Source: an uncultured Elusimicrobia bacterium (GTDB taxonomy: Bacteria > Elusimicrobiota > Elusimicrobia > 2-01-FULL-59-12). From it: a stretch of DNA of 64,000 nucleotides. The notes beneath the pieces were generated by a model. The model was given only the letters and a program-made list of their open reading frames with translations, made no database searches and was not told the origin of the DNA. Where the stretch lies: the NCBI GenBank assembly GCA_963702895.1, contig OY969767.1, forward strand, positions 32,001-96,000. The letters run 5' to 3'. Below, piece by piece: positions 1 to 64,000 of the stretch (positions are counted from its first letter, which is position 1; each line of letters opens with the position of its first letter). Made by a program: the position numbers and the translations under genes.

Positions 1-2600
1 CGTTGGTGGTGTCGAGCGTCACAGAGTTATCGGCCGGCTGGATGGGGGCCAGGAGGCGCGGAAGAGGATAGCTGCCTGTGTCATTCGAGAAGTAATATTC
101 CTTGTCGACGTGCAGGGTCTGCGGGCTGGGGATAATGGTGCGCAGCTTGGAGGCCGCGGGGATGTTCGTACTGGAGGAGACATTGGGTGCTGAGACGCCG
201 ATATAGGTGGCGGATGTGACGGAAACGCCAAGCGTCATTTGAGGATTGGCTAAGGTGGCAATATCAAAGGTCACAAAATAGTTGTTTAAGTTGCGGGCTT
301 GCGTATCAATTTTGAGCGGACCGGTGGTCAAATCGTTCAGGTCCGAGCTGTACGTGGTCGTATCGAAAACGATCTTGGCAAGCCCCGCGGCCGGATTTCC
401 GAAGACGCCTGTGCCGATGGGCGGCGCGTCAGCGACCGCGTTAAAGAGCCCGGTCCCCAGCTTGTCGACCCAGATCTTGATCCTGGCCACATCCGCGTCG
501 CTGGAGGTCCCCGTACGGGCAAAAGTTATATTCTGCAGAGCGGCCCGGGCTTTGTCGGTCTTCAGGCTGAAGCGCATGATCACTTGATTGGTGCTCCCCT
601 GCTGCAAGGAATCCGGTGTGATCGTGATCGGAACGTCCGTCGAGGTCAAGACCACATAGTCGGCGTACTCGAGGATGTTCGAGATATAGGAGACCGATTG
701 TCCCCCGACGGAAGGCAGCCCAATATTTCCGGAATAGTTCCCAACGGTCTTGGGAGCTTCCACGACGAAGTACGTGGTGGAACGAATTTCGGCGCCGAGC
801 GAAGCGACCGTATTGACCTGCGCCAATTCGTTGATGTCATAGGTGAGGAAATAGACCTCGGGCGTGGCGCCGAGCGCCTGGCCGCTCAGGAAGCCCTGCG
901 GGTCGATGATGGACATGTAGGCCTGTCCTTCGACGACGCTCCCAACCAGATGCGATGAGATCGTTGTGCCATCGATGCCGCGCGTGACCCCGGTGAGCTC
1001 GTTGTTCGTCGCGTCAAGTCCTGCGTAGGTCATCATTTCGCTCCCAATATTGAAGCGGCCCGGAGCGGGTGGGAATACAAAGGCGTTGGACACATGCACG
1101 ATATCCGTCGAAAGGTCCACGCTTTGGGTGAGGACCGCTTGTGCAAAAGTGTTGGTTTGGTTCGAGTTCGTCACTTGGATGTCGGTGGCCACATCGAAGA
1201 TGCCGTTGCTGTTGCTGTCGAGATAGAGTCGGATGGCCTCCACGTCCCGCGCCTTGTTGAGCCCGTTGGGATTGCCTCGGTCCAGACGCAGGTGCGTGAG
1301 AATCGCCGTATTGACGACGCCGCCACCGGAGGGGTTTCTCGCCTGCAGGGTCATTTTCATGATCGGTACGTTTTGATTGCCTTGGGTGGCGACGGCCGGG
1401 ACCGAGAAGCCGCCCGCGGGGTCGTTGACGCGCGACAGGTCCAACTGATCGTTGGAGGGGTTCACCGTGATGGTGGAGGAATTGATTTGCGCAAACGACG
1501 CGACCTGTCCATCGGTCGGGAAGATGTCCGACGGACCGCGCACGCTCATCCCCTGGCTGGCCTGCACGGCCGCGGGGCTGATGTCATACGTCAGGAAGAC
1601 GTAGCTGGTGGTGGGCGTGACGATGAGATTCGAGGTCAAAGTCACCGTCGATTCCTGATTGACGAAAGGTGTCACGCCCGAAATCAGCGCGTCGATCGAA
1701 GACTCGAGCGTTCCGTTGCCGTTGACGTCCTGGTAAATCTTGACCCCCGTGATATCAAAATCGTTGCCGGTGCCGGAGCGCGTCACGCGGATCTTGTTGA
1801 CCACGCCCTGGAAGGCATCGGTCCACATCGCCAGCCGCAAGAAGCCCGCCGCCGTTACGCCCTGAATTAAGTTGTTTTGCTGAGCAAGACCCGAGCCGGG
1901 GTTCCACCAAGCGGCGATGTCTTGCCCCTGGACGCGGATATTCGCGGGCTGGCGAACCACGGGTGAGGTGCTGGTCAGCATTTGGAAGTTATTGCTCGCC
2001 ACGCCCAGCCCTGAGACCGTGATCTGGGTCGGATCGGTGATTTTAAGTCCCAGGTTGGCGGGCAGCGGGGTGACGGTGGAGCTCGAGATACGTACGGCCA
2101 CGAAGAGGTTTTTCTGCTGAATGGCGGTCACGGTCAGATTAAGGTTGGAGAAGGTGGCGACACCGCTCACAAACGTCGCCGTGGTCAAGACCTGATCATA
2201 CGTCGGCAGGCCGCCATAAGAGGTTTCGGGATCCATGACGCCGTCACCGTTGGCATCATAAACCAGCTCCAGCTCCGAGATATCGGAATCACCCAGAACT
2301 CCAGACACGGTTTGTTTGGCCACACGGATCTGCGAGACGACGGTGCTTGAGGAATACGTGGGCGGCAAGAGCGCTAAACTCAGGCGTATCATGGGGACCG
2401 GGATAAAGTCGGTGGGCAAGCTCCCGTTTCCTTGGGCAATGCTCGTCTTGCCTTGCCACGGTGTGCCGACCAGGGCCAATTGTTTGGCGGCGTAGGTCGG
2501 GTGTGCCGGGGAAACGGGAGCTAGGTCGACGGGTGTGACCACAATCCCGGCTGTCACGACATCGCCAAGAGAATTCACCGGGATGGTCCGTGCGATATCG
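1..2600 (-). repeat. Type-C repeats with putative Ca2+-binding D-x-N-x-[ND]-G loops
   Basis: ELVYDANGDGVMDPE (~2225-2270), KIYQDVNGNGTLESSID (~1691-1742), RLYLDSNSNGIFDVATD (~1181-1231), degenerate IKIWVDKLGTGLFN (~441-482). Confidence 0.65.
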
Positions 2601-5600
2601 TTTGTCCAGCCGCGGACCAGGGTCTCCGACGAATCGAAGGAGTTGTTGCCGGGGACCAACGCCGGCACCGGCGTCGCGTAGTCGGTGGCCCTCACTTGCA
2701 GGGTCTCCTGGATGCTGTCGCTGATGAGAAGATTGCCGTAGACGCCGCGATCGGCGAGCGTAAAGGTGTAGGTGCTAATCGGCGTCGCGGGCGCGGAGGC
2801 GTCCGCCAGGAAGACCGTGTCCGTGGAACCGCTCGTCGTGAAATGAATGCTTCCGGTGTAGTATTGGCCGTTCTTCGGGTCGCCTGTGGCGACGTTCCCG
2901 AATTGGTCGCGCGCCGAGAAGGTGCCGAAAGGCAAGAGCGTGTTCACAGGGAGCGGCGTTGCCGCGACATGCGCGGTCTCAATGGTGATATACGATGCCG
3001 GCGCTGGAGAGATAAAGTGGGTGATGCGGGCGTCCGCCAGGACGTTCGCGTTGTCGTGGGCGACCATCGTGTGCGTCCCCTGGATCATGTCGTAGTAATA
3101 CATGCTGACTTGGGAGGAACCGCTGGTGAGCGGCACCGGCAGCACACTCGGAGCGCCTCCCGAAATATTGACGAAGGTATTCAGGTTGGCCGGGCTGATG
3201 CCACCGCGGGCGCCGCTGGAAGGCAGCGTGGAGGTCGCGTTATCGATATAGAACGCGATGACGGTGTTGCTCGAGACGGGCGAGACATTGCCGAACGCGT
3301 CTCTCGTCTGCGCCGTGATGACCGTCGTGGTCGGAGCGCCCACGAGGTAATTGGGCTCGTACTGGACCGTGGTGCCTGCAATCAGGTAGCGCGATGGCGT
3401 GATGAAGGCCAGCTGGCTGGGCGGTGCGGCCTGGACCGTGTAAGTTGAGGTCGCCGAGCCCCATCCGGAGCCCGACTTGGACACGGTCACTTGATGATTG
3501 CCCGCGAGCGTATCCACCATATAAAAGGTTGTTGTGCTTTGGCCTACAGCAAGAAGCGCCGTGCCCGTCCCCGAGCTATAGGAACTCGTGCTGTAGGGTG
3601 TCATGAATTTGAGAGTGCCGGTCGAACTGGAGGACAGGTCGAAAGCCGCCGTGGGCCCGCCAAAATCTCCGGTTAAAATCGGTGAGGGGTTGCCGTAAAT
3701 GTCCTGCGTGGCCATGGTGAAGACTTGGCTCGTCGTCCCCGCGACGAGCGTCGAGGGCGCCGTCAAGAAGCCGAGGTTATAGATGGAGCTAGGAACAATG
3801 TTGACCGGCTGGGAAGCCGTGCTCCACGACACGCCATTCACCCACGCGGAAATCCGTGGACTTGAAGAAGGAACAGCGTAATTCACACTGGCATGGGTGT
3901 CCAGATAGTAGAAGGTCGCGCCCCAAAGTCCGGAGTTAATGACGATCGAGGTCGTCGAGGCCTGGAAGCCAGGCGCTGTAGGAGGTGGCGGTGGCAGGAT
4001 CGCGGTCGACGCCGAAAAGCCGTACGCGTCAAAAGAAGAAGACGCCACGCGGTTGCTGAGGAGCTGAACGGTCATGGAGGAAGCCGTCGGTGTGGGGTTC
4101 CCGTAGGTGTCCTGCATTTGTACATTAAACGCGGAGAGGTTGAGGTCTCCCGTCGGATGCAGTGGAAGTCCCGCCTGGAGGGTCCTGGCGGGCGTGTGGA
4201 AGGCCATTTTGGCCGTAACACCAGGATTTACGATCAGGTTGTACGGTATGCGGATATTGGCGTTGCTGTAGCTTGATCCCACATACGCCTGGAGGATCCA
4301 CGTGCCCAGTCGTCCATCTTCCTGTGGGGTCGAGGACATCTTGTCAAAATAGACAAACGATTTTTGAGATTCCCCGCCCGTGAAGCTCACACCCGAGATC
4401 GGCGTTCCCCCTGCTGTCTGGAATTCAAAGTCATGGCTGGACGACGAAAAGCCACGGCCGGCATGCGTCGCGACTTGGCTGTTCGCCGAGTAATCCAGCG
4501 AGACATTGAGGTTCGCGAGGGTCGTGGGGTTGTCAAAGTCGTCGCGGCGCTCCATCACAAAGGGCGTCAGGGACGAAGCGAGCGTCCCGGCGGTTTGTGA
4601 GACAGGCGCGGAGAGATACGCCAGCTTGCTCGTCGTACCGCCGGTGGTGGTCATGCGCCCGGAGGTGTTCGAAACCAAGAGCGCGCCGACGGTCGCGGAG
4701 AACCGAACTTGGGATGAATCTCCTGCTTTGGATGAGACGTAGTAATAGAGTCCCGAGGAGACGCCGATGGTGCCGCTCGAGTCGGTGACAACGCTGCCGA
4801 TGGGAACAGGCGGTGTCGAGGAGGAGGCGGTCACGCTCGCGGAAAGGGTCCCCGTAGCGCCGACCACGCCAAAGGTGGAAAGGGTCACCACGATGCCGGC
4901 GCTTGAAGCGTAGTTGTTATAGGAGTCCGCGAGCTTGGCAAAGATCGGGTAGCTTCCCAAGGAGCTTAAGGACCCTGCGGGGACATTCACGTCCGCGGCC
5001 GGGCCCACCACAAACTGCGAGGGGTCACCCGCGGTGATGGTTAAGTAGGGTCGTGTCGAGTACACCACGCCACCACTTCCCCATCCCCTCTCGGAGGTGA
5101 TGTTGATGGGGTCGGAGGTGTCATAAGCCTTGATCCAGCGACTCCCGGCCGCGTACAGAGAGAAATAGTTCGTCAGGCAAATTTGTCCCGCGCCCGAGAT
5201 GAGGTTATAGTTTGTCGTCCCGGGCAACCAAGCGGGATTCTGGGCCGAATCCGTAAGTCCGCCGTTCGAGGTTGTTTGCGCGTCAAAGGAAATCGAGGTC
5301 TGCGTCACCGGGTCGGTATAGGGGCCTGTCGACATCACGTTATGGTACTGGTCATGCATGACGACGCATCCCGAGAACGGCTGCCCAGCGATGGCGGAGG
5401 CAGGATAGTTTGTGAAATGGACGTGATGCTTTTGGCCTGGGTAGACAGGAATGGCGGAACTCGTGCCCGAATTCACGCTCTGAGGCGACGTCGGTGTCGT
5501 TGAGGCTGTGATCATGAAGCTGGCCTGCGCGGAACTTGGCTTCACCGTAAAGTTGAGATACCCCTGGCCCGGCAGAAGTGAACTGGGATTGCCGGGTGAG

Positions 5601-8600
5601 ACCCACATGACGCCTGAGTCGTTGCCTGTGAGCTGGACCTCCGGCATCGTGCCGGTTGGCACGATATTGTATTGGGCGTCTGTCTGATAAACCGTGACGA
5701 CAAAATTCTGACCCGCGACCTGCGGACCGGGCGTGCCGGTCTTGCCTGTGGCCGATCCTGGCACAAGGGTCTCACCAGGAGCAAGGACAAGGAGTTGAGT
5801 GGCGGCGCCCGGCACAACCGTGAAGGTCCCCGAAACCGGCGATGTCGAGGCAGTCCAGGTGGTCCCGCCGTCCTGCTGATTCGTATCAACGGCCGCAGCG
5901 GTATGGCTTCCCGCCGTGCGCATCTGGACCGTGAAGACGCCTTGCGATTGACCATTGACAAAGGTTTGCGTCGCGGAGACGACACCGAAGGTGTCTGAGG
6001 TGACGATCGAGAGGTCTTCCGCGTTGTGGCTGGTCACCGGGTTAAAGTAAGTATCCACCACTTTCACCGTGGCCGAAACCGGCGAACCGGCGGTCAAGGT
6101 CGTGACGGGCCCCGATTTGCCGGGCGCGCCGGAGCCAGGTGTTTCTGATTCCACGGGCATGAGCAGAAGGAGGTTCGATGCGGTCCGCGGACTGGCCGTC
6201 AGGATTGATGAGACAGAGGTCGTCCATGGCGGCGCGTGTCCCGCCGACACATCGGTGAGGACAAACTGGTGTGTGGCCGCCTTGAAGAGCGACATGCCCG
6301 CAAACGTCACTTGCCCGGTCAGGGCCGTCGTGTTTTCAGTGGCCGACGGGATCGACGCGTAGGGATCGGTATTGTTCTGGACCGAGATTTGGATGGACGC
6401 GCTGTTGGCGCCGCTCGAGGCAGGCGGGACCGTGATGATGTTGTAGAACTTGTCTGTGACAAACCCCACCACGTTCAAAACGTTGCCGACGGTATAAGCG
6501 GAGACAGGACCGGTCTTGCCCGTGGCCGTTCCGGGCGCGGCGGACTCGCCCGGCAAAAGGGCGAGAAGATTGCGGGTGAAGCCGCTGGAGCCATTCGCCT
6601 GAACAGGGACTCGCGAGGACGTGAAGGCGGTGTAAGAATAGGTCGAGCTGGCTTGCAAGGTCCACCCTTGAGTGGAGGCTGTGACCAGGTTGTAGCTCAC
6701 CGCAAAGGAGCCCGTGCTGATATACACCAGGACCGGATCTTTTCCGTCAGAGGTCCAGGGGCCCGTCGAGGTATTGTTGGGATCCGAGGACACCAGACGT
6801 ACGGGCCCCGTGGCGCTTGTCACCGGGTTCCAGAAGGCGTCCACGAGACTCACCGTCACTCTAAACATATTTCCCGCCAGTTGTGTATTCGGAGTTCCCG
6901 TAACTCCTCGCAGCAGCGATAAATTGCCGGGGACCGCTGTCTCGCCCGGGAGGACGAGCTGGACTTTGGAGGCCGCTGCCGCCGTTACGGTGAACGTCGA
7001 TGAGGCGGTGGCCAGGACCGGAGAATCACTATTGTTGTCTACGGCAAAAAGGGTCGTTAACCCCGCGGTGTAGGGATTGACAGTGTTGACCGTGAGTTGT
7101 CCCGCGACGAGGCTGAAAGAGTCCGGGTTGACGTCATAGGGGTCACTCGTGTAAACGAAGACGGGGTTGCGTCCTGTGGACACCACGTTGGAATATTGAT
7201 CGGTCGCGTAAATCGTCGCTTCAAAGGCCGTGCCGGCCGTTTGGGTTGATGCGATGCCGGTGTAGCCGCCGAGCGTGCCGGGGTAGTGCGTCTGGCCAGG
7301 CAGTAGGATCAGCAGTTTTGTGGGACCCCCCGGCGCCACCACCACATTCGTGCTGGTGTCCGGCAAGTAGAAGTTTCCTGTCGCGGTGCTGGCCGCGAAG
7401 GACCAAGCTCCCGTGGTGACCAAAACAGCCCCGAAGGTCGCGGAAGCCGTGCCCGGATCGAGCGACTGCGGGTTTCCGCCGATGAAGGCAGGCTCCGTAT
7501 CATTCGGGTCGGTGCTCAAGAGCTGCACGCTGGGCAGAGCGGCATTGGTCTGCACGTTGTAGTAAGCGTCCGTCAGCCTGACCGTGACGTTGTAGGCTAT
7601 GCCGGCTGTTGCGTTGGAAGGTGAGCCAGTGCGTCCTTCGATGGTGACGTTGCCCGGGACGGCGGTTTGATTGGGCAGCAAAAAATGAAGTTTGGCGGCG
7701 GGCCCCGGGCCGACAGGAATCGTCGCGGAAGTCGCGGAGGAAAGCGTCGTGGCCGAACCGGATGTGGTCGAAACGCTCAGTGTCCATCCACCGGGGCTGG
7801 GATTGGCTTTGGCAAAGACCATCTGGAAGAGGGTCGTTCCGGCCGTGAGCGTCTGGGGCGCAAGGCTTGCCGCGTAAGGATCGTTGCTCGCCAGCGTCAC
7901 CTGAGCGTTGGCGGGGACAAGGTTCCAATTCGCGTCGACGGCATTGACGGTCACCGGGAAGCTGACACCAGCGGCCTGTGTGGTGATGCTCACGGAGGTC
8001 TTACCGGTCGGCGAACCCGGCGCGGCGGTCTCGCCGGGCACCAGCAGCTGGAGTTTGACAGGCACGTTGGCGAACACGGAGAACGTGGAGGATAAAACCG
8101 TCATGGAGCTGGGATCAAGCGCAGCGCCCGACTGCCACGTCGCGGTAAAGGAGGTGGAGGCTGTGGCGACTGTGAGCACGAAAGCATAGGTCGTGGTCCC
8201 CGTTAAGGGCAGGATTGGCTGAGGGGCATAGGTATCCGTGTTATTCTGCAGTTTGACGCTCACGCCGGCGTCGGCCACCACGTTAAAATGCTTGTCAACC
8301 ACACGGATGATCACATGGCTCGAGATCCCGGTCGTCCAAGCTTGCGTCGCGCCGGTTCGGCCTGTCCCATTGAGGTTATAGGTGCCTAAACCCCCCACGC
8401 CTGTTTCGCCGGGGAGCACGAGTTGCAGAGTCTTCTGCGTGCCCGAGCGGACAGGGATGCTCGGAGACACATCCGTCTGTCCGGGCGCAGTGAGCGTGAG
8501 GGCCCACCCGGAAGCATTCGCGGTGACAAAGGTCCAGGTGGAGATCAGCGATCCGCTGTTTAAGGACACAGGCAACGGATCGGTTTGATATTCACCCGGG

Positions 8601-11600
8601 CGGTGGTCGTAAGGATCGCTTGACGTCAAGGTCATCCCGCTAGGCTGGGCGCTGGTCACGTTGAAGTACCGGTCGACGGCGCGAAGGGTGGGGTTAAAGC
8701 TCGCCCCCGCCGCTTGGGTGCTGATGGTTGTCGTTGCTTTTCCTGTGGCGGTTCCCGGAGCGCCGGTTTGTCCGGGCACCAGAACTTGAACCGTACTGTA
8801 ATCGGTGGCTGCCATCACGAGCCCGCCCGATTGGTAAGGAGCTCCGGTCGTAAAGCCAGCTGCGGAGGCGTTGAGATAGGTTGTTCGTGTGCCGTTCGGG
8901 AAGATTTCGGCGGTCTTGAGCATGAACGGCATCGTGACGACGCCTGCGGACATGATCTTCGGGCTGTCGGTCGAAGGGGACACCATATTGGGGTCATCAG
9001 CGCTGAGTGTGACCACGGGGTTGGTGCTCGTCACGATGTTGTAGTAATTGTCCACAGCGCGAATTTGAACGTAATAAGTGGTCCCCACCATAAACGGCCC
9101 GGAAGGCGAACCTTGTTTGCCGGAACCGGCAGAACTTCCCTCCTGGCTGCTTTCCCCGGGTGCCAGCACCAGGAGTTTCGTGGCGACATCCGATTGAACG
9201 ATGACCCATGTCGACAAGCTCCTCGTGTAGGGATCTCCCGTGGAAGTGCTCGCCGTAATCTGCCAGCCCGCGGGGTTCCGAGTGATCATGGTCACGTTGT
9301 TGAAGACGGCTTGTCCAGTGGGATTGGGGTTGACGCCTGTTTGCTTGGAACCCAGGGCCGTGACGCCGGCGCTTGCGAACGGATCATCCGTCGCGAGCTG
9401 CACAAAGGTGTCGACCGTATTGGCCCGGTTGAAGTAGTTGTCGACAAGATTGACCGTCACGTCAAACGCCTGGCCGGCCGTAAACGGCTGGACGCCTCCC
9501 GTTCCCAGATCCCCATCGGGCAAGCCGCTGTAGCCGCCATTTTGTCCTTGGTCATAAGGGGCCTTGCCGGGATCCGACGTTTGACCTGGCAAGAGGACCT
9601 GGAGTTTGGCTGCAGGTCCCGCTCCAACGGTGACAGGGTCGGAAGTGGTGCTGATGAGGACTTGTCCAAGGTAACTGGGAAGAGTCGACACGGACACGGT
9701 CCATGGCCCAGGGGCTTTCACAAACGTGATCGCGAAGGGTGTGGGGCCGTTCACGACCTTGGTCGCCGGATCCACATCATAAGGATCGGTGGTCAGCATC
9801 TGAATTTGAGGCGTCAAGTCGATCCTGGGGTTGTAGAACCGGTCCGTGATGGTCACGGTGCTTATATAAGGAACACCAGCGGTCGCCGCGTCCGCAGTCC
9901 CCGTAAAGCCGCGCGCCGATCCCGGAACAGCGGTCTGGCCCGGCAGCACCAGCAGGATGTGATCAGAGGTTGTGGAGTTCACAACAATGAAGTTGGAGGT
10001 GTCCGAACTCACCGTGATCGCGGAGGCCGCCGTGGTCGCGGCCGTGACTTGCCAGCCAGGGGACGTGTTGGCGGCTTTGAACATGATATTGAAAGTGCCC
10101 TGACCGCCGATGCCTAAGGTGAGCGGGTTGGGCGCCACGGTTGCGTAGGCGTCTGTCATCGTCATGTTCACCGTTGGCTGAACGGCTTGAGCCACCTTGT
10201 TAAACCGGCTGTCCACCAGATTGACGGTCGCGACCCAGCTCGTTCCGGCGGTTGTGACCGAGGGCGAGCCTGTTTTGCCGACAGGCGCGCCAGGGACTGC
10301 GGTCTCTCCAGAGACCAACAGCTGCAGATGAACAGGCGTGCCGGTGTTGACCGGGATGGCGCTCGAAGTCGAGCTCGGCACGCTAAAACCGCTTGCGTAA
10401 ATCACCTGCGGACTGAAGGTGACGGTGGAAACAGCGAGCGTCACGTTGACGCCGGCAACGCTTAAGCCTCCGGAGAGATTCACCGTCCCGGCGGAGAGCG
10501 ACCCGTAGATGTCCGACAGCGACAGGGCCACAACGCCGTTTGTGGAGACCGTGTTGTAATAGGCGTCGACCGCGCGCAGAGTTCCGGCGGCCAGCGCAAA
10601 CGAGGTGCCGGCGGTCTGCGGCTGCGGCGTGCCTGATTTGCCGGAGTTCGCGAGATCGCCAGGGACCGCTGTTTCGCCTGGGACTATGATCTGGAGTTTG
10701 GCGAGAGTCCCGGCATCCACGGGAACGGGCGAGGAATTGTTGATGGCAAAGAGGTTGCCGCTGGCGGACCCGCTCGAGGTGAGGACCCAGCCTGGCGTCA
10801 GGTTTTTCGTCGCCAACTGCACGGAGGTGGCGAGGATGCCGCTGGTGGTCGGCGCGCCGCCCACGAGAGGATTACTGACATGCGGATCATTGGTTTGGAC
10901 GTAGATATTGGGCTGACCGACCGAAGGCGTCTCCACGAGGTTCCAGTAATCATCGACCGTGCGGACCGTGATGGGGATGGCCTGGCCGGCGGTGAAGGTG
11001 GCCGGGGCCCCCGTCTTGCCGCCCGTGCCGAGCGGGAAGTAGCCCGTCCCTTGCGCGGGGTTTTCTCCTTGGACCAGGATCTGTAGATTTCTCTTCGTGA
11101 CATCCGGATCGACGGCCAGCGACAGATAGGCTGCGTTAAAGCCTGAGGCCGTTGCCGAAGCGGTCGTGAGGGTGGGGGTTGTGCCGCCCAGATCCGGCGT
11201 GCGCTTGGTCACCCAGTTCCACTGGAAGGTGGTGGTTCCTTGCGTGAGCGTCTTCGCGAAGCTCGCCGAGGGTTTGGCGTTGGCGTCATCGGTGACGATG
11301 GTGACGGCGGGATTCGTTGAGATGATGTTTCCCCAGGTGTCCGTGGCGTCGAGCGTAAAGGTGATGGTGGAGCCCGCGACAAAGTGGGTGTCCGCAGCAG
11401 GGCCTACCGGCGAGCCGGTCTTACGGTCTGTGCTTCCGGGATCGGCGCTTTCTCCGTTGACGAGGAGCCGCAGGAATTTCGCGCTGCCTTGCCCGGAATC
11501 CGGATAGACCCTCGCCTGCGGCGACGTATAGGTGGGATTGCCGAGCCCCACCACGGTCGCCTGGAGGGTCTGATCGAACCCGTTGTAATCGACAGCCTTA

Positions 11601-14600
11601 AAGAGCGTCACGCTGTAGGTCGTGGTGCCGTTCACCATGTTCTTCGTGCCGATGCCGGTCGCGTGCGTGTCCTGAGGTGCGCTCAGGGTGACGGTGGCCG
11701 CCGAGCTCGTCTGGTTCCAATAAGCGTCCGTGGCATAGACGGTGACCATCTGCGCGGTCCCCGCAGTCCAGTTGGAGGGATTGTCCGGCGTGGCCTTGCC
11801 GCCTGTGCCTCCGGAGGCGGGCGTGTGAGGAGGCTTGCCCGTCATATAGGTTTCGCCCGGCAGTAGAATCAGAACCCGGTCAATCGCTCCTGAGGCGATC
11901 GGGATCCCTGCTACGGTCGCTGTGGAGTACGAGCAGGTGCCGACCTGGCAGTAGATATCCAGGCTCTGGGTCCCGGCTTGATACATCTGGACGGCGAAAT
12001 GGGTAGTGCCAGAGAGGAGGGTGTTCGTGGCGCCGTCAAGATCGTAAGGATCGGAACTCTGGAACCAGACAGACCCCGTCGCTGCGTTGCCCACGGGGTT
12101 GTAGTAATTGTCGGTGATGGTGGCGGTGGCGTACCAGAGCGTACCTGCCGTGATGGTCGCCGGACTTCCGGAGAGGCCATTGTTGGAGACATCCCCGGGG
12201 ACGAGTGTGAGTCCCGGCAGAGTCACCATAATCTTGGACGGGGCGTCGGCGACGACCGGCAAGAGCGGTGATTGAGCGCTTGTCAAAGCGGCGCCGGCGG
12301 TGGTCGAGACGCTCACGCGCCAACCCGCGGCATTCGCGGTGAGGAACTGGAAGGCGAAGACCGTTGTCCCGTTGACGAGGTTTTGCTGGACGTTGGTCGT
12401 CAGGGCATAAGGATCATCAACGGTCATCTGAATTTGGGCCCCGGCCGAGGCGACGCGGTTAAAGAGGCTATCGGTGGCGTTCACCGTGGCTGTATAGATT
12501 TGGCCCGCGGTGAAGGGTGTGCCGCTATTGGGTGTTCCGGTCTTTCCGGCCGGCGCGGCCGTTTTTCCGGGCACCGCGGTTTCCCCTGCGATCAAGAGCT
12601 GAAGTTGTGTGGCCGCGGACGGGTCGACGGCAAAGACCGTAGTGGTCGCACTCGAGTAGGCGTAGGTCTGCACGGCGCTCTGCCGCACGAAGAAATTCGC
12701 GGTGGTGGTCGACGCCCGGATGGCCGCCGACACGGTATACGAGCCGTTGTTAACCGTGAAGTTGGGCGCGGGTGATGTATAGGCGGGGTAGAGCGTGGCG
12801 TTCGCGCTGATTTGAACAGCCGGGTTCTCGGCATCGAAGATCCGGTTATAGAAGCGGTCGGTGGCGATCACGGTGACAGGCACCATCTGGCCGGCGGTCG
12901 GAGTGGAAAGGCCGGTCCCCGTGAAGGGCGTGCCCGTGCGTCCGCCGGGGGCCGCCGTCTTGCCAGGGGTGTAGGTCTCGCCAGGGAGAAGGGCCAAGAG
13001 CTGATGCGTGTGGAGGCCGCCATTGAGCGTGTCGGGGTTGACGACCACAGGCCCTGTGGTGATGGCCAGAAGAGCGGGCCCTGAGCGTGTGGAGGCGGTG
13101 ACCATCCAGCCTGACGGATTGGCGGTCTGGAACGGATGGTTGTAGGTGACGGTAAAGGTCCCCACGCCCGTTAGGAAGGATTTCGAATTATCCGGATTGT
13201 TGGGATCATAAGGATCGTTGGTCGCAAGCCTAATCCCCGTCGCGCCCGAGGCATAGCCGACTGCGTTGTACCAGGCGTCCGTCATGCGCACGGTGACCCA
13301 ATAATTCTCGCCTGCGATCGTGCTCGTCGGGGCATTGGTTTTGCCGATGGCAGATCCCGGCATGGGACTTTCTCCCGGCAGGAGGACCTGGAGTTTGGCG
13401 GCGGTATTGGCTTGCATGGCGAAACTGGGAGAGGTGTCGCCCATTACGGCGCCGGAAACCCAGAGAGTGTGATTGAGCGCCCCCGCGGCCGGCGTCTGGG
13501 CCGTGAGGAGCGTGATGGTGAAGGTGGTGGAACCGGCGGTGAGCGCCTTCGTGAGAGGAACGGTATCCGACGGTGTGCCGTAGACGTCATCGCTGTAGAG
13601 GCTGACGGCGGCATCGGTGGAGATCCTGTTATTGAAGACGTCCACGGCGTTGACCGTTGCGCTGAAAGAAGTGCCGGCCGTAAAGGGAGCCGCCGGGGCG
13701 CCGTTTTTGCCGGCGGGGTCTCCCGCGAAGCCATAATCCAGCGGTTTTCCGGGCTCCGCTGTTTCACCCTGGACGAGGAGCTGGAAATGGTCCAGAGCGG
13801 CTGGGTTGATGGTGATGTTGGAGACGGTCCCGGTGGAGTATTGATCGAGCGTCGAAGGATAGATGTTCAAGCTCTGGGTGCCGGTGGTGATCATGGTCAC
13901 GGCAAAGTTGGTGGTGCCGCCGGCCAGAGTGCTGGTGGAGCCATCGCGATCATAGACATCGGACGTCTTGAACCACAACGACCCTGTGCCGTTGTTGCCG
14001 ACGGGGTTGTAGTAATCGTCGGTGATGGTGGCGCTGGCAAACCAGAGGCCTCCGGCGATCTGCTTGTCCGGAGTTCCCGAGAGGCCGCCCTGGGAGACAT
14101 TGCCGGGGACGAGTGTGAGTCCCGGCAGAGTCACCATGATCTTGGTTGGCGTATTGGCGGCCACGGGCAGCGCAACGGACTGATCATCGGACAGGGCATC
14201 GCCAAAAGATGTGGAAACGCGCACGGCCCAGCCCGATGGCGTTGCAGTCAAAAACTGCAGGTTAAAGAGGGTCGTCCCGTTGATGAGGTCCTGTTGGATA
14301 TTGGTCTGAACCGCGTAGGGATCATTCACTGTCATCCGAACCTTCGCCGACGCTGAGGTGACGCGGTTAAAGAGGACGTCGGTCGCGTTGACAGAGGCGG
14401 TGGAGATCACCCCCGCCGTGAACGGCGTCGCGGGCGACCCGGATTTTCCGGTGGGAGAACCAGGATTCGCAGTTTCTCCCTGGATCACCAGCTGCAGCCG
14501 GGCGGCAGGGCCTGCGCTCACACCGAAGTTGCTGCCTGTGTTGGCGTTGTAGACGTAGGTTTGCACGGGGGCCACCTGTGTAGCGGTGAAGAGATTGGTG

Positions 14601-17600
14601 CCTCCGGCCTTATTGACGCGCGCGGTAATCGTTGAGGATCCGAGGCTCAGCGTGAAATTCGCAGACGGCGTGAAGACGGGGTAGGTCGAACCGCCTGCGT
14701 TGCCCGTCATTTGTACAGAGGGATTTTCCGCATCGTAGATCCGATTGTAGAAGCGGTCGGCGCCGATGACCGTGACGGGGAAGTTTTCCCCGGCCACAGG
14801 GATCGCGTGCCCAAGAGCGGCGGTGAAATCGACAGATCCTTGTTTTCCGTTGCCAGCCGTGTTCCCTGGGTCATAGGTTTGACCTGGCATCAGGACCAGG
14901 AGACGATGAGTGTGGAGGCCGCCGGTATAGGTGTCAGGACCGACCACCACGGGGCCGGCTGTGGCCGGTGCCGCGAGCGGCCCGCCCACGGTTGATACGG
15001 CAACGTTCCAACCCGTTGTGTCCGCCCGCTGGAAGGGATGATTGAAGGTGACGGAGTAATTGCCCGCCCCAGCGGAGATCCACTTGGAATTGTCCGGGTC
15101 CGTTGGATCATAGGGGTCGGTCGTCGTGAGGGAGAGGTTCGTGGTCTGGCCACTGTTGCCGACCGCGTTATACCAGTTGTCGGTGAGGCGAACGGTGATG
15201 TTATAGTTTTCTCCCGCGACCGCGGGTGTAATCGAGCCCGATTTCCCTCCCACGGCGGCATTGCCCGGGATGGCGCCTTCCCCTGGCAAGAGGATCTGAA
15301 GTTTACTGGGTGGAGTGGCCGCCTGCATCAGGAAATCAGGAGACTGATCTCCCGCCAAGGTCCAGGTCGAAACAAAATGATGGGTGATGGCAGCCGCGGA
15401 AACGTCCTGGGCAGTGACGAGAGTGGCTGTGAAGGTGGTGGTGCCAGCACTGAGAGCTTTCGAAAGGGCTGCCGTGTTGTTGGGCGTGCCATAAGCATCA
15501 TCACTCGTGAGGTAAACGACGCCATTGGTCGAAATGATATTGAAGAAGTCGTCTGTGGCATTGACCGTCACCGAAAGTGAGGTCCCCGCTGTGACAGGAT
15601 TTCCATTGTTGGGTTGACCCGACTTCCCAGGGGGGCTTGCGGAGACATTTCCGGCCTCAGCGGTTTCGCCTGTGACGAGGAGTTGCAGGCGCGAAAGGGT
15701 GGCTGGGCTGACCGTGAAGAAGGCTGAGACCGTGGAGCCATAAACCGTGTCGGGATCGGAGGCCTGCAACCTGTGCGAAAGCGCTGGTCCTGCGGTGTTG
15801 AGCGTGACGGTTGAATTAAAGAGGGCCCTGAAGCCTGTGCTCCCAGGATTGCTCATTTGCTTGCTCGAGGGCATGACCGCGTACTGATCGAGCGGGAGCG
15901 AAGCCGCCGTGAGCTGGACGTATGGTAGCGCGGGACCCGATTTGATCTGGTTAAAGTAATCGTCTACGAGTCGGACTTCGACCTGGGAGATGGCCGTGCC
16001 TGCCGTCTGCGGGTTGGGCGTGCCTGTTTTTCCCGGGCCAGCCGCATAGGCACTCGAGCCCGGTGTGGGTGTTTCACCCGGCAGGAGGACCTGGTAGTGG
16101 AGGATGCCTCCGAGATTCGGGCTCACCACGATATTGGAAATGGTTTGTGAGCTGACCGTGGTGCTGTCCACATCCACGACGGTGAAGTTCCAGGTCGTTG
16201 TAGCGGTATAGGGAATCAAGGCGGCGAAAGCTTTCTGCCCCTGGTTCATGGAGCTGGTGCTGTTGCCTGTGGCGTAAAGATCGTTCGACTGGAGATAGAC
16301 CTGGTCGTTGACGTTGGCGCTGTAGAGAGGCCCTTGGCCGCGGTTTCGGTTCCAATAGTGATCGGTCGCATGGACCGTGACAGGGAACGCGACGCCCGCG
16401 GTCGCGGAACCAGGCGCGCCGCTGTTGGTCTTGCCGCTTCCGGCCGGCGAGGTCCCTTCGTCATAAGTCTGGTTGGCCGTCATCACGCGCAGCTTTGTCA
16501 CAGGACCGGGCCACACAGGGACATACGTTGAAATGTCCGTGATGTACTCGCCGATGATCTGATCGGTTGCCGTGATGACCCAACCTCGTTGGTTGCGATT
16601 GGGATGATCGTTGGGAGAGAAGGTATTGTTTTGCGTGTGGAACGTGATGGTCGCAATCGCAACGCCATTGACCAAACCCACCGACGCAGCGCCCGAAACA
16701 TTCGGGTCATTGACCGTCACGTCCACGGTTGGCATCACAAGGCTCCCCGTGATCAGGTTATAGAAGCGGTCTACCAGGCGCACCGTCATGGTGCTGCCCA
16801 GCCCTGCAAATTGCCCAAGCGGGCTCCCGGATTTGCCGCCATTCGTGATCCCGTAGGGCGGCAGGCCCGCTACAGCGGCTTCCCCTTGCAGAATTAGCTG
16901 GAGGCGCTGCGTGTTGGCGCTGGCCGTATCCGGGTTCACGGAGAAGGAGGTGGAGACATAGCTTGGGTTCGTCATGGCGGAAGTCGATTGCACGACTTGG
17001 GAGCCGGCTGTGACAGGTACGAACGCAAAGAGGGTGGTGCCGGAGACGAGGGTCTGGGAAGAAGGCTTCGCCGCGTAGGTGTCATTGGCAAGGAATGCCC
17101 AAATCTTGTCCGTGTTGTCGCTCGTGTCGGTGTTGAAGTACGTGTCGACGCCATAGACCGTGGCCGTCAAGGTCTCGCCCGCGAGCATAGCGTTCGGTGT
17201 GCCTGCTTTGCCTGTCGGGGAACCAGGCACATAAGTCTGGCCGGGCAGAACCACGAGCATCCGATTGGCGGCGCCCGCGTTAATCGTGATATTGGTCGAG
17301 GTGTTGGCCGTCCCCGCTCCTGAGGCTGAGAAGGTCTGGACACCTGAGGTCACCAGGGCATGTGCGAAATTCGTTGTCCCAGAGGTCAAAGGCCTATTGC
17401 CAGGGGTCGCCGCATAAGGGTCACTCGTGACGACTTGGACCGTGCTGGGGCTGCTGGAAGGCGTGACGTTCCAATATTGGTCAACGGCGTTGACCGTCAC
17501 ATTAAAGGGCGAGCCCGCCGTAAAGTTGAGCGGCACGGTATTCTTGCCGGCCGGCGCCGTCATTTTGCCGCCTGCATTGCTTTCTCCCTGGATGAGGACT

Positions 17601-20600
17601 TGCAGGCCGACGGTGGTGTTCGGGATCACGTTGATGCCCGATTGAACTGCGGGAGACACCGCGGGTCCTGCGACCGCTTGAACGGTGAGAGACCGGTTGT
17701 TGGCCGCTTTGACGGGGACAAGGCCTCCGCTAAAGACATGAACACCCAGGTCGGCCGCCGTAAACGCGTAATTGGCTGGCAATCCATTGCCCGAGCTTTC
17801 AGGCCCCGCCCCCCCATCCATCAGGAAGCCCACGGTTCCCGTATAGGTGACGGCGACGTTGCCGCCATTATCAAGGGCCGTGACCGTAATATCTCGTGAA
17901 GTGCCAGCCGTGATGGCGGTGGTGGTGGTCACGCTGATCTGCAACTGAGAAGCCGGCAGTGTGACGATAAAGCTGTTTCCATTGCCCGTGCTGCCGACCG
18001 TTTCAATGTTCCCCGCGCGGTCCAGGGCGCGAGCTTTGGCCCAATAGCGCTTACCGGAAATCCAGATGCTCGCGGTCCCATAGTTCCAGTTCGCGGCACC
18101 GGAGGCGTCAAACCAAAATTCGGAAGTGCTCGAGAAGGAAGAATTATTGACCGCCGTGAAACTGGAGGGATCAAAGAAATAATCTTCAGGGCCCGCGGTC
18201 TGGCTTGTGGGCGCGTTATCCAGGCGCAAGGAAATCTGGACTTTGTTCAGGCCCGCGGGTCCCACATCCGAGGCGGTTCCCGCGACGTTCGTCGGGTTTT
18301 GCTGCACATCCCCGTCCACCGGGAAGGTGACGGTCGAAATCGGAGTATCGGTGTCGAATACAAAGGTGGAGGTTGTGGAGACCACATCGGTATTGCCTGC
18401 GATATCTTTCGCCAAAGCGTGGATTCGATACGAAGCGCCATTGATGAGGCTGCCGGCGTTAAGCCCTGAGGCCCAGTAAGACCAGGGCGCCGTGCTCGTC
18501 GCCAAGAGCATATACTCCGTGGCCGCGCTGAAGATTGATCCGTTAAAGTAATTCGTGTTGCCGCCTGAGATTTCAGCGATGGACAGTTTGACGTTGGCAA
18601 CGCTCGAAGGGAATAAATTCGGGTCATTGGAACTTCCGGTGATATTGGTCAAGGGCTGCGTCACCGAGTAAGCGTTCCCGGTGACGGGCTGCGTGATGGT
18701 CGTGGTGGGCGAAGTCGAATCGACTGTAAAGGAGATGGTGCTGTAGGCGACTTCCACATTACCCGCGTTGTCGGTCGCCCTGGCTTCCACATGGTACTTG
18801 TCATCACCAAAGTAGCTGACCAGAAGTGTCCCGGTCTGGCTCCAGGTGTAGTTGGGCAACACTCCAGGTGTCACGGTGGTGGCAAGCGGGAAACCTTCGG
18901 CTGTTCCTGAATTATCAAAGAGGCCCGAAATCGGGTTCAGATAAAGCCCATCGGAAAAGCGGCCAATGCGCACTTTGACGCTGGAAATCCCGGAACCGTT
19001 GGCGCTTGTATCAAACGCCGCGCCTGCCAGGGAAGTGATTCCGGCGCTCAGGATCGTGCCATCAGCAGGCGAAGTCACGGTGGACGTGGGTGTCGTCGCG
19101 TCCACATTGAAGCGAACGCCCCCCGCGATGAAACTCGGATCGGCGGGGATGTTGCTGGCCTTGTCGACACCACGTACGAAGAGCCGGTAGTAAGCATTCG
19201 AGCTGAAGGCGCCGCTGAGGCTTGTGTAGGACCAGGTGCCGGAGGAGGCGCCCGTAAAGTTCGCGGCCTGCCAAGGGTTGCACGAGCTGGAGCAGTCTCC
19301 CGTCCAGGCACTGCCATTCCAGTAGCGGTTCAGAGCGTCTGTCACCGCGATATCCATCCCTGAAATCCCTGATCCGGAGACCGTGTCATCAGCCGTTCCC
19401 GTAAAGCTGGAGACGGTTCGGTAATAGCCGCCGTTGGTGGGCACGGTAATGGTGGAAGCCACATTGACATTGTCAAAGAGAATCGTGACACCGACCCCGG
19501 CGGGGATATTGGCCGCAAGCGCCCCAAACTCCGCGTTTTCAGCAAGGTCTGTGGCCCGCGTCACGAAGCGGTAACTCTGGCCGCTGACGAGGGCACTCTG
19601 CAGGCCGCCCGGAACGCTCACCGTCCAGGTGTTCGGCGATGTTGTGGTGGTGTTGGTCACCGTGAAATAGGAATAGGTCGGGTCCGTTCCATTAAAGTTC
19701 GTTCCATTCCACCAGTTCGAAGAAATCGCTTTGATGCCCAACTGTATGCTTGAGGTGGAGATGCCAGCGGGGTAGTTGTAGATGCTTCCGGGGCTATCCG
19801 TTGCTGTTCCGGAGACGTTCGTGAGCGTCCTAAAGTAATTGCCGCTGGGCGACGTAATGGCCGAAGTGGGTTTCTGGACGTCATAGACAAAATTGACGGA
19901 AGCGTTGCCTGGATTCAGGGCGTTATCCGTAGCCGTCACGCTGAGTTGATAGAGGTGGTCGTTCACAAAGCTGATGCCGGCTCTGTCAAAGGACCAGGTG
20001 GCGGGTGATCCTCCGGCGGGTGAGGAGGTGTAGAGGTTAAAGGCGCCGGTGACGTCCTGCAGAGTGAGTGTGACGGTGGAAACCCCGGTGGGGTTGGAAC
20101 CTGGATCGGAGGAGGTGCCGGCGAAGGGCGTGGATAAGAGGACCTGGGAATAGAAGCCATTATTGGTCGGCTGGGTAATCGAGACGGTCGGCACCTGGGT
20201 GTCATAGGTGAAAGTGGTGACCTGGGTGGCGTAGCTGTTGCCGGCGAGGTCCGCGAACTGGGCGCGCAGGTAATAGATATTGCCGGAGGTAAGAGCCCCT
20301 GCCGGGATGGTGTAGAACCAGTTCGTGGCGGTGGTGGTGGTGATCCAGGTTTGGACGGTGGGTGCGGACCAGGCGGAACCCGTCCAGTAGGACTTGGCGG
20401 CGCCAAGGCCCGTGGAGATTTCGACTTGCAGGGTGTTTAAGCCAGCCAAGTCATCGGAGGCTGAGCCATACATGCCGATGGTGCTGCTCGAGAGGTTGGC
20501 GTTGGCGTAAGGGTAAGTGATGGCGCCGGTGGGACTCACGTCATCGAGTTTAAAGGAGGCGATATCGGTGCCGATGGAGGCAGGCACCGAGAGGTTGCCG

Positions 20601-23600
20601 GGGGTGGCGCCGCCGGCCGAGAGGGCGTTATCTTCGCCGCGGACTTCCATTTTAATGAGGCGGCTCGTTCCTATGGCGGGCCAGCTGATATCAAAGGGAT
20701 ATGTCCAGGCGCCGGATCCGGAGGTGCGGGTGCGCCAAGCGGTGTCAGCGGTGACGGTGTACGAGGAGAAGACGGCGCCGTCGTAGTAATAGGTGTCAGG
20801 CGCCAGGAGGTACGAGAGGCGGATTTGGTAGTTCTTGACGCCGGAGGCGAGTGACAAAGGATCGGTGATCGTTCCTGCCAAGAGGGAGCCGGTGGCGGTC
20901 TTGCCGATATTGGCTCTTTGATAAGAGGGAGTGCCCGCGGGATTGGGGACGGTGATCGCGATGTTGGGGGCGGCGGTATCAATGATGACCTGGATGGAAG
21001 AGACGTCGACCGTAAAGACGCTCTGGGAAAGTCCCGAAGGAGCAAAAGCTTTCGCGACGAGGAGGTATTTCTGATTGCCGAGGAGCTTGCCGGCGAGACC
21101 CGCTGGGGCGAAGGACCAGGAGACGGGGTTCGTGGTGGCGGTGGAGGTCACGCTGATGAAGTTGGGGACGGCTTGCGGGCCAACGGTGAAGTTGTAAGAG
21201 CCGTCCATCCAGAGACCGTTGCTGAGACTTTGGATGGCGACTTGGACATTGGAGATGCCGACGTCGCCGGTGGCGGTGCCGGAGGTGATCGACAAAGAGG
21301 TCACGCCGGAGGTGGAGGCCAGGACCGGCATCGTGATGACGGCGGTGGGTGCGGCGGTGTCATAGATGACGGTGATGCCGGCGCCTGCTGGGATATTGGC
21401 GGCGGAGAGACCGAATTCGGTATTGCCGGCGATGTCGGTGGAGCGGCTGATGATGAAGTAGGTGGAGCCCGAGAGCAGTGCCGACTGCAGAGCCGCTGGG
21501 AGGTTGTAGGACCAGGTACCACTAGAAGCCCCTATATAGGAAGCCGTGGAGTAGACAGGGTTGGCGGCGGCAAAAGAAGCGTTGTTCCACCAGGATCCGC
21601 CGACAAGCTGTACGGCGACGGAAACGCTCGAACTATAGATGCCGGAAGGATAGGTGGGTGAACCGATCTGGTCACTCGCGCGGCCTGTGACTTGAGTCCA
21701 AGAGGTGATGTAGCCGGCGGCCGGGGAGGTGATGGCCGAAGTAGGTTTCTGGACGTCATAGACGAAGTTGAGAGCGGCGTTATTCGAATTCTGGGCGTTA
21801 TCGGTGGCGGTGACCGAGAGTTGATAGAGGTGGTCGTTCACAAAGCTGATGCCGGCTCTGTCAAAGGACCAGGTGGCGGGTGATCCTCCGGCGGGTGAGG
21901 AGGTGTAGAGGTTAAAGGCGCCGGTGACGTCCTGCAGAGTGAGTGTGACGGTGGAAACCCCGGTGGGGTTGGAACCTGGATCGGAGGAGGTGCCGGCGAA
22001 GGGCGTGGATAAGAGGACCTGGGAATAGAAGCCATTATTGGTCGGCTGGGTAATCGAGACGGTCGGCACCTGGGTGTCATAGGTGAAAGTGGTGACCTGG
22101 GTGGCGTAGCTGTTGCCGGCGAGGTCCGCGAACTGGGCGCGCAGGTAATAGATATTGCCGGAGGTAAGAGCCCCTGCCGGGATGGTGTAGAACCAGTTCG
22201 TGGCGGTGGTGGTGGTGATCCAGGTTTGGACGGTGGGTGCGGACCAGGCGGAACCCGTCCAGTAGGACTTGGCGGCGCCAAGGCCCGTGGAGATTTCGAC
22301 TTGCAGGGTGTTTAAGCCAGCCAAGTCATCGGAGGCTGAGCCATACATGCCGATGGTGCTGCTCGAGAGGTTGGCGTTGGCGTAAGGGTAAGTGATGGCG
22401 CCGGTGGGACTCACGTCATCGAGTTTAAAGGAGGCGATATCGGTGCCGATGGAGGCAGGCACCGAGAGGTTGCCGGGGGTGGCGCCGCCGGCCGAGAGGG
22501 CGTTATCTTCGCCGCGGACTTCCATTTTAATGAGGCGGCTCGTTCCTATGGCGGGCCAGCTGATATCAAAGGGATATGTCCAGGCGCCGGATCCGGAGGT
22601 GCGGGTGCGCCAAGCGGTGTCAGCGGTGACGGTGTACGAGGAGAAGACGGCGCCGTCGTAGTAATAGGTGTCAGGCGCCAGGAGGTACGAGAGGCGGATT
22701 TGGTAGTTCTTGACGCCGGAGGCGAGTGACAAAGGATCGGTGATCGTTCCTGCCAAGAGGGAGCCGGTGGCGGTCTTGCCGATATTGGCTCTTTGATAAG
22801 AGGGAGTGCCCGCGGGATTGGGGACGGTGATCGCGATGTTGGGGGCGGCGGTATCAATGATGACCTGGATGGAAGAGACGTCGACCGTAAAGACGCTCTG
22901 GGAAAGTCCCGAAGGAGCAAAAGCTTTCGCGACGAGGAGGTATTTCTGATTGCCGAGGAGCTTGCCGGCGAGACCCGCTGGGGCGAAAGACCAGGAGGCG
23001 GGGTTGCCTGGCGCGGTGGAGGTCACGCTGATGAAGTTCGGGCTGGCTTGAGGGCCGACCGTGAAGTTGTAAGAGGCGTCCATCCAGAGGCCATTGGCGA
23101 TATTTTGGATGGCGACTTGGACGTTGGAGATGCCGACGTCGCCGGTGGCGGTGCCGGAGGTGATCGACAAAGAGGTCACGCCGGAGGTGGAGGCCAGGAC
23201 CGGCATCGTGATGACGGCGGTGGGTGCGGCGGTGTCATAGATGACGGTGATGCCGGCGCCTGCTGGGATATTGGCGGCGGAGAGACCGAATTCGGTATTG
23301 CCGGCGATGTCGGTGGAGCGGCTGATGATGAAGTAGGTGGAGCCGCTCAAAAGAGCCGACTGTAGAGCCACCGGCAAGTTGTAGGACCAGGTGCCGGAGG
23401 AAGCGCCTATATAGGAAGCGGTGGAGTAGACAGGATTGGCGGCGGCAAAGGAAGCGCCGTTCCACCAGGAGCCGCCGAAGAGCTGGACAGCCACCGAGAC
23501 GCTGGAGCTGTAGATGCCGGACGGATAGGTGGGCGAGCCGGTTTGGTCTGAGGCGCGGCCGGTGACTTGGGTCCAGGAGGTGACGTAGCCGGCGGCCGGG

Positions 23601-26600
23601 GAGGTGATGGCCGAAGTGGGTTTCTGGACGTCATAGACGAAGTTGACCGAAGCGTTGCCTGGATTGAGGGCGTTATCGGTGGCCACCGCGGTGAGTTGAT
23701 AGAGGTGGTCATTGATGAAGCTGATGCCGGCTCGGTTAAAGGACCAGGAGGCCGGCGAGCCGCCGGCGGCAGAGGAGGTGTAGAGGTTAAAGGCGCCGGT
23801 GACGTCCTGCAAGGTGATGGTGACGGTGGACACCCCCGTGGGATTAGATCCCGGATCGGTGGAAGTGCCGGCGAAGGGTGTCGAGACCAGGACTTGGGAA
23901 TAGAAGCCGTTCGAGGTCGGCTGCGTAATCGATACGGTCGGCGCCTGGGTGTCGTAGGTGAAGGTGGTGATTTGGGTGGCAAAAGAGTTACCGGCCAGGT
24001 CCGCGAACTGGGCGCGGAGGTAATAGATATTGCCGCTGGTGAGGGCGCCTGCCGGGATGGTGTAGAACCAGTTGGCGGCGGTGGTGGTGGTGATCCAGGC
24101 TTGGGCGCCAGGGGCCGACCAAGCCGATCCAGTCCAGTAGGATTTGGAGCCTGCGAGGCCGGTGGAGATTTCGACTTGGAGGGTATTCAAGCCCGCTAAG
24201 TCATCGGAAGCGGAACCATACATGCCGATGGTGGCGCTGGAGAGGTTCGCGCTCGCGTAAGGATAGGTAATGGCGCCGGCGGGAGCGACGTCATCGAGTT
24301 TAAAGAACGTGATATCGGTGCCGGTGGAGGTGGGGACCGAGAGGTTGCCGGGGGTGGCGCCGCCGGCCGAGAGGGCGTTATCTTCGCCGCGGACTTCCAT
24401 TTTGACGAGGCGGCTCGTTCCTATGGCGGGCCAGCTGATATCAAAGGGATATGTCCAGGCGCCGGATCCGGAGGTGCGGGTGCGCCAAGCGGTGTCAGCG
24501 GTGACGGTGTACGAGGAGAAGACGGCGCCGTCGTAGTAATAGGTGTCAGGCGCCAGGAGGTACGAGAGGCGGATTTGGTAGTTCTTGACGCCGGAGGCGA
24601 GTGACAAAGGATCGGTGATCGTTCCTGCCAAGAGGGAGCCGGTGGCGGTCTTGCCGATATTGGCTCTTTGATAAGAGGGCGTACCCACCGGGTTGGGAAC
24701 GGTGATGGCGACATTCGGTGCGGCGGTATCAATGATGACCTGGATGGAAGAGACGTCGACCGTAAAGACGCTCTGGGAAAGTCCCGAAGGAGCAAAAGCT
24801 TTCGCGACGAGGAGGTATTTCTGATTGCCGAGGAGCTTGCCGGCGAGACCCGCTGGGGCGAAAGACCAGGAGGCGGGGTTGCCTGGCGCGGTGGAGGTCA
24901 CGCTGATGAAGTTCGGGCTGGCTTGAGGGCCGACCGTGAAGTTGTAAGAGGCGTCCATCCAGAGGCCATTGGCGATATTTTGGATGGCGACTTGGACGTT
25001 GGAGATACCCACATCCCCGGATGCGGTACCGGAGGCAATCGAGAGGCTCATGACGCCGGAGGTGGAGGCGAGCACCGGCATCGTGATGACGGCGGTGGGG
25101 GCGGCGGTGTCATAGATGACGGTGATGCCGGCGCCTGCTGGGATATTGGCGGCGGAGAGACCGAATTCGGTATTGCCGGCGATGTCGGTGGAGCGGCTGA
25201 TGATGAAGTAGGTGGAGCCCGAGAGCAGTGCCGACTGCAGAGCCGCTGGGAGGTTGTAGGACCAGGTGCCGGAGGAGGCGCCTATATAGGAAGCACTGGA
25301 GTAGACGGGGTTGGCGGCGACGAAGGAAGCGCCGTTCCACCAGGATCCGCCGACAAGCTGTACGGCGACGGAAACGCTCGAACTATAGATGCCGGAAGGA
25401 TAGGTGGGTGAACCGATCTGGTCACTCGCGCGGCCTGTGACTTGAGTCCAAGAGGTGATGTAGCCGGCGGCCGGCGACGTAATGGCCGAAGTAGGTTTCT
25501 GGACGTCATAGACAAAATTGACGGAAGCGTTGCCTGGATTCAGGGCGTTATCCGTAGCCGTCACGCTGAGTTGATAGAGATGGTCGTTGGTAAAGCTAAT
25601 GCCGGGTCGGTCAAAGGACCAAGTGGCGGGCGTGCCGCCGGCGGGCGAGGAGGTGTAGAGGTTAAAGGCGCCGGTGACGTCCTGCAGAGTGAGTGTGACG
25701 GTGGAAACCCCGGTGGGGTTGGAACCCGGATCGGAGGAGGTGCCGGCGAAGGGTGTCGAGACCAGGACCTGGGAATAGAAGCCGTTGTTCGTGGGCTGGG
25801 TGATGGAGACCGTTGGCGCCTGGGTGTCGTAGGTGAAGGAGGTGACTTGTGTGGCAAAGGAGTTGCCGGCGAGATCCGTGAACTGGGCGCGGAGGTAGTA
25901 GATGTTGCCGGAGACGAGGGCGGCGCCGGGGATGGTGTAGAACCAGTTGGCGGCGGTGGTGGTGGTGATCCAGGTCTGGGAGGTTGGGGCGGTCCAGGTG
26001 GATCCGGACCAGTAGGACTTGGCGGCGGCCAGACCCGTGGATATTTCGACCTGGCTGAGGGTGATGCCCGAGAGATCATCGGAGGAGGATCCGAACATGC
26101 CGACGGTGGCGCTGGAGATGGTGGCGTTGGCATGGGGATAGGTGATGGCGCCCGCGGGCGGGTTGATGTCGACGTTGAAGCTGACACTGATCGGGGCGCT
26201 GACATTGCCGCCACCCGTGCCGTCGCCGAGCGAGGCATTGTCCACGCTGCGTGCCTGGAAGGTCATCACGTGGCTCGCGTCGGTGGGCCAGACGATGTCT
26301 TTGGTGTAGAGCCAGCCCGAACCAGCGCCAAACCACGCGCTCGTCGCAGTGACCGTGAAGGAAGAGAACTGATTGGCGTTCCCGTCCCAGTAATAGGTGT
26401 CATTGGCCAGGAGGTAGGACAATTGGATCTCGACATGATGAACGCCGGACGCGTAGAGCCCGGCATCCGAAGTGGTCCCATGGAAGCGTGACACCGTGCC
26501 GGATTGCCCGATATTATCCGGCTGATAGGACGCTCCTGCCGTGGGAGGGGCGATCAGGGCCAGGGTCGGCGCCGCTTTATCGACGGTGATGATGTACGAA

Positions 26601-29600
26601 GAGCTGTTCACCGTAAAGGTGGACTGGCTGTTGCCGGCCACATCGACGGCCTGTGTGACGAGAGTGTATTTCCGGTTGTTCTGGAATTTCACGTCCAGGT
26701 TGGCCGGTGCGTACGTCCAGGCGGTGGCGTTTGAGGAGGTGGTGGTCGCGATAAAGTAGGGGGTGCTCTGGAGGACATTGAATCCGGAACCATCAAACCA
26801 GGACTCATCCGTATGGCTGTAGATCGCCAGGTTCACGATGTTGTTGACATTGTTGTCGACGGCGGCTCCCGAGAGGCTTGGAAGCGACTTGATCCCCGCG
26901 AGCCCGGCAGCCGGGATCGTCAGTGTGGCCGTCGGGATGACAATGTCGAAGGTAAATGCCGCGTGCGCCAGATCCAGGGAGTTCCCGGCTTTGTCCACCA
27001 TGATCTGATGGGCCACATAGGACCTGTTGTTCTCCCAGGCCCCCGTGCCTGTGTCGATCTGGAAATAGGTGGTCGTGTAGCTCCAGATGCCTCCATTGAG
27101 CGTGGCGGGCAGGTCCGTCACAACGGCGGCGAGCGCGGTGAAAGTCGAGCTTTGCCAGTTCCAATATTTGCTTCCATCCTCAGCCCGCGCGACACGGAAA
27201 TAAGTCTGCGTCATCAGGCCGGGCGAAACATCTGTGGCCGTGCCGGAGAGTGTGGGGAGGCTGTTGAGGTAGAGCCTGCTGTCGGGAGCGGTCATCACGC
27301 CCGAGGGGGGCGTGTCGTCGATGACAAAAATGACGGACTGCGGAGAAGCCTCCACGGTTCCGTTCAACAGGTCTCTGGCCAGGGTGTAAAGCACATAGTT
27401 GTGATTGGTCGACCACTTCACTTGCGGAATGCTGAGCTGCCAGGTCCCCCCGGAGAAGCTCGTGACGCCGACATACCCGTTAAAAGTGTGAGTCGACACG
27501 AAGTCGGCGCCGTTCCATACTTGATCGTCATCGCCGGAGCCGCAGGTGATGTCCACGCCGCAATCGACGAGTTGCGCCTGAACCGTCGTGGCGTTGGCGG
27601 CGGTCCCCTGCAGAAGGATGATGTTGGAGCGCAGATGCGGGTTCGTTCCGTCCGGGGAGATGATCACGCTCGACGGAGGCGGGCTCTGGAGGGTGACCTG
27701 AACATAGGACGTGTTAAAGAGCGGGGAACCTGGCTTGGGGGCGCCATTGGCGGCCAGGTCCACGGCTTTGGCGAAGATGTTGTAGGTAATCCCGGTAATG
27801 CTCGTCGCCCAGGTGGGCGTGGAGCTTCCCGTGGCGGTCCACGCTCCCGTGACGGAGTCTACCGATGTGGCGTTCAGAAAAACCTCACTCGCTGAGTCGA
27901 AAGCCCCCGAAACGGGGCTCCAATAGAAGCCGGTGTCGTTTCGCTGATAGGAGAGCTGAACCGTGTTGATGATCCCGGGCGCGACATCGGTGGCGTTTCC
28001 TGTGAGCGTGTTGAGGATGAACAGGGGCGTGCTGCTGGGCGTTGTAATCGTCCCTGAAGGCGCGGTAAAGTCCGCCGTGAAGGTGGACGTGGAATAGGCC
28101 ACCTGGCTGTTGCCGGCTTTGTCCGTCGCGTAGGCTTCCGCGGAGAAGGTCACGTTCGTCAGCCACAGCGACTGAGGCAGAGTCCAGAACGTTGTGGAGG
28201 GGGTCAGGCTCGCGCTCTGCCAGGTGTTGGCCGTGGCGGTCCACGATGAGCCGGTCCAGAACGAGCTGAAGGAATCGGTGCTGATGCGGACCTTGACGCT
28301 GGCAATGCCGCTCGGGACATGGCCGGGAGCGACCAGGGCATCGGTCGAAGTTCCCATCACGTAGCCCGTCTGGCTCACATAACCACCGGCGGTCGGGTAC
28401 GTGATGGCGGCGGTCGGCGTGGAGAGGTCCATGATGAAGCTGATCGTGCTGTAGGCCACTTCGATGTTCCCCGCGAAATCCGTCGCCTTGGATTCCACAA
28501 AATACTGATAGCCATCCACGAACAACGAATACTGACCGGGCGTCAGCGTCCGGCTCCAGTTGTAATTGGGGAAGACGGCCACGTTGACCGTGGCGGTGAA
28601 GGGGAAGTTCAGCGCGGTTGGCGTGGCGTCGAAGTCCGTGATGAGAGGATTTAAGTACTTGCCGTCGGACCGGCCCACGCGGCACACCACATTGGCGATG
28701 CCGGATCCGCCGGAGCTCATGTCCGTGGCGGTCCCCGCCAGGGCGGGCGCCATCGTGCCAATGTTGGAATTATTCGCGGGCGCTGTCGTCACCGATACGG
28801 GGACGGTGGCGTCGACCGTAAACACGGTACCGCCCGCCGTAAACGTCGGGTTGGCCGGCGTGTTGCCCGCGCGGTCAATCCCGCGAACAAAGACCCTGTA
28901 GGTGGCGTTCGAGCTGAAGGTCCCCGCGTTAAAATCATTGTAAGTCCAGGTGCCGCTGGAGCTTCCCACAAAGGTCGCGTTCTGCCACGGGTTGCAGGCG
29001 CCGCTGCAGTTGCCCGTCCATTCGGTTGCCGTGCCGGCCCAATAGCGATCGATGGTATCAATGAGGGCGATGCTGACGGTGTTCACACCGGATCCGGTGA
29101 GCGTGTCGGTCGCGGTGCCCGTGATGGACGAAACGAGAACATAGGAGTTGTTGTTCGCGGGGAAACTCACGGCAGAATTGGCGGTCGCGCTGTCAAAGAG
29201 GATGGTCAGGCCGACGCCCGCCGGCAGGTCGGAACTCAGCGGTCCAAATTCGGCGTTGCCGGCCGTATCCGTTGATCGCGTGACGAACCGGTAGGTTGTT
29301 CCTGAAATGATCGCGCTCTGCAAAGCGCCGGGGAGCGTATACGTCCAGGTGTTCGGCTGCGGGGTGGTGGTGTTGGTCACGGTGTAATAGACCGGGTCCG
29401 CGGAAGCGGTGAAATTCGCGCCGTTCCACCAGTTGGAGCCCACCTGTTTAAAGGCCAGCTGAACGCTCGATGTCGAAAGGTTCGCGGGGTTGGCGTAGGT
29501 CGTCCCTCCAGGATTGTCGGTTGCCTGCCCGGTCACATCATCGAAATCGGTCATGTACGGAGGGGCAGGGGAGGTGATCGTGCTGGTGGGCTTGGCGACG

Positions 29601-32600
29601 TCATAGAAAATTCTGTTGGTGACCGACACCGTGTTGCCTGCGCTGTCGGTTGCCTTGACCGTGATGTCATAGCGGCGATCGTTGAGGAAAAAGAGGTCCG
29701 CGTTGTCGTAAGTCCAATTCGCGGCGGTTCCTTGAGCGGGGAGATAGAAAGGACCGCCGGCGGTATAGGTGGAGCCGTTGAAATAAAGAGGCCCCCCATC
29801 GACGTTCGTGATGCTGAGGGTGACGGTGGACACGCCCGTGGGATTGGAGCCGGGATCGGAGGAGGTGCCGGCGAAAGGCGTCGAGACCAGGACCTGGGAG
29901 TAGAACCCATTGTTGGCGGGTTTCGTGATGGCGACCGAGGGCGCCTGGGTGTCGTAGGTGAAGGTGGTGATTTGTGTGGCGAAGGAGTTGCCGGCCAGAT
30001 CGGCGAACTGGGCGCGGAGGTAATAGATGTTGCCGGAGACCAGCGCCGCGCCTGGAATGGTGTAGTACCAGTTGGCGGCAGTGGTGGTGGTGATCCAGGT
30101 CTGGGAGGCCGGGGCTGTCCAGGTGGAGCCGGACCAGTAGGATTTTGAGCCGCCCAAGCCCGTGGAGATTTCGACCTGGGTGAGGGTGATGCCCGAGAGA
30201 TCATCGGAGGAGGGTCCGAACATGCCAATGGTGGCGCTGGAGATATTGGCGTTGGCATGGGGGTAGGTGATGGCGCCCGCGGGAACAATATCATCGATCT
30301 TAAAGGTCATGACATCGGTGCCGGCCGTGGTCGGGACGTTGATGTTTCCTGTGCCGGTGCCATCGGCGCTCGTCGAGTCGTCTTCGGCGCGGGCTTCCAT
30401 GGTGATCGAGTAGCTTTGGCCCGCGCTGGGCCAGGCGATGGAGAGGCCGTAGGTCCAGGCGCCGGCGGTGGCGGTGTTTTGCCAGGCGGTGTCGGCGGTG
30501 ACGGTGAAGGAGGAGAAGGCGGCGCCGGTCCAGTAGTAGGTGTCATTCGCCAGGAGATAAGAGAGCCGCAATCCCACGTTCTTGACGCCGGCGGCCAGAG
30601 GTCCCGTATCGGAGGAGCTTCCGGACAAGAGCGAAGCCGGTTGGCCGATGTTGGCGCGCTTGAAGGAGAGGTTGTTGGAGGCCGGCACGGTGATGGAGGC
30701 TGAAGGCTCTGTGTCGTCATAGGTCAGGGTCATGGAGGAACCGGGCGAAGCAAAGGTGGATTGGGTGAGGCCTGAGGGCGCGGTGGCCGAAGCCACAAAG
30801 ACGTATTGGGCATGGTCCGTCAGGGCCGCGGCGAGATTAACAGTGTAGGTGGAGACCCACGTCAGGCTGCCGGAGGCGCCGATGAACCAGGGGTTGGCCT
30901 GGTTCTTGGTGAAGTTGGTGCCGTCAAACCAGAGGCTGGGGGATCCGATCTTCTTAACGGCGAAGGCGACGCTTCGGATGCCGACGTCGCCGGAAGCGGT
31001 GCCGGTGATCTGAGGGAGCTGGTTGAAGGTCAGATTGGCCGGCAGGGACGCATACGTGGGAACAGTCATCACGGCGGTGGGTGCGGCGGTGTCATAGATG
31101 ACGGTGATGCCGGCGCCGGCGGGGATATTGGCGGCGGAGAGACCGAATTCGGTATTGCCGGCGATATCGGTGGATCGGCAGATGATGAAGTAGGTGGAGC
31201 CGCTGGTGAGAGCGGCCTGCAGGGCCACGGGCAGGTTGTAGGACCAGGTGCCGGAGGAAGCCCCTATATAGGTAGCGGTGGAGTAAGCGGGGTTGGCGGC
31301 GACGAAGGAAGCGCCGTTCCACCAGGATCCGCCGACAAGCTGTACGGCGACGGAAACGCTCGAACTATAGATGCCGGAAGGATAGGTGGGTGAACCGATC
31401 TGGTCACTCGCGCGGCCTGTGACTTGAGTCCAAGAGGTGATGTAGCCGGCGGCCGGGGAGGTGATGGCGGAGGTCGGCTTCTGGACGTCATAGACGAAGT
31501 TGAGAGCGGCGTTATTCGAATTCTGGGCGTTATCGGTGGCGGTGACCGAGAGTTGATAGAGGTGGTCGTTGGTAAAGCTGATGCCGGGTCGGTCAAAGGA
31601 CCAGGCGGCGGGTGATCCTCCGGCGGGTGAGGAGGTGTAGAGGTTAAAGGCGCCGGTGACGTCCTGCAGAGTGAGTGTGACAGTGGAAACCCCGGTGGGG
31701 TTGGAACCTGGATCGGTGGCGGTGCCGGCGAAGGGTGTGGATAAGAGGATTTGGGAATAGAAGCCATTATTGGTCGGCTGGGTAATCGAGACGGTCGGCA
31801 CCTGGGTGTCGTAGGTGAAGGTGGTGACCTGGGTGGCAAAGGCGTTGCCGGCGACGTCGGTGAAGGAGGCGCGCAGGTAATAGATATTGCCGGACGTGAG
31901 CGCGGCGCCTGGGATGGTGTAGTACCAGTTGGCGGCGGTGGTGGTGGTGATCCAGGTCTGGGAAGCCGGAGCGGTCCAGGTGGAGCCGGACCAGTAGGAC
32001 TTGGAGCCGCCGAGGCCTGTAGAGATCTCGACCTGGATGGTGTTCAGGCCCGCGAGGTCATCGGAGGAGGTGCCGAACATGCCGATGGTGGCGCTGGAGA
32101 TGGTGGCGTTGGCATGGGGATAGGTGATGGCGCCGGCGGGGGCGACAAAGTCAACATTAAAGGATACGCTGATCGGCGTACTTTGATTGCCCCCCCCTGT
32201 CCCATCACCCAGGGACGCCTTGTCTATCCCCCGGGCCTTGAGCGTCATCACGTGACTCGCATCGGTTGGCCAGACGATATCTTTCACATAAAGCCATCCC
32301 GTGCCGGCGTTGAACCATGAGTTCGTATCCGTGACCGTGAACGAGGAGAACTGGTCCGCGTTCCCATCCCAGTAGTAGGTATCCGGCACAAGAAGATAGG
32401 AAATCTGTATTTGTGTCTGATTGACACCCGATGCCAAGGCGCCCGGATCGGAGACCGTGCCCGTGAACCGGCTTGTCGTGCCCGATTTCCCGATGTTGTC
32501 CGGCATATACGAGTTGCCCATGGTCGGCGGAGCGGTGATGGTGACCGCGGGCACCGCTTTATCGATGACGATCGTGAGCGAAGACGTTCCCACGACAAAG

Positions 32601-35600
32601 TTGTCCTGCGCGTTGCCCGCCACATCGATGGCCTGACTGACGATCGTGTAGCGCCTGTTATTCTGAAACTTGGAATCCAGGTTCGCCGGCGCGTACATCC
32701 AGGAGGTGGCGTCAGGCGAGAGCCATGTCGCCAGCAAAAAGTGCGGCGTGCTTTGGGTGACATTGAAGCCGGAACCGTCAAACCAGGCGGTGTCGGTCGG
32801 GCTGTAAATGGCGATCTTCGCCTGACTGTTCGTCAGGCCATCGGCGGCGGTTCCTGAAAGCGACGGCAAACTGCGGATCGCTGTAAGACCGCTGGCGGGC
32901 ACGACGATCGTGGAGGTCGGGAAAGCGATATCGTAGGTGAAACCGCCATGGGCAATGTCGACATAATTGCCCGCCTTGTCCGTGACCAGTTCATGAACGA
33001 CATACGAGCGGCCATGTTCCCATGTCCCCGTCCCCGTGTTGATCTGGAAGTAGGTGGTGGTGTAGCTCCAAACCCCTGCGTTGAGGCTGGCGGTGAGATC
33101 GGTCGCCGCGCCCGCGGCGACGGTGAACGTCGAAGCTTGCCAGTTCCAGAACTTCGTTGGATCTTCGCTCCGGGCGACGCGGAAAACAACGGTCTGGACC
33201 TGTCCGGGAGAGGTGTCCGAAGCGGTCCCGGTCAGCGTCGGCAGACTGTTGATTGAGGCGCGGGCATCCGGAAGCGTAACGGTCCCGCCGGGGGCCGTAT
33301 TGTCCACGACAAACGTCGCGGTTTGACCGGGAGACTCCAGCAGGCTCGCGTTGCCGTTATAACTGTAGGACGTGACGCGGTACAGATGATTGGTGGTCCA
33401 TTTTCCAATGGGGATTTCGGTGAATTGCCAGCTGGCGGACAGGAAGCTGCCGGTAAACGAGTTGACGAATCGGGTGCCGTTGAAGGTATCGGTGGATACA
33501 AAATCGGATCCATTCCACGCTTGATCGTCATTGCCCGCGCCGCACGTGAGATCCACGCCGCAGTCGATGACCTGGACGTACACGGTGGTGCTGTTGATGG
33601 CGGTTCCCTGGAGGATCACGGAACCGGGCTTCCAATGGGGCACGGTTCCGTCCGGAGACGTCAGGGTGCTGGCGGGCGAAGGGGCCTGCATGACAATTTG
33701 TATGTATGGACTTCCCAGGGCGGTCGCTCCGGGCTTGGTGGTTTCATTGCCCGCCGCGTCCACTCCCTTGACAAACATCTGATAGGTGATCCCGCCGAGG
33801 CTCGTCACCCAGGTCGGGACATTTCTTTCACTGTAGAGCGCTCCCCAGGTCCCCGCGCCGGCATTGAAGGTCGTGGTGGAGAATTCTTCGGTGACGGCGC
33901 TGAACGAGTCCGTGGCTTGGTGCCACCAGCGGTTCGTATCCACGCGGTAATAAGAGACTTTGACTTCACTGAGCGTGCCGGGGGCGGGATCGCTAACGGT
34001 CCCTGTGACCGAGCTGATGTTGACGGCTGTCGGGGTGGCGTTGGGCCATGAAATGGTTGATGACGGAGCGATAAAGTCGGCCGTAAACGAAACGGTGGCA
34101 AACGAGACGCCGGTATTGCCTGCTTTGTCGAGGATGGAAGCTTCGGCGCTGAAGGCGGCGTTGGTCACCCAGGCATTGTCGGTGAGGACCCAGGCGGTGG
34201 TGTCCGGGGAGAGCCATGTGTTGAGCCAGGTATTGCTTTGGGTCGTCCAGGACGAGCCGGTCCAGAAGTAATTGTAAGCGTTCGTGCTGATTCGGACGCG
34301 GACCTGGTTGACTTTTCCCGGCGATGAGTCAAGACACGTTCCTTGAACGAGGCCCGTTTGCGAGATGTATCCGCTGTTGGTCGGGTACGAAATCGTGACG
34401 GTTGGTTTATTGACGTCATAAACGAAAGTATAGGTGGTTAAATGGACTTCGAGATTGCCAGGTGCGTCCTGCGCTCTGGGTGTGACGGCATACGTCAGAT
34501 TGGGGGTCCAATCGACCGCGGCCAGGCTGTAGCTCCATCCGGACGACATGCCCGTCGCGCTGACCGATGGAAGGTTGGTCAGCGCGGGGCCCCCGCCCGG
34601 CTCCTCGACCCAGGCGCCCGTTTTGTCCCAATAGTTAGTGGTCGCGCCCGCGAACTGGCGGAAAAGGACATAGACGGACTGAAGCTGAACGTTATCCCGG
34701 GCCGTTCCATCCAGAACGGAGGGAGGGACGGCATAGTGCGTGTCGTCGGCCGGGGGTGTTGTAATGTCATCGACATCCGGTCGTTCCGTCGGAAGGGGAT
34801 TATAAATATCGTAGGTGACAATTTTGTAGTTCGGGAACGACGTCTGGACATTCGGGCTGGGGGTGGCCTCGTCCACGGTCCGTGAATAAATGTAATACGT
34901 GCTGCCCGAGGTCAAGGCGGGCATGGGGTAAGACCATGTACCGCTGGAGCTCGATGGGCCATAGGCCGTGTAGACACTGTTGAGCCAGTAGGCGTCGCCT
35001 GTCAAATTTCCGCCCGGCCAGGATCCGCCCCCCGCGTACGTTTCCGTTAACTGGCTGTTGAACAGGCGGATCTGGAGGTTGGCGACGCGTCCGCCCGGCG
35101 CGTTCGCCGATACGGCTGTCGGAAGGTCGCCGGCCGTGCCCGTCACCGTGGCGAGCGTGTTGACGATGGAGTTCATGACGACATTGGTGATGTCGCTGAC
35201 GCCTTTGGTCTGATCAACCACAAAGGTGGCGGAGCTTAACAACACGACGGTTTGACCCTTCTCCCAGTTGGTCGCGGCATCTTGCGACTTCACGAACGCG
35301 GCGATCCTATGCCCTTCGCGATTGGTCGGGGCTGTCCACATGGTTCCCGGGACCGTCAAGGACCAGGTGTAGGTGTTGCTGTTGCCGGATGTCCCGGAGG
35401 GGGTTAACGTGCCCGCGGGAGTGTAGCGATTCTGTTCCGGCGTCGCGTCCCCGCTGGTCAGCCATTGGCTGCCGATGGAGTCCCACCAATCTCCATTCGA
35501 CAAGTCCACAATCTTGACGCGGACGTCCGAAACCTGGCCCGGGATGGTGTCCAGCGCCCCTCCCGAGATCGAGGTGAGCGAGGTGTAATATTGCCCGTTG

Positions 35601-38600
35601 GTGATGCTCGTAATCGAGGAGGTAGGCTGTGAGACATCGTAAGTGAAAGCCGCGTTGATGCTGCTTATTTCGTCGGCAATCGGCGTGATATTGCCGAGGC
35701 TGTCTGTTCCTCGGCCGGTGGCCCGGTAGTATTGGCCGTCGCTCCAGATGGAGTCGGGGTTGTCGTAAGTCCAGTTGCCGCCGGCGCACGTTCCGTTACA
35801 AGCCATGGACCAGGTACTGGAGGCCACCCAGCTGTTTGTAAAGCCGCTCCACCAATATAACGGAGAGGATCCGTTGTTGGCGGCACTTGAGACTCGAAGT
35901 TCAACCCAAGCGACCGTCGCCTGGTGTGCCAGCGGATAGTCCTGGTAGTTTCCTGTGATTTCGGTGACGCTGTTGCGGTATCCCGAAGCCGGCTGGACGT
36001 TGGAAATGACAACAGCTTCGGTGTCAAGATAAACGATATGTGATGACACGCCAACACTGAAATCCCCTTGCGCATTGCCTGCAGTGTCTTGTGCCCGCGA
36101 AACCACCAGGATCGTATCGCCGCTTCTGACATTTTGGCCGACATTGGGAATCGACCCAGCCGGCATAGTCACTGTCCAGGAGCTGGCCCAAAGGTTGGCT
36201 TGAGGCCAACCGGAGGCGGCGGGAGCGGGTCCCGGCTGCCACTGCGTTCCATCCCAATATTTATTGACCGTGAGATCGTGCACCAAATAGCGGACGCTAT
36301 TCACTCCTGAGTCGCGGTCAAAGTGATTGCCGTGCAAGAATGGATCGGCAGCGATGTTACCTCCGTCTTGTATGGAGATAACGCTCGCTGTGGGATAAAG
36401 AACGTCCCACCAGTAAGTGATGCTGCTGGAGGTCACCTGCCAATCTTGTTCGTTTGAGGATACCGCGTCCGTACCATCGCGCGAGCGGTCGCGCGCGGTG
36501 ACGATGATCGTGAAAGACGATCCGCTGATGGACATGGATGAAAAATCAACCCCGAGATTGTAGGCGTCATCATCCCACTCCAGATCATTAAAAGGAAGGT
36601 TCCAGCTTTGGGATTGTGTTTCTGAAGGATCGGCGAAGGTGACGTTGTTGTCGCGGTCATCTCGGGCGTTAACGCCTTGCCCCGCTGCAGGCTCCCAGCC
36701 GGCAACGGTCCAATACGAATTGTCAATGTTGCGCTTAATGCGAACACGAACGCCCTCCAGATATTGCCGCGACTGATCGCTGGCTGTTCCCGTGATGGAG
36801 GTGAACGGGGACTTTCGCCAGGAGCCATGTCCCGGGGAAGTCACGGCCGATACCGGACTCGAGTTGTCCACCACATAATTCCGGGAGGCGGCCACTGGCA
36901 TGAGCTGCGTGTTTCCCGCCGCATCTTCGGCGACCGCTTCAATGGTGAATTGCTGGTTGTTGTAGACATTGGTCGTGAACGTGATGTTCCAGGCATTTGT
37001 CCCTGTGGCCGGGAAATACCGCCGGGTGGTGTTGGGGAATGACGGGTTGCTTGTATTGCCGTCCCAATATTCGCCGTTGCTGTTCACGATGCCGACCGAT
37101 GTGACACGAATCACAAACGCGTCCTGCGCGGTGCCTGCGATCTGTGTAAAAGGTTTGTACGTGCCCAGCTCCGTCCCCGGGAACGTGATGGTCGCGGTCG
37201 GAGACGTCATATCGACAACAAAGGCATTGGTGGAACCGCTCACCATCCAGTTGCCGGCGCGGTCTTGAACCTGCACTCCAACGTAATAGGTTGTTTGATC
37301 CGTCCATGCGGAAGCCGAAATGGTGGATTGCCATACACCTCCTGACCAGGAACTGGTTGCCAGATAAACGATACTACCCCCCCAGCCGGCCGCATTCTGG
37401 TTCCAGTATTGGCCGTCTTCTCTCTGTAAATTGATCGAGATCCGACCGACGGCTCCGGGTGAGGTATCCGCGGCCGTCCCTATGAGCGTCCCGAGCGATC
37501 CGGCACGGTAATAGCCCGATGTGCCGCTTAAGTTGGCGGGATGTGTTACAGCAGCTGTGCCCGGGGTGGTATCAAAGATGATCGTTGCGTTTGTTGTAGG
37601 GTTTTGCGTGTTACGGGCATTGTCGATAGCACGCACCCGGATGGTGTACTGACGGCTATTGGTCCATAGGGCTCCTAAGCTGCCTAAAGACCATGCTGTT
37701 GTTCCAGAGGCATCGTTCCATGCGGCCGTGCTCGAAATGTTTGTCCATCCGCTTCCCACGATGTAGTAGGTGCTGGCGAAAGATAAATCTTGAATCAGGA
37801 CTTGAACCTTGCGGATACCGGAAGAATTGTTCCCGCCGCCATCACTGGCTGTGCCACTGATTGTTGAAAGAGCGTTATAGTGTTGCCCATCCAGAGGAAC
37901 CGATAAAACCGATGTCGGTGGGCTATAATCCTGGGTGTAGCACAACCAGTAGGAATCAAAGTTGGCTACTTGACCCTCACCGCGGTATCCGCTGAAGAGT
38001 GTCGGAGAAAAAAGATCGGGGAACGTCAGACCATAGAGCGCTCCGGTTTTATGGTAAATGCGCAATTTGGGTTCAGCGTTCGTCACAACCGCAAACATTT
38101 CATCATTGCCAGGGTTGTTCGGTTCACTGAAAAGCTCAATATTACGAATGGCCGCCGCCGTCACGTCGCTGGCGCGCTCCACTGCATCGAGCAGCACCCC
38201 ATTCCAAGCCCGGTGTCTTAGGTTGACATTCCCATCGGCATAGGCCAGAACAAGTTCAGCACCCGAACGCTGCCATGCGATATCAAAGGGTCGATATTGA
38301 GTAGCGCCTCCGGTCATATTGATTTCAACGTTCTGCTGAGTGCTGCCCCAGCTTCTTGTGGTTGCATTCCAAATGGATAATGTCAGGTCATTATCTGTAT
38401 CCATAAGAGCCAGACCAATCTGGTTTGAATTAGATGTTCCTCGGTTCGTAGCCAGTCTCATCCAGCGCACGACCGGCGCGGCCGGGAGCGCGGCGCCCGC
38501 ATCAAAGTCAAACCCCCCCAGCGCCGTGCCCCACAGTTGGCTTGTGCTGAACCAGACGGTATAGCTCCAGTCCTCTGCGGCGGCGGCATTCGCATAGACA

Positions 38601-40663: not shown

Positions 40664-41328
40664 TTGTTTTTGGAGCGCCTCCTCACTGATTCCTGGGCCA
40701 TGCGGCGAATGGTTTCATCTCGATCGGATCGCGCGGCCTCCAAAGCTTTGGCTGAACGCTCTCCGGGGATCCGTCCGAGCGCCTGGACGGCGTTCGCCCG
40801 GCTAGCGGGTCGAGAGCTCTTCAAATACGATTGGATCGCGTCTACGCTCTGCTCGCTCCCGCACAGGCTCAGCGCCTGGAGTATGGCGTCCGTCACATCG
40901 CTGTCTTTCTCTTGTCGCAGAGCATCCAGGAGGGCCCGTTCCGCAAGCGCGCCGCCCAGCAAGCCGGTGACTTGCACCGCGCGCTTACGCACGACGATGT
41001 TTTTTTTCTGGAGCATCGGCGCCAGCTGCGGGATGACGCGTTGTTCGTGTGTCGCCCCGATCTGATCCAGGAGTGCGAGAGTAAAGCGCACGTCTTTCTC
41101 TTGGAGGGCGACGGCGACCAGATTTGCCGCGACAGCTGGGCTAGGAGATTTCGCGAGATTTTCGAGAGCGGCATATTTGCGCTTTCCATCGGAGCTTTTG
41201 ATTTCTGCAAGATCGCTGGTTTCAGCAAAAGCGGTCATCGTGAGCAGAAGCATCACTGCGCAGAAGTTAAATAGACGCGCGCGCGCGAAAAAGAAAATGT
41301 TCTGCCTGGTGAATGTCTCAAAACCCAT
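40660..41328 (-). CDS. Exported HEAT-repeat (PBS-lyase-like) protein
   Basis: GAGGAG RBS at 41334-41339, signal-like MLLLTMTAFA-ET, repeats such as VRKRAVQVTGLLG and SRANAVQALGRIP. Confidence 0.85.
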   Translation of the reverse strand: MGFETFTRQNIFFFARARLFNFCAVMLLLTMTAFAETSDLAEIKSSDGKRKYAALENLAKSPSPAVAANLVAVALQEKDVRFTLALLDQIGATHEQRVIPQLAPMLQKKNIVVRKRAVQVTGLLGGALAERALLDALRQEKDSDVTDAILQALSLCGSEQSVDAIQSYLKSSRPASRANAVQALGRIPGERSAKALEAARSDRDETIRRMAQESVRRRSKNK

Positions 41329-41366
41329 AATCGCTCCTCGTTGATTTCTAGACCAGATCCGTCACT

Positions 41367-41395
41367 TGTTTACAGGCACTTCCGTCTCCCGTCAA
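41367..41395 (-). promoter_or_regulatory. Possible internal sigma70 promoter before the HEAT gene
   Basis: TTGACG-N17-TAAACA on the minus strand. Confidence 0.35.
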
Positions 41396-41445
41396 TGGAA
41401 AAATCGCCAGAAATATGGCGGTTTTTAACGGGGCATCTGAGGGGA

Positions 41446-41949
41446 TTAACAACGCAGGATGAGTTGGTTGGAAACAGCGGGGCGGCAACGCAAAGCGCAA
41501 GAAAGCAGGATCAGAGCGCTACAGGGAAAGAGGGTTATGCACAGGATATGAACATTGTGCACAAAGCGCCGCCCGCTCGTCGGAATCGCTTCCTGAAAAA
41601 GCTCAAATATGGCTTTGGCAGACGAGTAAATCAGATTGTTAAGTAGATGTGAAATTGATTCTATCCAGTCATCCCTCTGAGACACGGCATGAGGCAACGC
41701 GTAAACCAGCAAATGCACCAAGTTTTCACGAAAGAGCGCGTCTAATTCCTGAGTCGCGGAAGCTCGCAGAACGGGTTGATTTTGAGCGTCTCTTACATCA
41801 AGGTCGGAGAGGTCTGCGGCTGTGGGGTGAATGAAAAACGCGATTCCTGCATCCGCATTCCCCACCTTTTCGGATGGGGCCCCCTCACAGAGGGCGGACG
41901 CAGGAATCGCGCAGAAAAATAGTGCAGCAAGAATTATTTTAGTCATCAC
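41446..41949 (-). CDS. Hypothetical exported protein
   Basis: 167 aa, signal-like MTKIILAALFFCAIPASA, hydrophobic Cys-rich C-terminus. Starts a few nt after the riboswitch-like element. Confidence 0.65.
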   Translation of the reverse strand: MMTKIILAALFFCAIPASALCEGAPSEKVGNADAGIAFFIHPTAADLSDLDVRDAQNQPVLRASATQELDALFRENLVHLLVYALPHAVSQRDDWIESISHLLNNLIYSSAKAIFELFQEAIPTSGRRFVHNVHILCITLFPCSALILLSCALRCRPAVSNQLILRC

Positions 41950-41954
41950 TTTTT

Positions 41955-42151
41955 CGGTAACCCCGCTGGCCTTCGGCCAACTCAGAACTCAGAATGCAGA
42001 ACGCAGAAATAAATTTCTGAGTTCTGAGCTCTGAGTTCTGAGCTGAGCCGCTAGGCTCGGAGGCTTTGCGCACACACCCTAATTACTTTCCGCCACTACG
42101 TCTCTGGCGGACCCGCCAACGTTGTGATGGCGGGAGGGGAAGCCTTTATCG
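41955..42151 (-). ncRNA. c-di-GMP-I (GEMM)-like riboswitch aptamer with large insertions
   Basis: Minus strand reads CGATAAAGGC...GCGCAAAGCCTCCGAGCCTA...AGGCCAGCGGGGTTACCG. This matches the conserved GEMM core as I recall it for Vc2 (ACGCAAAGCCTCCGGCCTAA...GGTAGCGGGGTTACCG). Confidence 0.72.
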
Positions 42152-42239
42152 TCGAGCACGCCTTCAAAGAGCATCACGTCAAATTGGGAACCGGCATGCA
42201 TAGTCTGGGGTATGCCAGAGGCAGCCGGTTCTTGAGAGC

Positions 42240-42268
42240 AGTCTAGCCCCGACACGCAAAAGCGTCAA
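42240..42268 (-). promoter_or_regulatory. sigma70 promoter for the riboswitch leader
   Basis: -35 TTGACG (42268-42263), 17-bp spacer, -10 TAGACT (42245-42240). Confidence 0.65.
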
Positions 42269-42303
42269 GGTTTAAACAGGCTTGTAAATGAATGTGAATC
42301 TAT

Positions 42304-43080
42304 CTAGGAGGAGACCGACGTATAACGCCGGGTCGCAAAACGCCAGAAGTGAAGGCTTAAGGTCAAACTTGTCATCGCCATGAAAAACGCATGCAGTAAC
42401 CAGTAGGGAGAAAGCATCCCCAGACATGCTTTCGCGGGGAAACTGATCATCACGGCGACAGGGACAATAAAGGTGAGGATCCCTCTCATGGGCGCGCTGT
42501 AGATATCCGACGGAAAACGGCCCAGGGTCATGAGGTCTCGGTAGATCCAAATCGTATTTTCCAGCTCTTGGGTGAGGACCGCCATCGACGCGACGGCGAT
42601 ATGAATGGCAGCGGCGATCAATAAACCATTCAGCGATAAAATCACATAGAGAACAATCTGAAGGAAAGACACATCGAGCTGCCGGATAATAAAGGCGGCC
42701 AGTCCAAGGATGGGGAAGATCATCAAGACGTCCAAGAAGTCAACGGTATTAAAGGCGACCCGGAAAAGAGGGCTCACGGGTTGAATGAGAAAGTAATCAA
42801 AGTCTCCTTCCCTTATGAGACCCCTGACGCCGTAGATCCCGCGAAAGAAAAGCTGGGCGACAATATCAACCACGTTAAACGTTATGAAAAATAGAGCTAT
42901 TTCTTTAATCGAGTATCCGGCAATCGCGTCCGTGTGCCGGAAAATGGAAAACAGGAAAAACAAGAAGAACCCGATCCGGACGCACTTCCCTAAGAGGTAA
43001 CCCAAGGATGAAATAAAACTTTCCGCCTGGACCAGAAAACTCATGACGGCCAAGCGCCTCCAAATCCTAAAATACCTCAT
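42304..43080 (-). CDS. ABC-2 family (DUF990-like) permease
   Basis: Multi-TM protein with IREGDFDYFLIQPV and GRFPSDIY motifs. Likely start MRYFRIW at 43080. Confidence 0.88.
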   Translation of the reverse strand: MRYFRIWRRLAVMSFLVQAESFISSLGYLLGKCVRIGFFLFFLFSIFRHTDAIAGYSIKEIALFFITFNVVDIVAQLFFRGIYGVRGLIREGDFDYFLIQPVSPLFRVAFNTVDFLDVLMIFPILGLAAFIIRQLDVSFLQIVLYVILSLNGLLIAAAIHIAVASMAVLTQELENTIWIYRDLMTLGRFPSDIYSAPMRGILTFIVPVAVMISFPAKACLGMLSPYWLLHAFFMAMTSLTLSLHFWRFATRRYTSVSS

Positions 43081-43129
43081 ACTCGAAGAAATTATTCCTT
43101 TCGCAAAAGACTTTTTTCGGAAGACTGCT

Positions 43130-43218
43130 TGGGGACGTTCCATCACAAACGTCACAAACTTCAGTCAACCAAGCGCAAGGTTCTGGGAGTTTGTGACGTT
43201 TGTGATGGAACGTCCCCA
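43130..43218. repeat. Perfect 31-bp inverted repeat (REP/MITE-like)
   Basis: TGGGGACGTTCCATCACAAACGTCACAAACT (43130-43160) and its exact reverse complement (43188-43218). Confidence 0.9.
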
Positions 43219-43220
43219 TG

Positions 43221-44015
43221 CTAGCTGCCGGCAGCACTGTACACTCGCAATCCTTTATTCCATACCCAGCGGGCGATGACTGAAAGGAGAGAAATCCATA
43301 AAATCTGTACAAGAATTCCGTTGACAATCTGATGCGAATCTAATTTTCCCAGGAATATCTGGAGTGGGAAGAAAATCAGATAGGGAGAGGGCAGCGCCAT
43401 AAAGATCTGCTGCGCTGTTTTGGGCAAGACATCCAGAGGGAAAAACGTGCCGGCGGTGAATTCTAAAAACAGCTCGAGAACAAAGCGTGGTCCCCAAGTC
43501 TCCGATGTCCAAAAGCCCCCGCATCCAGTCGCAAAACTAATGATGAAATAGAGCCACATGGCTCCTAGGACAGTGGCAAGGAAGGCGAGCCATTGCGTCC
43601 CCTGGGACGGCCATACGATCTGGACCTTAAATAGCCATATGAGGCCACAAACCTCGCAAACTGATGATACTAGATTGATTGATTTCTCAGATAGATCCTT
43701 AAATAGGGTGTAAAACATGAAATTCACAGGCTTTAGGAGGTAAGACGACAACCTCCCATGGTTGATTTCGGCTGTAATCTCTTCGGTCCTAGTGGCAAAG
43801 ATCAGGCTCTTCAGAACATGCATGCCCAGCACATAGGTGAGGATCTGATGACGGTCATACCCGGCAAAGGAGCTGCGGTGTCGTAAGATGGCGTCCCAAA
43901 AATAATAAAAACTCACCAAGACCACGAGCGCTCGGAAGCGTTCCACAAGAAACGTAGCGCGGCGGGTGAGCGCTTCCTGCCAGTAGATGCTAAAGATGCA
44001 CCAATACTTTTTCAT
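43221..44015 (-). CDS. ABC-2 family (DUF990-like) permease
   Basis: EINHGRLSSYLLKPV and GTFFPLDVLP motifs, multi-TM. Confidence 0.9.
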   Translation of the reverse strand: MKKYWCIFSIYWQEALTRRATFLVERFRALVVLVSFYYFWDAILRHRSSFAGYDRHQILTYVLGMHVLKSLIFATRTEEITAEINHGRLSSYLLKPVNFMFYTLFKDLSEKSINLVSSVCEVCGLIWLFKVQIVWPSQGTQWLAFLATVLGAMWLYFIISFATGCGGFWTSETWGPRFVLELFLEFTAGTFFPLDVLPKTAQQIFMALPSPYLIFFPLQIFLGKLDSHQIVNGILVQILWISLLSVIARWVWNKGLRVYSAAGS

Positions 44016-44049
44016 GTTTGTTGTCGTTCACGCGGCCGTCATCCATGCT

Positions 44050-44132
44050 GTCATCCCGGCGGATCGTTAGCCGGGATCCATCACATCATGTGCGTCGTTG
44101 ATGGACCCCGGATGACGGATCTCCGGGGTGAC
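44050..44132. repeat. REP-like palindrome pair
   Basis: GTCATCCCGGC..GCCGGGATCCA followed by TGGACCCCGG..CCGGGGTGAC. Confidence 0.85.
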
Positions 44133-44933
44133 GGCATTCTGGGTTGACGACATTTGGAAAGCTTCGCGCATCGCCTCCGTAAGAGAATTTTTCTTATGCA
44201 GCTCTTTGAAGGTGTCCAAACTTCCATCAAACAGTAGCCGGCCGTGGTTGATGAGCAGCACGCGTGAACAAAGCTCCGCGACATCTTCCATGTTATGACT
44301 GGTGAGAAGGATGGTGGCCTTGAAGCGCCGATTGTATTCCAGGATAAATTGGCGCACTTTCTGCTGCATCACCACATCCAGGCCGATCGTGGGCTCGTCC
44401 AGAAGAAGGACGCGCGGCCGGTGTAGGAGTGAGCAGGCAAGCTCCGCCTTCATGCGCTGACCGAGCGATAACTTTTTCACGGGGACTTCGAGCAGCTCTT
44501 CAATCTCTAAGAGGCGCGAAAGCTCCGTGAGGGTCGCCTGATACGGCTCGTCGGGAATTTCGAAAATCTCCTTGTTCAGCAGGAAGGAATCGACAGCAGG
44601 CAAGTCCCACCACAGCTGCGTGCGCTGACCCATCACCATGGTCAGCTGCCGCTGGTAGGCACTCTCTCTCTTCCAGGGAATATGTCCGAGCACTTGGGCT
44701 TCGCCGGATGTGGGGTGAAGAAGCCCGGCAAGCATCTTGAGCGTTGTCGTCTTCCCCGCTCCGTTAGGGCCAAGAAATCCGACCAATTCCCCTTCACGGA
44801 TTTGAAAGGAGATGTCTTGAACGGCGTGAACCTTACGATAGGTGCGCTTGAAGAGACCTTTGAGCGAGCCGGCGAGCCCCGCCTCTTTCTGTTCGACCAG
44901 AAAGGTCTTGGAGAGATGAGAAACTTTAATCAT
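44067..44933 (-). CDS. ABC transporter ATP-binding protein
   Basis: Walker A GPNGAGKTT, signature LSLGQ, Walker B LLLDEPT. Likely start MIKVSHL at 44933. The C-terminal tail derives from a palindromic repeat. Confidence 0.93.
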   Translation of the reverse strand: MIKVSHLSKTFLVEQKEAGLAGSLKGLFKRTYRKVHAVQDISFQIREGELVGFLGPNGAGKTTTLKMLAGLLHPTSGEAQVLGHIPWKRESAYQRQLTMVMGQRTQLWWDLPAVDSFLLNKEIFEIPDEPYQATLTELSRLLEIEELLEVPVKKLSLGQRMKAELACSLLHRPRVLLLDEPTIGLDVVMQQKVRQFILEYNRRFKATILLTSHNMEDVAELCSRVLLINHGRLLFDGSLDTFKELHKKNSLTEAMREAFQMSSTQNAVTPEIRHPGSINDAHDVMDPG

Positions 44934-45993
44934 GGAGCAACTTGCCGGCTCCGGCGGAGAGCAGCTGGGCCGCCAGGCGCTCCCCGACGCCCGCCGCGTC
45001 AAAGGGCCGTCCTCGCTCGGCCGCGCGCAGGGCTTCTTTGCCATCGGGTGAAAGAACCATTCCCTTCATGACGAGACTCCCCGATTCAAGCACGGCGTGG
45101 CCGGCAATCGGGGTTTGGCAGCTGCCTCCCAACCCTTTGAGAAAGGCACGCTCCGCGAGCACAGCCTGATGAGAAGGGGCATGATCAATTGCCTTCAGAT
45201 AGGGGGCCATGGCGGCGTCCCCTTTCCGGACTTCAAGGGCGAGCGCCCCTTGGCCGATAGCCGGCAGAAGGACCTCGGGCGAAAGCACTTCCGTGATGTC
45301 CTTGGCCCGCCCCAGGCGTTTGAGCCCGGCCGCGGCCAGGATGATGCCGTCCAGATGTTCTTCCTGGAGCTTGCGAAGCCGCGTGTCCACGTTGCCGCGC
45401 AGGGGAACGATCTCGAGATCGGGTCTGGCCGCTTTGAGCTGAGCCATACGCCTGGCCGCTCCCGTTCCGACGCGCGCGCCATGCCTCAGTTTGCTGAAGG
45501 GGGTATTGTCTTTGGAGATCCAAGCGTCATAGGGATTTTCTCTCTCCGGGACAGCCCCCAGCACAAGGCCTTGGGGCAGCTCGGCGGACATGTCTTTTAA
45601 GGAGTGAACGGCGAGATCGATCCTCTTTTGAAGCAGCGCGTCTTCCAATTCCTTGGTGAAAAGGGCTTTGAGCCCGCCTTTGATGTTCTCCCCTCCATCC
45701 ATTCCCCTCATGGTGTCATCCCCCCCGGTTGTAAGGGGGGGATCCATCAATCCTGGAAATGATGGATCCCGGCTGACGGCATGCCGGGATGACGGCAAAG
45801 AGGTGTCGCCCGGGGGGGATGACGACAGTGCTGAGGCATCCGCCGTGGATGACGACATCTTGTCGCCGGTTGTCGTGATCAGGACGAGTTCGATCTCAAG
45901 CCCTGCAAAGGCCTCTTGGAGTCGCGCGGCCACCCACTTGGCCTGGGTTTGCGCCAGCACGCTCTTGCGGGTCCCTAAGCGGAGCGTTTTCAC
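44926..45993 (-). CDS. hemC: Hydroxymethylbilane synthase with ~50-aa repeat-derived insertion
   Basis: LGTRKSVLA, AVHSLKD, LRGNVDTRL and GGSCQTPIAG motifs. Confidence 0.96.
   Translation of the reverse strand: MKTLRLGTRKSVLAQTQAKWVAARLQEAFAGLEIELVLITTTGDKMSSSTADASALSSSPPGDTSLPSSRHAVSRDPSFPGLMDPPLTTGGDDTMRGMDGGENIKGGLKALFTKELEDALLQKRIDLAVHSLKDMSAELPQGLVLGAVPERENPYDAWISKDNTPFSKLRHGARVGTGAARRMAQLKAARPDLEIVPLRGNVDTRLRKLQEEHLDGIILAAAGLKRLGRAKDITEVLSPEVLLPAIGQGALALEVRKGDAAMAPYLKAIDHAPSHQAVLAERAFLKGLGGSCQTPIAGHAVLESGSLVMKGMVLSPDGKEALRAAERGRPFDAAGVGERLAAQLLSAGAGKLLHD
45715..45793. repeat. REP-like palindrome pair inside hemC
   Basis: GTCATCCCCCCCGGTTGTAAGGGGGGGATCCA...TGGATCCCGGC..GCCGGGATGAC. Confidence 0.88.
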
Positions 45994-45995
45994 AG

Positions 45996-47084
45996 CTAAT
46001 CAGCGGTTGTGACCGGAGGGGTACTGAGGACGGCAGTTGGTGCTCGATGCTTGAGGCCCGTCAGGACGCCATTTCGGTGAGCGCGCAGCCAGCGGATAAA
46101 TTCTCGCGTTTCTTCCTTAACGATTTGCAGGGCGGAGTCGGCTTCTTTGGCCCGCTGAGCGTTGTTGGCGGCCACCATATGCTCAAGATTGTTGATGTTG
46201 TAGAGATAGACATTCTCGATGTCGTTCACGGAAGGCTCCACGTCACGCGGCATGGCGATGTCGATCAAAAAAAGCGAGCGGCCTTTGCGCAGGTCCATGA
46301 TCTGCTCGATATGGCGCCTGGTGATGACGGCGTGCGGCGCGGCCGTCGAGCAAATCACGATGTCCACCTCGCTCATCTTCCGCAGTCCCTCTTCAAAAGG
46401 CAGGGCTGAACCGTTGAAGCGTTTGGCCAGCTCACATGCCCGATCAAACGTCCGGTTGGCGACCAGAATCGATTGCGCGTGCTGCGCCATGAGATGTTTG
46501 GCCGTGACTTCGGCCATTTCGCCTGCTCCCAATATCATAATCTGGCGATCGCGGAGCTCTCCAAAGATGCGCGTCGCCATCCCAACAGCAATGCTTCCTA
46601 CGGAAGCAGCGCCCTCTCCGAGGGCGGTTTCGGTTCTGACTCGCTTTCCCACATACAAGCTCCGCTGAAAAAGAACATTCAGGAGTTTGCCGGTCACGCC
46701 AGCTTGCTGGGCGATTTGGTACGCCTGTTTCACCTGCGCGAGGATTTCATGCTCGCCTTTGACCATGGAGTCAAGCCCCGCGGCGACGGAGAAGAGGTGC
46801 AGTACCGCCGCGTCGCTTTCGTGGAAATACAGATACTGAGGGAGGGCCCCGAGATGAGCATGCTGCACCAGAAGCCCCTCGAGAGCCTCTCTGGCCCGGA
46901 CACGGTTTTGGGCCCGAACGTAGAGCTCGGTTCGATTGCATGTTGAAAGGCACACGAGCTCTTCAACGTCCGCTTTGGTTTTCCATTCGTGGAGTGTGGC
47001 AGGCAGCTCCTGCGCCGCCAGGGTGAGCTTCTCGCGGATGTCCAGCGGCGCGCTTTCGTGATTAAGCCCCAAGACAAAAGGCAT
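45996..47084 (-). CDS. hemA: Glutamyl-tRNA reductase, short C-terminus
   Basis: LSTCNRTE, GLDSMVKGEHEILAQ, GAGEM and IDIAMPRDV motifs. Likely start MPFVLGLNH overlapping the upstream TGA. Confidence 0.95.
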   Translation of the reverse strand: MPFVLGLNHESAPLDIREKLTLAAQELPATLHEWKTKADVEELVCLSTCNRTELYVRAQNRVRAREALEGLLVQHAHLGALPQYLYFHESDAAVLHLFSVAAGLDSMVKGEHEILAQVKQAYQIAQQAGVTGKLLNVLFQRSLYVGKRVRTETALGEGAASVGSIAVGMATRIFGELRDRQIMILGAGEMAEVTAKHLMAQHAQSILVANRTFDRACELAKRFNGSALPFEEGLRKMSEVDIVICSTAAPHAVITRRHIEQIMDLRKGRSLFLIDIAMPRDVEPSVNDIENVYLYNINNLEHMVAANNAQRAKEADSALQIVKEETREFIRWLRAHRNGVLTGLKHRAPTAVLSTPPVTTAD

Positions 47085-47545
47085 CAGCGCCCTCCTTGCG
47101 CGTGCAGCGGGCTCAAGAAAGGCAGCGTGACGAGCGCGGTTAAAATCACCGCGAAACCGATCAGAGCAAGATACGTCGAGCGACGTCCGCGCCATCCCAA
47201 GGTCCAGCGAGTGACGAGATAGATGGCATAGATTGTCCAGGTCAGAAAAGAGAGGGTTTCGGATGGATCGTACCCCCAGTAGCTCTTGCGCGTAAAGATG
47301 GCCCAGTGGCCCCCCAGGAGAATTCCTAGGGTCAACAGGGGAAATGATATGGCGATCATCCGGTAAATAAAGCGGTCCAGAGTCTCCAGCGGCGGCAGTC
47401 GTGATGTGATGGCATCGACGTCATGACTTTTGATCCGATGTTCCTGGACCAAAAACAGGATGCCGGCGCCCGCGGCCAGAAGAAAGAGAACACAGGAAGC
47501 AAAGATAAAAGGCACATGCAGCAAGATCCAAGGCGGGGGTTTCAT
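47084..47545 (-). CDS. Cytochrome c assembly (CcsA/HemX-like) membrane protein
   Basis: LHVP, GILLGGHWA...YWGYDPSET and GWRGRR motifs; sits upstream of hemA. Confidence 0.85.
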   Translation of the reverse strand: MKPPPWILLHVPFIFASCVLFLLAAGAGILFLVQEHRIKSHDVDAITSRLPPLETLDRFIYRMIAISFPLLTLGILLGGHWAIFTRKSYWGYDPSETLSFLTWTIYAIYLVTRWTLGWRGRRSTYLALIGFAVILTALVTLPFLSPLHAQGGR

Positions 47546-47643
47546 AGCAAGCCTTCTGGAATCATTCCTTGAAATTTCACCGAACGTTCGCGATTCCCTT
47601 AAGTGACGGGAGAATCGCTCAAAACAGGGGCCGGGTTTCCAGC

Positions 47644-48648
47644 CTAAGCGGGGACCGGCACATCGGGAACGGCCTGTTCTTTCTTGCGAAGCAAGCCTTC
47701 AAACTCCTCCAGCACATGTTTGTCCCACCAGCCTTTGTTGACCTCATCCCACATGATCTCCAGGGCGATATCCGGGGGCAGCCGCTTGCGGTAAGAGCGC
47801 GTGGTGGTTAAGGCATCGTAGATGTCGACAATCGTCATAATACGGGCCAAGAGCGGAATATCCTCGCCCGAGAGCTGATCGGGGTAGCCGGTTCCGTCCA
47901 GACGCTCGTGATGGTGGCGGATCACGGGGATGGCGCCCTTGATCGATTTCAGCTTTTCGCAGATTTTGGCGCCTTGTCCCGGATGCATCCGGATGATCTT
48001 GCGCTCCTCCGTTGTTAAAGGCCCCGCCTTGTTTAGAATTCTGTCCGGCACGCCGATTTTCCCGATATCGTGGAGGATGCCTCCTTTTCGGAGGGAATCG
48101 ATCTCATCCTCCCCAAGGCCCAAGTGCTCGCCCAGGCTCACCGCCATTTGCGAGACGCGCTCCACATGGCCCTGGGTGTAGGCATCCTTCGCTTCAATGG
48201 CGCGAGCCATGGAAAAGAGAACGGCTTCTGCGGAGTCCAGCTGCTCATTGAGATACTTCACTTTAAGAAGAGATTTGATGCGGGTGACGAGCTCCACCGT
48301 GTTGTAGGGTTTGTTCACAAAATCATCGGCCCCCGCCTCGAGGGCCTCGAGCTTCTTCTCGAAATCGGAGTGGGCGGTGAGCATGATGACCGGGGTGAGG
48401 CGCGCCTCCTCGTCATTTTTGAGCTGCCGGCACATGGAAATGCCGTCCATGCGGGGCATATTGACGTCTAAAAGGAGGATATCGGGCGAAAGCAATTTCA
48501 TTTTCTCGAGCCCTTCGACGCCATCACGAGCCACAGCAACAGAAAACCCCTTGGAGACAAGAATCGGCTCAAGAATGCCAACGGCATGAGGATCATCTTC
48601 AACCAGGAGGACTTTCGCTCCTGCGAAGGAATGGCCGGACGGTAGCAT
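47644..48648 (-). CDS. REC-HD-GYP response regulator (RpfG-like c-di-GMP phosphodiesterase)
   Basis: REC domain (LLVEDD, LLDVNMP, FVNKP) plus YTQGH, LHDIGK and HHERLDGTGYP. Confidence 0.93.
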   Translation of the reverse strand: MLPSGHSFAGAKVLLVEDDPHAVGILEPILVSKGFSVAVARDGVEGLEKMKLLSPDILLLDVNMPRMDGISMCRQLKNDEEARLTPVIMLTAHSDFEKKLEALEAGADDFVNKPYNTVELVTRIKSLLKVKYLNEQLDSAEAVLFSMARAIEAKDAYTQGHVERVSQMAVSLGEHLGLGEDEIDSLRKGGILHDIGKIGVPDRILNKAGPLTTEERKIIRMHPGQGAKICEKLKSIKGAIPVIRHHHERLDGTGYPDQLSGEDIPLLARIMTIVDIYDALTTTRSYRKRLPPDIALEIMWDEVNKGWWDKHVLEEFEGLLRKKEQAVPDVPVPA

Positions 48649-48654
48649 GGATTT

Positions 48655-48663
48655 ATTGTATCA
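48655..48663 (-). promoter_or_regulatory. Extended -10 promoter, probable leaderless mRNA
   Basis: TG-A-TACAAT six nt before the ATG at 48648; no SD. Confidence 0.5.
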
Positions 48664-48880
48664 CCTTTTCACAGACCGCAAGCCGGCGTGGATCCGACGA
48701 GGCAGGCCCCTCTGCCGCGTAAAAACGCGATCAAAAGCGGGGTGTCGCACCCGCCATTTTCCCCCTTGAAAAGGAAGTGGACCCCTGTTAGCCTTCCCGA
48801 GTCTGTCGGGGGTCGCCCTTCCTGAGTTGTAAGGGTCCTGGTTCACCGCAGCAATCTTGATCACTTGATTGAGGTCCATT

Positions 48881-49099
48881 ATGGAAAAACATGTTTTGCT
48901 TGGCAGTCTCTTTTTACGCATCGCGTCGATCTACGCTGGCACGACGCACAGTGACCTGGCCGCGCATCGGAAGCACCGTAGGCGGAAGAAAGTGGATCAC
49001 GAGGACGTGCTGGAGAAAGCGCGCTGGAAAGTGGAGCTCCTTTCGAAGACCACAGAAGAGGCTTCTCACAAAGCCAACGGATCGGGAAAACTTAATTAG
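48881..49099 (+). CDS. Small hypothetical basic protein
   Basis: MEKHVLLGSLFLRIAS...; GAGG upstream; no recognisable family. Confidence 0.45.
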   Translation: MEKHVLLGSLFLRIASIYAGTTHSDLAAHRKHRRRKKVDHEDVLEKARWKVELLSKTTEEASHKANGSGKLN

Positions 49100-49102
49100 G
49101 AT

Positions 49103-49309
49103 GTCACCCCGGCGGTTGTAAGCCGGGGTCTATCAACAGAGTGACAGACATGATGGATCCCGGGTCTCCACAAGACCGGCGACCCTCCGCCACACGACAG
49201 GCGGAGAGCTCCGCCACAAGGCAGGCGGACCAGCCTGTAGTGTGGCTGGGCCTGGTGGGTGGCGCTCGGCCCGCCGGGTGTGTGGAGGGCCGGCTTTCGC
49301 CGGGATGAC
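49103..49309. repeat. Composite REP-like element with nested hairpins, between convergent genes
   Basis: GTCACCCCGGC..GCCGGGGTC, TGGATCCCGGGTCTCCACAAG..., nested TCCGCC..GGCGGA, ending CCGGCTTTCGCCGGGATGAC. Confidence 0.85.
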
Positions 49310-49310
49310 A

Positions 49311-50411
49311 TCAGAGGCACGCCAGCGGTGTGTAAGGGAGCTTCTGGGCATCCGCGACGGGACGGCATAAGACTTTTCCCCCATGCGTTTGAATCCCCTT
49401 CGCTAGTCCGGGTGCCTCTCTGAGCACTCTCGTGAGGCTTGTCTCTGTCAGCACACGCACATACGCCAGGGACACGTTCGTCAGCGCCAGGGTCGAGGTC
49501 CGCCCATAGGCGCCCGGCATGTTGGGGACCGCGTAATGAAGGACATTCTCCTCGATATAGGTCGGTTTTGCGTGGCTCGTAGGGTGTGAGGTTTCAGAAC
49601 TACCCCCTTGGTCGATCGCCACATCGATGATCACGCTCCGAGGTTTCATCCTTTTCACCATGGCGCGTGTGACGAGCCGCGGCGTGCGGGCGCCCGGGAT
49701 GTGGACCGCGCCAATCAGGATGTCGGCGGTACTCACGGCGTTTCGAATGGCGACGGGATCGGCCATAAGGGTTTCCACGTGAGGCATAATCTCGTCCAAA
49801 TAGCGCATGCGGTCGGATCGTCGCTCGAGGATCGTGACATGGGATCCCATGCCGAGCGCTACGCGCGCCGCGTTTTCCCCCACCGTCCCGCCGCCCAGGA
49901 CCACCACATGGGCCGGGAGAACCCCGGGCATTCCTCCAAAGAGGATGCCGCGTCCACCCTGAGGATTGGCTTGGTAATAAGCGCCCATGAGCGCAGCGAT
50001 GCGGCCGGCGATCTCCGACATCGGTTCCAAGATCGGGAGATTCCCTTTGTCGTCTTCCACGGTCTCGTAGGCGATGGCGGTGACATGCCGCCGCAAAAGA
50101 GCTTTCACGAGCGGCGGGTTGGGTGCTAAGTGTAAGAAGGTAAAGAGAATCTGCTTGGGCCTGAAGTATTTGAATTCCTGGGGGAGCGGCTCTTTCACTT
50201 TGACGATGAGGTCTGCGCTCCAGGCGCGCCGGGCATCGACAAGCGTCGCCCCGGCTTTTCGGTATTCGGCGTCGGAGAAGCCCGCGTGCTCGCCGGCGCT
50301 TTTTTGGATGAGGACCCGATGGCCAAGGCTCTGCAGGGACTCGGCGCCGCCCGGGGTGAGCGCGACGCGAAATTCGCCGCTCTTAATTTCTTTAGGTATC
50401 CCTATTAACAT
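49311..50411 (-). CDS. ald: Alanine dehydrogenase
   Basis: [37 protein letters not shown] and YAVPNMPG motifs. Confidence 0.97.
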
Positions 50412-50491
50412 AGATGGTCGTGATTAGGTGAGTAAGTGATTAAGTGATTGGGGGAAAGACAATCCACCCCTTCATCCCCTAATCACGCACC

Positions 50492-50668
50492 TTAACCTTG
50501 AAGTTTCCCCCCCATGGACCATTTTTCACGCTCCACATCTTCAAAGACAATCCAGGTATGGTCATCGGTGATTTTGCAATGTTTGCTGATCACCTGGGTG
50601 AGCTCTTTGGCGAGCGCTTCTTTCACTTCTTTGGGTCTTGGAAACATGGAAATACGAACAAAGGGCAT
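50492..50668 (-). CDS. 4-oxalocrotonate tautomerase family protein (58 aa, not in ORF track)
   Basis: AGGAGG RBS; MPFVRISMFPRPKEVKEALAKELTQVISKHCKITDDHTWIVFEDVEREKWSMGGKLQG with the catalytic N-terminal Pro and a WxxGG end. Confidence 0.88.
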   Translation of the reverse strand: MPFVRISMFPRPKEVKEALAKELTQVISKHCKITDDHTWIVFEDVEREKWSMGGKLQG

Positions 50669-50686
50669 GCCGTCCTCCTTCTTTCT

Positions 50687-50791
50687 GTCATCCCCGAGGT
50701 CGTCATCGGGGATCCATCATACCAACGTCATACCGGCGGAAGCCGGTATCCATTATTGCCCATGATAGACCCCGGCTTTCGCCGGGGTGAC
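50687..50791. repeat. Cluster of three REP-like palindromes, including an intact IS110 target
   Basis: GTCATCCCCGA..TCGGGGATCCA; GTCATACCGGC..GCCGGTATCCA; GACCCCGGCTTTCGCCGGGGTGAC. Confidence 0.88.
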
Positions 50792-50797
50792 GGCAAG

Positions 50798-52336
50798 TTA
50801 TTTACCAATACAAAACTGTGAAAACACTTGATCCAACAAATCTTCCGTCGTCGTTTGGCCAATGATCTCACCGAGAGCCGATAGAGCGCTTTGGAGCTCC
50901 AGCGCCACGCATTCCTCATGGGCGTCCTGCCGGGCGGCCTCGGCGGCCTGCGTGACGGCCGTCTGGGCGCGCTCGAGCGCCGAGGTGTGCCGCGCGTTCA
51001 AAAGCCACCGGGCCTCGCCGGCGGTCGCCCTTTCGGCGATCGCGCTGCGAACGATGGCGTCGATGAGATCCTCCAGCCCTGTTCCGGTCTTGGCGGACAA
51101 GGGGATCACCTCGCCTCCGCCGTTCATCGAGCGGAGCTTTTGAGCGGAGACACGCGAAGGCAGATCGCATTTGTTGAGGACCCACAGATGCGGTTTCCTG
51201 GCCGCTTCCACGATGACCTGCTCGTCTTCCGGGGTCCATTCTTCCGAGCCGTCAAAGAGGCCGATGACGATATCGGCGCTGTCCACCGACTGGCGCGTGC
51301 GCTCGATTCCCAGCTTCTCGACCGGGTCCTGGGCGCGGCGCCTCAGTCCCGCGGTGTCCGTCAAGACGACCGGAATCCCGCGGAGGTCGAGTGTCTCTTC
51401 CAGCGTGTCGCGCGTCGTGCCCGCGATGGGCGTGACGATGGCCCGTTCCTCTTTTAAAAGCGAATTCATGAGACTCGATTTGCCCACGTTGGGCCGTCCC
51501 AGGAGCGCGACGCGATAGCCTTCGCGCAGCACTTTGCCTATCCGCGAGGACGCCATGATTTGAGCGATCTCCTGTTGCAGGAACTGGCAGGTGGAAATCA
51601 GTTCTTCGCGCGGAAGAACACCATGGTCCTCCTCCGCGTGGTCCAGGCCCACCTCGATGCGGGCCAGAAGCGGCAGGAGCTTCTCGCGGAGGCCGCGGAC
51701 GCGCGCGGCGAGGCTCCCCCGCAGTTGAGCGAAAGCCGCGGCCTGGGATTTCTCCGTTTTGGCGGCGATGAGCTCGGCGACGGCTTCGGCCTGGGTGAGG
51801 TCCATCTTGCCGTTCAGGAAGGCGCGGGCGGTGAATTCTCCGGGTCCCGCGAGCCGTGCGCCGCCCGCGACGCAGAGCTTCAGGATCTTCCGCAGCGTCA
51901 AAGGACTTCCGTGGGCGGAGATCTCCACGACGTCCTCGCCGGTGTAGCTGTGCGGCGCCCGAAAAAGAGTGATCACAACCTGATCAACGTCAATGCCGTC
52001 ATCCCCCCCGGTTGTCCCCTTCCTGTTGTCATCCCCCCCGGTCGTAAGGGGGGGACCCATCACGTCTTGTTCGGCAACGATGGACCCCGGCTTTCGCCGG
52101 GGTGACGTCGTATCTTCGGGTATCATCCCCGGGGTGACGTCAGAGACGCTTCGGTCAAGAATCGTCCCAAAATAACACGTGTGGGAAGGAGCCGTAGAAA
52201 GATCGACTGGTTTTAGTGGAGAAAAAATGGATTTGGCGATCCCGAGCGCTGTTTGTCCGCTTACCCGGATCACGCCCAGCCCTCCTTCGCCGAGCGGTGT
52301 GGCGATCGCGGCGATGGTGTCTTCTGGAGCGATCAT
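50798..52336 (-). CDS. mnmE: tRNA modification GTPase MnmE with ~45-aa repeat-derived insertion
   Basis: DTIAAIATP, SYTGEDVVEI, GRPNVGKSS, GTTRD, DTAGLR and C-terminal FCIGK. Confidence 0.97.
   Translation of the reverse strand: MIAPEDTIAAIATPLGEGGLGVIRVSGQTALGIAKSIFSPLKPVDLSTAPSHTCYFGTILDRSVSDVTPGMIPEDTTSPRRKPGSIVAEQDVMGPPLTTGGDDNRKGTTGGDDGIDVDQVVITLFRAPHSYTGEDVVEISAHGSPLTLRKILKLCVAGGARLAGPGEFTARAFLNGKMDLTQAEAVAELIAAKTEKSQAAAFAQLRGSLAARVRGLREKLLPLLARIEVGLDHAEEDHGVLPREELISTCQFLQQEIAQIMASSRIGKVLREGYRVALLGRPNVGKSSLMNSLLKEERAIVTPIAGTTRDTLEETLDLRGIPVVLTDTAGLRRRAQDPVEKLGIERTRQSVDSADIVIGLFDGSEEWTPEDEQVIVEAARKPHLWVLNKCDLPSRVSAQKLRSMNGGGEVIPLSAKTGTGLEDLIDAIVRSAIAERATAGEARWLLNARHTSALERAQTAVTQAAEAARQDAHEECVALELQSALSALGEIIGQTTTEDLLDQVFSQFCIGK
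51998..52140. repeat. REP-like palindromes inside mnmE
   Basis: GTCATCCCCCCCGGTCGTAAGGGGGGGACCCA...TGGACCCCGGCTTTCGCCGGGGTGAC plus partial copies. Confidence 0.88.
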
Positions 52337-53898
52337 TCCTTGACGAGGGTGGTTTCGACGACCTGGGACGGCTTGCGGGTGATGCGCTCAAAACCCCACT
52401 GCGTGGCCATCGTCATGAGGTTTTGGGTGAGCCAGTAGAGGACAAGCCCGGACGGGAAGCCGTAGAACATGAACGTGAACATGATGGGCATCAGCGTCAT
52501 CATGTGGCGTTGCGTGGGATCGGACACGGCGCCGGACATGCGCTGCTGAAAATACATCGCGCCACCCATGACCAGCGGCAGCACATGCACCGGGATACTT
52601 CCCACACGGGTGATCACGTCGGGCACAGAAAGATCATGGATCCATCCGACAAACGGCGTCCCTCGCAGCTCATAGGCGTTGCGGAGCGTGTTAAAGAGCG
52701 CAAGAAAGATCGGCATTTGGAGCAGCATGGGAAGACACCCTCCAAAGGGATTGGTGCCGGAGGTTTTGTAGACGTTCATCATCTCAACATTCAAGCGCTT
52801 GGGATCACTCTTATAACGTGCCTGGATTTCCGCGATTTTGGGCTGGAGCTTTTTCATCGCCAGCGTCGCTTTGAAACTTTTGATGGTGAGCGGCAGCATG
52901 AGAATCTGGATCACGATGGTCAGGAGAATGATGGCCAGGCCGTAGTTGCCGGTGAGCGCTCGGAAGTAGTAGAGCGCGTTCAGGATCAGTCGGCCAAGAC
53001 TGGTGAACCACCCGAAATCAACGCTGTTTTCCAGATGACGGCCGTATTTCTTGAGCGCTGTGTAGCCTTTGGGCCCGACGTAAAGATCGTAAGAGATCTC
53101 GGTTTGACCCCCGGCGGGAATGACGGTCTTTTCCGTAAGACGCATCTGTGTCTGGTCTTTCGCGCCCGCCATCGACACTTCCGCCGCGTGGCCGGCCAGC
53201 GGCAGAAACGCGACGAGATAATAGCGATTGTCGATCGCGGCCCACTGCTCGAGATCCTGGCGCATATCGGCCTTGAGCGTGTGGACCTTGAGCTTCCCGA
53301 GTTGAATGACGCGGATCACGCTCGCGTTTTCCTTCATTTCCGCCGCGTCGGTTCCAAGCCCCGGTCCCCAACCCCAGGACCAGCCGGGCAGCGTCACGGC
53401 TCGAGAGGTCGTGTTGGTGAACTTGTAGGAAATCTTATGGAGATGCCCCGTGGGAGCAAGCGCCAAAGTCTTGGTCACACGCAGGCCATTGCCAAGCGAA
53501 GCCTGCATGATGGCGGCGGACTCTTGAACCGTGATGCTGTAGGACACTTCTGGGAATGAGGCTAAGGGAAGGGTCTCGGCATCGGGAGAAAGGACCATGT
53601 CCATTTCCTTGCCGCCCAGCTTCAGCCGCCAGGTCTTGATGGCGCCGCCTTTTGGCGTGATCACAATCTCATTACCCGCGTCGCGCAGGATCGCGTCCTT
53701 GAGGACAACGGGCTCGCCCTGACGCTTGTGGGCCGATGAGATTTCCATCTTGGGCTGGGTTTCAATCACGGCCTCTTGTGCGGCGGTCGTCGGAGCGGGA
53801 GTTGGGCGCGGCGTGAATCGCGGCACGACAACGACGGACCATAGGAAAAGGAAACCTACGATCAAAGCCATCGCGAGAAGGAAATTCTTTTGTTCCAT
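52333..53898 (-). CDS. yidC: Membrane protein insertase YidC
   Basis: N-terminal TM, YVGPK, VDFGWF, GGCLPMLLQMPIF and GLVLYW motifs. Confidence 0.97.
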   Translation of the reverse strand: MEQKNFLLAMALIVGFLFLWSVVVVPRFTPRPTPAPTTAAQEAVIETQPKMEISSAHKRQGEPVVLKDAILRDAGNEIVITPKGGAIKTWRLKLGGKEMDMVLSPDAETLPLASFPEVSYSITVQESAAIMQASLGNGLRVTKTLALAPTGHLHKISYKFTNTTSRAVTLPGWSWGWGPGLGTDAAEMKENASVIRVIQLGKLKVHTLKADMRQDLEQWAAIDNRYYLVAFLPLAGHAAEVSMAGAKDQTQMRLTEKTVIPAGGQTEISYDLYVGPKGYTALKKYGRHLENSVDFGWFTSLGRLILNALYYFRALTGNYGLAIILLTIVIQILMLPLTIKSFKATLAMKKLQPKIAEIQARYKSDPKRLNVEMMNVYKTSGTNPFGGCLPMLLQMPIFLALFNTLRNAYELRGTPFVGWIHDLSVPDVITRVGSIPVHVLPLVMGGAMYFQQRMSGAVSDPTQRHMMTLMPIMFTFMFYGFPSGLVLYWLTQNLMTMATQWGFERITRKPSQVVETTLVKE

Positions 53899-53907
53899 AC
53901 TTTCTCC

Positions 53908-54135
53908 TTAAATAGGAATAGGGTCATAACCCCCGGGGTGCCAGGGGTGGCATTTGAGAAGTCGTCGAACGGTCATGACAAAACCTTTGGAAAATCCTTT
54001 GGCGGAGAGCGCCTGCAGCGCGTAATCCGAGCAGGTGGGGTAAAACCGGCAGCGGCGAGGCCGTCCTGCGAAGCCCATCTGATAAAGGCGAATCAGGAGT
54101 TTGGCGGCGCTTGTAATAAATTGGCTTGCGTCCAT
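53908..54135 (-). CDS. yidD: Membrane protein insertion efficiency factor YidD
   Basis: CRFYPTCSDY and RLLKCHPWHPGGYDP motifs. Confidence 0.95.
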   Translation of the reverse strand: MDASQFITSAAKLLIRLYQMGFAGRPRRCRFYPTCSDYALQALSAKGFSKGFVMTVRRLLKCHPWHPGGYDPIPI

Positions 54136-54536
54136 AGTTTCAGCACCAACTGCTCGATCGTTTGATACCGGGGCTTCACGAGGGACGAACGGGCGGAAAA
54201 CACCATATCGACCCCCGGAGGCAACTTCACTTTATTGAGCCTGAACGTCTCGCGAAGAAGGCGCTTCATCCTGTTTCGCGCGACAGCGTTGCCAAAGGCT
54301 TTTGGAATCGCAAGACCCAGCCGCGGCTTCTCCTCGCGCTCTGAGCCTTCGCGTCTGTAGATCCATATCGTGAGACCTGAATTCCCAAGTCGGCGGCCTT
54401 GCTCAAAGACACGCTTGAAATCACATTTCCGGTGGAGTTTTTCGTCCCAGCGGAATCGCCCGCCGCGTGGCTGGCAAGGCTGTCCTCCCTCCTGGGCGGC
54501 GGGCCTCTGCCCGCTTTCTGGAGGACGCTGGTTCAC
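54093..54536 (-). CDS. rnpA: Ribonuclease P protein component
   Basis: RLGLAIPKAFGNAVARNRMKRLLRETFR (RNR motif); start position uncertain. Confidence 0.93.
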   Translation of the reverse strand: MNQRPPESGQRPAAQEGGQPCQPRGGRFRWDEKLHRKCDFKRVFEQGRRLGNSGLTIWIYRREGSEREEKPRLGLAIPKAFGNAVARNRMKRLLRETFRLNKVKLPPGVDMVFSARSSLVKPRYQTIEQLVLKLWTQANLLQAPPNS

Positions 54537-54540
54537 TTGC

Positions 54541-54681
54541 TTACTTGGGGGTCAGCCGCCAGCGGCCCTTTTGCCTGCGGTTTTTGAGCACGCGGCGGCC
54601 GCCGGGAGTTTTCATCTTGGCTCGAAATCCATGAACCTTCGCGCGGTGGCGCACATTAGGCTGATAAGTTCGTTTTGGCAT
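54541..54681 (-). CDS. rpmH: 50S ribosomal protein L34 (not in ORF track)
   Basis: [46 protein letters not shown]. Confidence 0.97.
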
Positions 54682-54719
54682 AACGGGGGTGATTATACAT
54701 CACCTTGGTGGGAACAGCG

Positions 54720-55322
54720 ACGGCGGATCTTCAGTTCCGTGGGGCGGATCTTTGGTACCGTGCGGCAGATCCTTGGGACCCTGAGGCAGATCTTTGGGAC
54801 CGTGGGGCGGATCTTTGGTACCGTGCGGCAGATCTCAGGCTCCGTGCGGCGGATTCAAGGAACCATGCGGCGGATCTCAGGAACCATGGGGCGGATCTCA
54901 GGCTCCATGAGGCGGATTCGATGGACCGTGAGGCGGATCTGCGGCACCATGAGGCAGATATTCGGTTCCGTGGGGCGGATCTTTGGTGCCGTGAGGCAGA
55001 TCCTCAGTACCGTGCGGCAGATCTCAGGCTCCGTGCGGCGGATTCAAGGAACCATGCGGCGGATCTCCAGTACCATGGGGCGGATCTCAGGCTCCGTGCG
55101 GCGGATCCGTGGAACCATGGGGCGGATCTCAGGCTCCGTGAGGCGGATCCGCGGAACCATGAGGCGGATTCGATGGATCGTGAGGCAGATCCGCCGTATG
55201 GTACTTGAGATCCGCTGTATGGAACCGAAGATCCGCCGTATGGAGCCGAAGATCCGCCGTATGGTACTGGAGATCCGCCGTACGGTACTTGAGATCCGCC
55301 GTACGGAGCCGAAGATCCACCG
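54720..55322. repeat. 21-bp degenerate tandem array with orientation switch near 55190
   Basis: About 22 units like GGCGGATCTCAGGCTCCGTGC, then about 6 units like GATCCGCCGTATGGTACTTGA in the reverse-complement orientation. Confidence 0.92.
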
Positions 55323-55360
55323 TGCGAACTCGTGATCGGATGTATAATTCGCAAGACCTC

Positions 55361-56488
55361 ATGAACCCCAATGACCTCAAGCGCTATCGTGCCAACCTCC
55401 AAGCGGAGATCGACGCCCTCAATCTCTATCTGGCCATGGCCGAAGCCGAACCTCAGGCTCCCCTGGCAGAGCTCTATCGTCGTCTAGCGCAAGTGGAAGA
55501 AAAGCACGCGCACTTTTGGGAAGCAAAACTTCGCGCTGCCGGTGCGCCGGTGGCCGTGTGGGCCCCCACCCTGCGCACACGGATCAAGGTGTGGCTGGCC
55601 CGCCGGCTGGGGCCCGGGGTGATCTTGCCCTCGATCGCTGCCACGGAAGGCGCCGATCAGACCGTCTATGATCATCAGCCGGAATCCCAGGGGACGGGAA
55701 TGCCGCAAGACGAGCGCTCGCACGCGCGCATTCTGCGTTTGATGGCGAGGACTTTGCCGAGCGGGATGGAAGGGAGCGCGCTTGCCCGGGTGGAAGGCCG
55801 ACACCGGGCCATCGGAGGAAACGCCTTGCGTGCTTCCGTCCTGGGAGCTAACGACGGTCTTCTGTCGAACCTCAGTCTGGTCATGGGTGTTGCCGGCGCC
55901 AACCTGTCCAGCCATTCGGTGCTCGTCACCGGCATTGCGGGCCTGTTGGCCGGGGCCTTTTCGATGGCCATCGGCGAATGGATTTCTGTCCAGAGCTCGC
56001 GGGAGCTCAACCAGTTTCAAATTGCTACAGAGGCCGATGAGCTTGCGGAAGCCCCGGAGGAAGAGGAAGAGGAGCTCGCGCTCATTTACGAGGCCAAAGG
56101 ATTGCCCCAGGAGCAGGCCCGGGCACTTGCGAAAAAGCTGATCAGCGATCCCGCGAAAGCTCTGGATGCCCTCACACGCGAGGAGCTGGGGATCGATCCG
56201 ACAGATCTGGGGGGCTCACCCTGGGAGGCGGCGCTGGCGTCCTTTGTTCTGTTTGCTGTGGGCGCGATCATTCCTGTGGTACCCTTCATGTTTGTGGATG
56301 GAACGCGGGCCGTCCCGATCGCCTTGTGCATCAGTGCTCTGGGGCTTTTTGGCATAGGCGCCGCGATCACACTGCTGACAGGCCGCTCCATCTGGGTGTC
56401 GGGAACCCGCCAGCTCGTTTTTGGCCTTGCCGCCGCCGGCCTCACCTACGGGATAGGCCATTTGATTGGCGCACAATTAACGGGATAA
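55361..56488 (+). CDS. Rubrerythrin-like/VIT1-CCC1 iron/manganese transporter
   Basis: Ferritin-like EEKH and DERSH motifs, then LRASVLGANDGLLS and GAFSMAIGEWISVQS. Likely start MNPNDL; the track's 55205 start lies in repeat DNA. Confidence 0.9.
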   Translation: MNPNDLKRYRANLQAEIDALNLYLAMAEAEPQAPLAELYRRLAQVEEKHAHFWEAKLRAAGAPVAVWAPTLRTRIKVWLARRLGPGVILPSIAATEGADQTVYDHQPESQGTGMPQDERSHARILRLMARTLPSGMEGSALARVEGRHRAIGGNALRASVLGANDGLLSNLSLVMGVAGANLSSHSVLVTGIAGLLAGAFSMAIGEWISVQSSRELNQFQIATEADELAEAPEEEEEELALIYEAKGLPQEQARALAKKLISDPAKALDALTREELGIDPTDLGGSPWEAALASFVLFAVGAIIPVVPFMFVDGTRAVPIALCISALGLFGIGAAITLLTGRSIWVSGTRQLVFGLAAAGLTYGIGHLIGAQLTG

Positions 56489-56717
56489 AAAGTACCACAC
56501 AATACACATCTATTAATCAGCAATATATTGCGCTCCACCATATTTGTGTTAACTCACGTTAACTTTACTTGCCTTTGGGCAGAACTCAGGCTATCCACGG
56601 GTTGTAAGCGGTTCGGAATTTTCGAATTCATTCATTCTTCCTCCAAAGTCAGACCCTGGTTGTAGAAGTTGTTCCTGCGACGTTCAGAAACTTAATCGAT
56701 ACGAGGAGGGTACATCT

Positions 56718-58169
56718 ATGCCATTTGGCGACCTTGGCAAGAGAATGAATGATTATGTCTCAACCAAGACCATCCAATTCACAGGAGGCGGCGCTGAAGC
56801 CTACTGCAAGTTGGGGTCTCGCTACGAAGAGATGGGATGGAAACGGGAAGCTGAAGAAACCTACCTCCGGGCCATCGCGACCGATCCCCGGCATCCACTG
56901 GCCTATTCCAGACTGGCTCAAATAGCCTGGCGTCAAGGAGACGAAAGGAAAGCCTCTGATTCGGCCCGGAAGGCCATTGAGCTCGGGATCCAGGACCCTG
57001 CCCCTTACGCGACTCTGGGCCAGATCATGGAAAAACGCGGGGATGTGGGCGAGGCATGCGCGATTTATCGGCAATCCCTTGAACTCAAGACGCACCACGG
57101 CGAAGCGTTCCGGCTCATCGGCTTCCGTCTGGCGAACGCCGGATCCTTCGAGGCTGCCGTCCAAGCCTATCGCAAAGCCGTGCGTATTGACCCCGCGAAA
57201 GCCTCCGCGTACGGGATCCTCCCCGCCAATCAAGCCAAGCTGAAGGAGCATCCCGAAGCGGTGGAAGCCTTCCGGCAGGCGGTGAACAACAAACCGAGCT
57301 CCGACGCCTTCGCTATTTTGGGAAGCGCTTATGAAATCCTCGGGCGTCTACCGGAAGCCGTGGAAGCTTATGAGACGTCCCTGGCTCACAAAGAGCAGGA
57401 GGACGTAATGGGTGCCCGGTGGAACCTGGGTCAAAGACACCCCAGCAAAGAAGCGGTCCAGGCCCTCAAACATGCGATCCGACTGCGGCCGAATGACCCC
57501 AAGCTTTACTATCAATTGGGGCTCATGTATAGCGAGATGAATCTCCCGAGTAATGCCATGGAAGTTTTGCGCCATGCGACACGTTTGGATGCCCATCAGC
57601 CGTCCTATTGGCATTTGTTGGGGACGCTCGCGATGCGCGAGGGACGTTTCGAAGAGGCGTGGCAAGCTTGGCGGCATGCGGAACGCCTGGTGCCGAATGA
57701 TGTGATCGCCAAGAATAACCTGGGAGCGGTGTTTGGCCGCCTGGGTCGGTATAAAGAGGCGATCACCGTGTCTCTGGAAGCGCTCCGACTGCGCCCAACG
57801 GACTCCGATGCCTACAACAACCTGGGGGCCGCTTACGCCGGACTCAAGCAATATAAGGACGCTGAAAAAGCCTATCTCCGAGCGATCAAGCACAACCCTC
57901 AAGACCCCATCGTGTTCTGCAATCTGGGGGAGCTGTATAGTCTTCAGTACCATCACGACCGGGCCATTCAGCTCTACAAACAGGCGGTTCGACTCGATCA
58001 CCGAAACAAAGTGGCGCGTTATGAACTGGCGGTTCTCCTGGCCCGTACGGGAGAGACGAAAAAAGCCCAGGCGCAACTTGCCATGTTGCGGGAGCTCGAC
58101 AAATCGAAAGCTCTTGAGCTGGAAGCGGAATTGCGCCATATCACGGAACAAAATCCTCTGGGGGGTTAG
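56718..58169 (+). CDS. Tetratricopeptide repeat protein
   Basis: GAGGAG RBS; many TPR units such as AYNNLGAAYAGLKQYKDAEKAYLRAIKHNP. Confidence 0.92.
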   Translation: MPFGDLGKRMNDYVSTKTIQFTGGGAEAYCKLGSRYEEMGWKREAEETYLRAIATDPRHPLAYSRLAQIAWRQGDERKASDSARKAIELGIQDPAPYATLGQIMEKRGDVGEACAIYRQSLELKTHHGEAFRLIGFRLANAGSFEAAVQAYRKAVRIDPAKASAYGILPANQAKLKEHPEAVEAFRQAVNNKPSSDAFAILGSAYEILGRLPEAVEAYETSLAHKEQEDVMGARWNLGQRHPSKEAVQALKHAIRLRPNDPKLYYQLGLMYSEMNLPSNAMEVLRHATRLDAHQPSYWHLLGTLAMREGRFEEAWQAWRHAERLVPNDVIAKNNLGAVFGRLGRYKEAITVSLEALRLRPTDSDAYNNLGAAYAGLKQYKDAEKAYLRAIKHNPQDPIVFCNLGELYSLQYHHDRAIQLYKQAVRLDHRNKVARYELAVLLARTGETKKAQAQLAMLRELDKSKALELEAELRHITEQNPLGG

Positions 58170-58188
58170 CCGTCAATCTGCATTTGTC

Positions 58189-58297
58189 GTCATCCCGGTG
58201 AAAACCGGGATCCAGTCCATCGTCGTTGAACTGGACCCCGGGTCTCCACAAGTCCGGCGACCCGGCCCGCCGGGCGTCTGGAGGGCCGGCTTTCGCC
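58189..58297. repeat. Composite REP-like element, left half of the IS110 target
   Basis: GTCATCCCGGTGAAAACCGGGATCCA...TGGACCCCGGGTCTCCACAAG...CCGGCTTTCGCC; the palindrome resumes as GGGGTGACGGC at 59546. Confidence 0.9.
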
Positions 58298-58306
58298 TAT
58301 TAGACT

Positions 58307-58485
58307 TTTCTCGAGTCTTTGTAGACTCTAGAAGAAGACACCGACAAGAATGGAATAAGTCTAACTTTCGCCAAGGTGAAAACCATACCCCGGTAAAGAC
58401 CCCATTCTTTCGTGATCCAAAGCTAGATAGAAGTGATGTCATAAAAACCCTTAATAGGCAAAGCTCGCATCACGAATGTCGGCAC
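58307..58485 (+). ncRNA. Predicted IS110 bridge RNA
   Basis: 5' hairpin GAGTCT/AGACTC; closing stem CCGACA/TGTCGG; target loop with CTTTCGCC and ACCCCGG; donor loop with ATAGAAGT and TAATAGG. Confidence 0.85.
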
Positions 58486-58502
58486 TTACAAAAAGGAGCC
58501 TT

Positions 58503-59528
58503 ATGAACCCACCTCTCCATTACATAGGCGTTGATATCGCCGATCAAACCTTCAGCGCAACACATTACAGCTCAGCCGAACAAAAGTATTCCAAACATCA
58601 GACGCTCGCCAATACACCCGCCGGCTTTGAGGAATTCGAAGCCTGGTTTAAGAAACGCGGAGTCGATTCCACCAATACCGTGGTCTGCATGGAAGCCACC
58701 GGTGTTTATGCGGAGCAGCTCTGCTACTGGCTCTGTGCCAAAGGCTATCCGGTGTCGGTGGAGGCGCCGCATAAAACCAAACGCGCCTTTCACCCCCTGG
58801 GAGCCAAAAGCGACCCCATCGATAGCCGCCAGCTCGCCGAATATGCCTGGCGCTTTTTCGATCAACTCGCGTTCTGGAAACCCTCGGAAGCCTTGATCGA
58901 ACAAGTCCGTGTTCTTCTGACGACGCGCGAGCAGCTGACCGGCCAGATGACCGCCAATCAAAATGCCTTGTCGGCCATCAGCCGGAAAGTCGTTCGCACG
59001 ATCCTCGCCGAACAAAGCTTCCTGGACACCATCCGCCATCTCAAAGAACAGATCAAAAAAATCGATCAGGCCTTGGATCAACTGATCTCAAACCACCCCA
59101 CCATTGGCCCCATGGTGAGCTTGCTGCTCACCATCCCTGGGGTGGGCCGACTCTTGACGGCCCATTTGATGGTCATCAGCCAAGGCTTTACGCGATCCCT
59201 GGAACCCCGCCGCATCGCCTCGTATTTGGGCATGTGCCCACTCGAACACTCCAGCGGAACTTCCGTGCGCAAGAATGCAAGCTCTCGCGGGATCGGTCCG
59301 GACATCATCCGCAAGCTATTGCACCTGGCAGCCCGATCCCTTCGCACACATCATCAGCAGTTCAGGCACTACTTTGAAAGAAAAGTACAAGCCGGAAAAG
59401 CCAAACGCTTGGCGCTCAACAACATTGCCAACAAACTCTTGCGCATTATCTGTGCCGTACTGCGCACAAAGTCACCGTATCTTGCTGACTATAGGTCAGT
59501 CAATCCTCGGATCCTAAAAAATGCTTGA
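58503..59528 (+). CDS. IS110 DEDD (RuvC-like) recombinase/transposase
   Basis: AAGGAG RBS; YIGVDIA, CMEATGVY, KSDPIDS, IPGVG and EHSSG motifs. Confidence 0.96.
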   Translation: MNPPLHYIGVDIADQTFSATHYSSAEQKYSKHQTLANTPAGFEEFEAWFKKRGVDSTNTVVCMEATGVYAEQLCYWLCAKGYPVSVEAPHKTKRAFHPLGAKSDPIDSRQLAEYAWRFFDQLAFWKPSEALIEQVRVLLTTREQLTGQMTANQNALSAISRKVVRTILAEQSFLDTIRHLKEQIKKIDQALDQLISNHPTIGPMVSLLLTIPGVGRLLTAHLMVISQGFTRSLEPRRIASYLGMCPLEHSSGTSVRKNASSRGIGPDIIRKLLHLAARSLRTHHQQFRHYFERKVQAGKAKRLALNNIANKLLRIICAVLRTKSPYLADYRSVNPRILKNA

Positions 59529-59687
59529 CCGAGGTCATAGAAATCGGGGTGACGGCACAAAAAAGTGCATCGAGTTCAGACGATGAGGCAAAATGAACCG
59601 AAGATCTCCGGTTAGCTTCGGCCGCAGCAGGGGGCACTCATGAGGAGTCTCTTAGGCGCTGATTTTATCTACAAATAAAGTCAAAAT

Positions 59688-61075
59688 GAGTTCTTGTCAA
59701 ATGTACTGGAAATAGGGCAACGCCCCTTTCGTTGAATGTCTCTTAGGCCGCGACCTCCAGCTTCTCTCTTTCCACAAATAGTACTTCAACCAATTCCGGC
59801 TTTGCGATCGGCTTCCAGAACTGCGCTAAACGCTCAATGACCTTGTAGACGAATGCCACGCCTGTTCGGGATTTCTGGAACCGGCGCACGACTCGCGTCC
59901 GCAACCGCACTCCCGCGAAGACCGACTCAATCGGATTGCTCGTCTTCAAATGGACCCAGTGCTCCTTCGGAAAGTCGAAGTACCTCAGCAACGTGTCATG
60001 ATCCTTGCGCACACAAGCCGCAGCCTTCGGATAGCGAATTTCAAGATCCTCAGCCAACAAGGCCAACTGGTTCTCCGCGTCTTCGCGGCGCTCCGCCTGA
60101 TAGGCCACCCGCAGGCGATTGAGGACTTCATCCTGCTTAGCCTTCGGCACTTTATCCACGACGTTGCGCATCTTGTGCTTCCAACACCGTTGATCCTTCG
60201 CCGAGGGATACACCTCTGCCACCGCCTCCCAGAGCCCTCCGATCCCGTCGCCGATGACCAACAGCGGAGCAGGCATACCGCGCTCCGCGACCCCTCTCCA
60301 GATTTCCTTCCAGGAATCCCGGCTCTCCCGGTAGCCTTCCATCAGCGCGATCAGTTCCTTCTGGCCTTTCGCGTTGACGCCCACCAGAACCAGAAGCGCT
60401 GTGTTCTCTTTTTCCAGCCCCGCTTTTAAATACACGCCGTCTGCCCAGACATAGGCGTAACGCGTCTCCGATAGGTCCCGGCGACTGAACGTAGCCAGGT
60501 CCGACTGAAACTTCGCCGATAGACGCAGGATCGTGCTGGCTGATAAGGTGGCTCCATCCCCGATCAGTGCTCGCAACGCCGGCTCAAAGTCCCGACTCGA
60601 GAGTCCCTCCAGGTACAGCCGCCGGAATAACTCCTCGACCCCTTCCGTCCGCCGCTGGTAGGGCCGCAAGATGCTCGACTCAAACTCGCCTCCGTCCACC
60701 TGGGGCACCGATAGCTTCAGCCCCGCCCCCAACACCGTCACCTTCCGCTCCCGCGTTCCGTTCCGATAGCCTTTCTCCAGATTCTTCGCCCGTTCATAGC
60801 GCCGACGCTCTAAATACATCGTCACTTCTTCTTCCAGGGCCTCCACCAGCATCTTGCGCGCTCCTTCACGGGCCAGATAATCCACCATGCTCTCGCCTTT
60901 GTGCTGAGTCCCTTTCTCGTTTACAATGGTTTCCATAACGGCGTCTCCTTTTCGTTTATTGTCCGCTCGAACGGACAGGTTTGTGTGTTTCAACGAAAGG
61001 GTACGCCGTTTCTATTTCCTAAGGCAAATCCTTCCTTGCCTTAAAACCTATTTCCAGCACTTTTGATGGTAACTC
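59688..61075 (-). mobile_element. IS256-family element
   Basis: Imperfect 29-bp TIRs (GAGTTCTTGTCAAATGTACTGGAAATAGG vs GAGTTACCATCAAAAGTGCTGGAAATAGG) and 8-bp TSD GTCAAAAT at 59680-59687 and 61076-61083. Confidence 0.93.
59743..60936 (-). CDS. IS256 (Mutator-type) DDE transposase
   Basis: YRNG, YVWADGVY, IGDG, QRCWKHK and TSNPIES motifs. Likely start METIV at 60936. Confidence 0.95.
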   Translation of the reverse strand: METIVNEKGTQHKGESMVDYLAREGARKMLVEALEEEVTMYLERRRYERAKNLEKGYRNGTRERKVTVLGAGLKLSVPQVDGGEFESSILRPYQRRTEGVEELFRRLYLEGLSSRDFEPALRALIGDGATLSASTILRLSAKFQSDLATFSRRDLSETRYAYVWADGVYLKAGLEKENTALLVLVGVNAKGQKELIALMEGYRESRDSWKEIWRGVAERGMPAPLLVIGDGIGGLWEAVAEVYPSAKDQRCWKHKMRNVVDKVPKAKQDEVLNRLRVAYQAERREDAENQLALLAEDLEIRYPKAAACVRKDHDTLLRYFDFPKEHWVHLKTSNPIESVFAGVRLRTRVVRRFQKSRTGVAFVYKVIERLAQFWKPIAKPELVEVLFVEREKLEVAA

Positions 61076-61225
61076 GTCAAAATCGATGCATAAGACCTAG
61101 TTCCTTATGGGCCCTTTAGGACAAGAAAATTAGCCCTCCGATCTATTTAAGCTCAGGTTCAAATCCCGCATAATTTACTATCGGTTCGGTCGCCAGACGC
61201 CTGGCGACCGCGCACGGAATTCATC

Positions 61226-64000
61226 ATGAACAAACGCCTCAAGCGTCTCATCGCGCTCCTCCTTGTTTTCTGCCTCGTCGCGGATCCCGCCACGGCCGCC
61301 GCCTGGGGAGCTTTCGCGACGCGCCGGCCGGCGCCCGCCGCCGCGCCAAGCCTGTTTGCCGAACAGGCCCTGACTGCATACTTAACCCAGCACCGGAGGC
61401 CCTCCTTCGGCGAATCCGCTCACCGTATTGATAAAGAAACGGGCCAGGCTCGTGATCCTTTACAAACAAAACCTGATTCCGCATCGAGCGCCCCGCTGGC
61501 GCGCTCCTTCCGCGGATCTGTTCGCACGACTGCATTATTGGTTTTGGCGCTGGCCGTAGGCGCCCTGACCAGCCCGGCGGAAGCCAATCCCATAATCGCG
61601 GCGATGAATCCTCCGGCGATTGCCGGCGCGATTGCCGCCGGGGCAGCGCAGAGCGGCCTCGGGACGATCGTTGTCCCCATGGCCCAGGCGCTCCAGGCCC
61701 AGGAGTCCCCGCTCGCCCCGCAGGCAGTCCAGGAACGAATCAAGACGCTGGCTGAGCAACTCCTCACCCATCCGGAAGCCCGGATGCGGATCGCGGCCGC
61801 TCGAGAGCTGGGCCGGATTTCCGACCCGGCGGCGATCGACAGCCTGATCCAAGGCATCAGCGACCCCGAGGGAAGGCGGCAATACAGCACGCACCTGGAA
61901 TTTGGGGTGAAGGTGGTAAAAGGTGGGCGTGATGCCGGGGTCGTGTCCTGGGCGATGGAAGGCCTCATCAAAATAGGAGATCCAGCAGCAGATGCTGTTT
62001 TGGGGGAGCTGAACCAGCAGCTCGCAGATCCGACCCCCTCGTTGGTCGGCCTTCACAATATAGCCGTGATTTTGGGAGAGGTCGGGCGGCCAAACGCCAT
62101 CCCCTCCCTTCAAACACTCCTCCAATTTGAAGATCCCGAACTGAGTTCGGTGGCCACGAAAGCCATCGACATGATTCAAGCTCGCGCCTTGCCGAAGGCC
62201 CTGTCATGGATTGTCTGGTTGGCCACCCTGGGACTCTTCCCCACGATTCTCATGGCGGCCTCACGACGTTCACGCATGCCTAAAACGAAAACGATGTCCC
62301 CGCCAGCGAAGAAAGAAAACCGACCCAAAGATCTTGGCCAGCTCGGAAGGGAAAAACTGGAGAGACTGAATTCCGCGACGCTCTTCGATCTGGTGCTGCT
62401 GCAACTGCATCCCACAGTGGCGAAGAAGATTCTTACCGCAAAGGGACATAAACCCTTTAAAGATTTGCAGGATTTAAGCTCTCGGCTGCAGGGTCAAGGT
62501 CTGAACAGGGCTGAAATCAGTTCGATTGTCGTGCTTCTGCAACAAAGCGAAATACCCATAGCGCACACAGCGGTTCTAGACTACGTGCGCGACAAAAGCG
62601 TCAATTTCTCCGAAACAGCGGTATTGCTATTGTTGGAGGGCGTTAAAGCCACGCCTGACGACCTTCTTCTTATGGCGCGCGCCATCGCGCAGGCGATCCA
62701 AGAAGAGAAAACAGTGGACGAAATCTTGGAGCTCCCGGAGCTGCAAGCCAAGGGAAGCGCTTTCCGGTTTGCCCGGAATCTTGAGTGGAAGGCCCGGCGC
62801 TTCTTGGACCAGTTTCGATTTGACCTCCACATGGCACTTGCGCGTTACAACCTTACAGCAGAAGACTTCGACGTTGCCGCGGGTTATGCCGCTGAGGCTC
62901 GTGACGCGGCGCGCTTCTTTGATTTACAAGACCCAGATAATCAAAAAAGAATCAAGGATCTTGAGCAACTGATGGGGGACATCGACTCTGCTCGGTTCCT
63001 GCATCGGCCTAGCGCTAACCCCATTGGCCAGACTATGGGCTCCGGCCCGCGCCGGGGCGTGAGGGGTGGAACCGAGGCCATCGAACCGAAGGTCATCGAT
63101 TATCTTGAGCGGCAAACAAGACTTTCCAGGGATAAGGTTCAACAAGTTCTGGGAGAACTCAAAGTTTCCAAGGCTAATCAGTATGGGGTCTGGCTTCGAC
63201 AAATCTACGACCTTTCGCGATCAAATGGGGGTATGCCGCTGAGCCGTATGCCCCGCGACAATGGCCTGATTGCCGCCCTTCGCGCGCTCCAGGACAAAAA
63301 GACGAGTTCGCCCTCTCCGAGCGCGCCTCGTGACGTTCAGAAGGAGCGGCGGATGATCCTCGCCGAAATCCAGGCACTCCTCAAGAAAATTCCAGCGCCC
63401 CCCGGGGAGACACGGCCCGTCATCACCGACCAACAACTCGCGCACGCCCTCGATAATCGCATTGATTTGTCCAACACCCTTCAAGTCGTCAGTATTCCCC
63501 GATCGGTAAAACGCGAAATCGGCCCTCTGCTGGAGAGACTCGAAAAGAGGTGGCCCACAATACTGTCTCCGGCAGAGTTCGCCTCCCTCACTCCCCACGA
63601 CCACCTGGCGAGAGCCCGGCAGATGTCGGGGGCGAAAAGATATGGCGAAGCAATTGCCGCTTACCAACAGGTTTTGAAGGAAGCGCCCCGCTATGACTTT
63701 GAAATCAGACACATTGCCATGCTGGAATTGGCGAACGCTTATCGTTTATCGGAGGACTATGACGCCGCCCTGGCGGTGCTGGCACAATTGCTCGAGGCTC
63801 TTCATGGGCGGACCGTGAACCCTCTAGAACCTTTGGTTAATGACAGGTTCGAGCATGACGCGCTTTACCTCCAGGCGGAGTGTGAAGCTGCCCTGGGTCA
63901 CGTCGATCTGGCGATCCATGATTACCTGCAATCCCTCAAGCTCCTGGAGAATCGCCGGAAAGCAATCGCGGGATCAACGTCTCTCCGGGACGATCCAAAA
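61226..64000 (+). CDS. Large exported/membrane protein with HEAT, helix-hairpin-helix-like and TPR regions, 3' end outside window (>=925 aa)
   Basis: Begins MNKRLKRLIALLLVFCLVADPATA; contains RIAAARELGRISDPAAIDSL (HEAT), LNSATLFDLVLLQLHPTVAKKILTAKGHKPFKDLQDL (ComEA-HhH-like) and YGEAIAAYQQVL (TPR). The frame reads to the window end and is missing from the ORF track for lack of a stop. Confidence 0.85.
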   Translation, partial: MNKRLKRLIALLLVFCLVADPATAAAWGAFATRRPAPAAAPSLFAEQALTAYLTQHRRPSFGESAHRIDKETGQARDPLQTKPDSASSAPLARSFRGSVRTTALLVLALAVGALTSPAEANPIIAAMNPPAIAGAIAAGAAQSGLGTIVVPMAQALQAQESPLAPQAVQERIKTLAEQLLTHPEARMRIAAARELGRISDPAAIDSLIQGISDPEGRRQYSTHLEFGVKVVKGGRDAGVVSWAMEGLIKIGDPAADAVLGELNQQLADPTPSLVGLHNIAVILGEVGRPNAIPSLQTLLQFEDPELSSVATKAIDMIQARALPKALSWIVWLATLGLFPTILMAASRRSRMPKTKTMSPPAKKENRPKDLGQLGREKLERLNSATLFDLVLLQLHPTVAKKILTAKGHKPFKDLQDLSSRLQGQGLNRAEISSIVVLLQQSEIPIAHTAVLDYVRDKSVNFSETAVLLLLEGVKATPDDLLLMARAIAQAIQEEKTVDEILELPELQAKGSAFRFARNLEWKARRFLDQFRFDLHMALARYNLTAEDFDVAAGYAAEARDAARFFDLQDPDNQKRIKDLEQLMGDIDSARFLHRPSANPIGQTMGSGPRRGVRGGTEAIEPKVIDYLERQTRLSRDKVQQVLGELKVSKANQYGVWLRQIYDLSRSNGGMPLSRMPRDNGLIAALRALQDKKTSSPSPSAPRDVQKERRMILAEIQALLKKIPAPPGETRPVITDQQLAHALDNRIDLSNTLQVVSIPRSVKREIGPLLERLEKRWPTILSPAEFASLTPHDHLARARQMSGAKRYGEAIAAYQQVLKEAPRYDFEIRHIAMLELANAYRLSEDYDAALAVLAQLLEALHGRTVNPLEPLVNDRFEHDALYLQAECEAALGHVDLAIHDYLQSLKLLENRRKAIAGSTSLRDDPK

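Follow-up and report, generated by a model that had tools for sequence, protein, structure and literature searches.

In-frame CGTC-type palindromic repeats in mnmE of an Elusimicrobia bacterium and the IS110 target that they carry

How does a conserved gene come to carry, in frame, a palindromic element that contains the exact target sequence of a resident IS110 transposon, and is that target kept empty by selection? The question is raised by the mnmE (trmE) gene of an Elusimicrobia bacterium, which lies in the window analysed here (the whole stretch of 64,000 nucleotides, G000:C1:32001-96000) of a 2.72-Mb genome assembled as a single contig (G000). The source labels of close MnmE homologues name Elusimicrobiota, and the top solved-structure matches of the product are MnmE/TrmE proteins (3geh, 1xzp and 9hip). 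The gene and the elements in and beside it are as follows:

50798..52336, minus strand: mnmE (trmE), 512 aa in an unbroken frame, with the G-domain motif GRPNVGKSS
51992..52153, minus strand: in-frame insert, residues 62-115, net gain of 52 aa
51998..52015, plus strand: outer half-arm, repeating the start of unit 1
52028..52059, plus strand: REP unit 1, a CGTC-type hairpin with a long 8-nt loop, whose minus strand encodes MGPPLTTGGDD
52080..52107, minus strand: REP unit 2, a CGTC-type hairpin with a 4-nt loop, head-to-head with unit 1 and fitting the published degenerate SRM motif
52127..52138, minus strand: outer half-arm, repeating the start of unit 2
52091..52103, plus strand: exact IS110 target 13-mer, empty
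50765..50792, minus strand: intergenic REP unit just beyond the mnmE stop, with a second exact target at 50776-50788, at 9 nt from the stop, empty

The palindromic element that a preliminary description had noticed in the mnmE frame is a head-to-head pair of CGTC-type REP hairpins separated by a unique spacer, both intact and near consensus, with one change in unit 1 relative to the common ATCCA tail. The units (52028-52059 and 52081-52106) have the CGTC/TGTC tag, the 8-9 bp stem starting with A and the CCA tail of CGTC REPs; of the two loops, the 4 nt of unit 2 fall within the 4-5 nt described for these repeats and the 8 nt of unit 1 represent a variant common in this genome. As in RPE-like insertions, the insert is in frame, is missing from orthologues and occupies a surface loop. 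Extra residues are indeed present between YFGTILD and DVDQVV, where translation places 54 residues, MGPPLTTGGDD among them; the earlier size of about 45 aa has to be raised, as the aligned loop has 63 residues here and 11 in the uninserted same-genus protein P0054, a net difference of 52 aa. In an AlphaFold model the insert forms the turn of a beta-hairpin joining strands 53-61 and 115-125, with pLDDT <50 at residues 64-111, while the rest of the model folds as MnmE; the insert loop is predicted to be disordered.

A second repeat pair is read in frame in the same window:

45715..45793, minus strand: REP pair in frame in hemC (44926-45993, minus strand), with further outer half-arms

The translations bear out the observation that MDPPLTTGGDD of hemC and MGPPLTTGGDD of mnmE are read in the same frame, and the repeat DNA of the two genes is 80% alike across 61 nt. 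The shared frame was rejected as a signal of selection: 9 of 11 internal units use it, against 58% expected (p 0.13), in a count from which three chance-like matches had been removed beforehand.

Both pairs belong to a large family. A pattern search of the genome for the CGTC hairpin returned 282 units in 184 clusters, compared with 2, 1 and 0 in three shuffles. By gene calls from a hexamer model built for this analysis, as distinct from a standard annotator, 152 of the 184 clusters are intergenic, 26 lie within called genes and 6 at gene edges, and 89 clusters are pairs, so that the high copy number, inverted pairing and chiefly intergenic position of CGTC REPs are all found here. Host genes identified by Pfam encode DnaE, ClpB, UvrA, MetH, RuvC and a class I tRNA synthetase. 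Extra outer half-arms such as those around the mnmE pair also occur at hemC and clpB, and accompany 5 of 36 coding units and 6 of the remaining 246 (p 0.007, on units that are non-independent and come from few loci). The layout closest to that of the mnmE insert is found between genes at G000:C1:1844310-1844720, where nested REP pairs follow one another in tandem and half-arms are stacked. At window positions 59545-59620 a REP is followed by a conserved tail of about 70 nt, present at at least 10 genome sites, which suggests that this tail is part of a longer composite element.

Repeats of other kinds also occur in the window. At 54659-55313, about 30 imperfect copies of a 21-nt unit stand in tandem, with several reading frames open through them, and from about 1 to 40000 there are modules at 1875-nt spacing, the ORFs listed there all being short, consistent with one very long minus-strand gene running off the window.

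The age of the insert can be read from relatives. Ten other genomes of the family were searched with an N-terminal MnmE query, and nine gave an mnmE match. The gene is without insert in the same-genus genomes G001 and G003, even though G001 contains 135 CGTC units and 104 BoxC hairpins. G007 and G005 carry, at the same mnmE codon, a BoxC-type palindrome unrelated to CGTC, which is in frame in G007 and runs into an N gap in G005; the loop is longer by 6 residues in G008 and by 4 in P0076. Among distant MnmE (65 loci tried), all 42 that were readable by pattern have the short loop, and a metagenome scan returned distant MnmE only, 33-49% identical. An ancient conserved feature of MnmE, the alternative origin raised in the preliminary description, is thus ruled out by uninserted relatives and by the short loop of distant MnmE.

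The same turn has received inserts elsewhere in the lineage. Among 64 related MnmE proteins, defined as those returned for an uninserted query, inserts of at least 12 aa are confined to three loops, with 5 near residue 45, 14 at the loop studied here and about 13 near residue 350. The 14 inserts at this loop (a count that includes P0001) are repeat-like, and most non-carriers keep a loop of 11-12 residues. With G005 and G007 there are 16 carriers, four with CGTC-type and 12 with BoxC-type peptides, the class being confirmed by DNA for G000, G005 and G007 and taken from the peptide pattern alone for 13 of the 16. A tree was built from 69 rows and 409 columns, after dropping 2 proteins of <400 aa, adding 3 genome loci and 4 outgroups, and removing the loop columns. 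Parsimony requires 16 changes for the 16 carriers, scattered over the tree, a count that fits gain and loss alike; as 28 of the 66 inner branches of this quick tree are open and a constrained search was better by 14 log-likelihood units, 16 is an upper-side count, and the independent events number from several to 16. A single clade is rejected by AU tests for CGTC-type and BoxC-type carriers alike (p 6e-56 and 2e-61). P0001 and P0002 as one event are not rejected (AU p 0.69) and may share one, the insert of P0002 having the same outer-plus-inner layout as that in mnmE of G000. The three insert-bearing genomes hold the most CGTC units among the 12 searched (270, 222 and 149). HemC mirrors this pattern at a loop of its own (window 45650-45850 in G000), which has an insert of CGTC type in G000 and G007 and of BoxC type in G006 and G008, the one in G008 being a half copy.

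Other observations in MnmE concern further loops and repeats. The loops near residues 45 and 350 also gather repeat-like peptides, and several proteins have two inserts; proteins with inserts at further loops are P0012, P0053, P0065, P0073 and P0074, and P0003, P0005, P0040, P0086 and others. At the same loop as in our genome, a tandem repeat with a 7-nt unit is read in frame in G037 and is possibly a third repeat class, and G135 has about 25 extra residues at a neighbouring loop, with no obvious palindrome.

The transposon whose target lies in the insert is present in the same window:

58298..59544, plus strand: IS110 element, 1247 bp, one of five identical copies, inside a REP hairpin
58503..59528, plus strand: IS110 recombinase, 341 aa, with PF01548 and PF02371
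58330..58470, plus strand: predicted bridge RNA in the IS110 left end
58365-58372 (left) and 58387-58393 (right), plus strand: target guides of the predicted bridge RNA, read by eye
58427-58434 (7/8 match) and 58452-58457 (6/6 match), plus strand: donor guides of the predicted bridge RNA

The element has a left end of 205 nt and a right end of 16 nt. The region of the predicted bridge RNA folds at z -3.44, in a single-sequence fold that pairs the left target guide instead of leaving it open. Read from the insertion sites, the target core is CC and the donor core TC, and all five copies split the 13-mer between its two halves. The exact 13-mer at 52091-52103 matches the guides of this element, as first noticed from the sequence, and because the mnmE site also matches the 21-nt context common to all five filled sites and retains the hairpin stem, it is probably a competent target. 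The stem may matter, since a target stem-loop is described as gating ISPpu10 in the available part of bioRxiv 10.64898/2026.03.19.712850.

A search of 301 genomes of the phylum at E 1e-40 found this IS110 in none of the 300 other than G000, and the only relative in a contig search was one distant fragment, while CGTC repeats were found in 11 of the 12 genomes of the order; the IS110 therefore most likely arrived after the repeats. Since its 13-mer is the commonest short REP loop, and since the IS was found in this genome alone of the 301 and the repeats extend across the family, the target in mnmE is a by-product of the repeat. That repeat spread had placed a transposon landing site in the gene, as the preliminary description proposed, is borne out by an insert that is repeat-derived, recent and provided with the full target in an intact hairpin.

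This IS110 has company. A second IS110-like type has three copies near G000:C1 130200, 181200 and 1125500, within BoxC-type repeats, and a third has five copies near 416600, 647200, 671400, 2233500 and 2427400, just beyond repeat units at a common short site, such that the genome has three IS110 types with three repeat-linked targets. At window positions 59743-60936 there is a second transposase-like ORF, which may be IS256-like, with a 113-nt end exactly common to 5 other sites.

Of the 42 exact 13-mer sites in the genome, 5 are filled and the other 37 empty. Called genes contain six of the empty sites; two of these six, in a low-score (12) 99-aa ORF made of repeat array, were counted as intergenic, and the four coding targets are in mnmE, in a 586-aa flavoprotein (presumably nadB-like), and in RuvC and a formyltransferase, in both of which the site lies in the C-terminal tail. 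The preliminary description expected selection to keep coding copies empty while intergenic copies fill, and the second half of this expectation failed, as 33 of the 38 intergenic targets are empty too. We give about even chances to the proposal that IS110 enters coding and intergenic targets alike and that selection removes the coding insertions, which would appear as a significant deficit. It agrees with the position of the filled sites, five of five being intergenic and four of four coding targets empty, with the full shared context and hairpin of the mnmE target, and with the disruption of the mnmE frame that 1247 bp at codon 77-81 would cause. However, with none of the four coding targets filled as against five of the 38 intergenic ones, the Fisher p is 1.0, an empty coding set being expected by chance about 59% of the time (hypergeometric), and a significant deficit would take about 30 independent insertions; two of the four coding targets lie in the C-terminal tails, where an insertion may cost little; and the perfect target is not depleted in coding copies, with four perfect against about eight one-mismatch repeat-derived copies in called genes. 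One small-share DNA read run gave scattered short pieces on 44500-54300, none of those listed spanning the insert, and is silent on occupancy. On data this few, selection keeping coding copies empty is plausible but unsupported.

We consider it very probable that an ordinary CGTC/SRM repeat pair landed in an insert-tolerant turn of MnmE, that this turn is a lineage-wide repeat sink, and that its IS110 target is accidental. This reading starts from the observed anatomy of the insert, the guide match, the use of the target and the scattered recurrence. The pair would have landed in a turn that tolerates added residues and survived as its length preserves the frame; it would be translated as a disordered loop, probably without a function of its own; and the turn would serve as a sink for whichever palindromic repeat abounds. 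As the guides of the recently acquired IS110 fit the commonest short hairpin of the family, the mnmE copy would have become a competent target by accident, and insertion there would break mnmE and probably be purged. A different account, which is possible but which we lean against, sees in the loop either a hot spot at the DNA level or the scar of an old repeat, in which an early repeat was refreshed, replaced or deleted by repeat-into-repeat events, so that many carriers go back to few first insertions. The outer half-arms around the pairs in mnmE, hemC and clpB, the outer-plus-inner layout of P0002, and the short remnants in G008 and P0076 would be expected of such a scar; yet the CGTC and BoxC classes have no common sequence, and the ancestral loop of 11-12 residues in most non-carriers would need many precise losses. 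That the insert is functional, as an mRNA hairpin, as a protein loop that tunes MnmE or as a reversible on/off socket for IS110, is very unlikely: its hairpins are intact and near consensus, and IS110 excision is described as scarless in the accessible part of PMC11208160, but length, class and sequence vary among relatives, most of which have none, the fold of the insert as a whole has only a modest advantage over those of shuffles (z -1.71), and none of the four coding targets is filled. An assembly artefact, with repeat copies mis-joined into mnmE, would suit a repeat-rich genome with no independent read set across the locus; it is hardly credible for a single contig in which the frame is kept on both sides and the spacers are unique, given that genomes assembled independently carry similar inserts at the same mnmE codon.

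As spreaders of the repeats the genome offers two candidates:

G000:C1:543327-543617: Ssn-like GIY-YIG gene, single domain, 96-97 aa
G000:C1:554270-554563: Ssn-like GIY-YIG gene, single domain, 96-97 aa

These two of nine GIY-YIG hits are boxed by inverted CGTC REP units, one on each side (543292-543644 and 554229-554602). One of the flanking units has exactly the sequence of the mnmE target hairpin. For comparison, at least one REP unit lies within 300 nt of 30 of 292 small genes. The SRM motif that 52080-52107 fits has 147 matches in the genome, compared with 18-31 in shuffles, and 121 of the 282 REP units match it. GIY-YIG homologues are present in 9 of the 12 order genomes, and the extra half-arms are placed on the side at which published Ssn cuts. 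By a likeness to Ssn that consists in size, Pfam family and gene context, the two genes are candidate spreaders of CGTC REPs, and we infer that Ssn may move the repeats. A mobiliser of RAYT type was rejected, the search having given a single weak partial Y1_Tnp match. Other small GIY-YIG genes, at G000:C1:205875, 580617, 1700967, 1813193 and 1813505, lie beside or between what by eye seem to be tRNA genes or duplicated ends of tRNAs, and the one at 1700967 is followed by a long 4-nt microsatellite.

We put forward tentatively, and regard as rather unlikely, a three-tier arrangement in which an Ssn gene between inverted CGTC hairpins would be the autonomous element, head-to-head REP pairs its gene-less derivatives, and the IS110s their followers. 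Ssn would nick just 5' of the GTC tag; during repair, hairpins would be copied both to new sites and into old ones, which would account for the stacked outer half-arms of mnmE, hemC and clpB; a few tolerant protein loops would be reseeded repeatedly; and RNA-guided IS110s would then aim at the hairpin loop. If true, this would fill a gap noted for CGTC REPs, which have been described as having no mobiliser. As one complete genome holds the repeat, a candidate nuclease and a repeat-aimed IS110, the spread of CGTC repeats becomes testable with defined parts. What the mnmE case adds is one turn with inserts in 14 of 64 related proteins, drawn from at least two unrelated repeat classes, and hence a natural test of loop tolerance versus targeted insertion.

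In-frame REPs, REP-targeting IS110s, bridge-RNA targeting and Ssn/SRM pairs have all been published before; a literature search covering papers readable without subscription found none that deals with repeats inside mnmE, and none that treats Ssn and IS110 together. CGTC REPs are described, in the available text of PMC3733652, as GTC-tagged hairpins with a CCA tail, mostly in head-to-head pairs and with other loop sizes in some species, and Di Nocera et al. 2013 (PMC3733652) report there that some CGTC REPs, like Rickettsia RPE-4 and RPE-6, are read in frame within housekeeping and repair genes, whose products they lengthen by 20-82 aa. The mnmE insert resembles these intragenic repeats in its GTC-tagged head-to-head hairpins, its reading frame and its housekeeping host gene; the host organism differs, being a member of Elusimicrobiota, and a common insertion site is given for recB only in the portion of PMC3733652 at hand, with mnmE, trmE and hemC not found in four of its supplements. 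BoxC / PIT / TM-ECO repeats are, according to the accessible part of PMC4666352, always intergenic in E. coli MG1655. In G005 and G007 the mnmE inserts include the hairpin portion of this consensus (PMC4666352), and in G007, unlike in E. coli MG1655, the repeat is read in frame. Ssn is a GIY-YIG nuclease with NTS/SRM repeats that cuts single-stranded DNA a few bases upstream of a hairpin (Chenal et al. 2025, PMC11893778); in the available part of that paper Ssn/SRM are likened to insertion sequences, with repeat mobilisation not shown and IS110 not mentioned. The two GIY-YIG genes of our genome are like Ssn (PMC11893778) in being single-domain, 96-97 aa long and flanked by inverted repeats. 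REPs as targets of insertion sequences were already published (PMC1525189, as far as its available text extends), and the REP-targeting IS110s IS621, ISPpu9 and ISPpu10 are described, in the accessible parts of PMC11208160, PMC1525189 and bioRxiv 10.64898/2026.03.19.712850, as having a DEDD recombinase and a long left end that carries the guides for target and donor. The IS110 of this genome shares with them the DEDD recombinase, the long left end with guides and the single insertion position inside a repeat hairpin, and differs from them in a target of CGTC/SRM repeats, in a core of CC/TC rather than CT, and in having one of its targets in conserved coding sequence.

Follow-up and report, generated by a model that had tools for sequence, protein, structure and literature searches.

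The window analyzed here, a 64,000-nt stretch of contig OY969767.1 from an uncultured Elusimicrobia bacterium, contains an autonomous IS110-group insertion sequence whose mode of action is very probably that of an IS621-like, RNA-guided bridge recombinase. Its anatomy, its site specificity, the covariation of its stems and guides, and the conservation of its catalytic residues are all evident from the DNA sequence. The initial annotation had proposed an IS110 element whose bridge RNA, of the IS621 type, targets a REP-like palindrome of the host, and the protein domains and catalytic residues, the sites of all five genomic copies, and the stem and guide covariation bear this out. Coordinates are those of the window, and the features described are on the + strand.

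The element, its genomic sites and its recombinase

The element occupies 58298..59545 (1,248 bp), from a left end TATTAGAC... to a right end ...GTCATAGAAA-TC. We fixed these boundaries by comparison with 37 empty sites; the end had previously been put at 59556, and 59546-59556 is the right flank. The genome holds five copies of the element that are 100% identical (compared over 1,247 bp), each with an intact 341-aa frame, and from these copies we judge this IS110-family insertion sequence to be intact and recently active. All five are flanked by CCGGCTTTCGCC|...|CGGGGTGACG, with CTTTCGCC|GGGGT as the common site, exactly where the other copies had been predicted to sit (the full target string is CTTTCGCCGGGGT), and they occupy at least two different REP contexts.

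The empty site was correctly given as GGCTTTCGCCGGGGTGAC. The genome contains 36 exact occurrences of it (37 of the 13-mer, by exact-match count), and it is part of a hairpin resembling a REP, ACCCCGGC-TTTC-GCC|GGGGT, in which we found all five insertions and 37 empty copies, in agreement with the proposed host palindrome as target. The left target half with the target core, CTTTCG-CC (58290..58297), comprises the hairpin loop and the start of the 3' arm, and is identical in the five copies and to the left target guide at 58365-72. The right target half, GGGGT, belongs to the hairpin's 3' arm and has GAC after it; this stretch (59546..59553) is identical in 5/5 copies and in 36/37 empty sites. 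Altogether 42 natural target sites are readable in the genome, and CC-GGGGTGAC is common to 152 empty sites. Among 157 sites with an identical right half, the element occupies 5/41 of those whose left half matches the left target guide vs 0/116 of the others, and the 58 target sites with one mismatch that we found are all without an insertion.

The ends of the element are very unequal, with 205 nt of non-coding sequence at the left (58298-58502) vs 17 nt at the right (59529-59545). The left end begins with the right donor half TATTA (58298..58302), followed by GAC (58303-05), and the form (T/C)(A/G)TTAGAC is conserved among relatives. The right end (59534..59545, identical in the five copies) consists of a GTC inverted-repeat half, the left donor half ATAGAAA, and the donor core TC, so that a 3-bp subterminal inverted repeat, GTC (59534-36)...GAC (58303-05), brackets ATAGAAA-TC-TATTA, as it does in relatives.

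Elements of the IS1111 group, in which Siddiquee et al. reportedly described a 3' seekRNA in 2024, belong to the same protein superfamily and share the RNA-guided principle. Their RNA is located in a long right end according to PMC11208160, whereas here the right end is only 17 nt and the predicted RNA is in the left end. Where the IS1111 group has a long, guide-bearing right end and subterminal inverted repeats of 7-17 bp, the element has 17 nt and 3 bp.

The recombinase gene (58503..59528, 341 aa) is preceded by a Shine-Dalgarno sequence, AAGGAG, at 58493-98. The protein has the domain content of the IS110 family, PF01548 (78.7 bits, E 5.2e-22) and PF02371 (62 bits, E 7.4e-17), and matches NF033542, 'IS110 family RNA-guided transposase', scoring 193.5 bits where the cut-off is 140. 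It aligns with the IS621 chain 8wt6_A over residues 3-329 (phmmer, E 3.5e-28), pairing D11, E64, D104, D107, and S251-G252 with IS621 D11, E60, D102, D105, and S241-G242, for which the DEDD motif and catalytic serine roles are described in PMC11208158. All six residues are invariant in 34 relatives, and going by this alignment the catalytic residues of an IS621-type recombinase are conserved in the window protein.

In the contigs of reference genomes we found one distant locus only, with 30% identity, and a search of 40 related genomes returned 0 matches at E <= 1e-40.

The predicted bridge RNA and its guides

The left end folds with a minimum free energy (MFE) of -52.4 kcal/mol (z = -3.95). 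A 5' stem-loop, GAGUCU-UUGU-AGACUC (DNA GAGTCT/AGACTC, 58313..58328), is present in the MFE fold and begins about 7 nt past a -10-like hexamer. It is followed by a two-arm region (58341..58482) closed by a stem of CCGACA (58341-46) and TGTCGG (58477-82), and this closing stem covaries in relatives: the longest helix is 8.54 bp for cognate vs 5.79 bp for non-cognate pairs of strands (0/2000 permutations). The target-binding arm (58346..58409) has a basal stem AAGAAUGG/CCAUUCUU (DNA AAGAATGG at 58346-53 and CCATTCTT at 58402-09), an inner stem GUCU/AGAC (58359-62 and 58397-400), and a cap GGU-GAAA-ACC. The donor-binding arm (58410..58475) has a basal stem UCGUGAU/AUCACGA (DNA TCGTGAT at 58410-16, ATCACGA at 58469-75), an inner stem AGCU/AGCU (58421-24 and 58462-65), and a weak cap, in which the window keeps 2/3 consensus pairs of the helix.

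Much of this structure is supported by the relatives. RNAalifold, run on 52 sequences, recovers four helices and finds compensatory changes in 7/8 pairs of the basal stem of the target arm, while GUCU/AGAC is invariant in 52/52 sequences. AGCU/AGCU is 96.6% paired with 2/4 pairs covarying, and on the MAFFT alignment the donor arm's basal stem reaches 68% pairing, all 7 of its pairs covarying. Helices 1, 4, and 5 were counted on the plain MAFFT alignment, which lowers their paired percentages. The structure drawn in the initial annotation has 80.0% of cells paired, vs 71.3% in shuffles and 34-48% when it is slid, with both-side changes in 24/31 pairs. Its stem sequences are all present, and one detail of the drawing fails, as A58346 is used twice, in two helices. 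Overall the left end has the IS621-type fold of a 5' stem-loop and two arms with internal loops, with the caveat that the donor-loop cap is weak and that the single-sequence MFE has competing pairings, folding the guides into alternative hairpins and preferring GUGAUGU/GCAUCAC in the second arm. The Rfam covariance models were without a relevant family; their sole match, sX12 (21.8 bits, gathering 106, E 0.6), is on the flanking REP, outside the element.

Each internal loop carries two guides. The left target guide (LTG), CUUUCGCC (DNA CTTTCGCC, 58365..58372), has the same sense as the left target half plus core CC and matches the left flank at 8/8 positions. The right target guide (RTG), ACCCCGG (58387..58394, comprising the guide at 58387-93 and the handshake base U58394), is the reverse complement of CC-GGGGT at 7/7 positions. 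In the donor arm, the left donor guide (LDG), AUAGAAGU (DNA ATAGAAGT, 58427..58434), corresponds to ATAGAAA of the right end and the first T of the core; 7/8 positions are identical, and 8/8 match if one G:T wobble is counted. The right donor guide (RDG), UAAUAGG (58452..58459, the guide at 58452-58 plus the handshake base C58459), is the reverse complement of CC-TATTA, with 5/5 matches on the right donor half. The hairpin had been placed at 58313-28, the closing stem at 58341-46/58477-82, and the guides at 58365-72, 58387-93, 58427-34, and 58452-58; each sequence is indeed there. Both target-guide words occurred together in 0/100,000 shuffles of the 205-nt left end.

A layout of AAGUCUA-[guide]-cap-[guide]-AGACC is found in 61/80 metagenomic relatives with 41-59% protein identity, and the target-binding-loop pattern is absent from the other 19/80. 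Both flanks were available for 48 relatives, giving 49 loci with the window included, 45 of them non-redundant (again counting the window). At the 49 loci the RTG matches the 5-nt right flank at 5/5 positions in 41, 4/5 in six, 3/5 in one, and 2/5 in one. Over the 45 non-redundant loci, the mean right-target match is 4.78 for cognate vs 2.65 for non-cognate combinations, and the anchored match of the LTG is 5.80 nt vs 2.75 nt, with 0/10,000 permutations as good in either case. The right-target signal, which extends over 19 distinct right-half sequences, persists in the non-GCAAT subset (4.64 vs 1.80). The LTG does not match everywhere, the anchored match being 0 in four relatives (L048, L050, L074, L096) and 3 in three others (L049, L058, L069).

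The donor guides, whose positions in relatives were read from alignment columns, covary as well: the LDG is identical to the right end at 7.60/8 positions for cognate vs 6.25 for non-cognate combinations, and the RDG matches the right donor half at 4.36/5 vs 3.94 (0/5000 permutations for each). The covariation between guides and flanks that had been suggested as a check is found for the two target guides, and the two donor guides covary with the ends of the element. Donor position 7 is paired with the nucleotide 3' of the RTG in 48/50 cases, and target position 7 with the RDG handshake base in 43/45; among the matches listed, the window is alone in having a G at target position 7 and alone in having a C at the handshake position of the RNA. 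A point against the proposed reading comes from sequencing run X3, in which one contig has a near-identical left end, five consecutive changes in the LTG, and apparently the same flank, but it may be an assembly chimera.

The core dinucleotide and the junctions

The target core is CC (37 empty sites) and the right-end donor core is TC (5/5 copies). Every copy has CC at its left junction and TC at its right junction, with a single C common to both junctions. CC is read by the LTG, RTG, and RDG, while the LDG has a U for the first position of the core and a mismatch at the second core base. The initial annotation had described a CC core on which the guides overlap, which is right for the target and for these three guides, but not for the right end of the donor or for the first core U of the LDG. 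Donor and target therefore do not have an identical core read by all four guides; what they share is the second base, C.

All right ends that we located in relatives end in TC, partly by construction because the right-end search pattern required TC, and from these sequences TC appears to be the usual core in the subfamily. The CC/TC arrangement is also found in two independent relatives, L037 (with empty CC sites adjoining) and L105, and is therefore a stable state and not decay. A joint shift of the RTG and RDG, with CC read in place of TC, is confined to the window and L105, where the left junction is CC and the guides match it.

A possible reading of the fixed polarity, though less likely than not, is that it marks in the genome a transfer of the top strand alone, with copying of the rest, as in the copy-out/paste-in model that two recent preprints put forward. 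The core G residues of the RTG and RDG may then be dual readers, pairing with the target C and wobbling with the donor T, before and after exchange. Exchange of two strands over a 2-nt overlap should leave heteroduplexes and both polarities. In CazIS110-1 of Caloranaerobacter azorensis, excision and integration of the top strand only are reported (10.1101/2025.10.25.684509), and the junction pattern in the window, with the target core at the left and the donor core at the right, is what that model predicts; the term 'core' occurs 0 times in the available text of the preprint.

It is also possible, though again less likely than not, that the crossover is effectively one base, the common C, with the right-end T being part of the donor arm and the first C of CC part of the target arm. 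The junctions do duplicate a single C, the LDG pairs with the T and not with the next C, and the LTGs of several relatives pair with the first of the two positions only. However, the LTG, RTG, and RDG of the window span both positions, the joint shift of RTG and RDG is confined to the window and L105, and in IS621 the cuts flank a dinucleotide, with cleavage of the top strand after position 9 (PMC11208158; how we read the bottom-strand numbering there is our inference). The naturally mismatched core provides a simple marker for separating single-strand from double-strand models of IS110 transposition.

The proposed cycle and comparison with known systems

The ends carry motifs of the kind expected at a circle junction. 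A -35-like hexamer, TTGACC (59525..59530), lies at the right end and overlaps the stop codon, and the other promoter half expected there, the -10-like hexamer TAGACT (58301..58306), is found in 47/48 relatives with a left end. TTGAC(A/T/C/G) is present in 39/40 right ends of relatives with a TTGA word, the 40th having TTGATT, and on joined ends the spacing between TTGAC and TAGACT is 17 nt in 35/36 relatives measured and 18 nt in the window. Read as motifs on notionally joined ends, the two hexamers form a promoter-like sequence split over the junction of right and left end. A simple promoter scan found 0 sigma-70-like sites within the integrated copy. None of the sequencing runs recorded as RNA contains the element; run X20, whose RNA nature is a guess, has one 193-nt contig over 58384-58474.

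From these observations a cycle can be proposed. The excised circle would join the right end to the left end, bringing TTGACC and TAGACT to 18 nt apart, and an RNA of about 170 nt would start near 58313 and fold into the 5' hairpin and a pair of arms with one internal loop apiece. Of these loops, the first would read the target and the second the joined ends of the element, with AUAGAAGU pairing with ATAGAAA-T and UAAUAGG with (T/C)C-TATTA. The DEDD-plus-serine recombinase would exchange strands beside the 2-nt core, inserting the element into the 3' arm of the REP-like hairpin, and a top-strand exchange 3' of the core would be expected to leave the target core at the left junction and the donor core at the right. 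We infer the transcription, RNA binding, strand-exchange chemistry, and reprogrammability of the element by analogy with IS621.

We consider it very improbable that the five copies are inactive relics, or were spread by recombination between REPs, with a bridge RNA that is no longer functional. The window has a degenerate cap helix in its donor loop, no circle junction was seen in the contigs of 4 runs, and the donor core differs from the target core; against this, the copies are identical with intact frames in at least two REP contexts, all catalytic residues are retained, and L037 and L105 have the same arrangement of cores.

We give next to no credence to a reading of the site by the protein or the DNA hairpin alone, with the left end a promoter or leader and the flank matches coincidental: although the target is a hairpin, a target stem-loop adds to the specificity of ISPpu10 (10.64898/2026.03.19.712850), and the LTG matches fail in a few relatives, this idea is opposed by the guide-flank covariation over 19 distinct right-half sequences, by the shuffles, and by the occupancy of only LTG-matching sites among the 157 with the same right half. 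A GAC located 5 nt 3' of the core is conserved in 32/40 targets of relatives and lies outside all guides, so some protein reading is likely in addition to the guides. This count is for 40 rows ending in a GTCATAG-type motif and excludes the 14/54 in-gene false matches of a relaxed right-end pattern.

The bridge recombinase that we propose is close in design to IS621 of E. coli (Durrant et al. 2024, PMC11208160; Hiraizumi et al. 2024, PMC11208158; PDB 8wt6). As described for IS621, it has a two-domain DEDD and serine recombinase, a long left end and a short right end, and a left-end RNA of about 170-180 nt, here predicted, that comprises a 5' stem-loop and two arms containing internal loops. 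In either loop, the 5' side has the same sense as the left half-site and the 3' side complements the right half-site, with an overlap of both on the core, and the handshake positions and a REP target are also shared, as would be a promoter split over the circle junction, to judge from the end motifs. It differs from IS621 in having a distant protein, a target of CTTTCG-CC-GGGGT vs ATCAGGC-CT-AC, an RTG of 7 nt vs 4 nt, and cores of TC in the donor and CC in the target vs CT in both, and in being known from sequence alone. ISPpu10 of Pseudomonas putida likewise belongs to the IS110 group and has a bridge RNA by prediction (PMC11208160, Extended Data Fig. 10), and its insertions are reported to be all in one intergenic repeat, whose 5' extension is a GC-rich stem-loop (10.64898/2026.03.19.712850); its host, target, and guides are different.

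The claim that this is a distinct recombinase system was overrated, as Durrant et al. predicted bridge RNAs in 85.7% of the IS110-group elements in ISfinder and reported guide covariation across thousands of elements (PMC11208160), and the protein family is already named "RNA-guided transposase" in NCBIfam. The element is a clean further example of the bridge-RNA mechanism that was described in 2024; it does not amount to a system of a new kind and reveals no new mechanism. What it offers, from an uncultured lineage, is a natural bridge-RNA system that is well resolved, in which four guides, two handshakes, promoter motifs, and 42 target sites can be read in the sequence. Given that its subfamily includes dozens of relatives with at least 20 distinct right-half targets, these elements make up a usable set of orthologues for working out guide rules, such as the 7-nt RTG and the probably protein-read GAC.

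Element anatomy and target sites

The element is 1,248 bp long (window 58298-59545; the initial annotation had run it on to 59556) and consists of a 205-nt non-coding left end (58298-58502, + strand), a single gene, which encodes a recombinase of 341 aa (58503-59528, +) and is preceded by the Shine-Dalgarno sequence AAGGAG (58493-98, +), and a 17-nt right end (59529-59545, +). The recombinase contains the domains PF01548 (DEDD_Tnp_IS110, E 5.2e-22) and PF02371 (Transposase_20, E 7.4e-17), and scores 193.5 bits against the NCBIfam model NF033542, "IS110 family RNA-guided transposase" (cut-off 140). Of the solved structures, it is closest to IS621 transposase 8wt6_A (E 3.5e-28 over residues 3-329) and to 9t56_A, the transposase of ISCro4. 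In the alignment to 8wt6_A, D11, E64, D104, D107 and S251-G252 correspond to IS621 D11, E60, D102, D105 and S241-G242, which the structure paper (PMC11208158) assigns to the DEDD motif and to the catalytic serine with its conserved glycine, and all six residues are unchanged across 34 aligned relatives.

The database search returned 1,948 relatives of the recombinase (top identities 87%, 85% and 65%), most of them on element-sized contigs. Reference genomes yielded next to none. A metagenome scan yielded 80 relative loci with 41-59% identity, and in 61 of them AAGUCUA-[variable]-hairpin-[variable]-AGACC lies 5' of the gene. The left ends of the relatives start with (T/C)(A/G)TTAGAC and the right ends close with CTTGAC...GTCATAGnnnTC.

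The host genome, a single contig of 2.72 Mb, carries five copies that are 100% identical end to end. The expectation that other copies would share the target site held: all five have CCGGCTTTCGCC as their left flank and CGGGGTGACG as their right flank. The empty 13-mer CTTTCGCCGGGGT occurs a further 37 times in this genome, and the 18-mer empty site of the initial annotation 36 times. The site lies within the hairpin ACCCCGGC-TTTC-GCCGGGGT, with insertion in the 3' arm at GCC|GGGGT; this hairpin is set in several longer repeat families, so "REP-like palindrome" is a fair description of the target. Genome-wide, 152 empty sites share CC-GGGGTGAC and vary in their left halves (GGCTTTCG in 36, GGCTTCCG in 18, ACAATCCG in 16, plus others). 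Together these sites form one family of palindromic repeats that are related to each other, and the element uses a single class, GGCTTTCG, where 5/41 sites are occupied versus 0/116 for other left halves. All 58 one-mismatch neighbours of the target in the host genome are empty, as are its three TC-core versions.

Three of the five occupied sites, and many of the empty sites, contain a nested hairpin unit of ~45 nt (gtctccaca...ggaggg; window 58230-58289 and genome copies) within the palindrome's 5' arm, so that the arm ACCCCGG is displaced ~50 nt from the insertion point. A weak match to the Rfam family sX12, a Xanthomonas sRNA, covers the REP hairpins on the element's left side (58215-58294; 21.8 bits against a gathering score of 106, E 0.6), and is most likely a chance likeness between GC-rich hairpins. 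A Mutator/IS256-family transposase gene (59743-60993, - strand; 416 aa, PF00872, E 2.1e-73) follows ~200 nt beyond the element's right end, and this stretch is a mobile-DNA cluster.

Predicted bridge RNA and its guides

All of the sequence words quoted in the initial annotation are at the positions it assigned them. The two target words are not a chance occurrence, as none of 100,000 shuffles of the left end had both. A single-sequence fold of the left end is stable (-52.4 kcal/mol, z = -3.95) and includes the 5' hairpin, AAGAAUGG/CCAUUCUU and GUCU/AGAC, but it places the guides in local hairpins and favours a competing pairing in arm 2, and because of these deviations the structure was tested on relatives. 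From a MAFFT alignment of 52 non-identical RNA regions, RNAalifold, blind to the proposed model, found arm 1's basal stem of 8 bp (compensatory changes in 7 pairs), the invariant GUCU/AGAC, AGCU/AGCU and the donor-loop cap, of which the window keeps just 2/3 consensus pairs. When the proposed structure was laid on the same alignment, 80.0% of cells were paired versus 71.3% in shuffles (0/500 reached the observed value), pairing fell to 34-48% when one strand was slid, and 24/31 pairs had changes on both sides. The closing stem was only 39% paired because the alignment is poor at its ends; tested directly, its longest helix averaged 8.54 bp in cognate versus 5.79 bp in non-cognate combinations (0/2000 permutations). 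A minor slip of the initial annotation is that it counted A58346 in two helices.

The predicted target arm carries a left and a right target guide (LTG, 58365-72; RTG, 58387-93), and the donor arm a left and a right donor guide (LDG, 58427-34; RDG, 58452-58). This layout is that described by Durrant et al., with both guides of a loop overlapping the core (PMC11208160). We compared guides with flanks at 49 loci with both junctions located, namely the window and 48 relatives. The RTG, 7 nt located 3 nt ahead of AGACC, predicts the five non-core bases of the right junction at 5/5 in 41 loci, 4/5 in six, 3/5 in one and 2/5 in one. In the 45 non-redundant loci, window included, there are at least 20 distinct right halves (19 besides GCAAT), and the covariation between guides and flanks that had been predicted is evident: the right target match is 4.78/5 for cognate versus 2.65 for non-cognate pairs, and the anchored LTG match 5.80 versus 2.75 nt, with 0/10,000 permutations for each. 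The anchored LTG match is 0 in L048, L050, L074 and L096 and 3 in L049, L058 and L069; the left boundary of L096 was probably miscalled. L048, L049 and L050 are one relative element in three contexts, where the RTG agrees with the right flank at 5/5 but the LTG region agrees with the left flanks over 0-3 nt only, a pattern resembling the 'half-match' insertions of the preprint 10.64898/2026.08.31.748434.

The donor guides match the element's own ends at 7.60/8 cognate versus 6.25 non-cognate (LDG) and 4.36/5 versus 3.94 (RDG), both with 0/5000 permutations. The base 3' of the RTG pairs with donor position 7 in 48/50 loci and the base 3' of the RDG with target position 7 in 43/45, and these are the positions named handshake guides in PMC11208158. 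Among the loci listed, the window alone has G at target position 7 and alone has C in the RNA. In 32 of the 40 relatives whose right end was properly located, the target has a GAC 5 nt 3' of the core (59551-59553 in the window). It mirrors the donor side, where GAC comes after the right half of 5 nt (TATTA-GAC); as it lies outside every guide, the protein may read GAC in both substrates.

One contig from metagenome run X3 has a near-identical left end with five consecutive substitutions at 58364-68, in the LTG or the base just before it, and over the adjoining 19 nt its flank looks the same as the window's. It could be a reprogrammed variant, a natural guide swap, misjoined to this flank by the assembler, since the link spans more than one 31-mer, or it could be a real mismatch between guide and flank.

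The core and a putative junction promoter

The CC core of the initial annotation holds for the target, the left junction and three guides, and fails at the right end. Empty sites read CTTTCG-CC-GGGGT, while all five copies have CC-TATTAG at the left junction and AGAAA-TC-GGGGT at the right. The window's LTG, RTG and RDG read CC; its LDG reads U, followed by a mismatch. The usual core of the subfamily is TC (left junction TC in 40/45, CC in 5/45), and all located right ends close in TC, although the search pattern demanded it. L105, the sole other element with RTG and RDG reading CC, likewise combines a left CC with a right TC, as does L037, which has empty CC sites in a tandem array just downstream. 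This array (L037:1327-1476) consists of 25-nt units (GCGGTCACCCCCATCGTCATTCCCC) directly 3' of the right end, and every unit junction restores L037's empty target with its CC core.

In IS621 the top strand is cut 3' of the core (PMC11208158), and with such a cut the left half retains, on the top strand, the target core and the right half the donor core, which is exactly the pattern seen here. Two-strand exchange across a 2-nt overlap would give heteroduplexes and, absent biased repair, both polarities. The fixed CC-left/TC-right polarity agrees with the top-strand-only transfer reported in two preprints, 10.1101/2025.10.25.684509 and 10.64898/2026.08.31.748434. A 1-nt overlap would also explain it, as would biased repair, so we kept top-strand-only transfer out of the verdict: the original observation is confirmed, and its interpretation, with the core amended, is supported.

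Joining the ends would bring a -35-like TTGACC in the right end (59525-30, +), overlapping the stop codon, to 18 nt from a -10-like TAGACT in the left end (58301-06, +). In the relatives the right-end hexamer is TTGACA in 29, TTGACT in seven, TTGACC in two and TTGACG in one; TAGACT is present in 47/48, and the spacing is 17 nt in 35/36 measured. Read as a motif, this pair of hexamers corresponds to IS621's split promoter (PMC11208160), and it would start an RNA near the 5' hairpin at 58313. The integrated copy has zero promoter-like sites, no sequencing run on record as RNA contains the element, and no circle junction was seen in the contigs of four runs.

Place among the bridge recombinases

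In ISfinder, 85.7% of the IS110-group elements have a bridge RNA predicted by Durrant et al., who also showed covariation across 5,511 target and 2,201 donor pairs (PMC11208160). That the family targets REPs is long established (references cited in PMC11208160). Among the titles and abstracts listed in a literature search with other wording, none describes a naturally mismatched donor/target core. Judged from its sequence, the element is a member of the IS110-group bridge recombinases by protein, layout, RNA fold, guide logic and target type, and the only defining feature of the group from which it departs is the identical core in donor and target. The "RNA-guided" label for this recombinase family is already part of NCBI's own model, NF033542.
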